Shown here: piece after piece, positions 1 to 64,000 of the stretch | Position numbering within the stretch: position 1 is the first letter of the stretch | Layout: each line of letters opens with the position of its first letter | DNA from: Octopus vulgaris | Lineage: Eukaryota | DNA length: 64,000 nucleotides | Assembly (NCBI GenBank): GCA_951406725.2 | Contig: OX597829.1 | Coordinates: forward strand, 52,390,001 to 52,454,000 | Direction of reading: 5' to 3' | Made by a program: the position numbers and the translations under genes | The notes under the pieces: generated by a model | The model's input: the letters and a program-made list of their open reading frames with translations, nothing else | Databases searched by the model: none | What the model was told of the DNA's origin: nothing

Positions 1-1076
1 AATTAAAATCTTCCACCAAACCTTAGTCACAATTTATGTTCCTAACACTAGCTTAATGATAACTAAGTTATTTTACTAAATTCATTGTTATATTGAAAAT
101 TAATTGAAAGAAACACAGAGCATCTTAACAGAAATATGGTCATGAAAGGGTTAAAATATATAAACAATTCTTAACCCTTTTGATACCAACTGCCTCTGGC
201 TCTGTAGTACAAATGTTTTGTTTTCATAAGTTTTGAATTAAAATCTTCCACCAAACCTTAGTCACAATTTATGTTCCTAACACTAGCTTAATGATAACTA
301 AGTTATTTTACTAAATTCTTTGTTATATTGAAAACAATTGAAAGAAACACAGAGCATCTTAACAGAAATATGGTCATTAAACAATTCTTAACCCTTTTGA
401 TACCAACTGCCTCTGGCTCTGTAGTACAAATGTTTTGTTTTCATAAGTTTTGAATTAAAATCTTCCACCAAACCTTAGTCACAATTTATGTTCCTAACAC
501 TAGCTTAATGATAACTAAGTTATTTTGCTAAATTCTTTGTTATATTTAAAATTAATTGAAAGAAACACAGAGCATCTTAACAGAAATATGGTCATGAAAG
601 GGTTAAAATATATAAACAATTCTTAACCCTTTTGATACCAACTGCCTCTGGCTCTGTAGTACAAATGTTTTGTTTTCATAAGTTTTGAATTAAAATCTTC
701 CACCAAACCTTAGTCACAATTTATGTTCCTAACACTAGCTTAATGATAACTAAGTTATTTTACTAAATTCTTTGTTATATTTAAAATTAATTGAAAGAAA
801 CACAGAGCATCTTAACAGAAATATGGTCATGAAAGGGTTAAAATATATAAACAATTCTTAACCCTTTTGATACCAACTGCCTCTGGCTCTGTAGTACAAA
901 TGTTTTGTTTTCATAAGTTTTGAATTAAAATCTTCCACCAAACCTTAGTCACAATTTATGTTCCTAACACTAGCTTAATGATAACTAAGTTATTTTACTA
1001 AATTCTTTGTTATATTTAAAATTAATTGAAAGAAACACAGAGCATCTCAACAGAAATACAGTAATGCAAGGGTTAA
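1..1076 (+). repeat. Tandem array (~235-bp period, 4 full units plus 1 partial) of a piggyBac-like MITE (family A)
   Basis: Units start TTAA-CCCTTT at 171, 388, 623, 858 and end AAGGG-TTAA at 154, 606, 841, 1076, with a 16-bp spacer. The unit starting at 171 has lost its right TIR. Confidence 0.9.
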
Positions 1077-1386
1077 GTGATATAATCCCAGGTACACTAG
1101 GTTTAAAAAATAAAGAGAGAGCATAGTCATAGCCAGAGGGTCAACAACAACAATAGAAACAGCAACAACAACAAAAACAACATTATGAATTATACAGGTC
1201 TGTGGTACTGACATACAATTAGATGAACTCAACCACGAAGAGATAAGTATCTTGGTCATAGGCAAACAGCTGTAGTAACACTAGATTGTCTTCTAACATA
1301 ATTACGAGGTGATCAACTTTGGTGGGATTCGATCTCAGAATGTAAAAAGCTTTAACTCACTTCTGCAAAGCATTTTGTTAGCTACT

Positions 1387-1586
1387 TTAACCTTTTAACA
1401 TTTAAATTGGTCCTATCCAACCCAAATATTCTACCCCGTACCATATTTACCCTACAATATCATTCTAAAAATAACCAATCACATCATCAAAATCTCAAAG
1501 CTATGAGATAATGCATGATTAATTGAAAACAGCAGGAATAAATAAGTATTACATCTGACAGAGTAATCTGAATGCTAAAGGGTTAA
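1387..1586 (+). mobile_element. piggyBac-like MITE (family B)
   Basis: TTAA-CCTTTTAACATT ... AATGCTAAAGGG-TTAA. Related copies at ~34222-34634 (dimer), 37112-37321, 43340-44135 (interrupted) and 61599-61998. Confidence 0.8.
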
Positions 1587-2189
1587 ACTAACCGCTTCTG
1601 GCTTCTCACACTTACCTTACAATGTCCTCCTAAAAATTGTCACATCACTGAAATCTCTTAGCTACAAGATAATCCATGGTTAATTAAAAATAATGTGAAT
1701 AGATAAGCAGTACATTTGACAGAATAATCAAAACGCCGAGGAGTTGATGCTTCTGATAAGTGGTATGATATTAGTGATGAACTTCTTTGATGTAGCCTTG
1801 TACTCCATTGGCCGAGACATTTTGGTTCTCAATACTCATCTCGAGATAACATATACAGGTATACCTCTGCTTACTTCTGGTAATTGGTTCTAAGATGTGA
1901 CTAATCTCAAAAAGTGACATAACATTAAAAAAAGCATTTAAAAAAATTTATTAGTTTATATTTGTTTTAATAAATGATTTGTACATATTTTTGTATGTAT
2001 TTCATTTGATTTTCACTTCAGTATTGGGTCTTTAGATGTTTTTTATTTAAAAATATGTATGTTTTTAAATATGTTTGCTGAGACTAATGTAAAACCAAAT
2101 ATATTGATTGAAGGTGAGCTTTATTTTTTCCTCCGTTAATTAAAAAAAAAAATGAGGTAAAGTTAAAAGGGACAACTCAAAACAACCTA

Positions 2190-2552
2190 ACTCTTTTACT
2201 TGTTTCAGTCATTTGACTGCGGCCATGCTGGAGCACCGCCTTTAGTCAAGCAAATTGACGCTAGGATTTATTCTTTGTAAATCTAGTACTTATTCTTTCG
2301 GTCACTTTTGCTGAACTGCTAAGATACGGGGACGTAAACACACCAGCATCAGTTGTCAAGCGATGTTGGGGAGACAAACACAGACACACAAACTTATACA
2401 CATACATACATACATGCATACATATACATACATACACACACACACATATATATATATACATAAATCCACTCACAAGGCTTTGGTCGGCCTTAGGTTATAG
2501 TAGAAGACACTTGCCCAAGGTGCCATGCAGTGGGACTGAACCTGGAACCATG
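2190..2552 (-). mobile_element. tRNA-derived SINE family A, 5'-truncated
   Basis: Reverse complement matches the SINE at 13842-14168 (B-box GGTTCAGTCCC, CCTTGGGCAAGTGTCTTCT core, GACTGAAACAAGTAAAAGAG tail). Confidence 0.85.
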
Positions 2553-2929
2553 TCATTTCATTTATTCTGATATTGCCGTTGTTGTTAAGCTTCAACTCAG
2601 CCCTAATTGAACAAACTAGGATCATCAGTTTTCATTTTTCTTGGCATAGTGTAAATTTTTTTCTAAGTCAGTAGAATATGATTTCAGGGAGAACTGGCTG
2701 CTGTTTCTAGCAGATGAACAACTAAATGGATATTCCCTGCAGTATGTGCAGTATGAATATCATTTCTAAAAAAAAAAGAAAAAAAAGGAAAAGAAGAAAA
2801 ACCCAAATGAAAACTGTCTTCAGTTGGGGAATTTAAAATTGTGTTTTTCACAATGTTTAAGGTTTTAGATTTCATAAAGGATTAAAATAAACGATTGATT
2901 TGAAAATACTAATTTTCAAGTCTTGACAT

Positions 2930-3560
2930 TCATCATCATCATTTAGCATCCGTTTTCCATGCTAGCATGGGTTGGACAGTTCAACTGGGGTCTGTGAAGC
3001 TGGAAGGCTTCATCAGGCCCAGTCAGATCTGGCAGTGTTTCTATGGCTGGATGCCCTTCCTAACGCCAACCACTCCGTGAGTGTAGTGGGTGCTTTTTAC
3101 GTGCCACCCGCACAGGTGCCAGACAGAGCTGGCAAATGGCCACGAACGGATGGTGCTTTTACATGTCACTGGCACGGGGGCCAGGCGAGGCTGGCAAACG
3201 GCCACGAACGGATGGTGCTTTTACATGTCACCGGCACGGGGGCCAGGCGAGGCTGGCAACGGACACGAATGGATGGTGCTTTTACGTGCCACCGACACGG
3301 GGCCAGACAGAGCTGGCAAACGGCCACGAACGGACGGTGCTTTTATGTGTCACCGGCACGGGGGCCAGACGAGGCTGGCAACGGACACGAACGGATGGTG
3401 CTTTTTATGTGCCACCAACACGGGGGCCAGACAGAGCTGGCAAACGGCCACGAAACGGATGGTGCTTTTACGTGTCACCGGCACGGGAGCCAGGCGAGGC
3501 TGGCAACGGACACGAACGGACACGAACGGAAGGTGCTTTTACGTGCCACCGACACGGGGG
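2930..3560 (-). mobile_element. SINE 3' part with (ATG)n tail carrying an expanded GC-rich ~61-bp minisatellite
   Basis: Minus-strand TTGGCGTTAGGAAGGGCATCCAGCC motif and (CAT)n tail. Homologous copies at ~5036-5260, 32695-32910, 48470-48680 and 59712-59850. Confidence 0.75.
3089..3560. repeat. GC-rich minisatellite, ~61-bp unit, ~8 copies, two alternating variants
   Basis: Repeating GGTGCTTTTAC(G/A)TG(C/T)CACCGGCACGGGGGCCAG..CTGGCAA..GG(C/A)CACGAACGGAT. It explains the three overlapping ORFs at 2972-3594. Confidence 0.92.
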
Positions 3561-5542
3561 AATAAAATATCATATAATCAAGACAGGTAATTAATTGTAA
3601 TTAATTGTAAATCTGATAATTAGAGGTGAAATAGTCTGCCTGAATATGACTGACAGACTGTTTGTGGACTGATAGAATTTTGTAATAAAGGTTAAAGATC
3701 ATAACTCTGATAAAATAGCCATCTACATATCATATTTAATGTATGTACACTGTTGATAGGCCAGTTACAACAGGGTTTGTCCGGAGATAACATCTCTTAT
3801 GGACTTAGTGTGTGAAAAACATGATAACTAACACAGCATGGCTGATTAATGCAGCAAGTCAATAAAAGATGTCATCTCAGGAAAAATACCGCAGTTACTG
3901 GCTTATAGACAGCATACTGTGAGAAGCAGTATTTAATTTCATCAACTCGAAAAAGTATATTGTATGATTTTTCCATGTAATTCATAAAGGAAATCAGCAA
4001 TATTTCTATCCTTTATATCTTTTCACACTAAATTTTTCTGAAAAGAAGGCTTCTGTCAGTGAAAGTTGATTATGCATTTGCACATGTATGTGCTGATCTG
4101 GGTAAGAGTTTCTGACGAAGGTTAGCAGTTATCCATGCAAGCAAGTCTCCCTCCACATTTACCCAAGGAAAACGCCACAGACTTGGCACCAATTTTGTCA
4201 TAGACAGTGATGTCAGAACACAAATAATTGAAAACAGATATAGGAACAAGCATGGCTGTGTGGTAAGACGCTGGCTTTTAAACCATGTGATCTTGAGTTC
4301 AGTCTCCCTGTGTCATAGCTTGGAAAAGTGTCTTCTACAATAGTTCCAGGTCAACAAAGCCTTGTGGATATATATCGTAGACAGAAACTAAAAGAAGCCT
4401 ATTATATATATATATATAAAAGTTAAATAATGAGGGTAGAAATTAATATTAATTAATATGAAGTTAAACCAGTGGTCTAGCATACTTAAAAATCTAAAGA
4501 TTAAGAAATAATTTATATATATATATATATATATTTTTTCTCTCTCTTTATTTTCTCTCCCTGTTTCTTTCTGTGTTCCTTTCTGTGGAAGAGTGTAGGC
4601 TCGAAGCATTAAAGACTTTTCCACATTCCGCATGTTAAACTAATACATCTGTTTGTTGTCTACACCACCTGTCTTCGTCTTTTGTCTTTTTTGTGAATTC
4701 TCAATTGTGTATTTCAATAAGTAACAAATAATTCAGCATAAAATATTTGCAAAGATATCATTCCCTGTATTTATTATCTAGGGTAATATAAGTAAATTGA
4801 TAATAACAGAATTAATAATATAGGCGATTGTTGGCCTGAAAAAGCATTAAATAGCTAAAGGATTAAAATTTATAATAAATCAAAGGACATATTGAGCATG
4901 TCTAAGGCTTGAAAACAGTTGATTTCTGTAGTTATTATGAGTGTTATTTTTTTAGTGGTTTAAATAAGAATTTTGACTGTTATTTCCAGCAGGTAGACAT
5001 ACTCAGTATGTCCTTTGATTAATACATATTATATCATCAGCATCATCATCATTATCATTTAACATCTGTTGTTCTTGCTGGCATGGGTTGGACAGTTTGA
5101 CCAGGACTGGCCAGCTGGAAGGCTGCAGCAGACTCCAGTCTGATTTGACATAGTATTCTATGGCTGGATACCTTTCCTAACACCAACTACTCTGAGAGCG
5201 CAAAGGGTATTTTTATGTGCTACCAGCATGGGTGCCATTAGTATAACACCAGTACCGGCCATGACTGATTTTGCTCAGTTTGATGGGTCTTCTCAAGAAT
5301 GACATGATGCCAAAGGTCATGGTCATTGCCTTCATGTGGTGCAACACTTGAAAGAACTCAGCCACTTTGCCACTGTAAAGCTCAACGCTCGAATATTACG
5401 AATCGTCTTGGCCTAACGGCCCTTATTGTCTGTTTTGTTGATTGTTTACTTTGTGTGTCCACTCTGTTAATTTTGTTGTTGTTTGTTCATTTGAAGCCTT
5501 AACTCTCCACAAATTTTATATTTTTAAAATTTCTGGATGCTG

Positions 5543-5620
5543 CTGTCTTATGAAGTTTTCCTATCTTGTCGTTAAAAGCACGAAATAGGGAGTAGTAAAA
5601 CAGTCGACAACTGATGAGTG
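5543..5620 (+). ncRNA. Putative non-circularly permuted (pseudoknotted) hammerhead ribozyme, copy 1
   Basis: TTCCT-ATC (triplet 5563-5565), TTGTCG, linker, CAC-GAAA-TAGGGA ... CGACAA-CTGATGA-GTG. Stems III, I and II all pair. Confidence 0.7.
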
Positions 5621-5712
5621 AGTTATCTTCTTTTGGTGTTTTGTCCTGTACTTATCTGTCGTGTGTGTACGTACTTTTCACTTGTTGATGTCCAATAATT
5701 GTTGCGTATGCT

Positions 5713-6701
5713 TTGGTATTTTGTCCTGTACTTACCTCTTGTGTGTTTACGCATTTTCTCCTGTTAGTAATGTCCTGTACTAATTGCGTATAGTTTGGTA
5801 TTTTGTCCTGTACTTACCTCTTGTGTGTTTACGCATTTTCTCCAGTTAGTAATGTCCTGTACTAATTGCGTATAGTTTTGGTATTTTGTCCTGTACTTAC
5901 CTCTTGTGTGTTTACGCATTTTCTCCTGTTAGTAATGTCCTGTACTAATTGCGTATAGTTTGGTATTTTGTCCTGTACTTACCTCTTGTGTGTTTACGCA
6001 TTTTCTCCTGTTAGTAATGTCCTGTACTAATTGCGTATAGTTTGGTATTTTGTCCTGTACTTACCTCTTGTGTGTTTACGCATTTTCTCCTGTTAGTAAT
6101 GTCCTGTACTAATTGCGTATAGTTTGGTATTTTGTCCTGTACTTACCTCTTGTGTGTTTACGCATTTTCACCTGTTAGTAATGTCCTGTACTAATTGCGT
6201 ATAGTTTGGTATTTTGTCCTGTACTTACCTCTTGTGTGTTTACGCATTTTCTCCTGTTAGTAATGTCCTGTACTAATTGCGTATAGTTTGGTATTTTGTC
6301 CTGTACTTACCTCTTGTGTGTTTACGCATTTTCTCCTGTTAGTAATGTCCTGTACTAATTGCGTATAGTTTGGTATTTTGTCCTGTACTTACCTCTTGTG
6401 TGTTTACGCATTTTCACCTGTTAGTAATGTCCTGTACTAATTGCGTATAGTTTGGTATTTTGTCCTGTACTTACCTCTTGTGTGTTTACGCATTTTCTCC
6501 TGTTAGTAATGTCCTGTACTAATTGCGTATAGTTTGGTATTTTGTCCTGTACTTACCTCTTGTGTGTTTACGCATTTTCTCCTGTTAGTAATGTCCTGTA
6601 CTAATTGCGTATAGTTTGGTATTTTGTCCTGTACTTATCTCTCATGTGTTTGCATATTTTTCACCTGTTAGTGATGTCCTGTACTAATTGCTTATGGTTT
6701 G
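5713..6701. repeat. 82-bp tandem satellite, 12 copies (11 near-identical), continuing diverged at 10935-11150
   Basis: Unit TTGGTATTTTGTCCTGTACTTACCTCTTGTGTGTTTACGCATTTTCTCCTGTTAGTAATGTCCTGTACTAATTGCGTATAGT at 5713, 5795, 5878, 5960 etc. TGTCCTGTACT occurs twice per unit. Confidence 0.95.
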
Positions 6702-6797
6702 TGTTGTGTGGACGCCTGCAGATGATGACGTATGCTAGCCCAATACATAGATATGGAGGGAGAAGTAGTAGAGGCCATCCGAACGTGTGACATAACA
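6702..6797 (+). repeat. 5' LTR (96 bp)
   Basis: TGTTGTGTGG...CATAACA. Aligns to 10822-10934 with ~11 substitutions and one 17-bp indel. Confidence 0.9.
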
Positions 6798-6798
6798 G

Positions 6799-6865
6799 TG
6801 GTGACGAGGACTTTGTAGCTCACACAGCCACTGTGTAGTATTGCGATATAACAGTGGCGACGAGG
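6799..6865 (+). promoter_or_regulatory. Two primer-binding sites complementary to the tRNA-Ser(GCU) 3' end
   Basis: TGGTGACGAGGA at 6799 and TGGCGACGAGG at 6855, each preceded by TAACAG. tRNA-Ser(GCU) ends ...CCUCGUCGCCA. Confidence 0.75.
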
Positions 6866-6882
6866 TTTCGAATAGTACCAAA

Positions 6883-7700
6883 ATGGAAGAGTTACAGAAA
6901 GCAGTTGTAAAACAACAGGAGCAGCAGCTACAGAAGTTAACAGAGTTGTTACTGCAGCCGAGCAATACGACAGAATCATTTTCAGCAGATGGCGTTGCAA
7001 ATTCCATCGAAGATTTTCACTACAATCCGGATGAAGGAACTACTTTTGCTGCATATTAGGAAGACGATACGAAGACATATTCCGAGGGGAATGCAAGGGA
7101 TGGCCTAGTGAAAGGAAGGTAAAGCTCCTTTTGCGAATGCTTGCTACTCCGGAACACGAAAGTTTTTGTAACTTTATTTTGCCGAGAAAACCCGCGGAAT
7201 TGTGTTTTGATGAAATGATAAATATTTTGACTAATATTTTTAGCGAGAAAAGTCTGCAGTTTAACATTTGGTGAGAATGTTTAAATTTAAAGAAAAACGA
7301 GTCCGATGATTTTGTAACATATGCCGGTATGGTTAATAAGGCTTGCGAAAGGTTTAAGCAGGAAGAATTAATGCCAGATATGTTCAAGTGCCCAATATTC
7401 GTTAAAGGGCTAATGGCAACGGAAGACGCGGAAATTAGAAAAAGAATATTATCAAAGTTGAATCAAGATGTGAAACTCACTTTGCAGAAAATGGCTGAGG
7501 AATGCCAACAAATAATAAACCTTCGAGATGATACAAGAAAGATAGAAGACAAGAAAAATAATGTACAAATGTGTAAAGAAAGTACAGAAAGAAGGAAAAA
7601 TTTTAATTCAAAACGGTGCTATGGTTGCGGAGATCGGCATTTGAGGAAAGATTGCCCCTTTAAAGATAAAAGTGTGATAAAATTGGACATATACAGATAA
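6883..7700 (+). pseudogene. gag: gag of the gypsy element (stops and frameshifts)
   Basis: MEELQKAVVKQQEQQ...IEDFHYNPDEGTTFAAY, then a zinc knuckle CYGCGDRHLRKDC. Confidence 0.85.
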
Positions 7701-7799
7701 AATGCCGGTCAAAGAAAATGGTAAAATAGAAGGAAGTCTACTCAACAAAAGTAAATTATACCAGACAAAACCGAAAATTTGTATTGGTAGAAATAAATG

Positions 7800-10777
7800 G
7801 GTTTCAGACCAAAATGCAATTAGATACCAGTTCAGACGCATCGATAATAAATATGGCAACAGAGTAAGATAGGCAGGCCATTGTATAAAAAAAACCCTAC
7901 TAGAATAGCCTACGGTGTGTCAGGGGAACGAGTTCAATTCTTGGGCGAAATTTCACCAGAAATAAAACTTAAATACAGGACGCGGAAATGTAAACTAATG
8001 GTATCTAAGAATACAATGATTTAATGGAAGGATTTGACCTGTGGGATCTATCACTGAATACATTATGTAACAAGGTGAATGCGTTACAGTCCGTGTCAGA
8101 GAAAGCATCGGAAAAAATGAAATTAAAATTGAAAAAGATGTACCCTGATATTTTTTGGAAAGAGCTCGGTATGTGTAAAAAAATTAAAGTAAAGTTTGAG
8201 TTGAAAGAAGATGCGGTGCCGGTGTTCAAACCGAAAAGGAATGTACCTTTCACGACGTTAAATCAAGTTGAGAAGGAATTAAAAAGATTGGAAGACATGG
8301 AAGTAATTGAAAAAGTAGGTTACTCTGAGTGGGCAACTCCTACGATATATATGAAAAAAGAACAACGAGGTAAGAGTATGTGTGGACTTCTCAGCTGGTC
8401 TTAATGATTGTTTAAAAAATTTCAATTATCCGCTTCCAAACCCAGAAGAAATATTTGCTAAATGCAATGGTGGGAAAATTTTTCCAAGCTGAATTTGTCA
8501 GAGACCTACCTCCAATTACTGGTAGATGAAGAATGTGCTAAAGTATAAACAATCAATACTCATAAAGGTCTGTACCGTTTCAAAAGACTACCAGCTGGGG
8601 GTAAAGGGCGCACCAGCAATATTTCAGCAAGTAATGGATACTATGCTAGCAGATTGTGAGTTCGCGGTCCCATACTTGGATGACATATTGATCAAAAGTG
8701 AATCAAGGGATCAACATATCGAACATATAGAAGAGGTTTTCAAACGAATATGTGATTACGGGTTTAAAGTAAGGGAGGATAAATGTGAATTTTTCTTGAC
8801 AAAAATAAAGTACTTAGGACAGGTGATCGATGAAAACGGACGAAAACCGGAACCTTCTAGGATCGACGCCATAAAAAATATAAATGCCTGCTCCCACTAA
8901 CAAAACAAAACTATCAGCATTTTTAGGTTTGGTAAGTTATTACCAGTTGTACATACCTAAAATGTATGAGCTAAGAGTTCCGTTGAATAAGTTGCTAAAG
9001 AAGGACTCGAAATGGAGCTGGACAAACGAGTGCCAGAAATCATTCGAGGAATTAAAAAAGCGGTTAACATCAGAGTTATTAACTCATTTCGACCCAAATC
9101 TGAAAATAATTGTGGCATCGGATGCCAGTGAATATGGAATAGGAGCTGTGATATTGCATAAATTTAATGATGGTAAAATCAAAGCTATTGCACATGCATC
9201 GAGAGTTCTATTACCAGCAGAAAGAAACTACAGCCAGATTGAAAAAGAGGCGTTATCATTATTCTTCGCAGTAAAAAAATTCCATAAATTCTTACATGGG
9301 AGGAAGTTTACACTGCAAACGGATCACCGAATGTTATTGTCTATTTTTGATTCGAAAAAGGGTATCCCAACGCACTCAGCAAACTGCTTACAGCGCTGGG
9401 GGACTACCCTGTTGAACTACGATTCCCAGATGGAGTTTTTGCCATCAATGAAAATGGGACACGCAGACGGGTTGTCTAGGCTAATTCCAAAATATAAGAA
9501 ACCTTTTGAAGACACGGTGATTGCATCGTTAAAACTAGAAATGGAACTGAAGAACATTTTGTGCAATGTAGTACGTGATTTGCCGGTAACGCTGGAAGAA
9601 ATTAAATTGAAATCGGGAAACGATAGGTTCATAAACAAGATTTTAAAAATGTTGAGTAACACGAAAAATATAAATGAGCAGAACGCAGGTTCAAAGCACT
9701 ACTCAGTATGTGATGAGGTGTTATTATATGCACAAAGAGTGGTGATACCTGAAGCACTACAAAACAGAGTATTAAAGGACTTTCATGTAGGACATGCGGG
9801 GATTGTCCGGATGAAGAGCTTCATGAGGAGTTATGTTTATTGGCCGAATATGGACTAAATTGAGAGACTAAATTGACGCCCACAGTGCAGATTCAGCCGT
9901 GGCCAAAAACGGATTCGGCATGGTCTAGACTACATGTGGATTTCGCAGGACCATTAAATGGCTCTCATTATAACATTGTGGTGGATAGCTATTCCGAATG
10001 GCCTGAAGTGTGTAAATGTTTAAGAACAACCACAAGTGTGACTATTGACTTCTTGGAAGAACTGTTCGCTCGTTATGGAGTGCAAGATACGATCGTGTCG
10101 GATAATGGTACACAATTCACGGCGAAGGAGTTCGAAAGATTCTGTAAGTCGGTTCAGATGAATCATGTGTTAACTCCGCCATACCATCCAAGGTCAAATG
10201 GGTTAGCGGAAAGATTGGTCGACACATTCAAGAGAGCTTTAAGGAAGACCAGACGGGAAACCCTTGAAGATACAAATATGACAAAGTTTTTGCAGGTGTA
10301 TAGAATAACACCGAACCCAAATGCAGAGTCGGGTAGGTTACCCGCAGATTTGATGTTTTCCAGAAAACTTCGCTCTATTTTTGACAAATGGTTGCCGAGC
10401 AGGAAACAAAAAATACGGGAAGAAAAACGAAATTTTTTGACATAGGTGACAAAGTGTATTTTAAAATATATAGTAACGGAAAACAGGACTGGGAACAAGG
10501 AAGTATAACTGGACGTCTGGGTAATGTGATGTACACGGTAAAAGGACCAAAATATGAGCACAGAAGGCATTTAAACCAATTAAAAAAAAAAGATATACCA
10601 AAAAGCAAGAGAGGCGAGAAGACCCAATGGATATATGGTATGATTTGTTCGAGGTCCCAGAACCACAAGCAAATGCAGAACCGATACGTAGGTCGAACAG
10701 GAAGAGCAAAACCTGCAGAAATGATGGAAATTAACGCTAAGAGAAAAAGATATGCCAGTTTCTCACCGAGGAAATAA
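7800..10777 (+). pseudogene. pol: pol of the gypsy element (protease, RT, RNase H, integrase), frameshifted
   Basis: LDTSSD protease-like motif (~7819); RT GVKGAPAIFQ and PYLDDILI; RNase H ASDASEYGIG and RNYSQIEKEAL; integrase HVGHAG, HVDFAGP, VSDNGTQF, HPRSNGLAER. Confidence 0.95.
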
Positions 10778-10821
10778 AATTGATAAATTCGGGTTTAAAA
10801 AAAAAACTCAAAAGGGGGAGG

Positions 10822-10934
10822 TGTTGTGTGGACGACCCCAGACGATGAAGTAGACTAGCCCAATACGTAGATATAGAGGGAGAAGTCTAGACGTCAGGAG
10901 TTGAGTAGAGGTCATCCGAACGTGCGACATAACA
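10822..10934 (+). repeat. 3' LTR (113 bp)
   Basis: Follows the PPT. TGTTGTGTGG...CATAACA, then TSD GTTTG. Confidence 0.9.
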
Positions 10935-11246
10935 GTTTGGTATTTTGTCCTGTACTTATCTGTCGTGTGTTCATGTATTTTTCACCTGTTAGTGATGTCC
11001 TGTACTAATTGCGTATGGTTTGGTATTTTGTCCTGTACTTATCTCTCATGTGTTTGCATTATTTCACCTGTTAATGATTTCCTGTACTAATTGCGTATGG
11101 TTTCGTATTTTCTCCTGTACTTATCTCTCGTGTGTTTACGTATTTTTTGTATTTACTTTGTATGTCCACGCTGTTTTTGTTGTTATTTGTTCATTTGAAG
11201 ACCTAACTCTCCACAAATTTTATACTTTTAAAATTTCTGGATGCTG

Positions 11247-11324
11247 CTGTCTTATGAAGTTTTCCTATCTTGTCGTTAAAAGCACGAAATAGGGAGTAGT
11301 AAAACAGTCGACAACTGATGAGTG
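11247..11324 (+). ncRNA. Putative non-circularly permuted hammerhead ribozyme, copy 2 (identical to copy 1)
   Basis: ATC 11267-11269, GAAA 11286-11289, CTGATGA 11315-11321, same stems as 5543-5620. Confidence 0.7.
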
Positions 11325-11517
11325 AGTTATCTTCTTTTGGTGTTTTGTCCTGTACACATCTCTCGTGTGTGTACGTACTTTTCACTTGTTGATGTCTTGT
11401 ACGTAATGTGTATTTATTTATTTATAATCGAACACTACGCAGCCTTTCCATAGTATGTTCTTAAATTTATATACAATTTTTTCCACTCCACACTCTGTTT
11501 TCTTTCTGTCTCTCCAT

Positions 11518-11907
11518 GGATGGAAGCACTCCGTCGGTTACGACGACGAGGGTTCCGGTTGATCCGAATCAACGGAACAGCCTGCTCGTGAAATTAACGT
11601 GAAATTAACGGCTGAGCACTCCACAGACACGTGTACTCTTAACGTAGTTCTCGGATATTCAGCGTGACACAGAGAGTGACAAGGCCGGCCCCTTGAAATA
11701 CAGGTACAACAGAAACAGGAAGTAAGAGTGAGAGAAAGTTGTGGTGAAAGAGTACAGCAGGGATCACCACCATCCCCTGCCGGAGCCTCGTGGAGCTTTT
11801 AGGTGTTTTCGCTCAATAAACACTCACAACGTCCGGTCTGGGAATCGAAACCGCGATCCTATGACCGCGAGTCCGCTGCCCTAACCACTGGGCCATTGCG
11901 CCTCCAC
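11518..11907 (-). mobile_element. Full-length tRNA(Arg-like)-derived SINE
   Basis: Minus head GGAGGCGCAATGGCCCAGTGGTTAGGGCAGCGGACTCGCGGTC..GGTTTCGATTCCC (A and B boxes). 12-bp TSD CTGTCTCTCCAT at 11506-11517 and 11908-11919. A related head fragment lies at ~19963-20052. Confidence 0.9.
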
Positions 11908-11929
11908 CTGTCTCTCCATACCTCTATAA

Positions 11930-12240
11930 TCTATATATATAAAGATGAGAATATCTGCCTGCCTGTCTGTTTGTGTGAATTCCTAAAACTCGAGATTACA
12001 CAACCGATTTCGTTCAAATTTCACAAATGCCTTACTTACGGTTCATGCAGTGTCATGGGTCAAAAGAATTTTCGACTTCTTACCTAATGCATGTCCGGAG
12101 CAATCTCTTATCTCTTACACTATTTCAGTATTATGTGTCAAAAGCGAAACAATAGCGTCTCTGTGTTGTAATGAGACATACTTTCAGATTTATAGTTTCA
12201 CTATTAATATTGAAACTGTAAATGTGAAACTATTACCTCA
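11930..12240 (+). mobile_element. Possible non-autonomous Helitron 5' fragment
   Basis: A|TCTATATATATAAA start followed by (CTGY)n-like repeats. No 3' hairpin/CTAG end found. Confidence 0.4.
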
Positions 12241-12265
12241 CATATATACATGCATACGCACGTAG

Positions 12266-12296
<31 letters not shown>

Positions 12297-12399
12297 TATG
12301 TATATATATATATATGTATACCTCTGCACATATGCATATATATATAGATGTATATGTATATACATTTATGTTTATATATCTATATATATGATAGAAATA

Positions 12400-12690
12400 T
12401 ATGTATGTATATGTGTGTGTCTAGATGTATGTATATATATGTGTGTGTGTTTGTATGTATATATGTATGTATGTATATATATATGTGTGTGTATGTATAT
12501 ATATATGTGTGTGTATGTATATATATGTATGTATGTATATATATATGTGTGTATGTATGTATATATATATGTGTGTATGTATGTATATATATATGTGTGT
12601 ATGTATGTATATATATATGTGTGTATGTATGTATATATATATGTGTGTATGTATGTATATATATATGTGTGTGTGTGTGTATATATATAT
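12400..12690. repeat. Compound microsatellite with a 24-bp higher-order unit
   Basis: (GTGTGTATGTATGTATATATATAT)n. It produces the spurious CMYVYIYV ORFs. Confidence 0.9.
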
Positions 12691-12859
12691 AATTATAAAT
12701 TAGGGTATCTTTATAGCAGTGCTATAGAAAATATAAAAAAATTTTAAGTGTCAATAACATGGTTTTGGGTTCAGTTCTACTACATGGCACCCTCCTTGGC
12801 AAGTGTTTTCTGCTATAGCCTCAGACCAAAAGAAGCCTTGACAGTGGATTTGGCAGACG

Positions 12860-12895
<36 letters not shown>

Positions 12896-13841
12896 TGAGT
12901 GTGTTTGTTCTCCATCACCAGTGTTGGTTTCTTTACATCCCTGTAACTTGGTGGTTCAGCAAAAGAGACTGATAGAATTAGTACCAGGCTTAAAAGACAA
13001 AAAAAAAATGTACCAGTGTCGATTTGTTTGACTGAAACTCTTCAAGGTGGTGCTCCAGCATGGCCGCAGTGCAATAACTGAAACCAGTAAAAGGTATATC
13101 TGTCTCTCTTGCTCTGTCTGTTTGTCTCTGTCTCTCTCTCTCTCTCTCTCCACACACGCGCGCACACATGGACACGCTATCGCGTACACACACATTTCTA
13201 ACTTAACTTCTTCTCTGCAATTGCCTTTCAATGGGTTTACAGACCAATTTTTCTCTTTTTTGTGATATTTTCTTTAATTGATTTCTTTTTATCTAGTAAC
13301 AACAACAACATCAATATTTGCTGAGAATATAATTAACTGAGAAAATCCCAGTATATTTTATCGATACTTGAAGAATATCCGAACATAAACAACAAAGGTA
13401 TTTGCGGAAATCAAAGGCTATGGCTATCGTTGTTAACTGCTTTCTCACTTATCTTCTTACTTCACTTCACCTGGTTCGCTCTCTCTCCCTGCGTATCTAG
13501 TGCCAAAAACTTTGATCACTCCTCCCCCCACACTTTATTTGCTCCCACTTCACTCACAATCTCTTTCCTTCTCTTCTTTCACATCACTTCTTTCGATTTC
13601 TTATCCGTATCTCTACATCTGAAAGTATTATTCTGGTACCTATTTCTCTCTCTCTCTGTCTCTCTTTCTCTGAAGAACGATATGTATCTGAAACGTATTT
13701 CCCTCTCAACCCCCACTCCTTGCAGCAAAATAATTTCAATACGATTTTGTTTCTCCTATGGACTCTTCTTCTGTACTCTACTCTGTCAATATACTACCCT
13801 CGGCGACATCAATCACTTTTACGAAGAGAAAGTTTGCAGAT

Positions 13842-14168
13842 AAGCGCAGGAGTGGCTGTGTGGTAAGTAGCTTGCTTCCCAACCACATGGTTCCGGGTTC
13901 AGTCCCACTGCGTGGCACCTTGGGCAAGTGTCTTCTACTATAGCCTCGGGCCGACCAAAGCCTTGTGATTGGATTTAGTAGACGGTGTGTGTTTGTGTGT
14001 CTGTGTTTGTTCCCCCAACATCGCTTGACAACTGATGCTGGTGTGTTTACGTCCCTGTAACTTAGTGGTTCGGCAAAAGAGACCGATAGAATAACTACTA
14101 GGCTTACAAAGAATAAGGCGGTGCTCCAGCATGGCCGCAGTCAAATGACTGAAACAAGTAAAAGAGAT
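13842..14168 (+). mobile_element. tRNA-derived SINE family A (near full length)
   Basis: A-box TGGCTGTGTGG, B-box GGGTTCAGTCCC. Further copies at ~4245-4400, 12760-13095, 19520-19933, 20055-20283, 35036-35358, 38725-38935, 44570-45290, 49115-49460, 55588-56207, 57643-58158, 59130-59338 and 60420-60580. Confidence 0.9.
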
Positions 14169-14483
14169 AAGTTGCGACACTTGCACCTAAACAAGGAAAT
14201 TATATCTCATGAACACGTTGAATAGCTCCAAAGGGTAACAATAATTAATTAGTAATTATTAACATAAGCCCCTTCAAAACAAAACTCATCAAAATCCTTG
14301 ATTGATAATAACTATAATAGTTTCAATTTTTGGCACAAGGCCAGCAATTTCGTGGAAGGGACTAAGTCGATAACATTGACTCCAATGTTCAATTGCTACT
14401 TATTTTATCGACCCTGAAGGAATGAAAGGTAAAGCCGATCTCGGCGGAATTTGTACTCAGAACGCGTGTCGTTTGTATTAAAG

Positions 14484-14740
14484 CAAAGGTTTCCCAACTT
14501 TTTTCTGGCTGCCGCCTTCTTGACACTCATTTCACATTCCTAGCACCACCACCCCAACCAACCATCACAAACATAGACCTCTTTCTGAAGCAAATTCAAA
14601 GCAGTTGTATTTCACAAATAAAACTTAACGAATCCATTATTTTGTTGTTTATACATGAATCGCTACCTCAATTTTGTCACACTTTTCTTCAATTTTCCAC
14701 GCCGCCAAGGGGGCAATACCGAACACTTTGGGAACCATTG
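14484..14740. mobile_element. hAT-like MITE
   Basis: TIRs CAAAGGTTTCCCAA / TTGGGAACCATTG; 8-bp TSD TATTAAAG / TACTAAAG. Confidence 0.75.
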
Positions 14741-15129
14741 TACTAAAGAGTAAATAATTTTAACATACAATAGAATAAGTTCTGTTATCGGTTTGGCATT
14801 CCTATACACGTGTGCACCTCTGACTTTGTTCTCACATATTTTCCAGAAAAATGGTTATTTTCCAAATGAAATATTCTACAAATACGCTTAAGATGGTGTT
14901 GATTCTGATTATATCGGAATGTGTGGTGAAAAAACCATTTTTCCGAGGTTGGGAGAGGAGTTTTAGGAAAATTCACACGAGGTATCTTTCTTTACTTTAT
15001 AACTTTCAGAAAAATGGGTAATTTTAAATAGAATTTTCTATAAATACCATTCAGAGTGAGTAGATTACAATTATATCGGAATTTAATACGAAAATTAAAT
15101 TTGGTGGGCACATACACATGCATACTAAC

Positions 15130-15361
15130 ACGGCGAGCTGGCAGAACCGTTAACACGCCGGACGAAATACTTAGCAGTATTTTGTCTGCCGTTACGTTCT
15201 GAGTTCAAATTCCGCCGAGGTCGACTTTACCTTTCATCCTTTCGGGGTCGATAAATTAAGTACCAGTTACGCACTGGGATCGATGTAATCGACTTAATCC
15301 GTTTGTCTGTCCTTGTTTGTCCCCTCTGTGTTTAGCCCCTTGTGGGTAGTAAAGAAATAGA
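15130..15361 (+). mobile_element. tRNA-derived SINE family B, monomer
   Basis: GGCGAGCTGGCAGAA head, B-box GAGTTCAAATTC, core CCTTTCATCCTTTCGGGGTCGATAAATTAAGTACCAG. Other copies at ~14322-14465, 32240-32428, 36910-37113, 37370-37545, 42610-42790, 56600-56780, 62417-62577 and 63585-63790. Confidence 0.9.
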
Positions 15362-15918
15362 TATCTGCTAAATGAGACTTGAAACTTCGAAAAATATTGT
15401 GATGTATGCCAGCATGTAGGTGTGCGAGCCCGTTATTTTTCTTTTCACAAATTTCCGGCATAATTGTAATTTACACACCCTGAAAAGTTCTTGTACAAAA
15501 TTTCATTAAAAAGTACCCATTTTTTTTGAAAGTTATGAAGAAATAGATCCAACGCATATGAATTTCTTGAAACTCCTTCCACACACAGAACATTTTCTCA
15601 CAACATATTCCGATACAATCAGAATCTACAGCATCTGAAAAGTATTTATAGAAAATTTCATTTAAAAATATCCATTTTTCTAGAAGTTATGAGGGAACAA
15701 AGTTCGATAGAGTACAGATGTGTAGGAATGTCATTGGGTTTTTTTGAAAACTTTATACACACATTACGGAGATGTACTTGCATAGCAAGTGATTTGATCT
15801 GAGATCGTGTGCTGGAACGAAAACAATTGCAGCGTGGAAGGTGTTTATAGGCCATTTAAGAAACACACAAAAACCGTTAGATTCACTTCAACATTTAAGT
15901 TTAATTTGTCAAAATATT

Positions 15919-16097
15919 AATTAAATCTCAGAATGAGATTGAAACAGTAATCGCTCGATAATGTAAATATAGAAGCCATCTTATCATGGCTAACCACATT
16001 GGGGAGGGGGTGTCACTGTAGCTTGGGGCTATAAAGCTACAGTAACACCCCCTCCCCAATGTGGTTAGCCATGATAAGATGGCTTCTATACTTTACA
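15919..16097 (-). mobile_element. Asymmetric foldback element (~60-bp hairpin arms plus ~45-bp one-sided tail), copy 1
   Basis: Arms TATAGAAGCCATCTTATCATGGCTAACCACATTGGGGAGGGGGTG and its reverse complement. 13-bp TSD TTGTCAAAATATT at 15906-15918 and 16098-16110. Confidence 0.85.
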
Positions 16098-17400
16098 TTG
16101 TCAAAATATTTTCGTCGCTTTAAGACCGCGAACTGTTGCCAAACAAACATATATACATATATACATACACACACGCGCACACGTACGCACAACGTGGTTT
16201 TATATGAGGCTGCTCCACTTGCAATGCTTCGAATTTGATTTCTCAAAAAATTTATCGTCTTCAAATTAACTGAGCAATATATAAAGTTTTAGTTTAGAAT
16301 ATCCGTACAGGTTATTTTTGCCTCCTCGTTTAACAAACACGACCACGTCATCTTTTTCTTTCTCTCTTTGTTTGATGTTGCATAAGATGCATAAAATTGT
16401 CTTAGACAAGAATTCATTGCCTGGCAGTCTGTCTCTTTTAATCGTTTCTCACATAATGACACACAAGCAAGACTGTATTTCCTTACCACCACCACCACCA
16501 CCACCACCACCACTAGAAATGCTTCTCTTTGTGAATTACTGACAACCACATGCTTACATTTTCACAAACCACATCAATTCCTAGCTTTCGTCCTTCCTCC
16601 CCACCATCCTCTGTAATTTATACTCAGCAAAATGAAAGTATATCTTCATTGAAAGTATATCTTCATTGAAACTCGCTATCTAACTTGGTCAAGTGTTTCT
16701 ATCGGTGACGAGCCTCCACACCTTCAATTCAAATGCGAACATACGACTGTTATGAACTTATTTTCATCCCAAGTTTTTTTTTCTTTTCATTCTTTTTTTG
16801 TTTTAAAAATTCAATGTGCCTTAGAGCAATACACAACTGAGCAGACGAACCAACGAGAGAGCCTCAATATCAGCCACGGGCAAACGGCGGCCAGTGGGAC
16901 CTTCGATATAGTACGCCTAATTCCACGAGGAATTATTTTAGTTGAGCAGCCTCTCTGATGATAACTCAATGTCTCATGTGGCTTTCTTCTCCAACAACGT
17001 TGTCTATATCCGCTATATGTGATCGCTTGGCCTATTAAAAATAGCTACCAGTTTCCTCTCAGATCATACACATCTTAAAACAGAAAGGAAGGGCTTGGTT
17101 CATGGTGACTGATATATACAAAAGGCAAGAAAACAGGATGGGTCTATTTTTCAAGGTGGAGTGCACGCCCCCACAAGTATGGCTTGAAAATATTTCAGTA
17201 GGTTACTCCAGAACGGGGCATAAGTGAATAAAGCTTGCAATAAAGTTTTATTCATGGTGAGGAACACTTTATTATAATTTTTTACAAATTCAAATGGGGT
17301 GCGGAACGAAGGGGTCACGATAGTTAACATGCAGCTAACCATCGTATATATATATATATATATAAAAAAAAAATTTTTTAACCGAAAAAAGAAAAAGAAA

Positions 17401-17979
17401 ATTGTGATAGAAACTGGAAGTGACGACAATCATAGTCCATAATTTAATGCTAACAGTTGTTTGTGACATAAGCAATGTATAGAATGTACTTCATTTCGTT
17501 CGGCAGATAGTCGCAACGTTCTGAGTTCAAATTTGGGGCTCGATAAATTAAGTAGCAGTGAAATACTAGGGTCAATGTAATCGATTAGTCCTCTCCCCCC
17601 AAATTTTAGGCATTGTGCCTTTAGTAGAAAGGATTATTGGTAGAATCAAATGGCTCTTCAAAAACGGAATTGGTTCATAAATCCAAGTGAATCCATGGAA
17701 ACAATGCCACCACTTCCTGCCAGTTTTTTCTTTATAATTCGTGAAGGATTATTGCATTGTTTACATGTAGCTGTGTTTGCTACATGTGTTGACATACATG
17801 TCACCGAATTACTTTCTCGGGAGAGTTTGTTGATTGGTGTAGTACATTGGAACGGTGTTCTGAAATACTTAACACACCACTAGAACATTTCTAGGTGCCT
17901 GTAGACATCGCACAGTCGTGGAGTTCTTTTTGTCCTTTTCATGGCGTTTTACTACGTCACTTCCAGTTTCTGTCACAAT
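17401..17979. mobile_element. Decayed inverted-repeat element, possibly Tc1/mariner-derived
   Basis: 25-bp inverted repeat ATTGTGATAGAAACTGGAAGTGACG / CGTCACTTCCAGTTTCTGTCACAAT, with a SINE-B fragment inside. Confidence 0.5.
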
Positions 17980-18352
17980 CTACTTTCATTTTTAAGGACA
18001 ATTTACTTTCACTTTTCTAACTGCAGTAAACTACATGTTAACCGGACTATAAACAAAAGATCTTGAGAAAACGAGACCCTCAGTGTGGTCTTTCGATCTG
18101 CTAGAAACAATAGCCAATTCTCCCTCGAATACAAACCACCGTCTTAAGGACAAAGTACATTTCCTTATGTACTCCATCATTATTTAGGCATACTCATAGA
18201 AAGATGCGATGGCTACGGTTAAAATGCGTTTGGTCGTAGATCTGGTCGATCAGAGTTTAATACTGGGCTAAAGGGTGTGTTCTATTTGGCTGCCACTTTT
18301 CAATTTCTTCAATTTTTGTTCCAATTGATTTCATATTTGTTGTATTGAAGTA

Positions 18353-18550
18353 TGTAAAGTATAGAAGCCATCTTATCATGGCTAACCACATAGGGGAGGG
18401 GGTATTACTGTAGCTTTATAGGCCCAAGAGATCGTCGTCTCTAGCTGGCTTTAACACCCCCTCCCCTATGTGGTTAGCCATGATAAGATGGCTTCTATAC
18501 TTTACATTATCGAGCGATTACTGTTTCAATCTCATTCTGAGATTTAATTA
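18353..18550 (+). mobile_element. Asymmetric foldback element, copy 2
   Basis: Same arms and tail as 15919-16097 in the opposite orientation. 15-bp TSD TG(T/C)TGTATTGAAGTA at 18338-18352 and 18551-18565. Confidence 0.85.
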
Positions 18551-18844
18551 TGCTGTATTGAAGTAGTTTTGTATGATAATCATTGATATGAAATTCATTT
18601 TCGCCATAAGTCAATAAACAAACGATAACGACATCAACAACGTGGGTTATGTTTACACCTCCACTAAATTCATTCATGCTATTTTATGTTATCATCCTGA
18701 CAGTCATGAAACCCAAAACCCAGTCTTGAAATTAAATACAGTAGGTATTGCTTAACTAACCCGCCCCCTAGAAGTATGTTTTAAACCGAAAATCAATAAT
18801 TCTCGGAGCAGGCGTAACTGTGTGGCTAGAAGATTGTTTCCTAA

Positions 18845-19261
18845 GGCGGGCGAACTGGCAGAAACGTTAGCATGCCGGGCGAAATGCTTAGCAGTATTTC
18901 GTCTGCCACTACGTTCTGAGTTCAAATTCCGCCGAAGTCGACTTTGCCTTTCATCCTTTCGGGGTCGATTAAATAAGTACCAGTTACGCACAGGGGTAGA
19001 TATAATCGACATGATCCGTTTGTCTGTCCTTGTTTGTCCCCTCTGTGTTTAGCCCCTTGTGGGTGGGTAAAGAAATAGGTATGTCGTCTGCCGTTACATT
19101 CTGAGATCAAATTCCGCCGAAGTCGACTTTGCCTTTCATCCTTTCGGGATCGATAAATTAAGTACCAGTTACGCACTGGGGTCGATGTAATCGACTTAAT
19201 CCCTTTGTCTGTCCTTGTTTGTCCCCTCTATGTTTAGCCCCTTGTGGGTAGTAAAGAAATA
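18845..19261 (+). mobile_element. Dimeric SINE-B inserted in the head of a SINE-A
   Basis: Two units, the second lacking the A-box head. 17-bp TSD AGAAGATTGTTTCCTAA at 18828-18844 and 19262-19278. Confidence 0.9.
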
Positions 19262-20314
19262 AGAAGATTGTTTCCTAAACTACATGATTCTGGGTTCAAT
19301 CTCAAATATGTGACATCTTGGACAAATGCCTTTTACTGTCGCCCCAGACCTTGTGAGTGAATTTGGTAGACAAAAACTGGAAGAAACCTGCCATATATAA
19401 ATTATTGATTTCAATTTCTTTTTTTTTTTACTACTTTTTATAGAAAACCCCTCCCAATTGCTTGTCTAGGTTTCTTTCTCAAATGACACAGCAAATTTCC
19501 TGATATCATTTATCTTTCTCTCGATTGTTTCAGTCATAGGACTGTAGCCCTGTCGCAGCGTTGCCCTTGAAGGGTTTTAGTCGAATGAATTGATCCCAGT
19601 ATTTATTTGTTTTCAATCCTGGTACTTATTTTATCAGTTTCTTTGGCCGAACCAGTAAGTTATGGACACGTAAACAAACCAAACGCTCGGTTGTCACGCG
19701 GTAGTGAGAGACAAACACAAAGACACACACACGCTCTCTCTCTCTCACTCACTCACACACACGTGCACACATTCATACATGTGACGAACTTCCACACAGT
19801 TTCCGTCACAAGGCTTTGGCATTAGCCCAATATATATAGGTTTAGCATTAGCCCAATATGCTACATAGTGAGAATGAACCCAGGACCATGTGGTTGGGAA
19901 GCAAGCTTTATATCACACAACTACGCCTGCGCCTATTTATATATATAAGCATATACAGTGTATGTGGAGGCGCGTGACTTAGTGTCAGTATCATGATCGT
20001 AAGATTGTGGTTTCGATTCCTGGACCGGGCGACGCGTTGTGTTCTTGAGCAAAAGTCACACACCAGCATCGGTTGTCAAGCGATGGTGGGGGGGGGGGGA
20101 CAAGCACAGACTCACAAACGACGGCCTTCTTTCAGTTTCCGTCTATCAAATCCATTCACAAGGGTTCGATCATCTCGGGGTTATAGTAGAAGACACTTTC
20201 CCAAGGTGTCATGCAGTGGGAATGAACCAGGAACGATGTGGTTGGTAAGCAAGCTTCTTACCACACAGCCACTCCTGCGCCTATATATATATATTTATAT
20301 ATATATATATATAA

Positions 20315-20928
20315 TTACGATGCGCACTCTTCTATCTTTACTATCTCTTCTCTGTCTATCTCTCTTCCCCTCTTGTTCTTCATACTTTCTGGTTTTCTCT
20401 CCCACCCTTCCCTATTCTTCTCCTCTCCTCTTCACCGTTTCCCCTCTCTCACTCCTCCTCCTCGACTCTCTCGTCGCTGACACGTGACGAAAGAGAATCT
20501 ACCTTTCTACCCACAAGCTTCGTAAAGACTATACGTGCTTATACTGTCTCTTTCGCAAGCTTGTCTTCCTAAGCGTTCAATAATGATTTTTCTATTGTCT
20601 TGACTTAACAACCATCACCGTTTGTTTTTACTGCTTTGTTCTCATTGTCCTGTTCTTGTTACCACTTTCACCCCCCGCTAAAAATCCCAAATTTGATTTA
20701 ATTTGCTTTGCGGGAAGGATTGTTTCAATGAAGTCGCGTCTTGTCTTTGCCTTTGAAACGTGGAGTAGATGAAACAGGGACAACTGAAGAAGGGGAATAT
20801 TCTTTATGTTGTATGTCTCGTTTCTCTATTTGTTTTTTTCGTTGTTCGAAAAAAAGTTCGTTTCTATGTTTTTGTTTTTATGTTTTCGTTTCTCATTGTG
20901 TTCAACGTATTTTTGATGTCCTGTACTC
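20315..20928 (+). mobile_element. Divergent relative of the 5.4/11.2-kb repeat, inserted in (TA)n
   Basis: Pyrimidine-rich body, the same permuted HHR layout, and a shared TTGATGTC(C/T)TGTAC 3' end. Confidence 0.6.
20721..20795 (+). ncRNA. Putative non-circularly permuted hammerhead ribozyme, divergent copy 3
   Basis: TCGC-GTC (20738-20740), TTGTCTT, CCTTT-GAAA-CGTGG ... GGGACAA-CTGAAGA-AGGGG. Stems covary with copies 1 and 2. Confidence 0.65.
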
Positions 20929-20944
20929 ATATATGCATGTATAT

Positions 20945-20997
<53 letters not shown>

Positions 20998-21007
<10 letters not shown>

Positions 21008-21338
21008 CATATATATGTATGTATGTATGCATATATATGTATGTATGTATGCATATATATGTATGTATGTATGCATATATATGTATGTATGTATGCATAT
21101 ATATGTATGTATGTATGCATATATATGTATGTATGTATGCATATATATGTATGTATGTATGCATATATATGTATGTATGAATGCATATATATGTATGTAT
21201 GAATGCACATATATGTATGTATGTATGCACATATATGTATGTATGCACATATATGTATGTATGTATGCATATATATGTATGTATGCATGCATATATATGT
21301 ATGTATGTATGCACATATATGTATGTATGTATGCATAT
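20998..21338. repeat. 22-bp higher-order microsatellite
   Basis: (ATGCATATATATGTATGTATGT)n, ~15 copies. Source of the MHIYVC-type ORFs. Confidence 0.9.
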
Positions 21339-21426
21339 ATTTATATATTATTTATATTATTATATGATCGGACGCCACGCATCCTTTTCCAAGTAAGTTT
21401 TATCTATGTATGTATGTATGTGTGTG

Positions 21427-21458
<32 letters not shown>

Positions 21459-22508
21459 CACCAATGTATGTGGAGTCATTGTATTTGTGTTTGTCCCCCT
21501 CTACAGCTTGACAACAAGTGTTGGTTTGTTAATTTATAGTGAATTAACAGTTCGGCAAAATGATACCAATAAAATAACGACCAGGCTTTAAGAAAAAGAT
21601 AAGCACTGGGGTTGATTCATTCGACTAAGTTTCCTCAGGGTGGTACCCCAGCGTGTCAGTGTCGAAGTAAACGATAAAATAGAAACCAATTTAGGTAACT
21701 CCAATAAATTGAACGAAATTTCTGGATTGGAGTAGATCTGGTCTTTGAATATGGATTGGAATAGACCTGGTCTTTAAAGCCAACCGGTGAAAGGAATGGA
21801 CATGTTTCAATCTTATTACACCTCCTCAGTGAAGATTGTTCTCTCCGATAAGACTATCGATGGGAAAGATCATGTCCTTTCACACGGGCAAGCAGCATAT
21901 AAGAATTTTAAAAAATGGAAGGAAAAAATAAATATTATCTTTAGCTTTTACCTGTACAGGTGTGCTGAATCAAGATGTCAGGTGGTATTTTAATCTATTA
22001 AAAATTAGTCGTAAGTTGACATTTTAAACAAGTTTTTTTAATGAGTAATTCAACTTTAAAATTTGCGTTTATTTTTTTTCTTTCTTATTTTCTCCTTTTT
22101 CCTGTTTGTAAAGGAGAGCGCTCACTCACACGCACACGCACAGCACACACACACACACACACACACACAGAGGCACAGGCACATACATACCAGAACTGAT
22201 TCGCACGAACATTTCAAGAGAAACTTGCAATATCAATCTTGATATTACATACAACATAAAGTAACAAAATACAGATTGCGCTGCAGAAAGAGATAGTTTA
22301 ATGCAATTTGATAGCTCAATCCTCATTTGTTTTCCTGTGAACGAGTGAGATGTCAAGTGACAAACACAGTTTGGCTTACACAAACAGAAACGCCTACATA
22401 ATACAAAATTGCACGTATGCACACACACACACACACACACACATGTCCGTATGACACTGTTTTGGTATCAAAGTTAGTTTTAAGACACATCTTGCAGATG
22501 CTCTAAGA

Positions 22509-23097
22509 CAGTGTTTCTCAAACTATCTGATGTGGCGTACCAGCATTTTCTTCTTCCCCCAATGTGCCAGGGACCGGTAATATTTCTTAGTAATATTAAT
22601 TTATACCAGAAACAATATATATAATGAATACAATAAAAGTTGACAATTTTTTTAATCTTATATTTATTTTATAAACAAATAATACAATATTACATAAGCA
22701 TTGTATAATATTTCTTTCGTTTTTGGATTTAGTTTGCAAGATTTTTATGTGAGTTCGTGTGTTGAAGCATATTCTGTTGTGTCTGGGGAGAGTCATTTTC
22801 TTTTTGTGCCTTATAATTTAACACACTCACCAGTAAAATTTTCACTGATTTCATTTTTTTAATTATTCTAAAATTCTCGTTGCGTTTTGCAACCTTTTCA
22901 ATAGTTTTTAGAAAAATAAAAAAGAAATAAACGGAAATTTTACCGGTGAGTATGTTAGATTATAAGGCACTAAAAGAGAATGACCCTCCCCCAGAACAGA
23001 ATAATGTTTCTTTCTTTTCTGGAAACTCGCCGCGTACCGGCAGCTGATGGCTCGCGGACCGGCACCGGTCGAAAGACCACCACTTTGAGTAGCACTA
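22509..23097 (+). mobile_element. hAT (Charlie-like) MITE with a nested foldback insertion
   Basis: CAGTGTTTCTCAAA ... TTTGAGTAGCACTA; 8-bp TSD CTCTAAGA at 22501-22508 and 23098-23105. An inverted sibling lies at 32570-33062 with TSD ATCT(G/A)GGA. Confidence 0.85.
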
Positions 23098-23338
23098 CTC
23101 TAAGATGCTTTGTCATTAACGTTTCTGGAGTCGCAAGGGTATTCCGGGTCGTTCAACATCAGACACCCTCGGTCAGCTGACTCAACCGGGGTGGATCAAG
23201 TCTCACCTTGCATCTCACTAGCAGTAAACCACTGGTATGCTGTCTTTACCCCCAAAACCACCCAATTGTATGTAGTCTTCTCTGAGCATATAACGTTTAA
23301 CAGATTCGTTCCATAATGAGTTTGACCAATTCCCATTG

Positions 23339-23399
<61 letters not shown>

Positions 23400-23412
23400 C
23401 ATTGTTTGTCAT

Positions 23413-23491
23413 GGCCGGTCAGTGAGTGACCACTGGTTTCGCACATATAAAGTGCTTACTTGTATAAGCGACTCGTCAAACTTAAACGGCC
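23413..23491 (-). ncRNA. Type I hammerhead ribozyme (C3U variant)
   Basis: Minus strand: GGCCG..AGT-TTGACGA-GT...GC-GAAA-CCAGTGG-TC-ACT..CGGCC. GUC triplet at 23430-23428. Confidence 0.6.
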
Positions 23492-23538
23492 GAAAACACA
23501 TAACCTCTCTACACATACGTATGCATTATATATTTACA

Positions 23539-23576
<38 letters not shown>

Positions 23577-23581
<5 letters not shown>

Positions 23582-24242
23582 AGAGAAGAACCGCCATGAA
23601 GCAATTCAACAATGATATACTTAAATCATGCCATATAGAAAAAAATTAAAGATACGATAAAATATTTACCTAGAACTAAATAAAGTACTAAATAATAAAT
23701 AAATAGTATATGATTAGTAAATAGACTACACGTGTTTCGTGGCTATATTTTCAAATTGATAACAATAAAATCAATTCAATTTAAATATAGTCACTCATCA
23801 GGTCTAAGATAAAAACAATAACATAATTAAATAAATGTACATATATAATTTTATAAGAAAAGATAAATATATATAAAAATACGTAATTTTACAATAAAAA
23901 ATCGAACAAAATTCAACAATATATCTTAAAATAAAAGCATGACTTATCTTATTGAATATATTCTGTTAAGTAAAACTTTTAAACTAAATGCATAGGACTT
24001 AGTGTTTATAATAAAATTATCTCATTAAAAAAGATAGAATAGATAGATAGATAGAAATATTTATTTTATCTATGAAAATATATTTTAGCTTATAGAAGAA
24101 AATAACAAACTATAGAATATCATTAATGGAAAATTAAAGTACAAGTAATTAAAACAAAATATTTAAAACAAATATTTTTTCTATATGGTATGATTTAAGT
24201 ATATCATAGTTGAATTGCTTCTTGGTGGTTCTTCTCTAATTT
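23577..24242 (-). mobile_element. Penelope-like non-autonomous element with ~67-bp inverted ends, flanked by microsatellite
   Basis: 23577-23645 is the reverse complement of 24176-24242. It contains the HHR at 23722-23806. Confidence 0.65.
23722..23806 (-). ncRNA. Type I hammerhead ribozyme with long stem II and palindromic stem III
   Basis: Minus strand: TAGAC-CTGATGA-GTGACTATATTT...AAATATAGCCAC-GAAA-CACGTG-TA-GTCTA. Intact core, GUA site. Confidence 0.9.
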
Positions 24243-24351
24243 ATATACATGTATTGTATATTGTGAAATTTGATTTAGTATTACTAAATTGAAGTTTTCC
24301 CTGTAAGCTTGGAATCATATTCCCCATCATCATTATTATTATTATTATTAT

Positions 24352-24400
<49 letters not shown>

Positions 24401-24419
24401 GTGTGTGTGTGTGTGTGTG

Positions 24420-24800
24420 TGGTGGTTGTCTACTCTTTATGCAGAGTTTGACCACCTCCTGTACCTACACGTTAGAACCATCATGGCGCATGATGTGGCT
24501 TTTTAAACCAGACAATGTTCTGAAAAGACACCCACATAGATTGCATATCTGATTTGGACCAAGAGCTGCAGATAAGTTCTGCTCTTTGTGGGTCTTAAAA
24601 TGTCTTTTGAGGCCTCCGTTAGCTTTGCTAACCATCTGGCATATATTGCATTGAAAGATGTGCACAGACATATAGGAAGGGTTGGCCAGAAGTCACCCGA
24701 CAGTAAATCGAAATGCCATAAGTACCATCTGTAATTCTGTATTGACTCGAATGGACAAATGTGTCGCTCAAGAAAGACATCAGTTTGAACAATTTTCATG
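24420..24800 (-). pseudogene. 3' fragment of an RTE-type LINE with two C2H2 zinc fingers
   Basis: CNICQMVSKANGGLKRHFKTH and CNLCGCLFRTLSGLKSHIMRH, followed by a short 3' UTR running into (CA)n. Confidence 0.65.
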
Positions 24801-24962
24801 ATGTTTCGTATTTAGATGCTTTTATTAAATTCGTTCAGTTGGTAAACATGAATAAATCTTGGAATTAAATAGTTCTGATTTCTGTCATGTGACTTCATTT
24901 GGCTAAACCTGTGCCAGCCCAGTAAAACCGTCCAATCCATTTAACGGACATTAAATGATGAG

Positions 24963-25005
<43 letters not shown>

Positions 25006-25023
25006 CATAATATATATATATGT

Positions 25024-25572
25024 CAGGTCACTTTCGAGTGCTACTGGTAACATGTAACCCAGTACAACCTGTTGCATGGTCGGGTCGCCGGCGACTAAAC
25101 CGGCAACCCCACCAAGCTTGCTTGGTGAGGAGGGTGTTTATTGGACACCCTGCGGGATGAAAAGCAAAACCCGTCAAAGGGCGGAGGAACTCTTGAGAGT
25201 CAACGGCCATCCAATAAATGTCTTAAGGTTGTATCATGCGTGGGGACATAGAAATAATCGGACTGAATACCCGATCGCGCGATTAAACCATTGGGAGTGA
25301 AGGACTCCTAGCCTTTGTTAGGGCATCCTTCTAGGAGAGGGTAACTCAGGTAACTGGGATAACTCCGACATAAAACCTGCGGCTCAGTGGCTACCGATGA
25401 TGTTGACTTGTTCTTCTTTTCGGATTATGGTTGCTGTTGCTTAGTGAGTGGGATTGACTCAGTGCACAGCCTTTCATCACTTAAAAAAAAACTTCTTCCA
25501 CAGGCATTGCACGATAACAACATTGATTAAGCTTCGTGCAATGGCCATACGGGATAACGAGGGGGCAGCCAC
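25024..25572 (+). mobile_element. GC-rich non-coding retroelement, probably RTE-derived (5' UTR plus 3' tail), inserted in (TA)n
   Basis: RTE-like 5' UTR motifs and (TA)n on both sides. A related fragment lies at ~39100-39330 (shared CTACTGGTAA..TGTAA.CCAGTACAACCTG). Confidence 0.55.
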
Positions 25573-26283
25573 TATATATATACATATATATATATTGGGT
25601 TAAACCCTCTGCGTGGCATCTTGGACAGATGTAATTTTCTTTTGTCTCAGATCGATTCAAACTTGAAGTTAGATTGATGGAAATTGTATAGAAGCCAGTG
25701 AAGTGGATTTTATCTGTGATCCGAAAGCTATCACCCTTGCCACTGTATCATACTGATTCTGCACAAGAATTACGTTTAGCGTACACACGCCCAAGTAAAC
25801 GCAGGAGAAGGTAATTTAGTTGGACGTTCAACTGCGCTGGTTCGATTCTCAGATCGGTCGATAGTTGTTTCCTTGAGATAGGCACCAGGGTCAGCCCTAG
25901 GGTTGCTGGCACCCCGGACAAGCTGAACTTCGGCGTGTACAAACTGACGGTCGTGGAAATTTCCTCGTCTTTGTCACGCCCTCGTTGGTGCCCTGGGCGA
26001 CTGCCCGAGTTGCCGGTACTTCATTTCAGTTTGTAATAAGTACAACTGAGGATCAACCAGGACAGGGTGGGTCTTGTTCTCTCTGTTATGCACACGCCTC
26101 GAAATTCAGGGTAAGTTCCAATCTGATGGACCATTAGACTTGAGACAGGCTTTAACCACCCCCAATTAATTGTTATCTCGGTAACATTATAAATATTTTA
26201 AATATCCTTTTCACAAGTTGTGAGGTAGAGTTATAAGTTTTGCGTTAATATTTACTCGCAAAAGATCGCGACCGGTTACAACA

Positions 26284-26680
26284 CTGGTTTAAGTACCCCA
26301 TATAAAAATCCCTCATAAGTTTTAAATTTTTAGAATTTTTTTAATCGTTCGAATTAAAAAAGATTATTTTTCGAATTTTTAAAAAATAAGAGTTTAAAAT
26401 ACGGATAATCCGAATTTTTGCTTAAATACCACTAATAGACCGTTAAATGCGTTTAAGGGGAGAAATTTTGAAAAACATTGTGTCAGTGACAAAGAAAAGA
26501 GGAGGGTATCAGGTGGTCGCGAGATGTGCTAAAAATAACAGCCAAATAGCCCTTAAATCCCACAAACAATTTTTTTGTTTGTTTTGGGTTTTGCAAAATA
26601 CAAATTAACCAAAATTTTCTGAAAATGCTCCCAAAATGAAAAAAAGTTATGAGGGGTGTTATATGGGTTGCTTAGACCAG
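26284..26680. mobile_element. MITE with ~38-bp imperfect TIRs
   Basis: CTGGTTTAAGTACCCCATATAAAAATCCCTCATAAGTTT vs AAAGTTATGAGGGGTGTTATATGGGTTGCTTAGACCAG. Confidence 0.65.
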
Positions 26681-27182
26681 AATTCTGCTGATTTTTCAGT
26701 CTTACAGAAATAAAGACGAAACATTGGAAATAAATGGAAAGATCTGTTATTCGCTACCGGCAATCTAAATAACGCAAAGCGGATTCAATACCTGGTTATG
26801 CAGTCAGTAGCTTAAGTCGCGGTTTAGTTGTCTGATATTGTATGCGTATAATTACAGACATTTCGATAAGTTTAACCTCCCGATTTGAAAACAGATCTAC
26901 CAGTATACGAAGTTTAAAATTTTTTAGTTACCTAGAAATTATGTTAAAAACTGCCGTTCAAACCGAAAAGATCTTGAAAATAAACAAAAACAAAAAAACC
27001 ACACACACACACAGCAACAACATCAAAAACAACAAAGCAAACAAACAAAAAAGGAAAGCGGTAGGGCGTAGTTCGGACGATGTAACCTAAGGTCTATCAT
27101 CACAAGTGTTTCAGCCGTGAACATTTTTCTTTTATGTAGCGGACTACATTAAAAAGACAAAAAAATGTCCCTTTCTCTTTTT

Positions 27183-27527
27183 ATGTGATTTGAGAGAGAT
27201 GACTGCTATTTTTAGCAGGTCGAGCGACCACGCGGAGAGCTTTAATCCGGTTGGTGCATCTTATTTTCCATTTTTCCGTATTACGTACGGCGTTAATGCT
27301 GTTGAAAATAAACACGAACATACCTACTTAATCAAACGTATCATCATTCTCTATTTGATGTGATTTGAGAGGTTTGGCTGCCATTTCTAGTAGATCGAAT
27401 GACCACGTGGAAGACTTTTCTCTCCCCCCCCGCCCACTATCCCGTGTCGCGCATCTTATTTAATTTATTTTTCATCTTTCCGTGTATTAACGAACGACGT
27501 CAGTGCTGTTGAGACAAACACGAACAT
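27183..27527. repeat. Diverged local tandem duplication (~175 bp) containing an old SINE fragment
   Basis: ATGTGATTTGAGAG...GACCACG...GCATCTTATTTT...TGCTGTTGA.A.AAACACGAACAT occurs twice. The GGCTGCTATTTCTAGCAG-type motif recurs many times in the window. Confidence 0.7.
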
Positions 27528-27669
27528 TCTATCCACACAATGACGTTCTCATCTGTTAATGAAGCTGGTCTGGCTTGCGCCGCCTTATGTAAAAATAAAA
27601 AAGTAAAGAAATCAATAATGCTTATCGATCAGCGCGAATGTGTTATAGATAGATGATATTATAGATAAT

Positions 27670-27870
27670 ATAGTTATGAAATCACCGAACCAATCACAGC
27701 GAAGATGACATTAAGCTCCGTTCTCGCAGCTACCTGTCGACTTCCGGTTGTCATTGGTTCTGTTGGTGAAAAATGTATAAATAAAACGGGTCAAATTTTC
27801 TGTCAAACTGGCTGTCAGCGAACTTGATATTCAACATACGTACGTACTATATATAAATTAGCCAGTGAAC
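27670..27870 (+). promoter_or_regulatory. Candidate Pol II promoter
   Basis: Repeat-free, locally CpG-enriched. CCAAT (~27691), ETS-like ACTTCCGGT (~27740), reverse CCAAT (~27753) and TATA-like TATATAAA (~27850), upstream of a putative first exon. Confidence 0.4.
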
Positions 27871-28505
27871 CATTCGGAAGATCTCGTAATGATTGGAAAC
27901 AACGGGAAAATAGCAGCCAAAATAAAGCTGTTGTACCCTTAGCCTCTGTAGTACAGTGCTACATATAAGAAGGGTACATTCGGAGCTTCGAGGAAAACGG
28001 GTGGACAAGCGACGGCGGTGGTCTGCTTTATTATTGCATTACATTTGGCTGTAACAACAAGCGGGAGAATGAATAATGATAATAATAATGATAATAATAA
28101 TGATATAAGAAGGCACAGGACGAGAGACTCTGCGTAAACAACGACCCAGTGAAGGAGAAATCCAGCTTCGAAAGAGCTAATTACAAAGAAGAAGAAGAGA
28201 AATGTGTGATAATTAATTCATCATCTGTAGTTAAACGAAGAGAAAGTAATCACAGCAACATCAACAGCAACAATAATTTGACTGAGTGAACATATATTCC
28301 TATGTGCATTCATTGAATCCAGTTTTTTGGATAAAAATATATGGGATCGCAAGAAATTATGGCAAGCAAACATTGTCTTATGCCGAACCTAAACACTTTA
28401 ATTAGTGTTTACATAATGGGAAAGTAAAAACAATTAATCGACGGAGAAGTTATTTTTTGTCAAACCAGTTTTGATCTTAGATGCTGGTTGCAGTTTGTGT
28501 TTACC

Positions 28506-28514
28506 ATGTCTGAG
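28506..28514 (+). CDS. Candidate first coding exon end (Met-Ser-Glu) of an unidentified gene, followed by a long intron
   Basis: Kozak-like ACCATG TCT GAG followed directly by a consensus donor AG|GTAAGT, at the end of ~800 bp of unique UTR-like sequence. Confidence 0.45.
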
Positions 28515-28686
28515 GTAAGTTTCAAATTAATAAATGTATAATTGTATAAACATGTATTTTTAATTTATATAATTAAAGAACATCTATATGTTATTACTTC
28601 GCGCACCTTGCCATGTTATTGCCAAGTACATGTTTATATGTTTATCTTAACGGTTTTTCGTGTCGAAATATATATTATTGTGTCTG

Positions 28687-28750
<64 letters not shown>

Positions 28751-29243
28751 AATTAAGGACTGAACACGAAAAGTGGACAGTCAACATGCTAGATATAGAC
28801 GTCAAATCGCCATTCTCCACAAAAGATTATGTTCTCATATATATATATATATATTGTATTTCGAGATGGTCATTTTTTTTTTAAACACACCGCATCACAT
28901 CAGGAATTTTGTAACACAAATTCATAAACGTATATATATATATATATATAACTTTCGGAATATTGTCACTCCACGTTCCACGTAATTCGTGCATATGTGA
29001 ATGTTATATGTATAGGTATATATGTACAAAGTAAGAAACCGGTAATAAAAGACAGAGCTTCTGGTAAATTCCTGTCCAGAATATATTTTACACACACATA
29101 CACACACACACATTTAATGATTTCTTTTAAGTCAATAAAACATACAGACACTCAATCTCGATGCTTGGTGTTCTCTATTCTGCTTGGCCAATGTTTCTCG
29201 TAATTGAAAACATCGAGACTTCTTTGAATACTAACACGCACAC

Positions 29244-29274
<31 letters not shown>

Positions 29275-30503
29275 CATACATACATACATATGTGTTTGTA
29301 TATACAGGCACATATATAAGTACACATTGTTTAAAAAATATATACATACACATAGACATTTATACATATCTACACACGTATATATATATATATATACATA
29401 CATACATACATACATACAGATACACTTTAATATACATAATACACATGTGAATGTTTCACAACACGCACCTTGTGTGTTTAATAATTTGTGTCTATGTCGT
29501 CTTTAGTAAAAGGTTTTATCAAATTCTGGGTTTTATAAAGAGAACCTTGACTGTCATTCATTTTGTAGTTTAGCTTAATGACCAGGCATATACATATATA
29601 ATATCATCCACTTAGGTTGTCGCATTTGCGACATAACTGATTGGAGATGTAGACAAAATGTGGTTGAGGACCCAAAATTCCATGAATTTCATTATCATCT
29701 TCATTATTAGAGGTAATATACGTTTTACATATGGAAAGTGCCCCTTAATTGTCCTATGAGGTGCGCGCGCGCGCCTGTGTATGGGAAATAACACAAATGC
29801 TTTGTACTTTCTATCACCAATGACAATTGCTTGTTTGACCAACGAATAAATTGACAAAAAGCTCGGGTTTTTTGTTCTTTTTGGATAAATAAAGGCAAAA
29901 AAACCCCCTTTGTTTGCTTCAAATTTTGATCTGTCTGAAAGGTATTTATTTACGAAGTAAATGTGTATTTACGAATTGTCATCGAAAAATATTGAATACA
30001 AAGAATATATATATATACACGCACTTGCCACACACACACACACACACACGTTCGAAACATCCTTAATCATTTAACATATCTAGCTTATTACGGTTTTTTT
30101 TTTTTTTTTACTCTAAGCCGAGGTTTTATTCTCTCAATAATTAAATAGGCTAAGTTATAATATCCTTCTTGTACGTCGTCTTTTCGATGCCTTTTTCATA
30201 TTTTTCTTTTATTCATTGTCCGAAGCAATAAAACACCCGAAAGCTCTGTGTGTGTGTATATGTGTGTGTATATATATTTATATATCGAGAGAGACAGTGA
30301 TAGTGATTTCGTAAGTATGTGTATAAACTCTGCTGTTGAAGACGATAGAAATCAATACTAGCAAATGCAATCGATCGATAATTGATTTGGCTTGTGTAAT
30401 TGATGGAAACATACACTAGTTATTTTCGGGAAGGTAATATAAATTACACACACACACAGATGCGTGTGTGTGTCCGTGTCCGGGGCGATGAAACACCTGA
30501 AAG

Positions 30504-30569
<66 letters not shown>

Positions 30570-31260
30570 GTAAATGCATAATATACACTCTTATATAACG
30601 GAATTACGTAAGAATTTAAGTGTATAATGTTTAATGCCTGATGAAATGTCCCTTCTTTCTCTCTTCAGTGTCAGTATACACATTTAGAATCAGTTCATTT
30701 CCTTATGACACATCTCCACATCTATTATCGTCTACGTCTGAGGTGTCATACAGAGGAAACAAATCAATAGGCATCTCTCACTGTCTCACGTAAAATATGT
30801 CAATGTATTCAATAGATATTTATTTTCCTTTTCCTGATGCACAAGGCAAACTTGTGATGAGGGAGAAAATACTGACTCGATTTCTCTATATATATCTCGT
30901 ATTGGATTTTGATGACCCACGGGAAGGGTGAAAGGCAATTGATATCGCGGCGTTATTTGAACTCAAGAATATGGTCACGAGACGTTGTTGTGTGGGTTAT
31001 TTACCTAGAGTTCTCCCATTTCTATTCGTCGCCCTTATATAAATATATATATATGTATGTATGTATAATGTAAAGCGAAAGAAAATGTATAGGTTTTAGT
31101 TTCACTCTCGAGCATTAAAAAAAACAAAAAAACTATTGACCTTTCGGACGTGGCCCTCCATAAGAATGAAGGGAGAGATAGATAGAGAAGCCCTGAAGAA
31201 CGAAATAATAAAACTTCACGCGCATACAAACGCGCGCGCGCGCGAATATATAAATTTATT

Positions 31261-31299
<39 letters not shown>

Positions 31300-31305
<6 letters not shown>

Positions 31306-31457
31306 CACATGGATGTGGTGTATATATATATATATACACACACACACCACATGGATGTGGTGTATATATATACACACACACCACATGGATGTGGTGTATA
31401 TATATATATATACACATCACATGGGTGCGGTATATATACATATATCACATGGAAGGA

Positions 31458-31470
<13 letters not shown>
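31300..31470. repeat. Hairpin-cored compound minisatellite
   Basis: CACCACAT-GG-ATGTGGTG hairpin (three intact and two decayed copies) separated by (TA)n(CA)n. Confidence 0.8.
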
Positions 31471-31498
<28 letters not shown>

Positions 31499-31518
31499 AA
31501 TATATATATATACACACA

Positions 31519-31733
31519 CAGGATGGCCCAAAAGTGGGTTTACAGTTATCACGTAGGCACTTTAAATTTCTTTTAAAACATTTCATTACACTTAAATTTC
31601 TATCTTACAATTAACTAAATTAGCATAGAACAATGGTTTCATAATTTTTTTTTATAATTAAGATCTAAACTGCTAATATATAAACGTGAAAGAGAAAGTC
31701 AAATAACTGTAAACCTACTTTTGGGCCACCCTG
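31519..31733. mobile_element. Tc1/mariner-type MITE
   Basis: ~31-bp TIRs CAGG(A/G)TGGCCCAAAAGT(G/A)GGTTTACAGTTAT, with TA at the right flank. Confidence 0.85.
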
Positions 31734-31809
31734 TATACACCACATACATACATACATGCATGTATGTATATTTGTATTCATGTATGCATGTGTACACAAA
31801 ACACATTTA

Positions 31810-32560
31810 CATTAAGTTCATATTGAGCATTGTCACCATCCAAGTCTGTTCCACTAACTGAAACGATATTTGAAGAGTTTTATGAGAACTTGGAGAAAAT
31901 CAAGACACCTCACAAGGAAGATGTCCTCGCTGTTGTAGGGTACAAGAATACTAAGTCAGGCTTCACTACATGTGACTTGTATACAGGTATTTTGGGGGTA
32001 TTTAGGGACAAGTGAAAGAAGTTGTAGACTGCGACTTTCAGAATTTGCCAGCAGCGACAAGATTAACCTAGCCATCTTCTTCCTGATGAACACCTTCCAG
32101 AGAACAACACACAAGGCCCCTGATGGCATGACTTGAAACTAGATTGACTCCATCATCACACTTGAAGCATACAAATCCATAGGTCAGGACTTTCATTTGT
32201 GTGAATGTTGATGTTAACATTTAGTTCAAGTTTCAAACAGTTAGCGGTACTTAGTCTGCCGCTACGTTCTGAGTTCAAATTCCGCCGAGGTCGACTTTGC
32301 TTTTCATCCTTTCGGGGTCGATTAAATAAGTACTAGTTAAGCACTGGGGTCGATAAAATCGACTTTATCCCTTTGTCTGTCCTTGTTTGTCCTCTCTGTG
32401 TTTAGCCCCTTGTGGGCAGTAAAGAAATGAGTTTACAAGTAAAGAACTTCTCATTTAAAACTTGATGCGAACAAATTGAAAGACCTGGAGGTTGCAGTAT
32501 TTGAGGCTAATGTAAATGGCTGGTAACCTTACAAGAAAGTATCAGCTCCTTGATTGATAT
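31810..32560 (+). pseudogene. Decayed AP-endonuclease region of an RTE LINE, interrupted by SINE-B
   Basis: SPSK..EEFYENLEK...KEDVLAVVG.KNTK.G (cf. YAPT..EEFY..GDFNAK), and later APDGMT.N.IDSII. Confidence 0.65.
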
Positions 32561-35500
32561 CATCTGGGACAGTGCTACTCAAAGTAGTGCCAGTCTGTGA
32601 ACCACCAGCTTCCAATACATGACCAGTTTCCAGAAAAGAAAGAAATATTATAAAATGCTTATGTAATATTGTATTATTTATTTACAAAATAAATCATCAT
32701 CATCATTGTTTAACGTCCATTTTCCATGCTAGCATGGGTTGGATAGTTCGACTGGGGTCTCGGAAGCCAGGAGGCTGCACCAGTCTGGCCTGGCAGTGTT
32801 TCTACAGCTGGATGCCCTTGCTAACATCAACCACTCCGTGAGTGTAGTGGGTGCTTTTTACATGCCACCAGAGGAGGCTGGCAATGGCCATGATCAGTTG
32901 GTGCTTTTTACAAGATAAAAAAAATGTCAACTTTTATTATATTCATTATATTTATTGTTTCCCGTATAAATTAATATTACTAAGAAATATCACCAGTCCC
33001 TGGCACATTGGGAAAAAACAAAAACTGCTGGCACACCACATCAGATAGTTTGAAAAGCACTGATCTAGGAAGCATACTGTTACTTTAGTGTGCAGTTTAC
33101 TGCAGTATCTACAGTTTATACTTAAAAATTGATCTGGATTAGGGTTGAGAATTAGAGTTAGGGTTGGACTAGACATTAAAGTGTAAATGTTTCTGAGCTA
33201 AAGTGGCATGGAAACCTATGAATCAGCTTCGTGCATCAAAAGGGCTGGGGTAAAGAAGGAAAACAAACTGAGTTTACTGATCCTGGATTTCTGTGAGGGC
33301 AGCACCTGAAGGTAAGTTAACAGATCTTGATGCAACTTGGATTACAGTGCTATTAATCAGATGGAAAAGCAAGTGGAGAAAATGAAGAAGTTAACGGACT
33401 GATGAGATAACCTTAATGCTGGGATAAAGAACAACAACAACAGAAAGGTAGCTTTTGAGACAACAAAACTGCTTGTAAAACAAAAGAACTGGTTGCTTGT
33501 GTCACTGAGGACAAAAGAGTCTTCCCCACTCACAGACAGGGCTGCTGTTATCAGTTGGTATGAGTATTGCAAAGAACTTCATAACTAATCTGTTCATTCA
33601 TGACACCAACACCCTGGACAGTGCTACCAAAAATAGCAGAAAGTTTGGGGATTCTCTGAAACACCAGGAGTGTTTTGGTTAACATCATCGTTGTTTTAAC
33701 ATCCAGTTTTTCATGCTTGCATAGCTCAGACAAGACTACATTCAAGCAGTTTCTCTGTGACTTAATGCTCACCCTGACTCCAACACTCGTTTCCTAGTTT
33801 GTCGAATTACAAACAGCTTAAACATGGTTACATGGAGAACTGGAAGCAAATGACACTGCATGAATGAGTCTTTTGTTTACAAAGATCATGTGACATACCA
33901 AGAAACCCAGACAAGCTTTTGTAGTAGACTGCAGGTAATGAACACCATCAATATGAATAGTGAGGCCTTTATTTATAGCAAGTTGCACATACACACAGCA
34001 GGCTTCTTCAGTTTCTGCCTACTAATTTTACATACATGGCATTCATTGACTTTCAGCGTCCACACAGCAGATTGAAACCCTTAACCATGTGGTTCTGAAG
34101 CACACTTCTTAAACATGCAGCAATGCCTGCATCATGTTGAATTTAATTCAAGGGTGGCAACAGTGGTGTCATAAGGGTGATGTAAGGGTAGTATCAACCC
34201 TGGTAGAGTAGAGTGAACTATTTAACCCTTTAAGCATTTAAACTGGTCATTTCCAGCCTAGATATTCTGCCTGTTTTATGTTCAAACTGGCCACATCTAG
34301 CCTTTTGCACCTACCCTACAATGCCATTCTGAAAATAAAGTCACATCATTGAAATCTGAAGGCTGTGAGATAATGCACAATTAATTCAAAACAATGTGAA
34401 TAAATAAGTTATTGCATTTGACAGAATAATCTGAAAGCTGAGGGGTTGAACCACTTACATCCAGCTCAAATATTCTATCTGTTTTATGTTTAATCTGGCC
34501 TCTCGCACATACCCTACAATGCCATTCTAAAAATAAACTATCACATCATTGAAATCTCAATGCTATGAGATAATGCGTGATTAATTTAAAGCAATGTGAA
34601 TTACATTTGACAGTAATCTGAATGCTAAAGGGTTATGGCACTCCAATTATTACCATTTCAGTCTGTCACACTCACATGGTGCCTCTGGGGTCACATCATC
34701 TAAGATCCCTTCCATTCTTTGACGTAGTAGAATGACTGAAACATGTTAAACATAGTTACTATGGGTGGAATCTGTTAAAGAAATAACTATTTGTGTGTGT
34801 GTGTATTATGCATCGTTTTACATAATTGATATTCTTCATCAGTTTCAGAGGGGGGGCATATAATATAATCATTCTCCCTGTCACACCTCCTCTTCCGACT
34901 AATGACAGTCATCACTTTTTTTCATAATGCCATCTTTATTCTTAACCCTTTTGATACCAACCCATCCACGACCGTCCCTTGTTCTATTATACAAACTTCC
35001 TGTTCCTAAGAGATGCAAATTAAATCCTTCCGTCAAGGCACAGGCGTGGTGGTGTGGTAAGAAGCTTGCATCCCAACCACATGGTTCTGGGTTCAGTCCC
35101 ATTGTGTGGCACCTTGGGCAAGTGTCTTCTGTGAGTGGATTTGGTTGATGGAAACTGAAAGAAGTGTCTATGTTCGTCTCCCATCACCACTTGACAGCTG
35201 GTGTTGGTGTGTTTATATTCCTGTAAATTAGTGATTTGGTAAAAGGGACCAATAGAACAATAAGAATAAAAAAATAAGTATTGGGGCCAATTCACTTGAC
35301 TAGAAATTCTTCAAAGCACTGGCTGCACTCTAATTACCAAAACAATTAAAAGATAAGATAAAAATTTCATGTTAATTTATATTTCAAATATTAGCTTCAT
35401 AATAATAGTTACTTTACGAAAATTCTTTAGTCTCAAAATTAATTACAAAGGAAATGTATTTTAACTGATACGGTAACATAATTGAGTTAGAATCTGTCAG

Positions 35501-35568
35501 GCTTTATATTTTATTGATCTTATTTGGTTTTTCAATATAACCCTTTCTTTACCAATATTTTTGTTTAA

Positions 35569-36246
35569 GAGGCCGGCAATCTTGGCAGAAACGTTAACAC
35601 GCCGGGCGAAATGCGTAGCCGTATTTCGTCTGCCGTTACGTTCTGAGTTCAAATTCCGCCGAGCTCGACTTTGCCTTTCATACCTTCAGGGTCGATAAAT
35701 TAAGTACCAGTTACGCACTGGGGTTGATATAATCGACTTAATCCGTCTGCCTGTCCTTGTTTGTCTACTCTATGTTCAGCCCCTTGTGGGTAGTAAAGAA
35801 ATAGGTGTTTCGTCTGTCGTTACGTTCTGAGTTCAAATTCCGCCAAGGTCGACTTTGCCTTTCATCCCTTCAGGGTCGATTAAATAAGTACCAGTATGCA
35901 CTGGAGTTGATGTAATCGACTTAATCTCTTTGTCTGTCCTTGTTTGTCCCCTATTTGTTTAGCCCCCTGTGGGCAATAAAGAAATTAATATTATTACTGG
36001 TAAAAGTGCGGCGATCTGGCAGAATCGTTAGTGCGCCGGGCGAAAAACTTAGCGGCATTTCGTCTACCGTTACGTTCCGAGTTCAAATTCCGCCGAAATC
36101 GACTTTGCCTTTCATCCTTTCGGGGTCGATTAAATAAGTACAAGTTTCGCAGTGGGGTCGATGTAATCGACTAAATCTCTTTGTCCTTGCTGCTTGTCCC
36201 CTCTCTGTTCATCCTCCTCCACACCCCCGTGGGCCGTAAAGAAATA
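35569..36246 (+). mobile_element. SINE-B trimer (dimer + spacer + monomer) bounded by one TSD
   Basis: 15-bp TSD AATATTTTTGTTTAA at 35554-35568 and 36247-36261. Confidence 0.8.
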
Positions 36247-36475
36247 AATATTTTTGTTTAATGAATGTATTTCCGAATGTTTATATTTTTTTTCTATTGA
36301 TGATGTAACAAACTTTCATTCATCGTCAGCTTTGTTTATACTCTTATCTTTATTATTTTGAACTTGTTTTAATATATACGCACTTGTTCTCTCTCCCTCG
36401 CTGCTTAATTCTCTTTGTTCGTCTCTCTCCCTGTTTCTCCCTTTGTCTCTCTCTTGCTGTCCCTCTTTTGGTCGG

Positions 36476-36512
<37 letters not shown>

Positions 36513-39500
36513 CTGTCTCTCCTCTCTCTCCCCCTCTCTTTTATATATACACACATTTACACAAACCTAATAATTTATATCCTCGACCTGCTAGAAATAG
36601 CAGTCACATTATAGAATGTAAGTTCCAGATACACTGTTTAAAATGAAGACAGGATGGTCACAGACGGAATGTCTTTGATCATAAGTCTGCTGGACAAATA
36701 TCGATCTGGAATTAATTAATAAGAACAAGGACACTGCTTCTGTAGTCTTTTGACTAATGAGAAATAACCGTATAGCAGAATGTAGTCTGAGGTACAACAA
36801 TGAGATTAAAGACGAAAAATACCTTTGATTATAGATAAGCCGTTTTAAGGGTTGACATACAATTAATCAGCATAAACACTGCGCATACTAATTAATGGAG
36901 CGTATATCGGTTTCACAATTTGGCACAAGGCCAGCAGTTTTGGAGTAAGGAGTAAGTTGATTACATCAATGCCAGTGTCTGCTCAATTGGTACTTATTTT
37001 ATTGACCCTGAAAGGATGAAAGGCAAAATGGACCCTGGTGACATTTGAACTCGGATGAAATGTTGCTAAGCATTTTGCCCAGCATGCTAATAATTCTACC
37101 AGCTCACTGCCTTAACCCTTTAGTGTTCAGATTACTCTGTTAAATGTAATACTTTCTCGCTCAAATTGTTTTGAATTAATCATGCATTATCTTATAGCTT
37201 TGAGGTTTCAATGATGGGATTGTTTATTTTTAGAACGGCATTGTAGGTTAGATGTGAGAGGCCAGATCTGTCCAGTTTGAATATAAAACATGTAGAATGT
37301 TTGGGCCAGATAAAGGGTTAATAATGATAATAATAATGATAATAATAATAATGGCTTCAAAGTTTGAAATTTTGGCACAAGGGCAGCCTTTTATCATCCC
37401 CAGTGTTCAACTGGTACTTATTTTATCGACCCTGAAAGGGTGAAAGGCAAAGTAATCCCTGTTGCAATTTGAACTCAGAATGTAAAGACAGGTGGATTGC
37501 CGCTAAGCATTCTGCCAGCCGTGCTAAAGATTCTGCCAATTAGCTGCTTTAAATGAAGCATATATTGTTTTACCGAATTATTTTGAGAATTCAAAAAGTT
37601 GCTATTTAACCTTAGTTCAACTTTGATTGAACAGACTTGTGATCTAAAACGCCCCAGCCATGATCCGAGGTATTCCAGCCATGTTATATCCACAGGCATT
37701 GGTTTTTTTTTGTCTATAATTATGTTGTTCAGTTTGTCATATATTTCATGCTGGCAGGATATGATCTGAGGGAGTTCTAGCTACTATGTCCAGAAGGTTG
37801 CACAATCTTATGTGTGTGTGTGGGGGGGGGGGAAGGGAGGTGGTTTCCGTCTGATAGCAATAGAGTTTCAATAGTTTTATTCTCTAAATCATTCAGTTTC
37901 TAGCTGTCTGACCTCTTTAGATAGGTTGATGGGTTCTTTATGTAAATAAAGATGCCTGCTTAAGAGGAATGGGGAGAGAAAGAAAAAGAAATAAAAGAAG
38001 AATATTCTTATATTATTGATTGATGAAAGAATGATAGAATTGGATTTCCCACTCTTAATCTTTTTCTTTCTAGAAATTTCTAGCTGTTTCTCTGCCACTG
38101 TAATAACAAATGGGACACATTAATGTCTTTATCACCTTCTTGGATACTGATTTTCATAAAAGGAATCACTCCATACCTACTCTATCTCCTCAATTTCATT
38201 TTGTTTTATTTATCTTCATTTTGAAACCTCAAAGCATGGGCATAAACGTTTAATGGTTAATTCTTCATCAAATATATATATAGATATTTTTTTTTTCATA
38301 AATCAATTTACACTTCCTCTATTACTTTTTTTTTTTTTTAATATAAAATTAATTTGTCTTTTAGCTTAATCATCTCAAGATTAACATTTTAGATAATGTC
38401 TTATAGTGCATTCTTTTTCTCTTTCTGTGATCTTAGCTGTAGTTTAAGCCACGAAACATAAAAGAAATCTAAATTAATTCGTTGAGATGTATTAATAATA
38501 TATTGTTGAAACTTCCAAATGGCTAGAACCAACATCTTTCAGCATCTTTATGTACTAATTTAAAAAAAAAAAAGAAGTTATCTGGCCCTTTGTTGTTGTT
38601 GTTTAGCCCCAGGTCAGTTCTGATCAATCAAAACTGTGAGTGTGAGCAAAATTAATTCCAGTCATGCCCATCCAATCTTCCATTCAGTCGTTAATAAGTC
38701 TATGATTTTCTTTTACTACTATTACTTGCTTCAATCGTTATACTGTGGCCATACTGGGGTACTACCTTGAAGAATTGCTTTTTTTTTTTAAGCTTGGTAC
38801 TTTATCAGTCTCGTTTGCTGAACTAAGTTATAGGGATGTAAACACACCAACACTCATTGTCAAGCATTGGTCACATGCACGCACGCACAATAGGCTTCTT
38901 TCAGTTTCTGTCTACCAAATCCACTCACAAGGCATCATTTGGCTTCCACCCCCACCACCAATACCGGATATCTCTCTGTTCTCTCCCCTTCTCTTTCTTA
39001 TCTCTTTTCTTCTCTTTTTCTATCTCCCTCCCTCTCTTTATTCCCCTTCCTTGGCCCTATGAAATGAAGTGAAGCAAAAAGCTATTAGGCTGCCCTTGTC
39101 AGGTCAGGTTGATGTATGCAGCATCAGATCATACTACTGGTAAACTGTAAACCAGTACAACCTGTGTCAGTTGGGTAGAAAGAGCTCCTTAGCCGTAGTG
39201 AAGGCAATCTATCTAGGGAGATAACCTTACAATAAATCACTCGGTCCGTAGCTTAGAAATACTGGGTTGACGTCCAGCAGGAACAGCTTTGTTTCATGGA
39301 GGAGGAAAGATCTTCTTTAGTACTTGGTTGTACAATGCTTTCCAATGTGTGTAGTAGTGGCGCGCGCACACATTATTAGCCATTTGAAAAGAAAAAAGAC
39401 TTATCCAAAGTACCATGCAATGGGACTGAACCCCAAATCAAATCTCCAAAATCTAAAGTCAGACATGGTCATATCATTCAGCATGATGACAGTGGGCAGT

Positions 39501-40389
39501 AAAGCCGACCTTGTTTTTCTGTCAACAAGTTTTGAATAAATTATACCAGTTAAGGCAATGTGTTTGTGAGTCCACAAAGTTCCCATCAGAAAAATTAGCA
39601 ACTAAGCCTCAGTCCTTTGGGAAACTAATGTTTATGCAACACCTTTTATGCAGCACCTCTGTAAGATCATAATTCATACAGATGTATTCATTCAAGACTG
39701 ATGGTTCACACCATTGTTTTCAGTTCATGCTGTGTTTCATCTGAGACATTTATTTTTTGTCCGTTGGATCATGCACAGTAGGGAAACTCTTGAGTAAGTA
39801 ACACTGAACCAGCTTTCAGCTTTGAACAAATAAACAAACTCTGCTACATGCTTGTGAATATTTTTTCACCTAAAAACACACAGGTGTATGTATATGTATG
39901 TATGTATGTGTGTATATATTGAATATTTTTTCACCTAATACTATTTCCAAACACACAGGTGTATATGTATGTATGTGTATATATATATATATATATTTTA
40001 TTATTGGTCTACAATTGTTAATGATTATACATATTTTATGGTAAGATTGTGTACAGTCATCATCATCATCTTAGGTCAAGCTTGCTCAGACACTTTTAAC
40101 CTGCACACACCATCAATCTCAGTCCTGCATTAGTTGAGGGGGGTCTTTGCAGAGCCATCCAATGTCTCTGCTGAGTTGATCTACATACATGTGTTCAAAT
40201 GACCTGCTTGAGTATAGCCGTGCTTTGGCATCCTCTGCAGTTGATCACCAACCAGCTTTTGTTTAGCTCTTTAGTCATGTTCTACAGAGCACAAGTGCCT
40301 TCTCTCTATAATGGTGAAAACAAGTAGATCTCCATACAGCTATTTCATGGTGGGAGCTAAGGTTGCTCTTAACATTTGGGCGTAAGTTC

Positions 40390-40740
40390 CATCGGGCTTC
40401 AGATTCTGGAATTAGCTGCACATGATATCAGGCTGCTTGTGTTAATCTATGTAAAACGAAGTTCGTTGCTCACAATCAACAAGGATCCATCACCAACATC
40501 AGATGTTGGTGATGGATCAATCAAGTTGATCGCATGTACCTTGGTTCTGAGATAGCTTCAACTGAAAGTGATGTAAAAACTTGGACGGCCAAAGTATGGT
40601 CAACCCTAAACAAATTGGATGTTGTCTGGAAATCAACCCTTTCAGACAACCTTTAGAGGAATTTTCCCATGCAATAGTCAGTCCTTTTATATAGAGTAAC
40701 AGTCTGGATGCTTACCAAAATCCAAGCTAGATGGAACTTG
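40390..40740 (+). pseudogene. Decayed RTE LINE RT C-terminal region
   Basis: Frameshifted YLGSEIASTESDVKT..AKVWSTLNKLDVVWKS.LSDNL, typical of RTE ORFs after the RT core. Confidence 0.6.
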
Positions 40741-42336
40741 GTTATATAGTAAATAGTAACAGAGATGATGAAGCCAGCTGGGAATAAAATCACTTGTCTA
40801 GTCAACACTCAAGCCAATGTACTACCAGCTGTTCACTGATTGTTACTCTCTTAGAATTTACAACCATATAATTTTACTATAGTACAACTATACCTCATTT
40901 TTACTATATTGATCACAGAATATTGAATAATGGTCAAGGTTAACACCTTAACAACCTTTATACTATTTTACATTACATATTCTTAATTTCATATTTATTA
41001 CATGTATTTTTAACATAAAATATTAAATAGGTTTACTGATTGCACCAAGAGAATATAACATTACTTTCAAATAATTATGATTTATTTCAAATGTCTTCAG
41101 TGTGACCCTAATCTCCTAACAGTGTGTAGAAGTTCATTATTGTGTCTATTGTTCCATTGTATTTTAAGCACTTATGGTGAGGAAATACTTGATAAAATTT
41201 TATCTAGGTTAATAATTGATGTTGGAAGTAAAAGCTAAGAGGTTTTGGGGGCTCTAAAAGTAGTCACATTAATTCATTAACAATGAAGTGGTTAATTCTT
41301 TTTGTTGACCAAGTTTGTCTGTTCGTTGACCTTAGCAAGCAGACCGACTTACTGCTAAAGATATCTAACTTTTTTGTGTCTTTTCAGACCACATTATCTA
41401 ATATGATCTTTTTTGCGTATAGCAGTGTGAGGGGAATTTGGTTGCTATGTTGAGCATGTCTAGAGATAAGTTTGTTAATCAGGTTATAGCTAAATGTTTA
41501 TGAACATTGTTGATGAGAATAACTTTTTACCACTCTTGTTAGAGACAGTTCAGGTATTTTACTGTGATCCGTAGCGATAGCATAACAAATATGTGGCAAT
41601 TTTGTGTGGTCTAAACGCAAACCTTGGTCTTGAGGGTTCAATATTCTAGGCTGAGTTGGTGGATTCTAGTTTGCTGAGTAGCATCTGGCTATCTTTTTTT
41701 GTACAATTCTATTTTTGTTGTTATTGTAGCAGTTTGGTACAAAATAACTCAAATTTGAATTTATTAATAACTAGCTTAAAAGCCACACTCTCCGTGTGGA
41801 CTTTTATGCTAACTCCTGTGGTGGACTAATTAGGCCTGTGGCTCAAAACTAAAAAGAGCTAACTAACAATAATATAACATGTCTATAATTACTTTATGCC
41901 CTGGTGGTGTTTTATTGGAGGTTAAGGACGGATGAGAATTAATTCTGTAACGCAATCATTCTATTGTTCCAGTCCCAAGTTGAATTCCAACTGTTGGCCA
42001 ATTTGTCCTTAAGTTCTTATCCCAACGAAGTGAATGTCATTTGTTCCCCCCCTTCCCACCACTTGATCTCTGACATCATCTGACAAACGTCACCAAGATG
42101 GCATGAACCAACCAAGCTTTACTGGCTAGAAATAGCAACCCAAATGCTTTTTAATCAGATCCCAATGCTGGATGTTCAAGAACCAAATGAAGGGCAAATT
42201 TTCAATCCCAGGATCATTTTGATTCCAAAAATGGTATAATATATCTATGTAGAGCAAATGTAGGCTGAGATACAGGGGTCCTGGATGGACAGACAGAATT
42301 TTGCTTTTATTATTACAGGTAACTCCTGACCAGTGT

Positions 42337-42565
42337 TTAACCCTTTCGTTACCAACCCGGCCGAAACCGGTTCTGGCACTGTTGTACAAATGCCTTGTTT
42401 TCATAAGTTTTGAATTAAAATCTTCCACCAAACCTTAGTCACAATTTATGTTCCTAACACTAGATGAATGATAACTAAGTTATTTTACTAAATTCTTTGT
42501 TATATTTAAAGCAATTGAAAGAAACACAGAGCATCTCAAAACAAATACAGTAACGAAAGGGTTAA
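42337..42565 (+). mobile_element. Intact piggyBac-like MITE family A
   Basis: Perfect 12-bp TIRs CCCTTTCGTTAC / GTAACGAAAGGG with TTAA on both sides. Other copies at 54772-54992 (-), 62152-62260 (partial) and 34942-35490 (diverged, split by a SINE). Confidence 0.92.
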
Positions 42566-43477
42566 ATTGAAGACAATTTTTGTTTTGTGTTTTGTGCTGC
42601 CTGAATCAGTTGCAGATACAAAATGTTTAGTAGTATTTCTTCTTCTTTTCTGTGTTGATATTTCACTGAGATTGACTTTGCCTTTCATCCCTTGAGGTTT
42701 GATAAAATAAGTACTAGTCGAACACTCATAATCAACTAGCCCCACTTCCCCACAAAATTCCAGTCCTTGTGCCTGTAATAGAAAGGATTATTTCAGATGA
42801 GGCAGTTGTTTAGCCTCATGTCAGCCCTGAGCAAGCTGAGATATGATTGAAGGCATTCCAACCATGGCATTTACATTAAATTTTCAAGGAATGTGTTATC
42901 CAATGTGACTTTTTTTTTAGCTGTCATTTAAAGGTAATTTGGCTGCTGCATAGAAGCTCCTTTGCTGGGTCACATGAGATACAATGTTTTAGAATGGTGT
43001 AGGTATGACTATGTTGTGAGAAGTTTGCTTCTGTTATAGCCTCAGGTGAACCAAAGCCTTGTGAGTAATTTTGAAGATGGAAACTGAAAGAAGCCTATCA
43101 TGTATGTATGTGTGTGTCTTTGTTTGACTCCTACCATAGCTTGACAACTGGTGTTGGTTTGTTTCATTATCATCATCCGGTCAAGCTTACTTGGATATTT
43201 TTAACCAGCACACCTCATCCATCTCAGTCTTGTCATAGCTGAGGGAGATCTTTGGGGGAGGCATTCAAGTGTCTCTGATTTGTTTACCTCCCTTTAACTT
43301 AGTGATTCAGCAAAAGAGACTGATAGAATAAGTACTAGGTTTAACCCTTTAGCATTCAGATGATTCTGTCAAGTGTAATTCATGTGCTTTGCATTAATCA
43401 TGCATTATTTGTAGCTTTGAGATTTTGACCACAGTGCAATGACCAAAACAAGCAAATAATAATAATAATAATAATAA

Positions 43478-43920
43478 TCTGCTCAATACCACAGATTTGC
43501 TTGTCAGTTGTTTGACCTTACCCAGTTGAGCATGTCCCTTAGTGGCTGACGATATGTGCATCTCTGATCACGAGCAGAAGTAGTGGGGGAGCATCATAGA
43601 CATACGTTGAGCAGGATTCTTTAGAGTTTGAATAATTCATCCCTGAAAACATGGGTGGTTCTTCAACATCCTTAAACAATCCTTATTCAGGGACCTTTTG
43701 AGCAGGATGGGCTACTCAACCTGAAGAAAATTCTAACTGGGCCCCACCTGCAAGGTCATGTGCTGTTTATCTTGATATGAGATCACCATGTCGCGCATGT
43801 ATGGTTGTAATGCATGTACCTGGTGTACCCTTATCAGATGGGTAGTCATGATGGGTATACTGGGCTTTGTATATTTTACCCCAGTGTCACTTTGATGGCA
43901 TGAACTGCTCTCTCACTCAA
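43478..43920. mobile_element. Unclassified ~440-bp element inserted in (AAT)n
   Basis: GC-richer block flanked by (AAT)n on both sides, nested in MITE-B inside SINE-A. Confidence 0.55.
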
Positions 43921-46242
43921 TAATAATGATGATGATAATAATAATAATAATTAATAATAACAAAAGGTAGTTCTTCAGAGCTTTGTTAAGGTGCCCACAT
44001 GATTGTATGTGGAGATGTAGAGATCTTTAGAATGTCATTGTAGGGTAGGTGTGAGAGGCCAGATCTGGCCAGTTTGAACATAAAGCAAGTAGAATATTTC
44101 TGCTGGATATGGTTGGTTTAAATGCTAAACAGTGAAAAAGCAAAAAAAAGTACTGGGGGTTGATTTATTTGACTAAACCTTCAATGCAGTGCTCCAGCAT
44201 GACCACTGTACAATGGTTGAAACAAAGAAAAAAAAGCAATAAATAAAAGATAGTTTTTCAGAGTCTTGTTTGTGTGTCTATGTGATTGTATGCGATGTAG
44301 AGATTTCTAGAATGGTGAAAATTGGAAAGTACTGCAGTGTTGCAGTAAAGTGAAAAAATTCTTTGTTGTTGTTGTCAGTGATGTATGACTGAGATATTTT
44401 TATTTTTTAATAGAGATATTTTTATTTTTTATTAAAATTTTTTTTGTGGGGGAAGTTACGAAATGGTTGGTTAAACAGATAATGGAATGAATACTTGGAC
44501 AAGTCACTGTATGGCATGCATGGTTGTAGTAGTTTAATAACAGGTTTTTTTTTTCTTTTTTTTGTGCTATTTTTGTATACTAAGATTATACAGGTTCAGT
44601 TCCACTGCACAGCACCTTGGGCAAGTGCCTTCTACTGTAGCCCTGAACTGACCAAAGCCTTGCAAGTTAATTTGGTAGAAAGAAACTGTGTTGAAGCCTG
44701 TTATAAATATATGTATATACTCTTTATTCTCTTTTACTCTTTTACTTGTTTCAGTCATTTTACTGTGGCCATGCTGGAGCACCGCCTTTAGTCAAGCAAA
44801 TCGAACCCAGGACTTATTCTTTGTAAGCCTAGTACTTATTCTATCGGTCTCTTTTGCCAAACCGCTAAGTTACGGGGACGTAAACACACCAGCATCGGTT
44901 GTCATGCGATGTTGGAGGGACAAACACAGGCACACAAACATATACACTCATACATATATATATACATATATATGACAGGCTTCTTTCAGTTTCCGTCTAC
45001 CAAATCCACTCACAAGGCATTGGTTGGCCCAAGGCTATAGTAGAAGACACTTGCCCAAGGTGCCACGCAGTGGGAATGAACCCGGAACCATGTGGTTGGT
45101 ACACAAGCTACTTACCACATAGCCACTCCTGCGCCATATGTGTGTTTATGTTTGACTCCCCCACTACTTGACAGCCAGTATTGGTTTGTTTTTGTCCCTG
45201 TAACTTAGTTCAACAAAAGCATTTGATAAATAAATACCAGACTTTAAAAAAACAAATACTAGGGTGGGTTTGTTTGGCTAAATCCTTCCAGGCTGTATCT
45301 CAGCATAGTCTCAGACTGAAGAAAGTACAAGAAAAAAGATAAAATGAAGTCAGAACTTCAACAATGAGGATGGGATTTGGCCTGAAAATCAGTTTATTGG
45401 AAAGTGGTAGAAACTTAAATGTAAGAAAAGGGACTTGGAGAAAGAACTTATGATTCCATGAAAAGAAATATTGTTAACAACATTCAATTAATGAAGCTTT
45501 AAATCTTTTTTTTTTTTTGTTGTTTTTCACTTAGGCAGGAAGTATGAGATTTTTAGAGGAAAGGAAACGAGATTCTGAGGTCTTTGTGAATTTTGTTTTT
45601 TCATTGAAGAAGTAAAAACAATTTACATGTTTAAAACAACTGTCAAATGCATATCTGATATAAGCAGAAACTATTTTGTGGTTTGTGTATGTTTTCATAT
45701 TTTCTGGAAATTTGATCTTGTGAAATAGGTTTAGTAACACCAGACTCTTTGAGAGAAACATACTCAGGCGCAGAGCTGAAGATTTTTATCTCTCTTGCAT
45801 CGGGTAACTATTTTTGTTTCTTGGTGCATTGGAAATCTTCCACATTTTTTCTTCTTCTTTTCGGCTCAAGGGTTCTTTCTAGAGTTTGATACAAAAAGTC
45901 TCCAATTAATGTACACCAATTAAATGTATAACGTCCAGTCATTACAGATTGGAATTCTAAAGGAATATAAATAAATTAAACAAATAAAGGAGTGGGGATG
46001 TTATTGCTTCGTAAAAAGATGTTAAAATTAATGAGATATACTTCAGGGCTGCTGCTGGTGGTGGTGGTGGTTGAAGGTGAGGGGTGGATGGTTGTTATTT
46101 CTATCTTCCATACAAGATATGCACCAGTTTTTTTTAAATGAAATTAGATAGCATGCCTAATGGTAAGAAAAATGAGCAAGGAAATTTTAGCAGGAACTAG
46201 CTAAGTGGCATAAGACAAAGTTGATATATATACCGTTTAGGT

Positions 46243-46406
46243 CAGGGGTCTTCAAAGTGGTTGATATCAACCCTTGGGGGTCGATGGGACTATTCAAGGG
46301 GTCGATAAATGCACATTGTTATTATTTTCTTGTACATGCTTGGGGTTGGTGAGGGACCAAGGATTCCATGAAGGGGTTGATGGTGTGAAATGTTTGGGGA
46401 ACCCTG
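46243..46406. mobile_element. hAT-like MITE
   Basis: CAGGGGTCTTCAAA ... TTTGGGGAACCCTG; degenerate 8-bp TSD GTTTAGGT / GTATAGAT. Confidence 0.65.
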
Positions 46407-49400
46407 GTATAGATATTATCTGGACTACTTGATTTGGTAGGCATCTTGGAAGGGCACCAGTTTGAGAAAACCAAAATATCAATTACAAACATGCAATGAA
46501 TTTGATTAGAAAAAGGACTGGTATCATGGATATATATATCTTGTCATATCTTAGGTGCATGTTGCATGTATGTATGTGTATATGCATGTGTGTGCACATG
46601 TAAATGTGTCTGTATATATATATGTGTGTATGTTTGTATGTGTAGGTAAATGTTACATGGGCCAGAATTGTGAAGTTTAAAATAAATAATGTTGCAAATA
46701 ATGCCTTTTTTTCTTCTTATCAGTAGCACAATAGGGGTGGTTTAAGAAGTTCATTTTGTAATCATCTTCCTGGGTTCAGTCTCACCATGTACTGCTCCTA
46801 AAGTCTCTTCTATCATAGTTTTGGGTTTACCCAATCCTTATGTTATGGAATTGGACAGATGGAAACTATGTAGAAGCCTATTGGGTTGATTATCTTATTC
46901 TTGAGTTACAGACTTGATATATAGCTCGGATGATCACCATTGATCATTGCCACACCATCATCATTAGAAGACACCATCATCCTACCACCACCTTTGCTCC
47001 CCACCATGGCTGCAACCATCACCTCCACCACCATGCCATCACCTCCACCACCACCACCATGCCCCACACTCTTCTGCTGAAGGTCATGGATTCTTCCTTG
47101 CTCCTCCTGATTAGGCTATAAAACATGAATTTTGTGTAACGTTGACCATGCACGTATGTATAGGTCTGGGTTCTTTTTCCCTTTAGATGGATTTTCAGTT
47201 TCCCATGCATGCAGGTCTCGTATCACCACCAACACCACTACCACCAATGATTATTTAAGGGAAAGGTCTCTGACTTTGGAGAGCTGGAACAGATACCACA
47301 AGGTATCTTGCAAGATCTTCTAACCGTTCCACAAACCCTGGGATTGGAAATTTGTTTTATTGATCCTGAAAGGATGAGAAGCATAGCTGACCTCTGCAGA
47401 ACATGAACTCGGTGTAGAGAGTTGTAACAAACGAGGCAAGGCATCTTTTTGAGATCTTACAGTTCCACCATCCCCGGAATGGTACTTATTTTTTTTTTTA
47501 ATGAATCTGGAAAAATGAAAGACAAATTTGACCTGTGTATAGTTTGAACTCATTGTGCAGGGAGTCGGAACAAATACAATAAGGTACTCTATCCATTGCT
47601 CTAACAATTCTGCCAAATTGCTGCCTTTGTATGTTGTATGTTTAGTGAGAATGTTAGGAAATATTTCTTTTTCATCAACATTAATAGTAAATAGTAGTAG
47701 AACAGGTTTAGTCTGTAGCTGGTTCAGTATTAATTATGGAGCCAAAAATGACTTGATGAAATGTGGGATAGCTTTTTGTGTACAAGTGTTTTTTTTTTTG
47801 CCTTTTTACATATGTGTATAAAAAGCTTTTGCTGCTGTTAACTAATTCAGTGTTGTTGCCGTCCAGCTGCTGGTGGTCAGTTCTGATCTATTAGACAAAC
47901 AGTTGAAAACATTCCAGCTGAGATCATTTTTGTCTAGGACTTCATGCTTACTGGCAGAGCACCTCTGACCATATGTCTGCTGGATCGTGGCTGACCAATG
48001 GTGAAACAACAACAGTTGCACATCACTGCTGTTCTTTTCTTATACAAAATAACCTGCAGTTGTAGTTACAATATATGCATTTTGTCGGTCAAATTGCTGG
48101 ACGGTAATTGAAAGAAGCTCAGCTAAACAAGCTTGTTTCGCTATTTGATGTCTCACATGTTCACTTGAATAAGACAGGATCTTATAGTCAAATATATACA
48201 TATTTTATTTAACTAGTTGTTCTATTAAAGATCACATTTTCTTTGTGTTAACAGTTGAGATCTGAAATAAGGTGCTACTTGATATCTAAGATGTAAATAA
48301 AGATTTGCTCAAAGGGGAACTGAAATATGCATTAAACCCTCATTACGTAGTGTTAGTTGACTACTACCTTCACAACATTTCCATTGCATCTATGTTTATG
48401 TTCACATGACCTTGTAAGTAGGTGTTTGTATATGCAGTAGTCTTCCTGTTTTATTAAATGTATCTGATGTCATTGTCATCATCATCATCATCATTGTTTA
48501 ATGTTTGTTTTCCATGCTGGCATGGATTGGACTATTTGACAGGAGCTGGCAAGTCAGAAGACTATGCCAAGATCCACTGTTTGCCTTGGCATGGTGTCCA
48601 TGGCCGGATGCTCTTCCTAATGTCATCTACTTTACAGAGTGTAACTGGGTGATTTTTCTGTGGCACCAGCACCAGTGAGGTCACCAAGTAACTTGCAAGA
48701 CGAAGACCCCTTGATTGAGAGGAGGTGGTTTTGTGCCAGGGGAGGAGAAGTTAAAGTATGATAGAGGACCAGAAACAGGTGTCATTCTGTAGAGGAGGTA
48801 CATGGCTACCCCAGGCAGAAAGGAGAGGATAGAGAGAGAGAGAAAAGACGGTGGTGAAGATATGTCAGGGCATACACTAAAGGCACAGGAGATATGTCTG
48901 GGTATGCCATGCAAGTTATAGCTGTTGGAGTCCAACTTGAGAAATTCTAACAGTGCTGTTTTTAATGTTTTACTTTGACCCCACTGCACTGTGAATATTA
49001 AGACATTTGTCAATGTTAGGGAAATTCTACCTTGGCTTACATGAAGAAGCTACATTCTCTAAAAAACAAATTTAAGAGAAAACATTGTCAGAAAATTGTT
49101 GTGCTTTGTGTCTCTCTTACTTGTTTTCAGTCATTGAACAGTGGCCATACTGGGGCACCGCCTTGAAGGGTTTAATCAAACAAATCAACTTCTTCACTTT
49201 TTTTGAAGTCTGGTACTTTATCAGTCTCTTTTGCTGAACCACTAGGTTATGAGGATGCAAACAAACCAACTCCAGTTAAGTAATGGAGAGGCAGCGAGAC
49301 ATAGACACAAACAGGTCTATCTTTATGGTTGGCTTCCACACAATATCTAATTCAATAACAAACCTAAGTTGGCCCAGGGCTATAGTAGAAGACATATGCC

Positions 49401-52400
49401 CAAAGCTGTGCTATGGAACTGAACTAGAAACCACATAATTGTTAAGGGAGCTTCTTGATTGTTTGTTTGTTTTTTCTTATACAAAACACATTAAATACCG
49501 TTTAATATTTTCTCATGTTGTACAGATAGAAATGGTAGTGCGCTTGTAAAGACAGCAGAAACAGTGGTGGTGTCTGAATTGGATGTCATTGGCAATTCTG
49601 CAAAGTCAATCGTGATTGTCCAACTTTATTTATTGTAAACCTCCATTTAATAAAATAGACTGCTACATATACAAACATGGAGCTTTACATAATCACATGG
49701 ATATGATCATGTATATCAATGTGGAATCCACCAATCCAGTTGCTAACTGTTTCATTTTTTTTTTTTTACACTCACATTCATTATTGAGATATTCTATTTG
49801 CTCTGGGTTGAAGTATTGGACAGCTCCATGTCAAAATATCCAACTCATGCCAGCATGAAAAGCAGACATTAAACGATGATGATGGTAGTTGGTGTTTGGA
49901 ACAAATTAACATAAAATTTTGATGGGGGATTATAATTTAGATCACTTAAAAACAAATAGTGAGTTTCTGTCATGAAAGTAGGAACAGTCTCAGGTAGGTT
50001 GGTATTAAAAGGGTAAATAGTTTTGCATTGCATGTATTTGGTCCTGTAGTGTGGCCTTTGTTTGCAGACAAGCTTTCCTATTGCATTCATTGTTCTTATC
50101 ATTTTGATTGGCACCAAAGACTGCTCTCTTATTATCATCAACTACTTAATTTGAGTGTTGTTCTTATCAAGCCAATCTTTGTTTTGTAAGACCCAAGTAC
50201 CCTTGACAAGCTGTAGATATCTCTGCATTTAGAGTGAATCATATCTCGATAGTCACAAGTTAGATGGGTGATAGTTTATCATCTAGAGACACCGCTGAAG
50301 TTACTCTACCTTTACTGGATCTGAAAAAGATTCGGTGTTGATTTTCTGTTGACATTGTTTTTGTTGTCGGCATCACTTTGCCATAAATTACTTAATACCA
50401 TGTTGGATAGTATTTGGAGGTGATCCATTGAGTAGTTATTGGCTCCTGTTATTTGCATATAGTTGTGATCCATGGGTCTGAATGATGCCAATACTTTATG
50501 ACAGAGGCTTCTAAGGAATTCCTGGTAGCCTCTGTGATAAAGCACTGCCTTTTTTTCTTGTTACAGAATAGTGTGCTGGTGACTACTAGTGTATTTATAG
50601 CTGTTTTAGTTTCATGTTGATCCTGATTGAGCAGGTCTATAATCATCAAAAACGTTTCAGCCATATTTTTGGATACATATCAAGGCATACAATGTCCAAC
50701 ATGTCTTTTAAGATATTAAGGTGTGTGTGATTTGAGGAAGATTCAGTCGCTATTTCTGGTGGGGTCCAACGACCATATAGAGGTGCCTGAACTAGCTTGT
50801 TGTACCTGTGAGGTGTCTGTGAATTTTCATTTCTGAATTGCTCCTAACCTCAGCTTTTCCAGTGCATCTATTGGTTGCACTTAAAGTTCTGCAAACAAGA
50901 AAAGGAAATAAGTGAGTAAAGAACAAAGCGGGACCGAGGGACATGTTTGTAGACAGATTTAGCACTTGTCAGTTTGGAAAAGTAAACATATAACAGGAAA
51001 ATAAAACATGAAAGGTAATGATTGTTTAAATAGTTTTGTTGAATTTCTTGGCTTGGAATTTAGAATCTATTTGTGTGTTTGTTGCTTTTTAAAATTGTTT
51101 TTGAAAAACATTTCCTTTTTTTTTTTTTTTTTTTTTTCACATTAAATAAAATAACACTGATGGTAGTCGTTGATTGAGCAAGGCATATGGCAGAAGACCA
51201 TTCAGCTATGTCTGTCCCATCACTTTTTTTTATTATCTCAGATGTATAGTAAATTTAGTGCTTTATGCTTCATGCACCAAAGTTTCCCCATGAGACCTTA
51301 GAACCTCTCCTAGCATGAGCACAAGATCAAAGAGGAGATTTATGGACACATACCACCCATCTCTACTATTGTTGCTCAATAGGCTTTGCTGGCTGCCACT
51401 GCTACTGCTGCTGCTCTCATGTTGAACACCAGGTCATATTGGATATTATATTTTGGAAACTTCCAATCCCTAATAGCAGAAAACCACTATCATCAATACA
51501 TTGATGTTATTGACAGACATATAAACTTGAGGACTTACCTAACCTGATGAGGGATAGTTTCCTGGTGTGGCAGTATAAAATCTTAGTGGGTGTATGAAGA
51601 GGAACCTAGAACTATATTATCTAATAAGTCTTAATTAAAAAGATTTAGTGGGATTTCAGGGAAATTTGGTTGCTATGTCTTGCAGTTATTTTGACTGATA
51701 TTTTTATTTGGTTCAGTATTATATGAACATAAATGCAGTTGGTATGATACACATATATATATAAAGCTCTTTTTTTGAGTACCTGTTCTTTGAACTTTCA
51801 ACATGAAACTTCCCCAAAAACCATTGTCAAGATCCAGAGCAAATCACAGAATGTCCTCGACTAGCTTATGGAAAAATGACTTCCAGACTGATTCCAAATG
51901 TGGCAGGACTGCTGGGAGAGGTGTATTGCTGCACAAGGTAGCTATTTCAAAGGAGATGATGTAAAAACTTAGGTAAATAAGTTATTTTATATTAAACATA
52001 ACTAGCCTGAGAACCTTTTATTACCCCCTTGTATGGTTAGAACCCAAGCTGTACCCTCTTGAAGCACATCTGCTTATTGTACTTTATTTGATTCTCTGTC
52101 TGAAGAATTTCTAATATGTTTGTCTTGCATGTACAACTTAGTAATTCCTCTTGACAAATGAAACATGTGTAATGGTGAATAAATAGTAACAAAAACATTT
52201 TTTCAACTCTGTTATATATGTGTATTCTGTGTCTGTGTGTGTACTCTGTAAATGTACTCTGTGTAATCTGTCTGTGTACTCTGTGTGTATGTGTATACTC
52301 TGTGTGTGTCTTGTTTGTTTGTTGTGTGTGTTTATTGTGTGTGTGTTTGTTGTGTGTGTGTTTGTTGTGTGTGTACCGTATGTGTAGTGTGAGTGTACTG

Positions 52401-53565
52401 TGTATGTGCGAACTGTGTGTGCTTTGTAGTGTGTGTGTGAGTGTGTGCATTCACATACACACTTATGTGTACATATAAATACAAACTGATATTTGAACCA
52501 CCTCCACGACTTTTTTTTTTTTTTGTAATAATAGATTTCTTTCTGTATTTTGGATTGAGTCCTTTGGTCTGTGTTTCTTATTTATCACTAAACAACCCTA
52601 GCACACACACACACACACACACATATATATAATATATGTACATATATGTGTATGTGTGTATGCGTTTGTGTACAGGCACACACCCACACATGTATAATTA
52701 GAATTAATTGTTCTAAGCTCAGTCTATAAGTAGGTACTTTGCAGTGGTATAGCTTGTTGCGATCGCTATTAGATCAGTGTGTAGTAGCTTCACTAGCATG
52801 TGTTATTGAGTCCAAATACTTGCGTGAGTGAGTGAGAGAGAGACATGGTCTGTCAAGGTAGGCTTGACCTTGATTACGCTGCTGTTGTCAAGACAACATT
52901 TTCATGTCCGCGTTATCATCTATGATTCTGTTAAGGAACTATTCACATTATATATAAAATCAGCTGTACATTTCTCTGTCTCTCTCTGTCTCTTTTTTTA
53001 AATAAAAGAACATGTGTGTGTATGTATATTTACACGGACACTTGTGTGTGTATATTGATTATGGAAGTATATACCTTTGTAATGATATAATTTTCAGAAA
53101 ACTCATCTGTATGTACATACATCCACACATAGACACACTGAAAATAAACGCAGAATGCAAAATGAAAGCCAAGATCTTTTTAATTTGTTAGAAAAAAAAA
53201 AAGAAAAAAATAGAAATCGATATTTTGTTATTTTACAAGATAGAATATATCTGTGGCTGAGAATGTGTAACTATTACAGAGAATAGCCATAAAAGATATT
53301 TGTTTATTATAAACCTTAATTTATTGATTTCTGCTAATGCAACTACTTTATCAGCTGTCATTGGCTCAATCTGTTTATGTGTGTGTGTGTATATATATAT
53401 ATAATTTTTTTTTTTTATGTAAATCTTCTCTCTTTCTCTAATAAGAGCAGTTGAGTGGATATAAATATTATAAATTCCTTTTGAAGTGCTTGCATTTTTT
53501 TTCTAGCATGACTGACAAAAACTAATGGAAAAATATTTCTCCCTCCCTCTCTCTCTCTATGTGCG

Positions 53566-53602
<37 letters not shown>

Positions 53603-56600
53603 GTATTTATAATCTATCCTTCATTATGTTGTCAGCACTGAGAATACTATCTCATTCCATGGCATTTCCTTCTAGCGATTTGTTTTTTTTTTTTTCTTCT
53701 CTTTTTGTATGTGTGTGAAAATGCGTAATGTCTTTCACCATTGGTAACAAGCATCTGTTTATTTGAATTCAATGGTTTCATCGTGACCTTCCATAAAAAT
53801 CGAGAGTGATAAGTGAATGGCCTGGTAGGAGGGATGACAGCTATTCACATACATGCACACTGGCTATTCCCTGTTATTTTCCCCCCAGCTCATTTTTGTT
53901 TAAATTATGAAAATGACCTGGGCTATAAATTCTTTTTTTTTTGTATTCTCTTTTTCTGTTTTTTTTTTTTTGGGGGGGGGGGGGGTTACACTAGATAAAA
54001 GACAGTTGTCATGCTGATGTTTATTGAGTCAGAAACACATGCCCCCATGACTGTCCAGCTGTCCTCTTATCTCCAGACAATAAGCATATCCTTTTCCTGA
54101 ATGGTATGTAAACTTTGGAGAATTCTTGAATGATGAGATTATCTCCCTTTCTCAAGAGGAACAGGTCTTAATTGGCATTTGGTAATTATGACGCATCCTC
54201 CAGATCAGCGTTTCTAAACCATCTTTTTTTTCTTATCTATGGGCCCCTTTGATTCCCATTTTACTTGGATGCAATCTTATAACCATTCAGTGTTTAAAGA
54301 ATCTCATTTTTATAATTAAATATTTAGAATTTTATTTTTAAAAAAATCAATATATTTTGTGTAATGCAGAAGTAAAACAAATTTATTTTGCATAAATTTT
54401 AACTGCAAAACTTAACATTGACACTCAGTGATTATATGGACCTCCTGATAAGAGGCAAGAAAATCTTTTCAATAAATCAAGAATTTATGTTGTATGGTAT
54501 CTCATGTACTTGTATTCATTTGTGCTGTGCCATTCAACAGATCCATACTTCATGAACTTTCATCGGAACTTAAATTTCAAAAGAACCTGATTGTTTTCAT
54601 TGTTGAAAAATATTCAAAGAAGGAACAACACACTGCTCTCAGTTATAGTTAGCTGTCAGTAGCACTGTATGTAAATCCTCCTGTTTTTGAAGAAGAATCA
54701 GTTTCACCTGGTTAATTTAACCAAATTAAACTTTAATACACCTGGGCAACGGCACGGTTGAATTTGTGTAACCCTTTAGTTACTGTATTTATTTTGAGAT
54801 GCTCTGTGTTTCTTTCAATTAATTTTAAATATAACAAAGAATTTAGTAAAATAGATTACTTATCATTCAGCTAGTGTTAAGAACATAAACTGTGACTAAG
54901 GTTTGGTGAAAGATTTTAATTCAAAACATATGAAAACAAGACATTTGTTCTCAGAGCCAGAGCCGGTTTCAGCTGGGTTGGTAACGAAAGAGTTGTGACA
55001 TATGATGGACTTTAGAGAAAGAAAATCTCCTTGCGAATATCGCGCTATAAAAAGGTATATCTAAAAGTATTTGTCTAAAATTAAAATGAACATGCAGGTA
55101 CAGGTGTGGCTGTGTAGTAAGAAGTGTGCTTGCTTCTCAATCACGTTGTTCCAGGTTCAGCCCCACTGTGTGGAACCTTGGCAATACCATCAACTAACAT
55201 CAGCTGCTACAACCATTAACAACACATGAACACAAACAAACATCAACAAAAATGCCGGCATAACTAACAATCAACTCCAGCTGATATGTGTCTATTTCAC
55301 CCATCATGGATTTCTCAAGTGCTTTTGAAATAAGTTTACCCCCCCCCCCTTCTTTTTATCTTAAGTGAAGTTACTACAATTTGTTTCAATTGATATTTTT
55401 TGTTCATTTCTTTATCAATATTGCATTAATAGTATGAAGTAGTGGTGATTTTGATACTTGCAAATCTTTTAACAGGTTGTGTGACTTCTTATATTCAAAT
55501 AAAATTCCTGCCCTCTTTTTAATATCCATAGATGGTTCCTATATGGTAAACTCATACTGATAGAAGCAGCATCAAAAATTCTCAAATAGGTGCAGCATGG
55601 CTGTGTGGTTGGAAGCTTGCTTTGTAACCACACAATCCTCAGTTTAGTCCCACTGTGTGGCACTTTAGGCAAGTGTTTTCTACAATAGCAGGGTTTCTCA
55701 ACCACCTTTTTTTTTTTTATCTATGGACCCTTTTGATTATTATTTTATTCTGGTGGACCCCTTAGCCATTCTATGTTTAAAAACTAGTTTTATAGAAACC
55801 TCTTCCAAAATTCTTATTTTGTTCTTCACCCATTAACTTGTGTAGGTCGAACAAAGTAAAATGGTAGAGAAAGAAACCCAGCTGTTTCTTGAAATACTTA
55901 TTTACTAAAACAAAATTTTTTTCAGTCCCTTAAGCTACTATTGTGGGTCCCCAATTTGCTACTTTGTTGCATGGACTCCTCCAAAATCTTATATGGATCC
56001 CAGTTGAGAACCACTGCACTATAACCTTGGGCCAACCAGAGCCCTGTGGATGGATTTGATAGACGGAAACTGAAAGAATCCTGTTGTGTAAATACATCTA
56101 TATATCTATGTGTGTCTCTATTTGTGGGGTCAATTCAGTCAACTAAAAATTCTTCAAGACAGTGCCACATTATGGCCTTAGTTTAATGACTGAAACAAGT
56201 AAAAGATAACTCATACCCTACGAGATTAGAAAGAAAGGATACCACTCCACTTAGCTGTTGTAGTTATTGGATGCTTCTAAAAAAAAAAGAGACGGTTGTA
56301 GTTGGAATGTCTGTTTGATCTATGTTCTATGGCTAAAGAACAACACTTGTGAACCCTATTTCCATTCATTGCCCAGAAACTTTTATTATTTTTACTCAAA
56401 TATTTTCTTGATTTGATTCTCTAATTTGTTGCTCTTTTAATGAGGATTGATAGTCTATTAACTTTTGTTAGGGGTTAGAAAATTTCTAAACTTTGATCTA
56501 TCAACTATTTTCAATTGATTAGGGTCTTGTTGAACTTCCTTTCTGTCATATTGTAGAGTTTTTCACTGGGTGGAATCTTAGATCAACCAGTGTTAAAAAA

Positions 56601-56922
56601 GAAAGGTGGCAAGCTAACAAAACAAAGAACTAGAAGAAATACTACTAACCATTTTGAGTTCAAATCTTGCTGAGGTCAACTTTGCCTTTCATCTCTTTGG
56701 GCTTGTTAACATAAAGCACCAGGCAAAAACTGGAGTTGATGGAATTGGCTTGTTCCCTTCCATAAAAATTTACTGGCCTTGTACCCTGCAATGAACTGGC
56801 ATCCTGTTCGGGTGAATGTTATCATCTTGGTCACTTACAGGCTATGGCAACCAAGAAAAGAAAAATAACCTACTCATGAAAGGGTATAGTTTTGTGGTTA
56901 AGGTTTTTTTTTTTTTATATTA

Positions 56923-57174
56923 ACAATTCTATAAATAATAATAATTATATTTTATAAGCTTAGAGCTTATAAGCTATCACTGTGAATTAACTAAAGAAAA
57001 TAGCCTAATATTGGGGCATATTGATGCAAAAATGTGGATTTTCTGTACAGAAAACCCACTTTTTTTCTCCATTGAGGGCTTATATGCTCCAATATTAGAC
57101 TATTTTTTTTAGTCAATACACGGTAATCGCTTATAAGCTTTAAGTTTATAAAATATTATTATTTACAGAATTGT
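56923..57174. repeat. ~250-bp imperfect palindrome
   Basis: Arms 56923-57021 and 57081-57174, with a palindromic centre AAAAATGTGGATTTTCTGTACAGAAAACCCACTTTTT. Confidence 0.85.
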
Positions 57175-58160
57175 CACTCATCACCACTTCTCAAATCATT
57201 GCAGAAAACGCATATTAATACGTAATACAGTGTTATAATAAAATGTATATTACTCCATCAGGGATGAGGCTAAATGTCTGAAACCAGTAATTAGACTTTC
57301 TTCATATTCTGCAGTGTGAGTCAGAATAACGATTTCCTCAGATGTTCAAATGACATCATTTCGGAAATTTTATGTCTCTTTCAACAACAACAAAACAAAG
57401 ACCACAGTATCACACTTGCCAATTAAATCTTCATTGCATAAATTCATTTAGGAAGGACTTATTCTATAAAATAGTAACATCTGGTGATTTTTTTTTTTTC
57501 CCAAATTAAATTGGAATGATTTAGGTGATGAAAGATTGTCATCTTTGCAATCAACAATTACTGGGAACATCCCGCTTTTATGACCTTGAATATAAATGAA
57601 TATTAATTAATTGGAACTGAAATCCATGAAATGTTATTTTGAAGGTACAGGTATGGCTGTGTAGTTAAGAAGCTTGCTTTGCAACCACGTAGTTTCAGGT
57701 TCAATCCCACTGTGTGGCATCTTGGGCAAGTGTTGTCTACTATAGCCTTGGGTTGACACCAATGTCTTGTGAGTGAATTTAGTAGATGGAAACTGTCTGG
57801 AAGTCTGCAACACTTTGTGCGTGTGTGTGTGTATTGAATTTTATCATTTCAGTCATTAGACTGCAGCCATGCTGGAGCACTGCCTTGAATATTAGCTGAA
57901 TGAACTGATCCCAGTACATATTTTTTTAAAGCCTGGTACTTGTTCTATTATTCTTTTTGCTGAACTGGTAAGTTATGGGAACATAAACACACCAACACTG
58001 GTTGTCAAGAGATGGTGGTGTGGGGACATACACACACACACACACGCGCGCGCGTGCCCTTAGCTTCTTTCAGTGCTTCTTTTGGTTTCTGTCTACCAAA
58101 TCAGTAGATGGAAACTTTGGTTGGATTGATGCTTTAGTAGAAAACATTTGCCCAAGGGTT

Positions 58161-58694
58161 ATGCCTAGGGTTAAACTCAACTCCCCTTGTCAGCTTATGA
58201 GATTTCCATTGAAATCATACACTGATTTCATAAATGGTAAACGAATAAAATTATAAACAATATGGGTGGCTAATTCGCAATTTTACAACCTAAAGGCAGG
58301 AATATATACATTCCTAAAGTAAAAAAGGGCACTACTCAGCACCTGTATTGCTAGAAATAAGAGTCAAAACAACTGAACAACCACAGAAACACTATCTTAA
58401 TGACTGACAAGAGAGGAAGCTCCCTACAGTCGCAGATGTAGCCAGATCATTGATGATTTCGCATTTTGATGCTTAACACATCTTAATGCTCATCAGTGGC
58501 TCTCACCATGCCTAGGGTTAAACCCAGCTTGCCTTATCAGCTTATATGATTTCTGTTGAAATCATACACTGGATTTCATAAACAGTAAAAGTGAAAATTA
58601 TACATAATATGGGCGACTAATTCACAGTTTTACAACCTAGTGATGTACATATTTCTGACTTTAGGTTATAAAATTGCAAATTAGCCAGCTATAA
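58161..58694 (-). mobile_element. Retrozyme/Penelope-like element: 347-bp monomer present as a ~1.4-mer plus an inverted fragment
   Basis: Direct repeat 58161-58292 / 58508-58639. 58643-58694 is inverted relative to 58260-58311. One HHR per monomer. Confidence 0.7.
58440..58501 (-). ncRNA. Type I hammerhead ribozyme
   Basis: Minus strand: AGCCA-CTGATGA-GCATTAAGATG..CATCAAAATGC-GAAA-TCATCAATGA-TC-TGGCT. Intact core, AUC site. Confidence 0.9.
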
Positions 58695-59905
58695 TATATA
58701 TATATATATATGAATTATGTAATAGAACAGCTCTAGGGTAATATTGTTATCTTTATAACATACTTAATGTGTTGTTGAAAATCAGAAACTGCAGTTTTTC
58801 AACTAAGAAAAATCCCATTACAGATGTTTCCTTACACATGCATGCATGGAAAATGGATGGCAAATGATGATGATACATAATGTGTTAAAAAGAGCCAGGT
58901 GAAATGAAATCATTGCAGAAGAGACTGAGAGAACAACAGATACATGTTTAACCATTTTTGAGGCTTGTCAATGTCATATACTCTTTGTCGCTTCCAAAAC
59001 AAGACTGAATCAGCCAGTTTGAAGTATACGGAGATAGTGTACAAACTATACACTGGCTTGCATTGGTGCCAGAAAAGCAGAATAAAATTTGAATTATACA
59101 ATAGCAGCAGCTATATTTGTGTATGTGGGTGTGTGTGCATGTCTGTCCCCACTTGTCTCCCCATTACTTGACAATTGGTGTTGGTTTGCTTAAGTACCTG
59201 TTACTTAGCAGCTTGGCAAAAGAGACTGATGGAATAAGTACTAGACTTAACAAAGAAGTTCTGTGGTTGATTTATTCAACTAAACCCTTCAATGTGGTGC
59301 TCCAGTATGACCACAGTCCAGTGACTGAAACAAGTACATGATGAGGTGCCATCAGTTGTTATTCAGCCCCAGATCAGCTCTGAGCGAGCACACCTATGAT
59401 ATATAGCATTACTTTTACTATAAGAATAGAATACCTTGGATTACGTTGTTGAATATGTTGTCTTTTTAGGAAGGTAGTGTGTGGCTGGAGGAAGATTTGT
59501 GTGCTATTTGTAGTAGGTCAAGTGACCATATGAAGGCTCCCCTCATTGGTTTGTGAAATCATCTGTAAATCCAGACAGTGGCAAATATTTGTTTATGAAT
59601 ACAAAATTTCAGTGGGACATAATTGATTCAATTCGCCCCAAGTTTGCTCAGATGGCATCGTTGTTTGAAAGTATTTGTTTTTTGAGTCCCATTGGGAATT
59701 TGCTCATCTTTGCCATCATCAATTTAACATCCACTTTTCTATGACTTCATGGTTTGGATGGAGTTCATTGACCAGACTTCTCCTCTATGGTTGCATGCCC
59801 TTCCTGTTGCCAACACTCACCTGTTTCCAGGCAAGTTAATATTTTCCCACGACCAAACAGGTATGTCTTCATAGAATATTGTAAATGAATGATATTCATT
59901 TACAA

Positions 59906-60223
59906 CAGGGGTTCTCAAACCATTTTTTTTATCTATGGACCCCCTTTGATTGCTATTTTATTCTGGTGGACCCCTGTAGCCATTTGATGCTTAAAAACTA
60001 GTTTCATAGAATGTTATTTATTAATGTTTTCACACATTAATTTGTGTGGGTTGAACTGTGTAAAATGTCAGAGAAAGAAATCTCTTTCTTGCAATACATA
60101 CCAATACATATGTCTAAAGCAAATTTTTTTTCAGCGGCCCTTAAAATATTGTGGGTTCCTGATTTACTATTTTGTTGTATGGACCCCAAAAATCTGATGT
60201 AGGACCCTGGTTGAGAACCCCTG
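59906..60223. mobile_element. hAT-like MITE
   Basis: CAGGGGTTCTCAA ... TTGAGAACCCCTG; perfect 8-bp TSD ATTTACAA. A sibling at 55689-56016 is nested in SINE-A. Confidence 0.9.
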
Positions 60224-60927
60224 ATTTACAACATCACATGATGTCATGACAAGTAGACTCAATACACACACACACACTATGCTACAAGCATTTGCTGGTA
60301 GGCTTCTATTTGAAGTGGCGGAAAGAGCTTTCTCAAAGTGCCGGGTATTAAAATTTGAAAGTCATGGAAAGCTAACTCACTTCCAATCCCATCTCCTAGG
60401 AGTATGTATATATATACATACATGATAGGCTTCTTTCAGTTTCTCCCTAATCCACTAACAAGGCTTTAGTTGGTCTGAAACAATCATAGAAGACACTTGT
60501 ACAAGGTGCCATGCAGTGGGACTGAACCAGGAACCATGTACTTGCAAGACAAACATCTTAACCACACAGCCATACCTGCATCTTCAGAAAACAAAATGCA
60601 AAGCATATTGAATTTCTTGACATGCTTGGATTACAATATCATAACTGTGTCCAAAAGCCTTAGTCAATCAATGTTCAGTCACCCAACATAATTCTTGGAA
60701 CGTACCGCTATCTACTTAAGCGTTGGAATCTGTGTAATATATCGTTTCAGAATGTTTATCAATAAATATTCTATAGATAGTGAAATATAATCATAGTTTG
60801 TTTGTTAATATTGATTAAAAGGAAGAAGAAATCAGATGTGCTCTAGGGCATCAGATTTGATTGTTACTCATTACTGAAGCAGAAATTAAGTTTACATTGG
60901 ATAAAACGCAACTCGTTCTTTTATCAC

Positions 60928-61011
<84 letters not shown>

Positions 61012-61023
61012 TGTCTGTCTGTC

Positions 61024-61069
<46 letters not shown>

Positions 61070-61171
61070 ATTTATAATGGCAATATTTATTGATTTTATA
61101 TGAGAAGCACAAGAATTAGAATATTACAAAAAATTTGTTTCTTCATTTCTGATTTAGCTCAGTTAGAAAAT

Positions 61172-61220
<49 letters not shown>

Positions 61221-64000
61221 AATTATTTGGGAAGTTGAAATTTGAAGTAAAGCAATATCAAGTAGGTTTAGACAGTTCCTGTGTAAAGAAGGAATAATAT
61301 TTTGGTAAAGATGTCATATTTTCAAAACAAGAGTATTCTGAACCCATTCTTGATATATTTATCTAAGCAGCATTCACTGGGAAATGTATTTATTATTCAG
61401 TCAACTTGAAGGAACTATATACACTCCCTTCACTCTCGTTTGAATCACAGCTATGCTGGAATGTGATCCCAACTTTCTTTCAGTTGGTGATTGTGAAACT
61501 TATATGTATGTCACAAATCTTTTGAAGCTTGAAACTGGGAGGTTACAGGAACTCTTAATTGTTTGATATTGCTAAAAGGAAAAAAAAAAAAAAAGGCTTT
61601 TAACCCTTTAATATTCGGATTATTTTGTCAAAAATATAAATTGCTTATTTATCCACATTGTTTTCAGTTAACCATGCATTATCTCATAGCTTACATATTC
61701 TGATGTGATTGATTACTTTTAGAATGACATTGTAGGGTAAGTGTGATAAGCTGGATCTGGCTGCTTTCAACATAAAACAGGTAGAATATTTGGACCTGAT
61801 ATGGTCAGTTTAACACTCTATCAAATGTAAAGCATGATTAATTGAAAACAATGTGAATAAGCATCATCTTGTAGCTCTGAGATTTCAATGATGTGGTTGT
61901 TTATTTTTAGAATGACATTGTAGGGTAGTTGTGTGGTCAGATCTGGCTGGTTTGACCATAAAACAATATTTTGGCTGGTTTAAATGCTAAAGCGTTAAAT
62001 TAATTAAATCACATCAAAAATGAGTTAAATCAATGACAGAAAAGAAAAACAAAAGCTGGGCTATCAACATATATTCATCAGTTAAATTACATCCAGCAGC
62101 AATTATTTTATCTTAATCACCAAGTATCTTTTGCTCTTGCCACGGATTGCTTTAACCCTTTTGTTACCAACCTGGCTGAAACTGACTCTGGCTCTGAGTA
62201 CAAATGTCTTGTTTTCATAAGTTTTGAATTGAAATCTGCCACCAAACCTTAGTCACAATTCTGCAAAGCATCCCATCAGGCACTGTAAATGCTTCTGCTT
62301 GGAATTCACTATCTTTTTTTCCTATTAAGTATTGCAGAGTTTATCTATAGATTTTAGGCATCTCTGTAATTGAAAGATGTTTGTATCTTGTCTTTATATA
62401 CAATATCTTTGTGAATAGCGAGCTGGCAGAATTGTTAGCACACCAGGTGGAATGCTTAGTGTTTTGTCTATCCTTATGTTCTGAGTTCAAATTCTGCCGA
62501 GATCTACTTTGCTTTTCCTCCTTTTAGAGTTGATAAAATAAGTACCAGTGAAACAGTGGGGGGTCGATGTAATCAATTTTAATACTCCAAGGTATGAGTG
62601 AAAAAGGAAAAACTGCAGCCCTCTGCCAAGCCGTGTTCAACCAGCAAGGCAAAGTAGGATCATGGAAGTAGCATGATCTCTTGGTGGAGAGAACATGGTG
62701 AGGCCTTTGTCCTGCAGTGGACTGAATATAAGCAATCCAATCTTTGTGTACAATAAAAGAGGAAGTAACCTAACCAGTTTCATTGTGTGTTAGGATTTCA
62801 TCTACAACCATTTATTCTGTTTAACTGTACACTGAGACATGTCTTATAAACCCAATATTTGCATGGGACTAAGTAGATCAGATAGACTGATCTGCACTTG
62901 TAACTTTTGATTGGAACAAAGATATTCATGAAGATATTGTATATAGACACACAACCTTATGGTCTCAAGTTCAGTCCCACTGCACAGCACCATGGTAAAG
63001 TGTCTTCTATTATAATCCCTGGTCAACTAAAGCCTTGTGAATGGATTTGGAGGTGGAAACTGAAAGCAATTTGTCAAACATAATATATGCATATATGTTT
63101 GTGCTTCCTCATCTTGATATAGAATGATACTTGTAAACAAGCGTCACCACCATACGAGTAGTACCACTTATGTCCATTCTTTCATAAAAACCTGTCTGGT
63201 CATGGGAAATATTAGCTTGCTTGGAAACAAGTGAGAAACAACAAGAAGGGCATTTAGCCATTTAGCCAGAAAATCTGCTTCAACAAAGTCTGATTCATGG
63301 AGAAGCGGACATTAAAATGACAATGTTACTACCACTGCTGCTGCTACTACTACTATTACCACATCAAAAGAATGTAAAAATGAGCAAATGGTTCAAAACT
63401 ATTTGCATTGGTTCTGTTGCTAAACCTCAAATATGACAATCATTTGTTAGGTTTTTACGTTTTTTTTCAATCTGTGATTTGGTTTTAATTCCCTGCTGAA
63501 GTTTTTACACTTCATTTCACACGAGCAGTGATGCTGCTAACAAAAATAAACAATAAAAAAGTCCTTTCTTACTGCTTGAATAACCCTTTCTACTAAAGGC
63601 ATAAGGTCTGAAATTTTGTGGGAGGGCACTAGTTGATTACATCAACCCCGGTGGCACACTGGTACTTAATTTATTGACCCTGAAATGACGAAAGGCAAAG
63701 TTGACCTTGGTGGTATTTGAACTCAGAACATGAAGATGAACAAAACGCTGCTAATCATTTTACTTGGTGTGCTACTGATTGCTGCCTTTTAAATGCTTAA
63801 ATAATGATTCTCGTTATACAAATAGCTGCAATGACATTCCTCTAAAGGGTCTTCTTGATAGGGTACATAAGCATGGAGATAAGGGTATCACTCCATGTCG
63901 ACTTGCTACTTTTCTGCATTGAGAGGTGACAATTCCATTATTATGGATATGTGATTTTCTTCCTGTGCTTTTCTAAGCACAAGATGGATTCTTTAAGCTG

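Follow-up and report, generated by a model that had tools for sequence, protein, structure and literature searches.

What kind of mobile element has two copies of a ribozyme-bearing repeat around a satellite array and an LTR retroelement, and is it a retrozyme? We addressed this question for a locus in Octopus vulgaris, using a window of 64,000 nucleotides (assembly GCA_951406725.2, contig OX597829.1, positions 52,390,001 to 52,454,000) to which all coordinates refer (Table 1). The initial annotation had described two direct repeats of about 250 bp surrounding the satellite and the gypsy insertion. These were recovered (248 alignment columns, 95.2%; 236/245 aligned letters identical), and the ribozyme segment is identical in both, as had been stated: a 130-nt identical run (5522-5651) spans the whole ribozyme.

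Table 1. Features of the locus and of a further family member, in window coordinates
Feature	Position	Strand	Details
Putative 12-bp target site duplication (TSD), left copy	5389-5400	+	12-bp flank match
5' head common to family members	5401-5444	+	Family contigs; head homologue at 20594-20628
Direct repeat 1: ribozyme cassette and first diverged 82-bp unit	5445-5692	+	
Candidate upstream stem II strand	5536-5541	+	Pairs with 5577-5581
Outer helix P (5542-5550 with 5596-5604) and internal loop toward stem III	5542-5604	+	8/9 positions pair
Hammerhead core, left copy	5557-5620	+	S 5557-5571, G 5579-5592, C 5605-5620
Thirteen units of 82 bp	5632-6696	+	Eleven recent near-identical units at 5712-6614
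Broken Ty3/gypsy-type LTR element, later insertion	6702-10934	+	LTRs 6702-6797 and 10822-10934
2.5 more-diverged 82-bp units	10936-11147	+	
Direct repeat 2	11152-11396	+	Hammerhead 11261-11324, predicted cut after C11269
3' end, including a short tail of TATT type	11397-11427	+	Sequence; like tail in contig loose ends at 5687
Putative TSD, right copy	11428-11439	+	
Third, solitary, diverged family member	20594-20935	+	Head, SGC hammerhead, ends in TA-rich microsatellite
Third-copy hammerhead	20714-20795	+	Predicted cut after C20740
Third-copy upstream stem II strand	20714-20718	+	
Third-copy outer helix	20720-20727 with 20770-20777	+	

The annotated 12-bp TSD is present with two mismatches but is weak on its own, as a match of this kind arose by chance in 78 of 400 random flank pairs when the boundaries were free; when the left end was confined to 4 positions and the right end to 26, it arose in 179 of 20,000. 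The left boundary is supported independently of the TSD, because family contigs from sequencing runs start at 5403-5406 (three records) and the head of the third copy aligns from 5402 (24/35 identical; 0 of 500 shuffles as good). Among the contig loose ends listed, no empty site was seen, and those at 5390-5393 reflect a host repeat. Without the gypsy element the predicted cuts lie 1,466 nt apart, in agreement with the annotated ~1.47 kb. The accompanying figure of ~0.65 kb, obtained by also removing about ten recent satellite units, is correct for ten (646 nt), but eleven units are recent (98 to 100% alike where compared), and their removal leaves ~563 nt. The open reading frames of the unit include none of at least 100 amino acids lying wholly outside the gypsy element.

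The gypsy element is flanked by its own 5-bp duplication, GTTTG (6697-6701 and 10935-10939), and its LTRs are identical at 84 of 95 positions, with an additional 18-nt gap. Reverse transcriptase (RT), RNase H and integrase domains lie in separate frames; a Pfam scan of five frames found such domains in three, gypsy-type domains only and no frame combining GIY-YIG with RT. A protein search with the gypsy frame returned best matches that were 57 to 63% identical. The domains in three of the five frames, together with the separate 5-bp duplication, argue that this is a broken gypsy-type guest that entered the ribozyme-bearing repeat later. The cassettes (236/245) are more alike than the LTRs (84/95) of the element between them, so exchange or selection acted after the insertion, whatever the origin of the pair.

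We then turned to the ribozyme. In both repeats, CUGANGA, GAAA and UH lie at the junction of three stems, and the blocks follow the order cleavage site (S), GAAA (G), CUGAUGA (C), which defines type SGC. All core bases and the G10.1-C11.1 pair are intact in both. Stems I, II and III measure 6, 3 and 8 bp in the repeats, where they cross one another to form a pseudoknot, and 9, 5 and 6 bp in the third copy; the left copy is predicted to be cut after C5565, its 3-bp stem II being the one formed with the downstream strand. An order-free scan found three SGC-order matches in the window and none in 60 resampled windows, and an anchored pattern gave three matches in the window and none in 100 shuffles. 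The published SGC descriptor, which we re-implemented, matched the window only at the two repeats, with cuts at 5565 and 11269. Rfam returned no match at the gathering score and no hammerhead at E values up to 10, and plain folding, a method that cannot represent pseudoknots, gave unremarkable stability (z 0.45). Elsewhere, the pattern matched 16 times in viral contigs and 87 times in metagenome contigs, and none of these matches forms the stems (best stem totals of 8 and 10, respectively, versus 17 to 20 here); a scan of one further collection gave no match. The viral and metagenome matches are a useful null and contain no sign of relatives. The ribozyme is thus more than chance, yet it is no canonical hammerhead. 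Types I, II and III are ruled out by the S-G-C order, and attempts to build a type II or type III fold within one copy lacked stem I or a downstream GAAA.

The third copy allowed these features to be compared across two sequence types. It aligns locally with a score of 123 (shuffle maximum, 94.5), and a profile of the three copies detected no further cassette in the window, which accordingly holds one pair and one solitary copy. Despite its divergence it keeps CUGANGA, GAAA and UC; it is without C11.1 and falls off the literal core of the published descriptor. Between the left and third copies, pairing is kept through two-sided changes at three of six stem III pairs and one of six stem I pairs, stems that were anchored on the core rather than chosen; this covariation rests on two independent sequence types. 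Further variation came from three DNA-like sequencing runs carrying organism labels A, E and F, one of which (X1) may be the window's own sample, with 1,239, 572 and 1,276 related contigs, mostly less than 95% alike. Stem III partners vary often in these runs: counted position by position, 5563 changes from A to G in 66, 32 and 72 contigs and 5586 from T to C in 54, 24 and 51, both toward the G and C of the third copy, as would be expected of a compensatory pair. A conserved hammerhead fold is therefore very probable.

Conservation of a fold could also mean that it is retained as an RT recognition signal or as a relic that has lost cutting. Either candidate strand gives the window copies a weak stem II (−1.5 to −3.1 kcal/mol), and eight of nine frog retrozyme dimers are described as uncut in vitro in the available part of a recent preprint (bioRxiv 2026.07.22.740005), both of which would suit such a loss. 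We nevertheless judge it improbable, given the intact core bases and G10.1-C11.1 pair of both repeats and the survival of CUGANGA, GAAA and UC in the diverged third copy; we predict, with reasonable confidence, that the ribozyme cuts.

How is this core wired? The segment separating stem III from stem I pairs, in both sequence types, with sequence 5' of block S, and we call the resulting outer helix P. Its pair probabilities are 0.75 to 0.90 in the left copy and 0.43 to 0.47 in the third copy, it contributes 4 to 8 kcal/mol, and six of eight P pairs differ on both sides between these copies with pairing kept. Between P and stem III, the loop has retained the sequences UGAAGU and GAGUAG, which we take to resemble a loop E motif, and the linkers at the foot of P measure 0 to 1 nt. 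A second candidate strand for stem II lies just upstream of P and in the left copy pairs through 4 bp and, beyond a bulged A, G5536-C5581; its duplex energy (−3.1 versus −1.5 kcal/mol) equals or betters that of the downstream strand. Helix P and this strand were picked by eye, so a shuffle test of them is circular and was not counted.

Type SGC was named, and its cleavage shown, by Eckert et al. (2023), along with type CSG among six block orders (PMC10085705). According to the sections of that paper available to us, the SGC RNAs were found only in metatranscriptomes, genomes of known organisms yielding none save one weak GCS case, and the RNAs cut during transcription. Our repeats share with these hammerheads the block order, the core bases, a short link between stems I and II and, at the far ends of these two stems, an additional helix. 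In the SGC examples there described, however, the extra helix and the stem II strand follow CUGAUGA, whereas here the partner of the helix lies upstream, and probably that of stem II as well; the extra helix does not form with a 3' extension after stem II, as the linker pairs with an upstream strand instead. The chain would therefore be open between A9 and G10.1, which places it outside the six orders, at least as they appear in those sections. The same paper raises the puzzle of how helix ends that lie far apart can be connected with no linker.

A simpler arrangement would be a one-copy SGC ribozyme that uses the downstream stem II strand, the three bases that follow CUGAUGA (5618-5620), with P opening as a linker or acting as an off switch. 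With the downstream strand in place, the published descriptor matches both repeats, five downstream stem II pairs are available to the third copy, solitary copies exist, and the SGC RNAs of Eckert et al. cut while being transcribed, as the accessible text of PMC10085705 has it. Against this stand the probability and energy of P and its maintenance through two-sided changes, together with the Naiad tails described below, and we consider the one-copy arrangement unlikely.

To see how the family is organized beyond the window, we used public sequencing data. The stretch or part of it is contained in 20 runs from 13 studies, four of which hold half of its words or more; contigs were placed on it from four runs, the three DNA-like ones and X2. 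On this sequence evidence, the repeat family is abundant, dispersed and protein-free. The loose ends of the contigs show a head and a tail around a single cassette, so solitary copies of ~0.3 kb are probably common. One label-E contig reads across the left junction, with 7 gaps and 19 differences; this points to an insertion that is old and shared, or to a site used more than once. In run X2, which we guess to be RNA, one contig carries the letters of the right copy before the cut and those of the left copy after it. Upstream it has C at 5521 and a 27-letter insert identical to 11148-11174; downstream it reaches 5720 with 6 differences and no gap, whereas the right copy shows 18 differences over that stretch. 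This combination is absent from the window. The same run has no cover over the head (5405-5464), which was not counted as evidence. The unit-length RNA circle proposed in the initial annotation thus gains one contig with the expected junction, which would fit a circle and would equally fit an inner unit of a longer genomic array with at least three cassettes; circles from the repeat family are at this point a tentative proposal.

These contigs also bear on whether the pair arose by copying at all. A single SINE-like insertion might have been duplicated locally by unequal exchange among the T-rich 82-bp units. Recent expansion of the array, the solitary state of the third copy and contigs with one cassette between head and tail all speak for this, and the greater likeness of the cassettes than of the LTRs points to local exchange after insertion. 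The initial annotation had itself named solitary copies, without repeat pairing or TSDs, together with a duplication arising as a local segmental event, as evidence against its reading; since the third copy is solitary and contigs carry single cassettes, half of that objection applies. Yet the unit-to-cassette junction in X2, with left-type sequence downstream, is a combination that the window does not contain; homogenization can follow either origin; and Penelope-like elements (PLEs) normally yield partial tandems, as stated in the portion of Craig et al. (2021) that we could use (PMC8557442). We regard local duplication as an unlikely origin of the pair and spread of the family by retrotransposition as highly likely.

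If the repeat is retrotransposed, a partner must supply the RT, and the Naiad PLEs offer a candidate. The available excerpts of PMC8557442 report Naiads without a canonical hammerhead, some being labelled "core" or "half core," and call cephalopod Naiads long inactive. We inspected by eye, without controls, passages around a few search words in the Naiad consensus file rather than screening it systematically, and in this material the tails of 18 of the 54 consensus sequences contain reversed-order hammerheads. Ten of these tails show SGC order, and in them helix P and the stem II strand both lie upstream: five were assigned by adjacent names (Naiad_Obim, Ovul, Esco, Plae and 2_Movir) and five by file order (three coral, one hydrozoan and one ctenophore). 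Eight nematode tails have a clean CSG order (three assigned from neighboring names, five from file order), and no reversed-order motif was seen in the bivalve and arthropod passages. In the same by-eye material, the bases after CUGANGA are mostly unable to pair, whereas the upstream strand pairs, which is the further point against the one-copy arrangement. In the coral and Plae tails, stem III joins P via a bulge of 3 to 7 nt on one strand only; by a rough helix-length estimate, the foot of P would therefore be unable to reach the core of the same molecule.

As far as these passages go, Naiads and the repeat family share reversed-order hammerheads (carried by Naiads in their tails), partial tandems, and a (TA)n bias matched by the TA-rich end of the third copy. 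They differ in that the repeat unit has neither RT nor endonuclease, and the likeness is one of architecture read by eye. Because the wiring is the same, Naiads likely mobilize the repeat family; on the part of the Naiad record at hand, we lean slightly toward a Naiad-type partner. Two other ways of explaining the locus, a type III hammerhead assembled across the repeats (S and C from copy 1, G from copy 2) or a gypsy element that supplies the PBS, PPT and RT, are very improbable. The identical core of the repeats makes cross-pairing formally possible, but the solitary copy and the single Naiad ends among the inspected passages keep the reversed order and short conserved linkers, and the gypsy element is broken and sits inside the array with its own 5-bp duplication.

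Taken together, we assign a probability of roughly 0.6 to the reading that the locus is a partial tandem of an SGC-hammerhead repeat, predicted to self-cleave and likely copied by a Naiad-type Penelope-like RT. We infer all steps after folding. The transcript would perhaps start in the head, and blocks S and G would fold first into a long hairpin made up of stem III, the internal loop and helix P. The head of one cassette would then obtain stem I, stem II and CUGAUGA from the foot of the other; as the linkers at the far foot of the hairpin measure 0 to 1 nt, these strands would likely reach the head loop of the neighboring copy and not that of their own. Cutting would thus need two cassettes per transcript and would spare a single-cassette circle. 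Cuts after 5565 and 11269 would free an RNA of unit length, possibly ligated into a circle. Copying of more than a single unit by a Penelope-like RT would then leave a partial tandem with its tail and TSD. For type I hammerheads, the accessible parts of earlier studies establish two-copy cleavage in PLEs and newts and propose or show the PLE copying route (PMC4209133, PMC6765202, PMC7229834). In our case the geometric argument is a rough helix-length estimate rather than a model, and a single copy might fold back on itself through the large internal loop present in the window copies; two-copy activation falls a little short of even odds. More speculative still is the idea that many Naiads, like this repeat family, conceal a hammerhead whose chain is open between A9 and G10.1 and which serves as a two-copy sensor.

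Is the element, then, a retrozyme? The proposed retrozyme-like character is retained in that this is a non-coding, dispersed, ribozyme-bearing repeat with a tail, a likely TSD and a later gypsy insertion; membership in the retrozymes as defined is not borne out, as the unit has neither a type I nor a type III hammerhead. Plant LTR retrozymes have a type III hammerhead, a 4-bp TSD and PBS/PPT sequences, and the SGC order and putative 12-bp TSD rule them out. Animal retrozymes, in the passages available, have type I hammerheads, units of 150 to 450 bp and a proposed dependence on PLEs (PMC7229834; bioRxiv 2026.07.22.740005). Our element resembles these non-LTR retrozymes in being non-coding and low in GC, with one hammerhead per unit, monomers and dimers, and a TSD longer than 4 bp (12 bp here, weak). 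It differs from them in its SGC order and in the internal 82-bp array that swells the unit to 0.56 to 1.47 kb, and no type I hammerhead lies in the unit. The non-circular permutation of its ribozyme sets the element apart from plant retrozymes and from the published animal ones alike.

The head invites a further comparison. At 5409-5419 it contains an 11-mer that we take to be A-box-like by the Pol III consensus, a pattern that occurs twice in the window. No B box, by the consensus that we assumed, was found in the window copies, and a tRNA search found no tRNA; a B-like box appears only if two common contig variants, at 5489 and 5492, are combined, and these were counted position by position. 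Schistosome SINE-like hammerhead retroposons are likewise short repeats with a possible Pol III head before the hammerhead, and their tandems let an upstream copy launch the next, according to the available sections of PMC6765202. Their hammerhead is canonical, however, whereas in the window copies the B box is absent and T runs break the head.

Our literature search covered open papers, with the main supplements as passages and with subscription papers and preprint supplements outside its scope, and within it no SGC or CSG hammerheads were described in animals or Naiads. In its accessible part, the animal retrozyme preprint screens for type I only (bioRxiv 2026.07.22.740005), and a 2026 paper merely cites hammerhead permutations. 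Our best reading is therefore of an element that works like a retrozyme, is not a member by definition, and has a new wiring.

If this reading is correct, non-circularly permuted hammerheads would move from anonymous environmental RNA to animal chromosomes, where they would occur in high copy number; standard descriptors all miss them. The view of Naiads as spreading without canonical hammerheads would also need revision, because many of them, judging from the passages inspected, seem to carry a rewired one. The wiring goes beyond the six orders in the published text available to us and may answer the puzzle of linker-free helix ends raised by Eckert et al. If two-copy sensing holds, tandem precursors would be cut, and solitary copies and circles would be spared.

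The left flank of the two-cassette element (5401-11427) terminates as one unit of a common host repeat (5354-5393). Among the matches listed, numerous contigs assembled from sequencing runs have loose ends at 5390-5393 in this unit, and its end is overlapped by the first five letters of the putative 12-bp target-site duplication of the element. Immediately to the right of the element lies an additional short repeat insertion (11520-11907), which by eye appears to be flanked by a 12-bp duplication of its own (11508-11519 and 11908-11919).

Within the gypsy element, the region following the 5' LTR (6798-6870) contains a primer-site-like word twice, at a spacing of about 60 bp, each preceded by an LTR-end-like heptamer.

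Third family copy and other tandem arrays in the window
Feature	Position	Detail
Solitary diverged family member	20594-20935	3' end is a long TA-rich microsatellite, 20929-21365
Tandem array	378-1076	period 235 bp
Tandem array	3089-3520	period 62 bp
Tandem array	18894-19261	period 185 bp

An order-free scan of the window returned a candidate canonical type I (CGS-order) hammerhead on the minus strand at 58440-58501, with stems of 5/5/5 bp; it had no Rfam match at gathering score.

In the supplement passage that covers it, the Naiad-1_Movir tail carries twister-like words instead of a hammerhead. In that part of the supplement of Craig et al. 2021 (PMC8557442), this tail is the sequence that precedes Naiad-2_Movir.

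Follow-up and report, generated by a model that had tools for sequence, protein, structure and literature searches.

A candidate rearranged hammerhead, probably closed by an upstream stem II strand, in an ORF-less Penelope-like repeat of Octopus vulgaris

Results

The 64,000-nucleotide stretch of Octopus vulgaris DNA analysed here (the window) holds on its plus strand, at 20311-21404, one unit of an ORF-less Penelope-like repeat (family 2), whose limits were set by homology to 30 genomic copies and which is bordered by (TA)n on the 5' side and by a microsatellite on the 3' side. It consists, in this order, of a CT-rich part, the putative ribozyme motif, a T-rich tail, a microsatellite expansion and a short extension, the last of which equals the 5' start of the unit in other copies (start motif at 21366). 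Six-frame translation of three family-2 copies gave no coding frame. Family-2 units are about 0.7-0.8 kb long, are truncated to varying extents at the 5' end, form partial tandems, carry a short terminal extension and are flanked by (TA)n. Families 1 and 6 share this build, and because no ORF was present in the family-1, -2 and -6 copies translated, these families are filed as non-autonomous. Overall the units measure about 0.7-0.9 kb and are mostly dispersed and truncated; tandem units occur at loci L024, L030, L078 and L079. Truncation at the 5' end, partial tandems and a short terminal extension are given as hallmarks of Penelope-like elements by Craig et al. 2021 (PMC8557442), and all three are found here together with microsatellite targets. 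A first look gave 3,561, 868 and 2,266 candidates for families 2, 1 and 6, respectively, which are not copy numbers, and single words of family 2 had 389 and 979 exact matches in the host genome, while one of family 6 had 675. Assembled contigs of four public runs, not recorded as RNA, cover the element, and a degenerate family-1/2 pattern had no match in metagenome contigs.

Several smaller features accompany these units. An 8-base word, CACGTGAC, which follows the CT-rich tract (window 20481-20488), is common to families 1, 2 and 6 despite their otherwise different sequence and is possibly a promoter element. Near the unit start of families 1 and 2 there is a splice-donor-like word (window 21393-21398) followed by a pyrimidine-rich tract, an arrangement reminiscent of the Penelope 5' intron described by Craig et al. 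2021 (PMC8557442). Two family-1 motif copies are also present on the plus strand of the window, at 5536-5617 (upstream stem II strand included) and at 11240-11321. Just downstream of a family-1 motif an array of about 12 units of 82 bp (5630-6700) extends the family-1 tail, and an LTR retrotransposon at 6702-10934, whose frames are broken and which has RNase H and integrase domains, lies within tail repeats between the two motif copies.

In the family-2 unit the blocks of a hammerhead follow one another at 20734-20790 of the plus strand in the order cleavage site, GAAA, CUGANGA (20734-20795 if the stem II partner proposed in an earlier, sequence-only reading of this DNA is included), which bears out the permuted A-C-B layout claimed there. 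A hammerhead block scan allowing any order found this arrangement three times in the window, at 5552, 11256 and 20727, that is, in the copy under study and in the two family-1 copies. Shuffled controls, on which the earlier reading was to stand or fall, were in its favour: a descriptor that leaves out stem II had 3 matches in the real 64 kb and 1 in total in 100 dinucleotide-shuffled windows. Neither an Rfam scan nor nested folding handles crossing helices; with the former, no match to the hammerhead families (types I-III) reached gathering score in the window, and with the latter a single copy was not significant (z +0.91). The block scan also returned two candidates for hammerheads of ordinary order (type I-like) on the minus strand, at 58427-58508 and 23709-23813.

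The core words and the U-H site are present as CUGANGA at 20784-20790, GAAA at 20755-20758 and the cleavage site at 20739-20740, and are kept across eight families. Read along the plus strand, the proposed fold starts with the 5' strand of stem II (G10.1 onward) at 20714-20718, upstream of the cut site, and with the 5' strand of an extra helix, P0, at 20720-20727, which links stems I and II. The 3' strand of stem III with its GUC triplet follows at 20734-20740, with the predicted cut after C20740, then the 3' strand of stem I (20741-20746), a linker of 3 nt between stems I and II (20747-20749), as in the type SGC hammerhead of Eckert 2023 (PMC10085705), and the 3' strand of stem II (20750-20754). 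The GAAA core (G12-A15.1) and the 5' strand of stem III occupy 20755-20763, the 3' strand of P0 20770-20777, and the 5' strand of stem I with the CUGAAGA core (C3-A9) 20778-20790, after which, past A9, the chain exits the core. P0 had no place in the earlier description; it has 8 bp in this copy (20720-20727 with 20770-20777) and 8-10 bp in family copies, and in the minimum-energy fold of a single copy it makes up a hairpin together with stem III.

This copy shows signs of decay, as had been suspected, since four C-to-T changes turn Watson-Crick pairs into G-U pairs while the core is intact. The sequence-only reading had asked whether its G-U pairs resolve in a family consensus. In the majority of 33 segments from 30 loci, chosen by their upstream sequence, those at 20746 (stem I) and 20761 (stem III) do become C-G. 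The two G-U pairs of its stem II never resolve. Read-through copies still have T more often than not at 20761 (30/48), as expected from CpG decay. C is listed as a variant at 20720, 20746, 20754 and 20761 in the four public runs.

It is in stem II that the fold has to be corrected. The earlier reading had paired CCTTT with AGGGG, that is, with 20791-20795 directly after the core, but position 20754 (11.1), T in this copy, is C in the family majority and in 41 of 48 read-through copies, and would there face A20791. That register was rejected as the main one on account of this A·C at its base, its weaker duplex and the small number of descriptor matches that pair well in it. The upstream strand GAAGG at 20714-20718 makes five Watson-Crick pairs with the family-majority strand, and the duplex energies are -7.2 kcal/mol for the upstream register and -3.7 kcal/mol for the downstream one. 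The fetched loci, 1.18 Mb in all, contained 72 distinct descriptor matches, of which 51 had a best upstream partner with at least 4 Watson-Crick pairs and 3 had such a partner at offset 0-1 after A9. Since this first version searched upstream over a range of positions, which favours the upstream side, the comparison was repeated with any downstream offset allowed; upstream was then better in 74 of 98 matches and downstream in 13. Families 2, 6 and N each have a constant upstream offset. The base that follows A9 is unconserved across families (A, G or T), while position 11.1 is mostly C. Downstream candidates for stem II do exist, with 6 bp at offset 15 in family 5 and 4 bp at offset 5 in families 6 and 7. 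In family 1 upstream pairing needs a bulged A when 11.1 is C (C in 17/30, T in 10/30). With stem II so corrected, the topology shifts from a plain type SGC hammerhead to a form broken between A9 and G10.1.

Complementarity of all three stems is specific to families. When strands were swapped among eight families, represented by one chosen copy each, picked as well-paired and with families 2/3 and 6/7 being related and thus not independent, the own-family arrangement gave 41 Watson-Crick pairs against 21.6 for stem II, 44 against 23.0 for stem I and 30 against 12.1 for stem III, with 4, 4 and 1 of 40,320 permutations as high, respectively. For the five less related families the corresponding numbers were 1, 2 and 1 of 120 permutations for stems II, I and III. 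The family-1 copy in this test has T at 11.1. Pairs were counted on block-anchored strands, because the cleavage block of families 4 and N was put in the wrong place when 12 copies were aligned automatically. Stem I, stem II and stem III thus lie at the positions which a hammerhead core prescribes, and they covary, stem II only with its upstream strand. The second, covarying version of the permuted hammerhead announced by the sequence-only reading is therefore real as regards stems I and III, and the differences between families in stem I, stem III, the triplet and position 7 are those it had described. Locus L512 combines a family-2 P0 with a family-3-like stem I bearing compensatory changes.

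The 5' ends of genomic copies change in frequency at the predicted cut. For family 2, a 29-mer lying wholly downstream of it has 389 exact matches, and ends were mapped in the first 100: 47 of the 100 copies begin 0 to +35 after the cut, 4 of them exactly at it, and 10 begin within 75 bases upstream. The truncation rate passes from 0.0146 to 0.0028 per nt, with the best change point at 0 (range -60 to +35, likelihood ratio 29.8). For family 6 (first 70 of 675 exact matches) 32/70 copies begin at +4 to +34, with rates of 0.0142 and 0.0019 and a best change point of -5; of the three ends at -3 to -5, two share letters with a microsatellite. In family 1, 10 of 28 copies begin at +7 to +17. A set of 30 copies selected by the far tail gave a weak peak, with 5 ends in 0 to +38 and none at 0, and rates of 0.0063 at the peak, 0.0030 downstream and 0.0016 upstream. 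Most ends lie several bases past the cut, which could be explained by trimming or by microhomology to (TA)n, and stalling of the reverse transcriptase could contribute. The pile-up of 5' ends at or just after the predicted site points to a motif that likely self-cleaves. At L490 an internal deletion rejoins at or next to the predicted family-6 cut site.

Read-through copies of family 2 often carry a damaged core. The core GAAA is intact in 17 of 48 read-through copies and in 19 of 24 truncated ones (Fisher p 0.0009), a count without the 5 read-through copies whose ends are no more than 30 bases from the cut and without 23 copies truncated past +11. It is also intact in only 10/29 copies of an upstream-selected set and in 3/15 of a tail-selected one (by eye), sets which partly overlap. 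Of the same 48 read-through copies, 40 retain an intact GAAA that lies outside the core, in P0. Such damage fits copies made from transcripts that escaped cleavage. In family 6 no enrichment of core damage was seen, GAAA being intact in 31/35 read-through and 17/17 truncated copies (p 0.29). The family-2 damage is concentrated on A13, CUGANGA being intact in 23 of 29 unbiased copies, and 16 of 48 read-through copies have A in place of C at position 17.

Naiads, a clade of Penelope-like elements, are described by Craig et al. 2021 (PMC8557442) as being without canonical hammerheads, some of them with "core" or "half core" words 35-50 nt apart. A motif from the 3' end of Naiad_Ovul and Naiad_Obim had 318 exact matches in the host genome and its control 0; the Naiad_Ovul-type motif (family N) shows the split wiring there, and at L357, L359, L378 and L382 it lies 1.1-1.5 kb downstream of a reverse transcriptase-like remnant on the same strand. 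Such a remnant precedes the motif only in family N. In the supplement of Craig et al. 2021, viewed by eye at 58/62 places for CTGATGA, 30/43 for CTGAAGA, 15/23 for CTGACGA and 15/25 for CTGAGGA, with line breaks that can hide words, the split wiring can be made out, with other stem sequences, in three Acropora Naiads that are nearly identical, in both Naiad_Obim and Naiad_Ovul and in four further entries, and with an imperfect stem II in one more. Six entries of that supplement, including three Nippostrongylus Naiads, appear by eye to be intact type CSG hammerheads with the same linker and P0; the other places in it are mostly coding sequence, and several 3' ends are ambiguous by eye. At the 3' end of one Naiad in the same source the stretch from the stem I strand to GAAA may fold into a hairpin as stem II, and this would be another wiring. 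It is likely that the ribozyme which many Naiad elements were reported to lack is the split motif.

An ORF-bearing partner for families 1, 2 and 6 was found neither in the best 30 of 148 GIY-YIG loci nor among 19 weaker reverse transcriptase matches with 2.5 kb downstream. Most of the former have a C-terminal endonuclease and ordinary hammerheads, and their sole family-1/2 matches, at L294, L296 and L309, were rejected as partners, being merely neighbouring insertions; the latter gave one further motif (L386) with no tie to families 1, 2 and 6. Two short fragments of the reverse transcriptase end were not recognized by Pfam. The ORF that defines the Naiad clade, with an N-terminal GIY-YIG domain and a C-terminal reverse transcriptase, was absent from the family-1, -2 and -6 copies translated. 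Naiads are nevertheless the likely mobilising partner of these families, to judge from the shared wiring and target.

Discussion

The reading which we favour, with a probability of roughly 70%, is that the locus carries a decayed rearranged hammerhead in a high-copy ORF-less Penelope-like repeat, with a stem II closed from upstream, that the motif likely self-cleaves after C20740 and that the repeat is likely moved by Naiad-type enzymes. At the level of sequence this is supported by the blocks, the family-specific complementarity, the copy numbers and the step in 5' ends. The RNA would run from the 5' strand of stem II through P0, the stem III strand with the cut site, the stem I strand, the 3-nt linker and the 3' strand of stem II to GAAA, and from there through the other strands of stem III, P0 and stem I to CUGANGA. 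P0 and stem III would fold into a long hairpin, the loop of which would pair with the upstream strand on one side (stem II) and with the downstream strand on the other (stem I), and the core would assemble with A9 in one part of the chain and G10.1 in another. The transcript would then presumably be cut after C20740 by the usual chemistry of G12 and G8, whose catalytic roles we take from Zhan et al. 2024 (PMC11300833), who describe a pseudoknot hammerhead of other connectivity. The trimmed 3' product would serve as the template from which a Penelope-type reverse transcriptase makes new copies in (TA)n.

Eckert 2023 (PMC10085705) counts six possible block orders of the hammerhead, on the assumption that its three blocks are uninterrupted, and reports type SGC from metatranscriptomes and type CSG from metagenomes, neither of them in genomes of known organisms. 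These two types (Eckert, Friedrich, Weinberg and Weinberg 2023, PMC10085705) resemble the octopus motif in their cyclic block order, short linker between stems I and II, linking helix and core bases. They differ from it in that CUGANGA and the stem II strand are contiguous in them, while here this strand lies upstream of the cut site, and in being environmental only, whereas here there are thousands of candidate copies in an animal genome. The block order, the short linker and the helix linking stems I and II are thus those of type SGC, but a stem II strand directly 3' of CUGANGA, which would keep block C unbroken, is mismatched in the family-2 majority. If A9 is joined to G10.1 on paper the circle of SGC and CSG results, so that the split form is a further opening of that circle. 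The pseudoknot, or pistol-like, hammerhead (Zhan et al. 2024, PMC11300833) likewise has a hammerhead core, with a pseudoknot in place of helix II, but its A9 and G10.1 are in one short stem and its pseudoknot comes from a separate stem-loop, and the connectivity here is different. Here A9 is not followed by a conserved G, as A9 and a G10.1-C11.1 pair in one short stem would need. We found neither a hammerhead broken between A9 and G10.1 nor a permuted hammerhead in Naiads in the literature searched, which was largely open-access and had the supplements of Eckert 2023 and of the 2026 preprint cited below outside its scope; the relevant passages of Cervera and de la Pena 2020 (PMC7229834) and of a 2025 review name no such form. 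For the catalytic competence of a molecule with the A9-G10.1 break there is, in this literature, no precedent.

The motif might instead be a plain type SGC hammerhead with its stem II strand right after CUGANGA, perhaps past a short insertion, the upstream match being an alternative or inhibitory pairing. Type SGC has been validated in vitro (PMC10085705), the window copy can make 5 pairs in the downstream register, one extra base after A9 lets 3/34 family-2 matches reach 4 Watson-Crick pairs, and families 5, 6 and 7 have the downstream candidates mentioned. We nevertheless regard this as unlikely, since the family-2 majority has A·C at the first pair of that register, A, G or T follows A9 while 11.1 is mostly C, and the upstream partner is perfect and its offset fixed. 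Moreover, families 3 and N have no downstream partner except weak stems rich in G-U, and Acropora Naiads, in the supplement viewed by eye, have none right after the core. A split fold could also be conserved without cleaving, as a signal for recognition by the reverse transcriptase or for packaging, with 5' ends piling up where the enzyme stalls. Most ends do lie at +4 to +35 and not at 0, family-6 read-through copies keep intact cores and the tail-selected peak is weak. But C3-A9, G12-A15.1 and the U-H site are constant in 8/8 families while the stems vary, and truncation remains frequent from +8 to 0, by which point the partner strands have been copied, and drops at 0; as the damage in family 2 is also specific to the catalytic GAAA, we consider a fold of this kind improbable.

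Assembly of the core only between two tandem copies or two RNAs, in ordinary circular order and in the manner of dimer-cleaving minimal Penelope hammerheads, seems very unlikely to us. Tandem units exist (L024, L030; L078, L079), and Penelope hammerheads reportedly cleave as dimers, as the title of a paper has it. However, all stems are local and of 5-8 bp, and the hairpin of P0 and stem III is the minimum-energy one of a single copy. Monomeric SGC and CSG RNAs, besides, do cleave (PMC10085705). Chance complementarity within a repeat, with which the unremarkable folding z-score and the missing Rfam match would agree, has a negligible probability in view of the 3 real descriptor matches against 1 in 100 shuffled windows and of the permutation tests; for stems I and III these two controls rule it out.

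On balance it appears probable to us, from comparison of sequences, that we are dealing with a natural active hammerhead outside the six block orders, with its break between A9 and G10.1, which occurs thousands of times in an animal genome and also in Naiads of several phyla, and that together with intact type CSG it makes up the hammerhead missing from many Naiads, as two openings of one circle. If so, a connectivity which the enumeration of 2023 excluded by assumption would be added to the hammerhead, non-circularly permuted hammerheads would move from anonymous environmental RNAs to an animal genome with a biological context, and it would be explained why standard searches find only "half cores" in Naiads. 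The role of ribozymes in the retrotransposition of Penelope-like elements was called unclear by Craig et al. 2021 (PMC8557442). With the step in 5' ends at the predicted cut we have a rare piece of indirect evidence for a Penelope-type ribozyme that shapes the template of retrotransposition, and the natural copies are ready test substrates.

The repeats have relatives on two sides. With the Naiad clade (Craig et al. 2021, PMC8557442) they share (TA)n targets, 5' truncation, partial tandems, the short terminal extension and the 3' wiring of Naiad_Ovul and Naiad_Obim, but Naiads have ORFs and the units here are without one. Non-LTR retrozymes (Cervera and de la Pena 2020, PMC7229834; Li, Clavereau and Pollet 2026, 10.64898/2026.07.22.740005) are similar in being short non-coding hammerhead repeats, proposed to be non-autonomous Penelope-like derivatives; they differ in having type I hammerheads, units of 170-400 nt and circular RNAs that have been shown, whereas the units here measure about 0.7-0.9 kb and are known from DNA alone. 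Type I hammerheads were also encountered in the host genome: L299, L304, L322 and related loci belong to a young Penelope-like family with a C-terminal endonuclease and open frames of 781 aa, and several of these copies carry, 3' of the ORF, a minimal type I hammerhead in which, by eye, core U3 and A8 form a compensated version of the C3-G8 pair.
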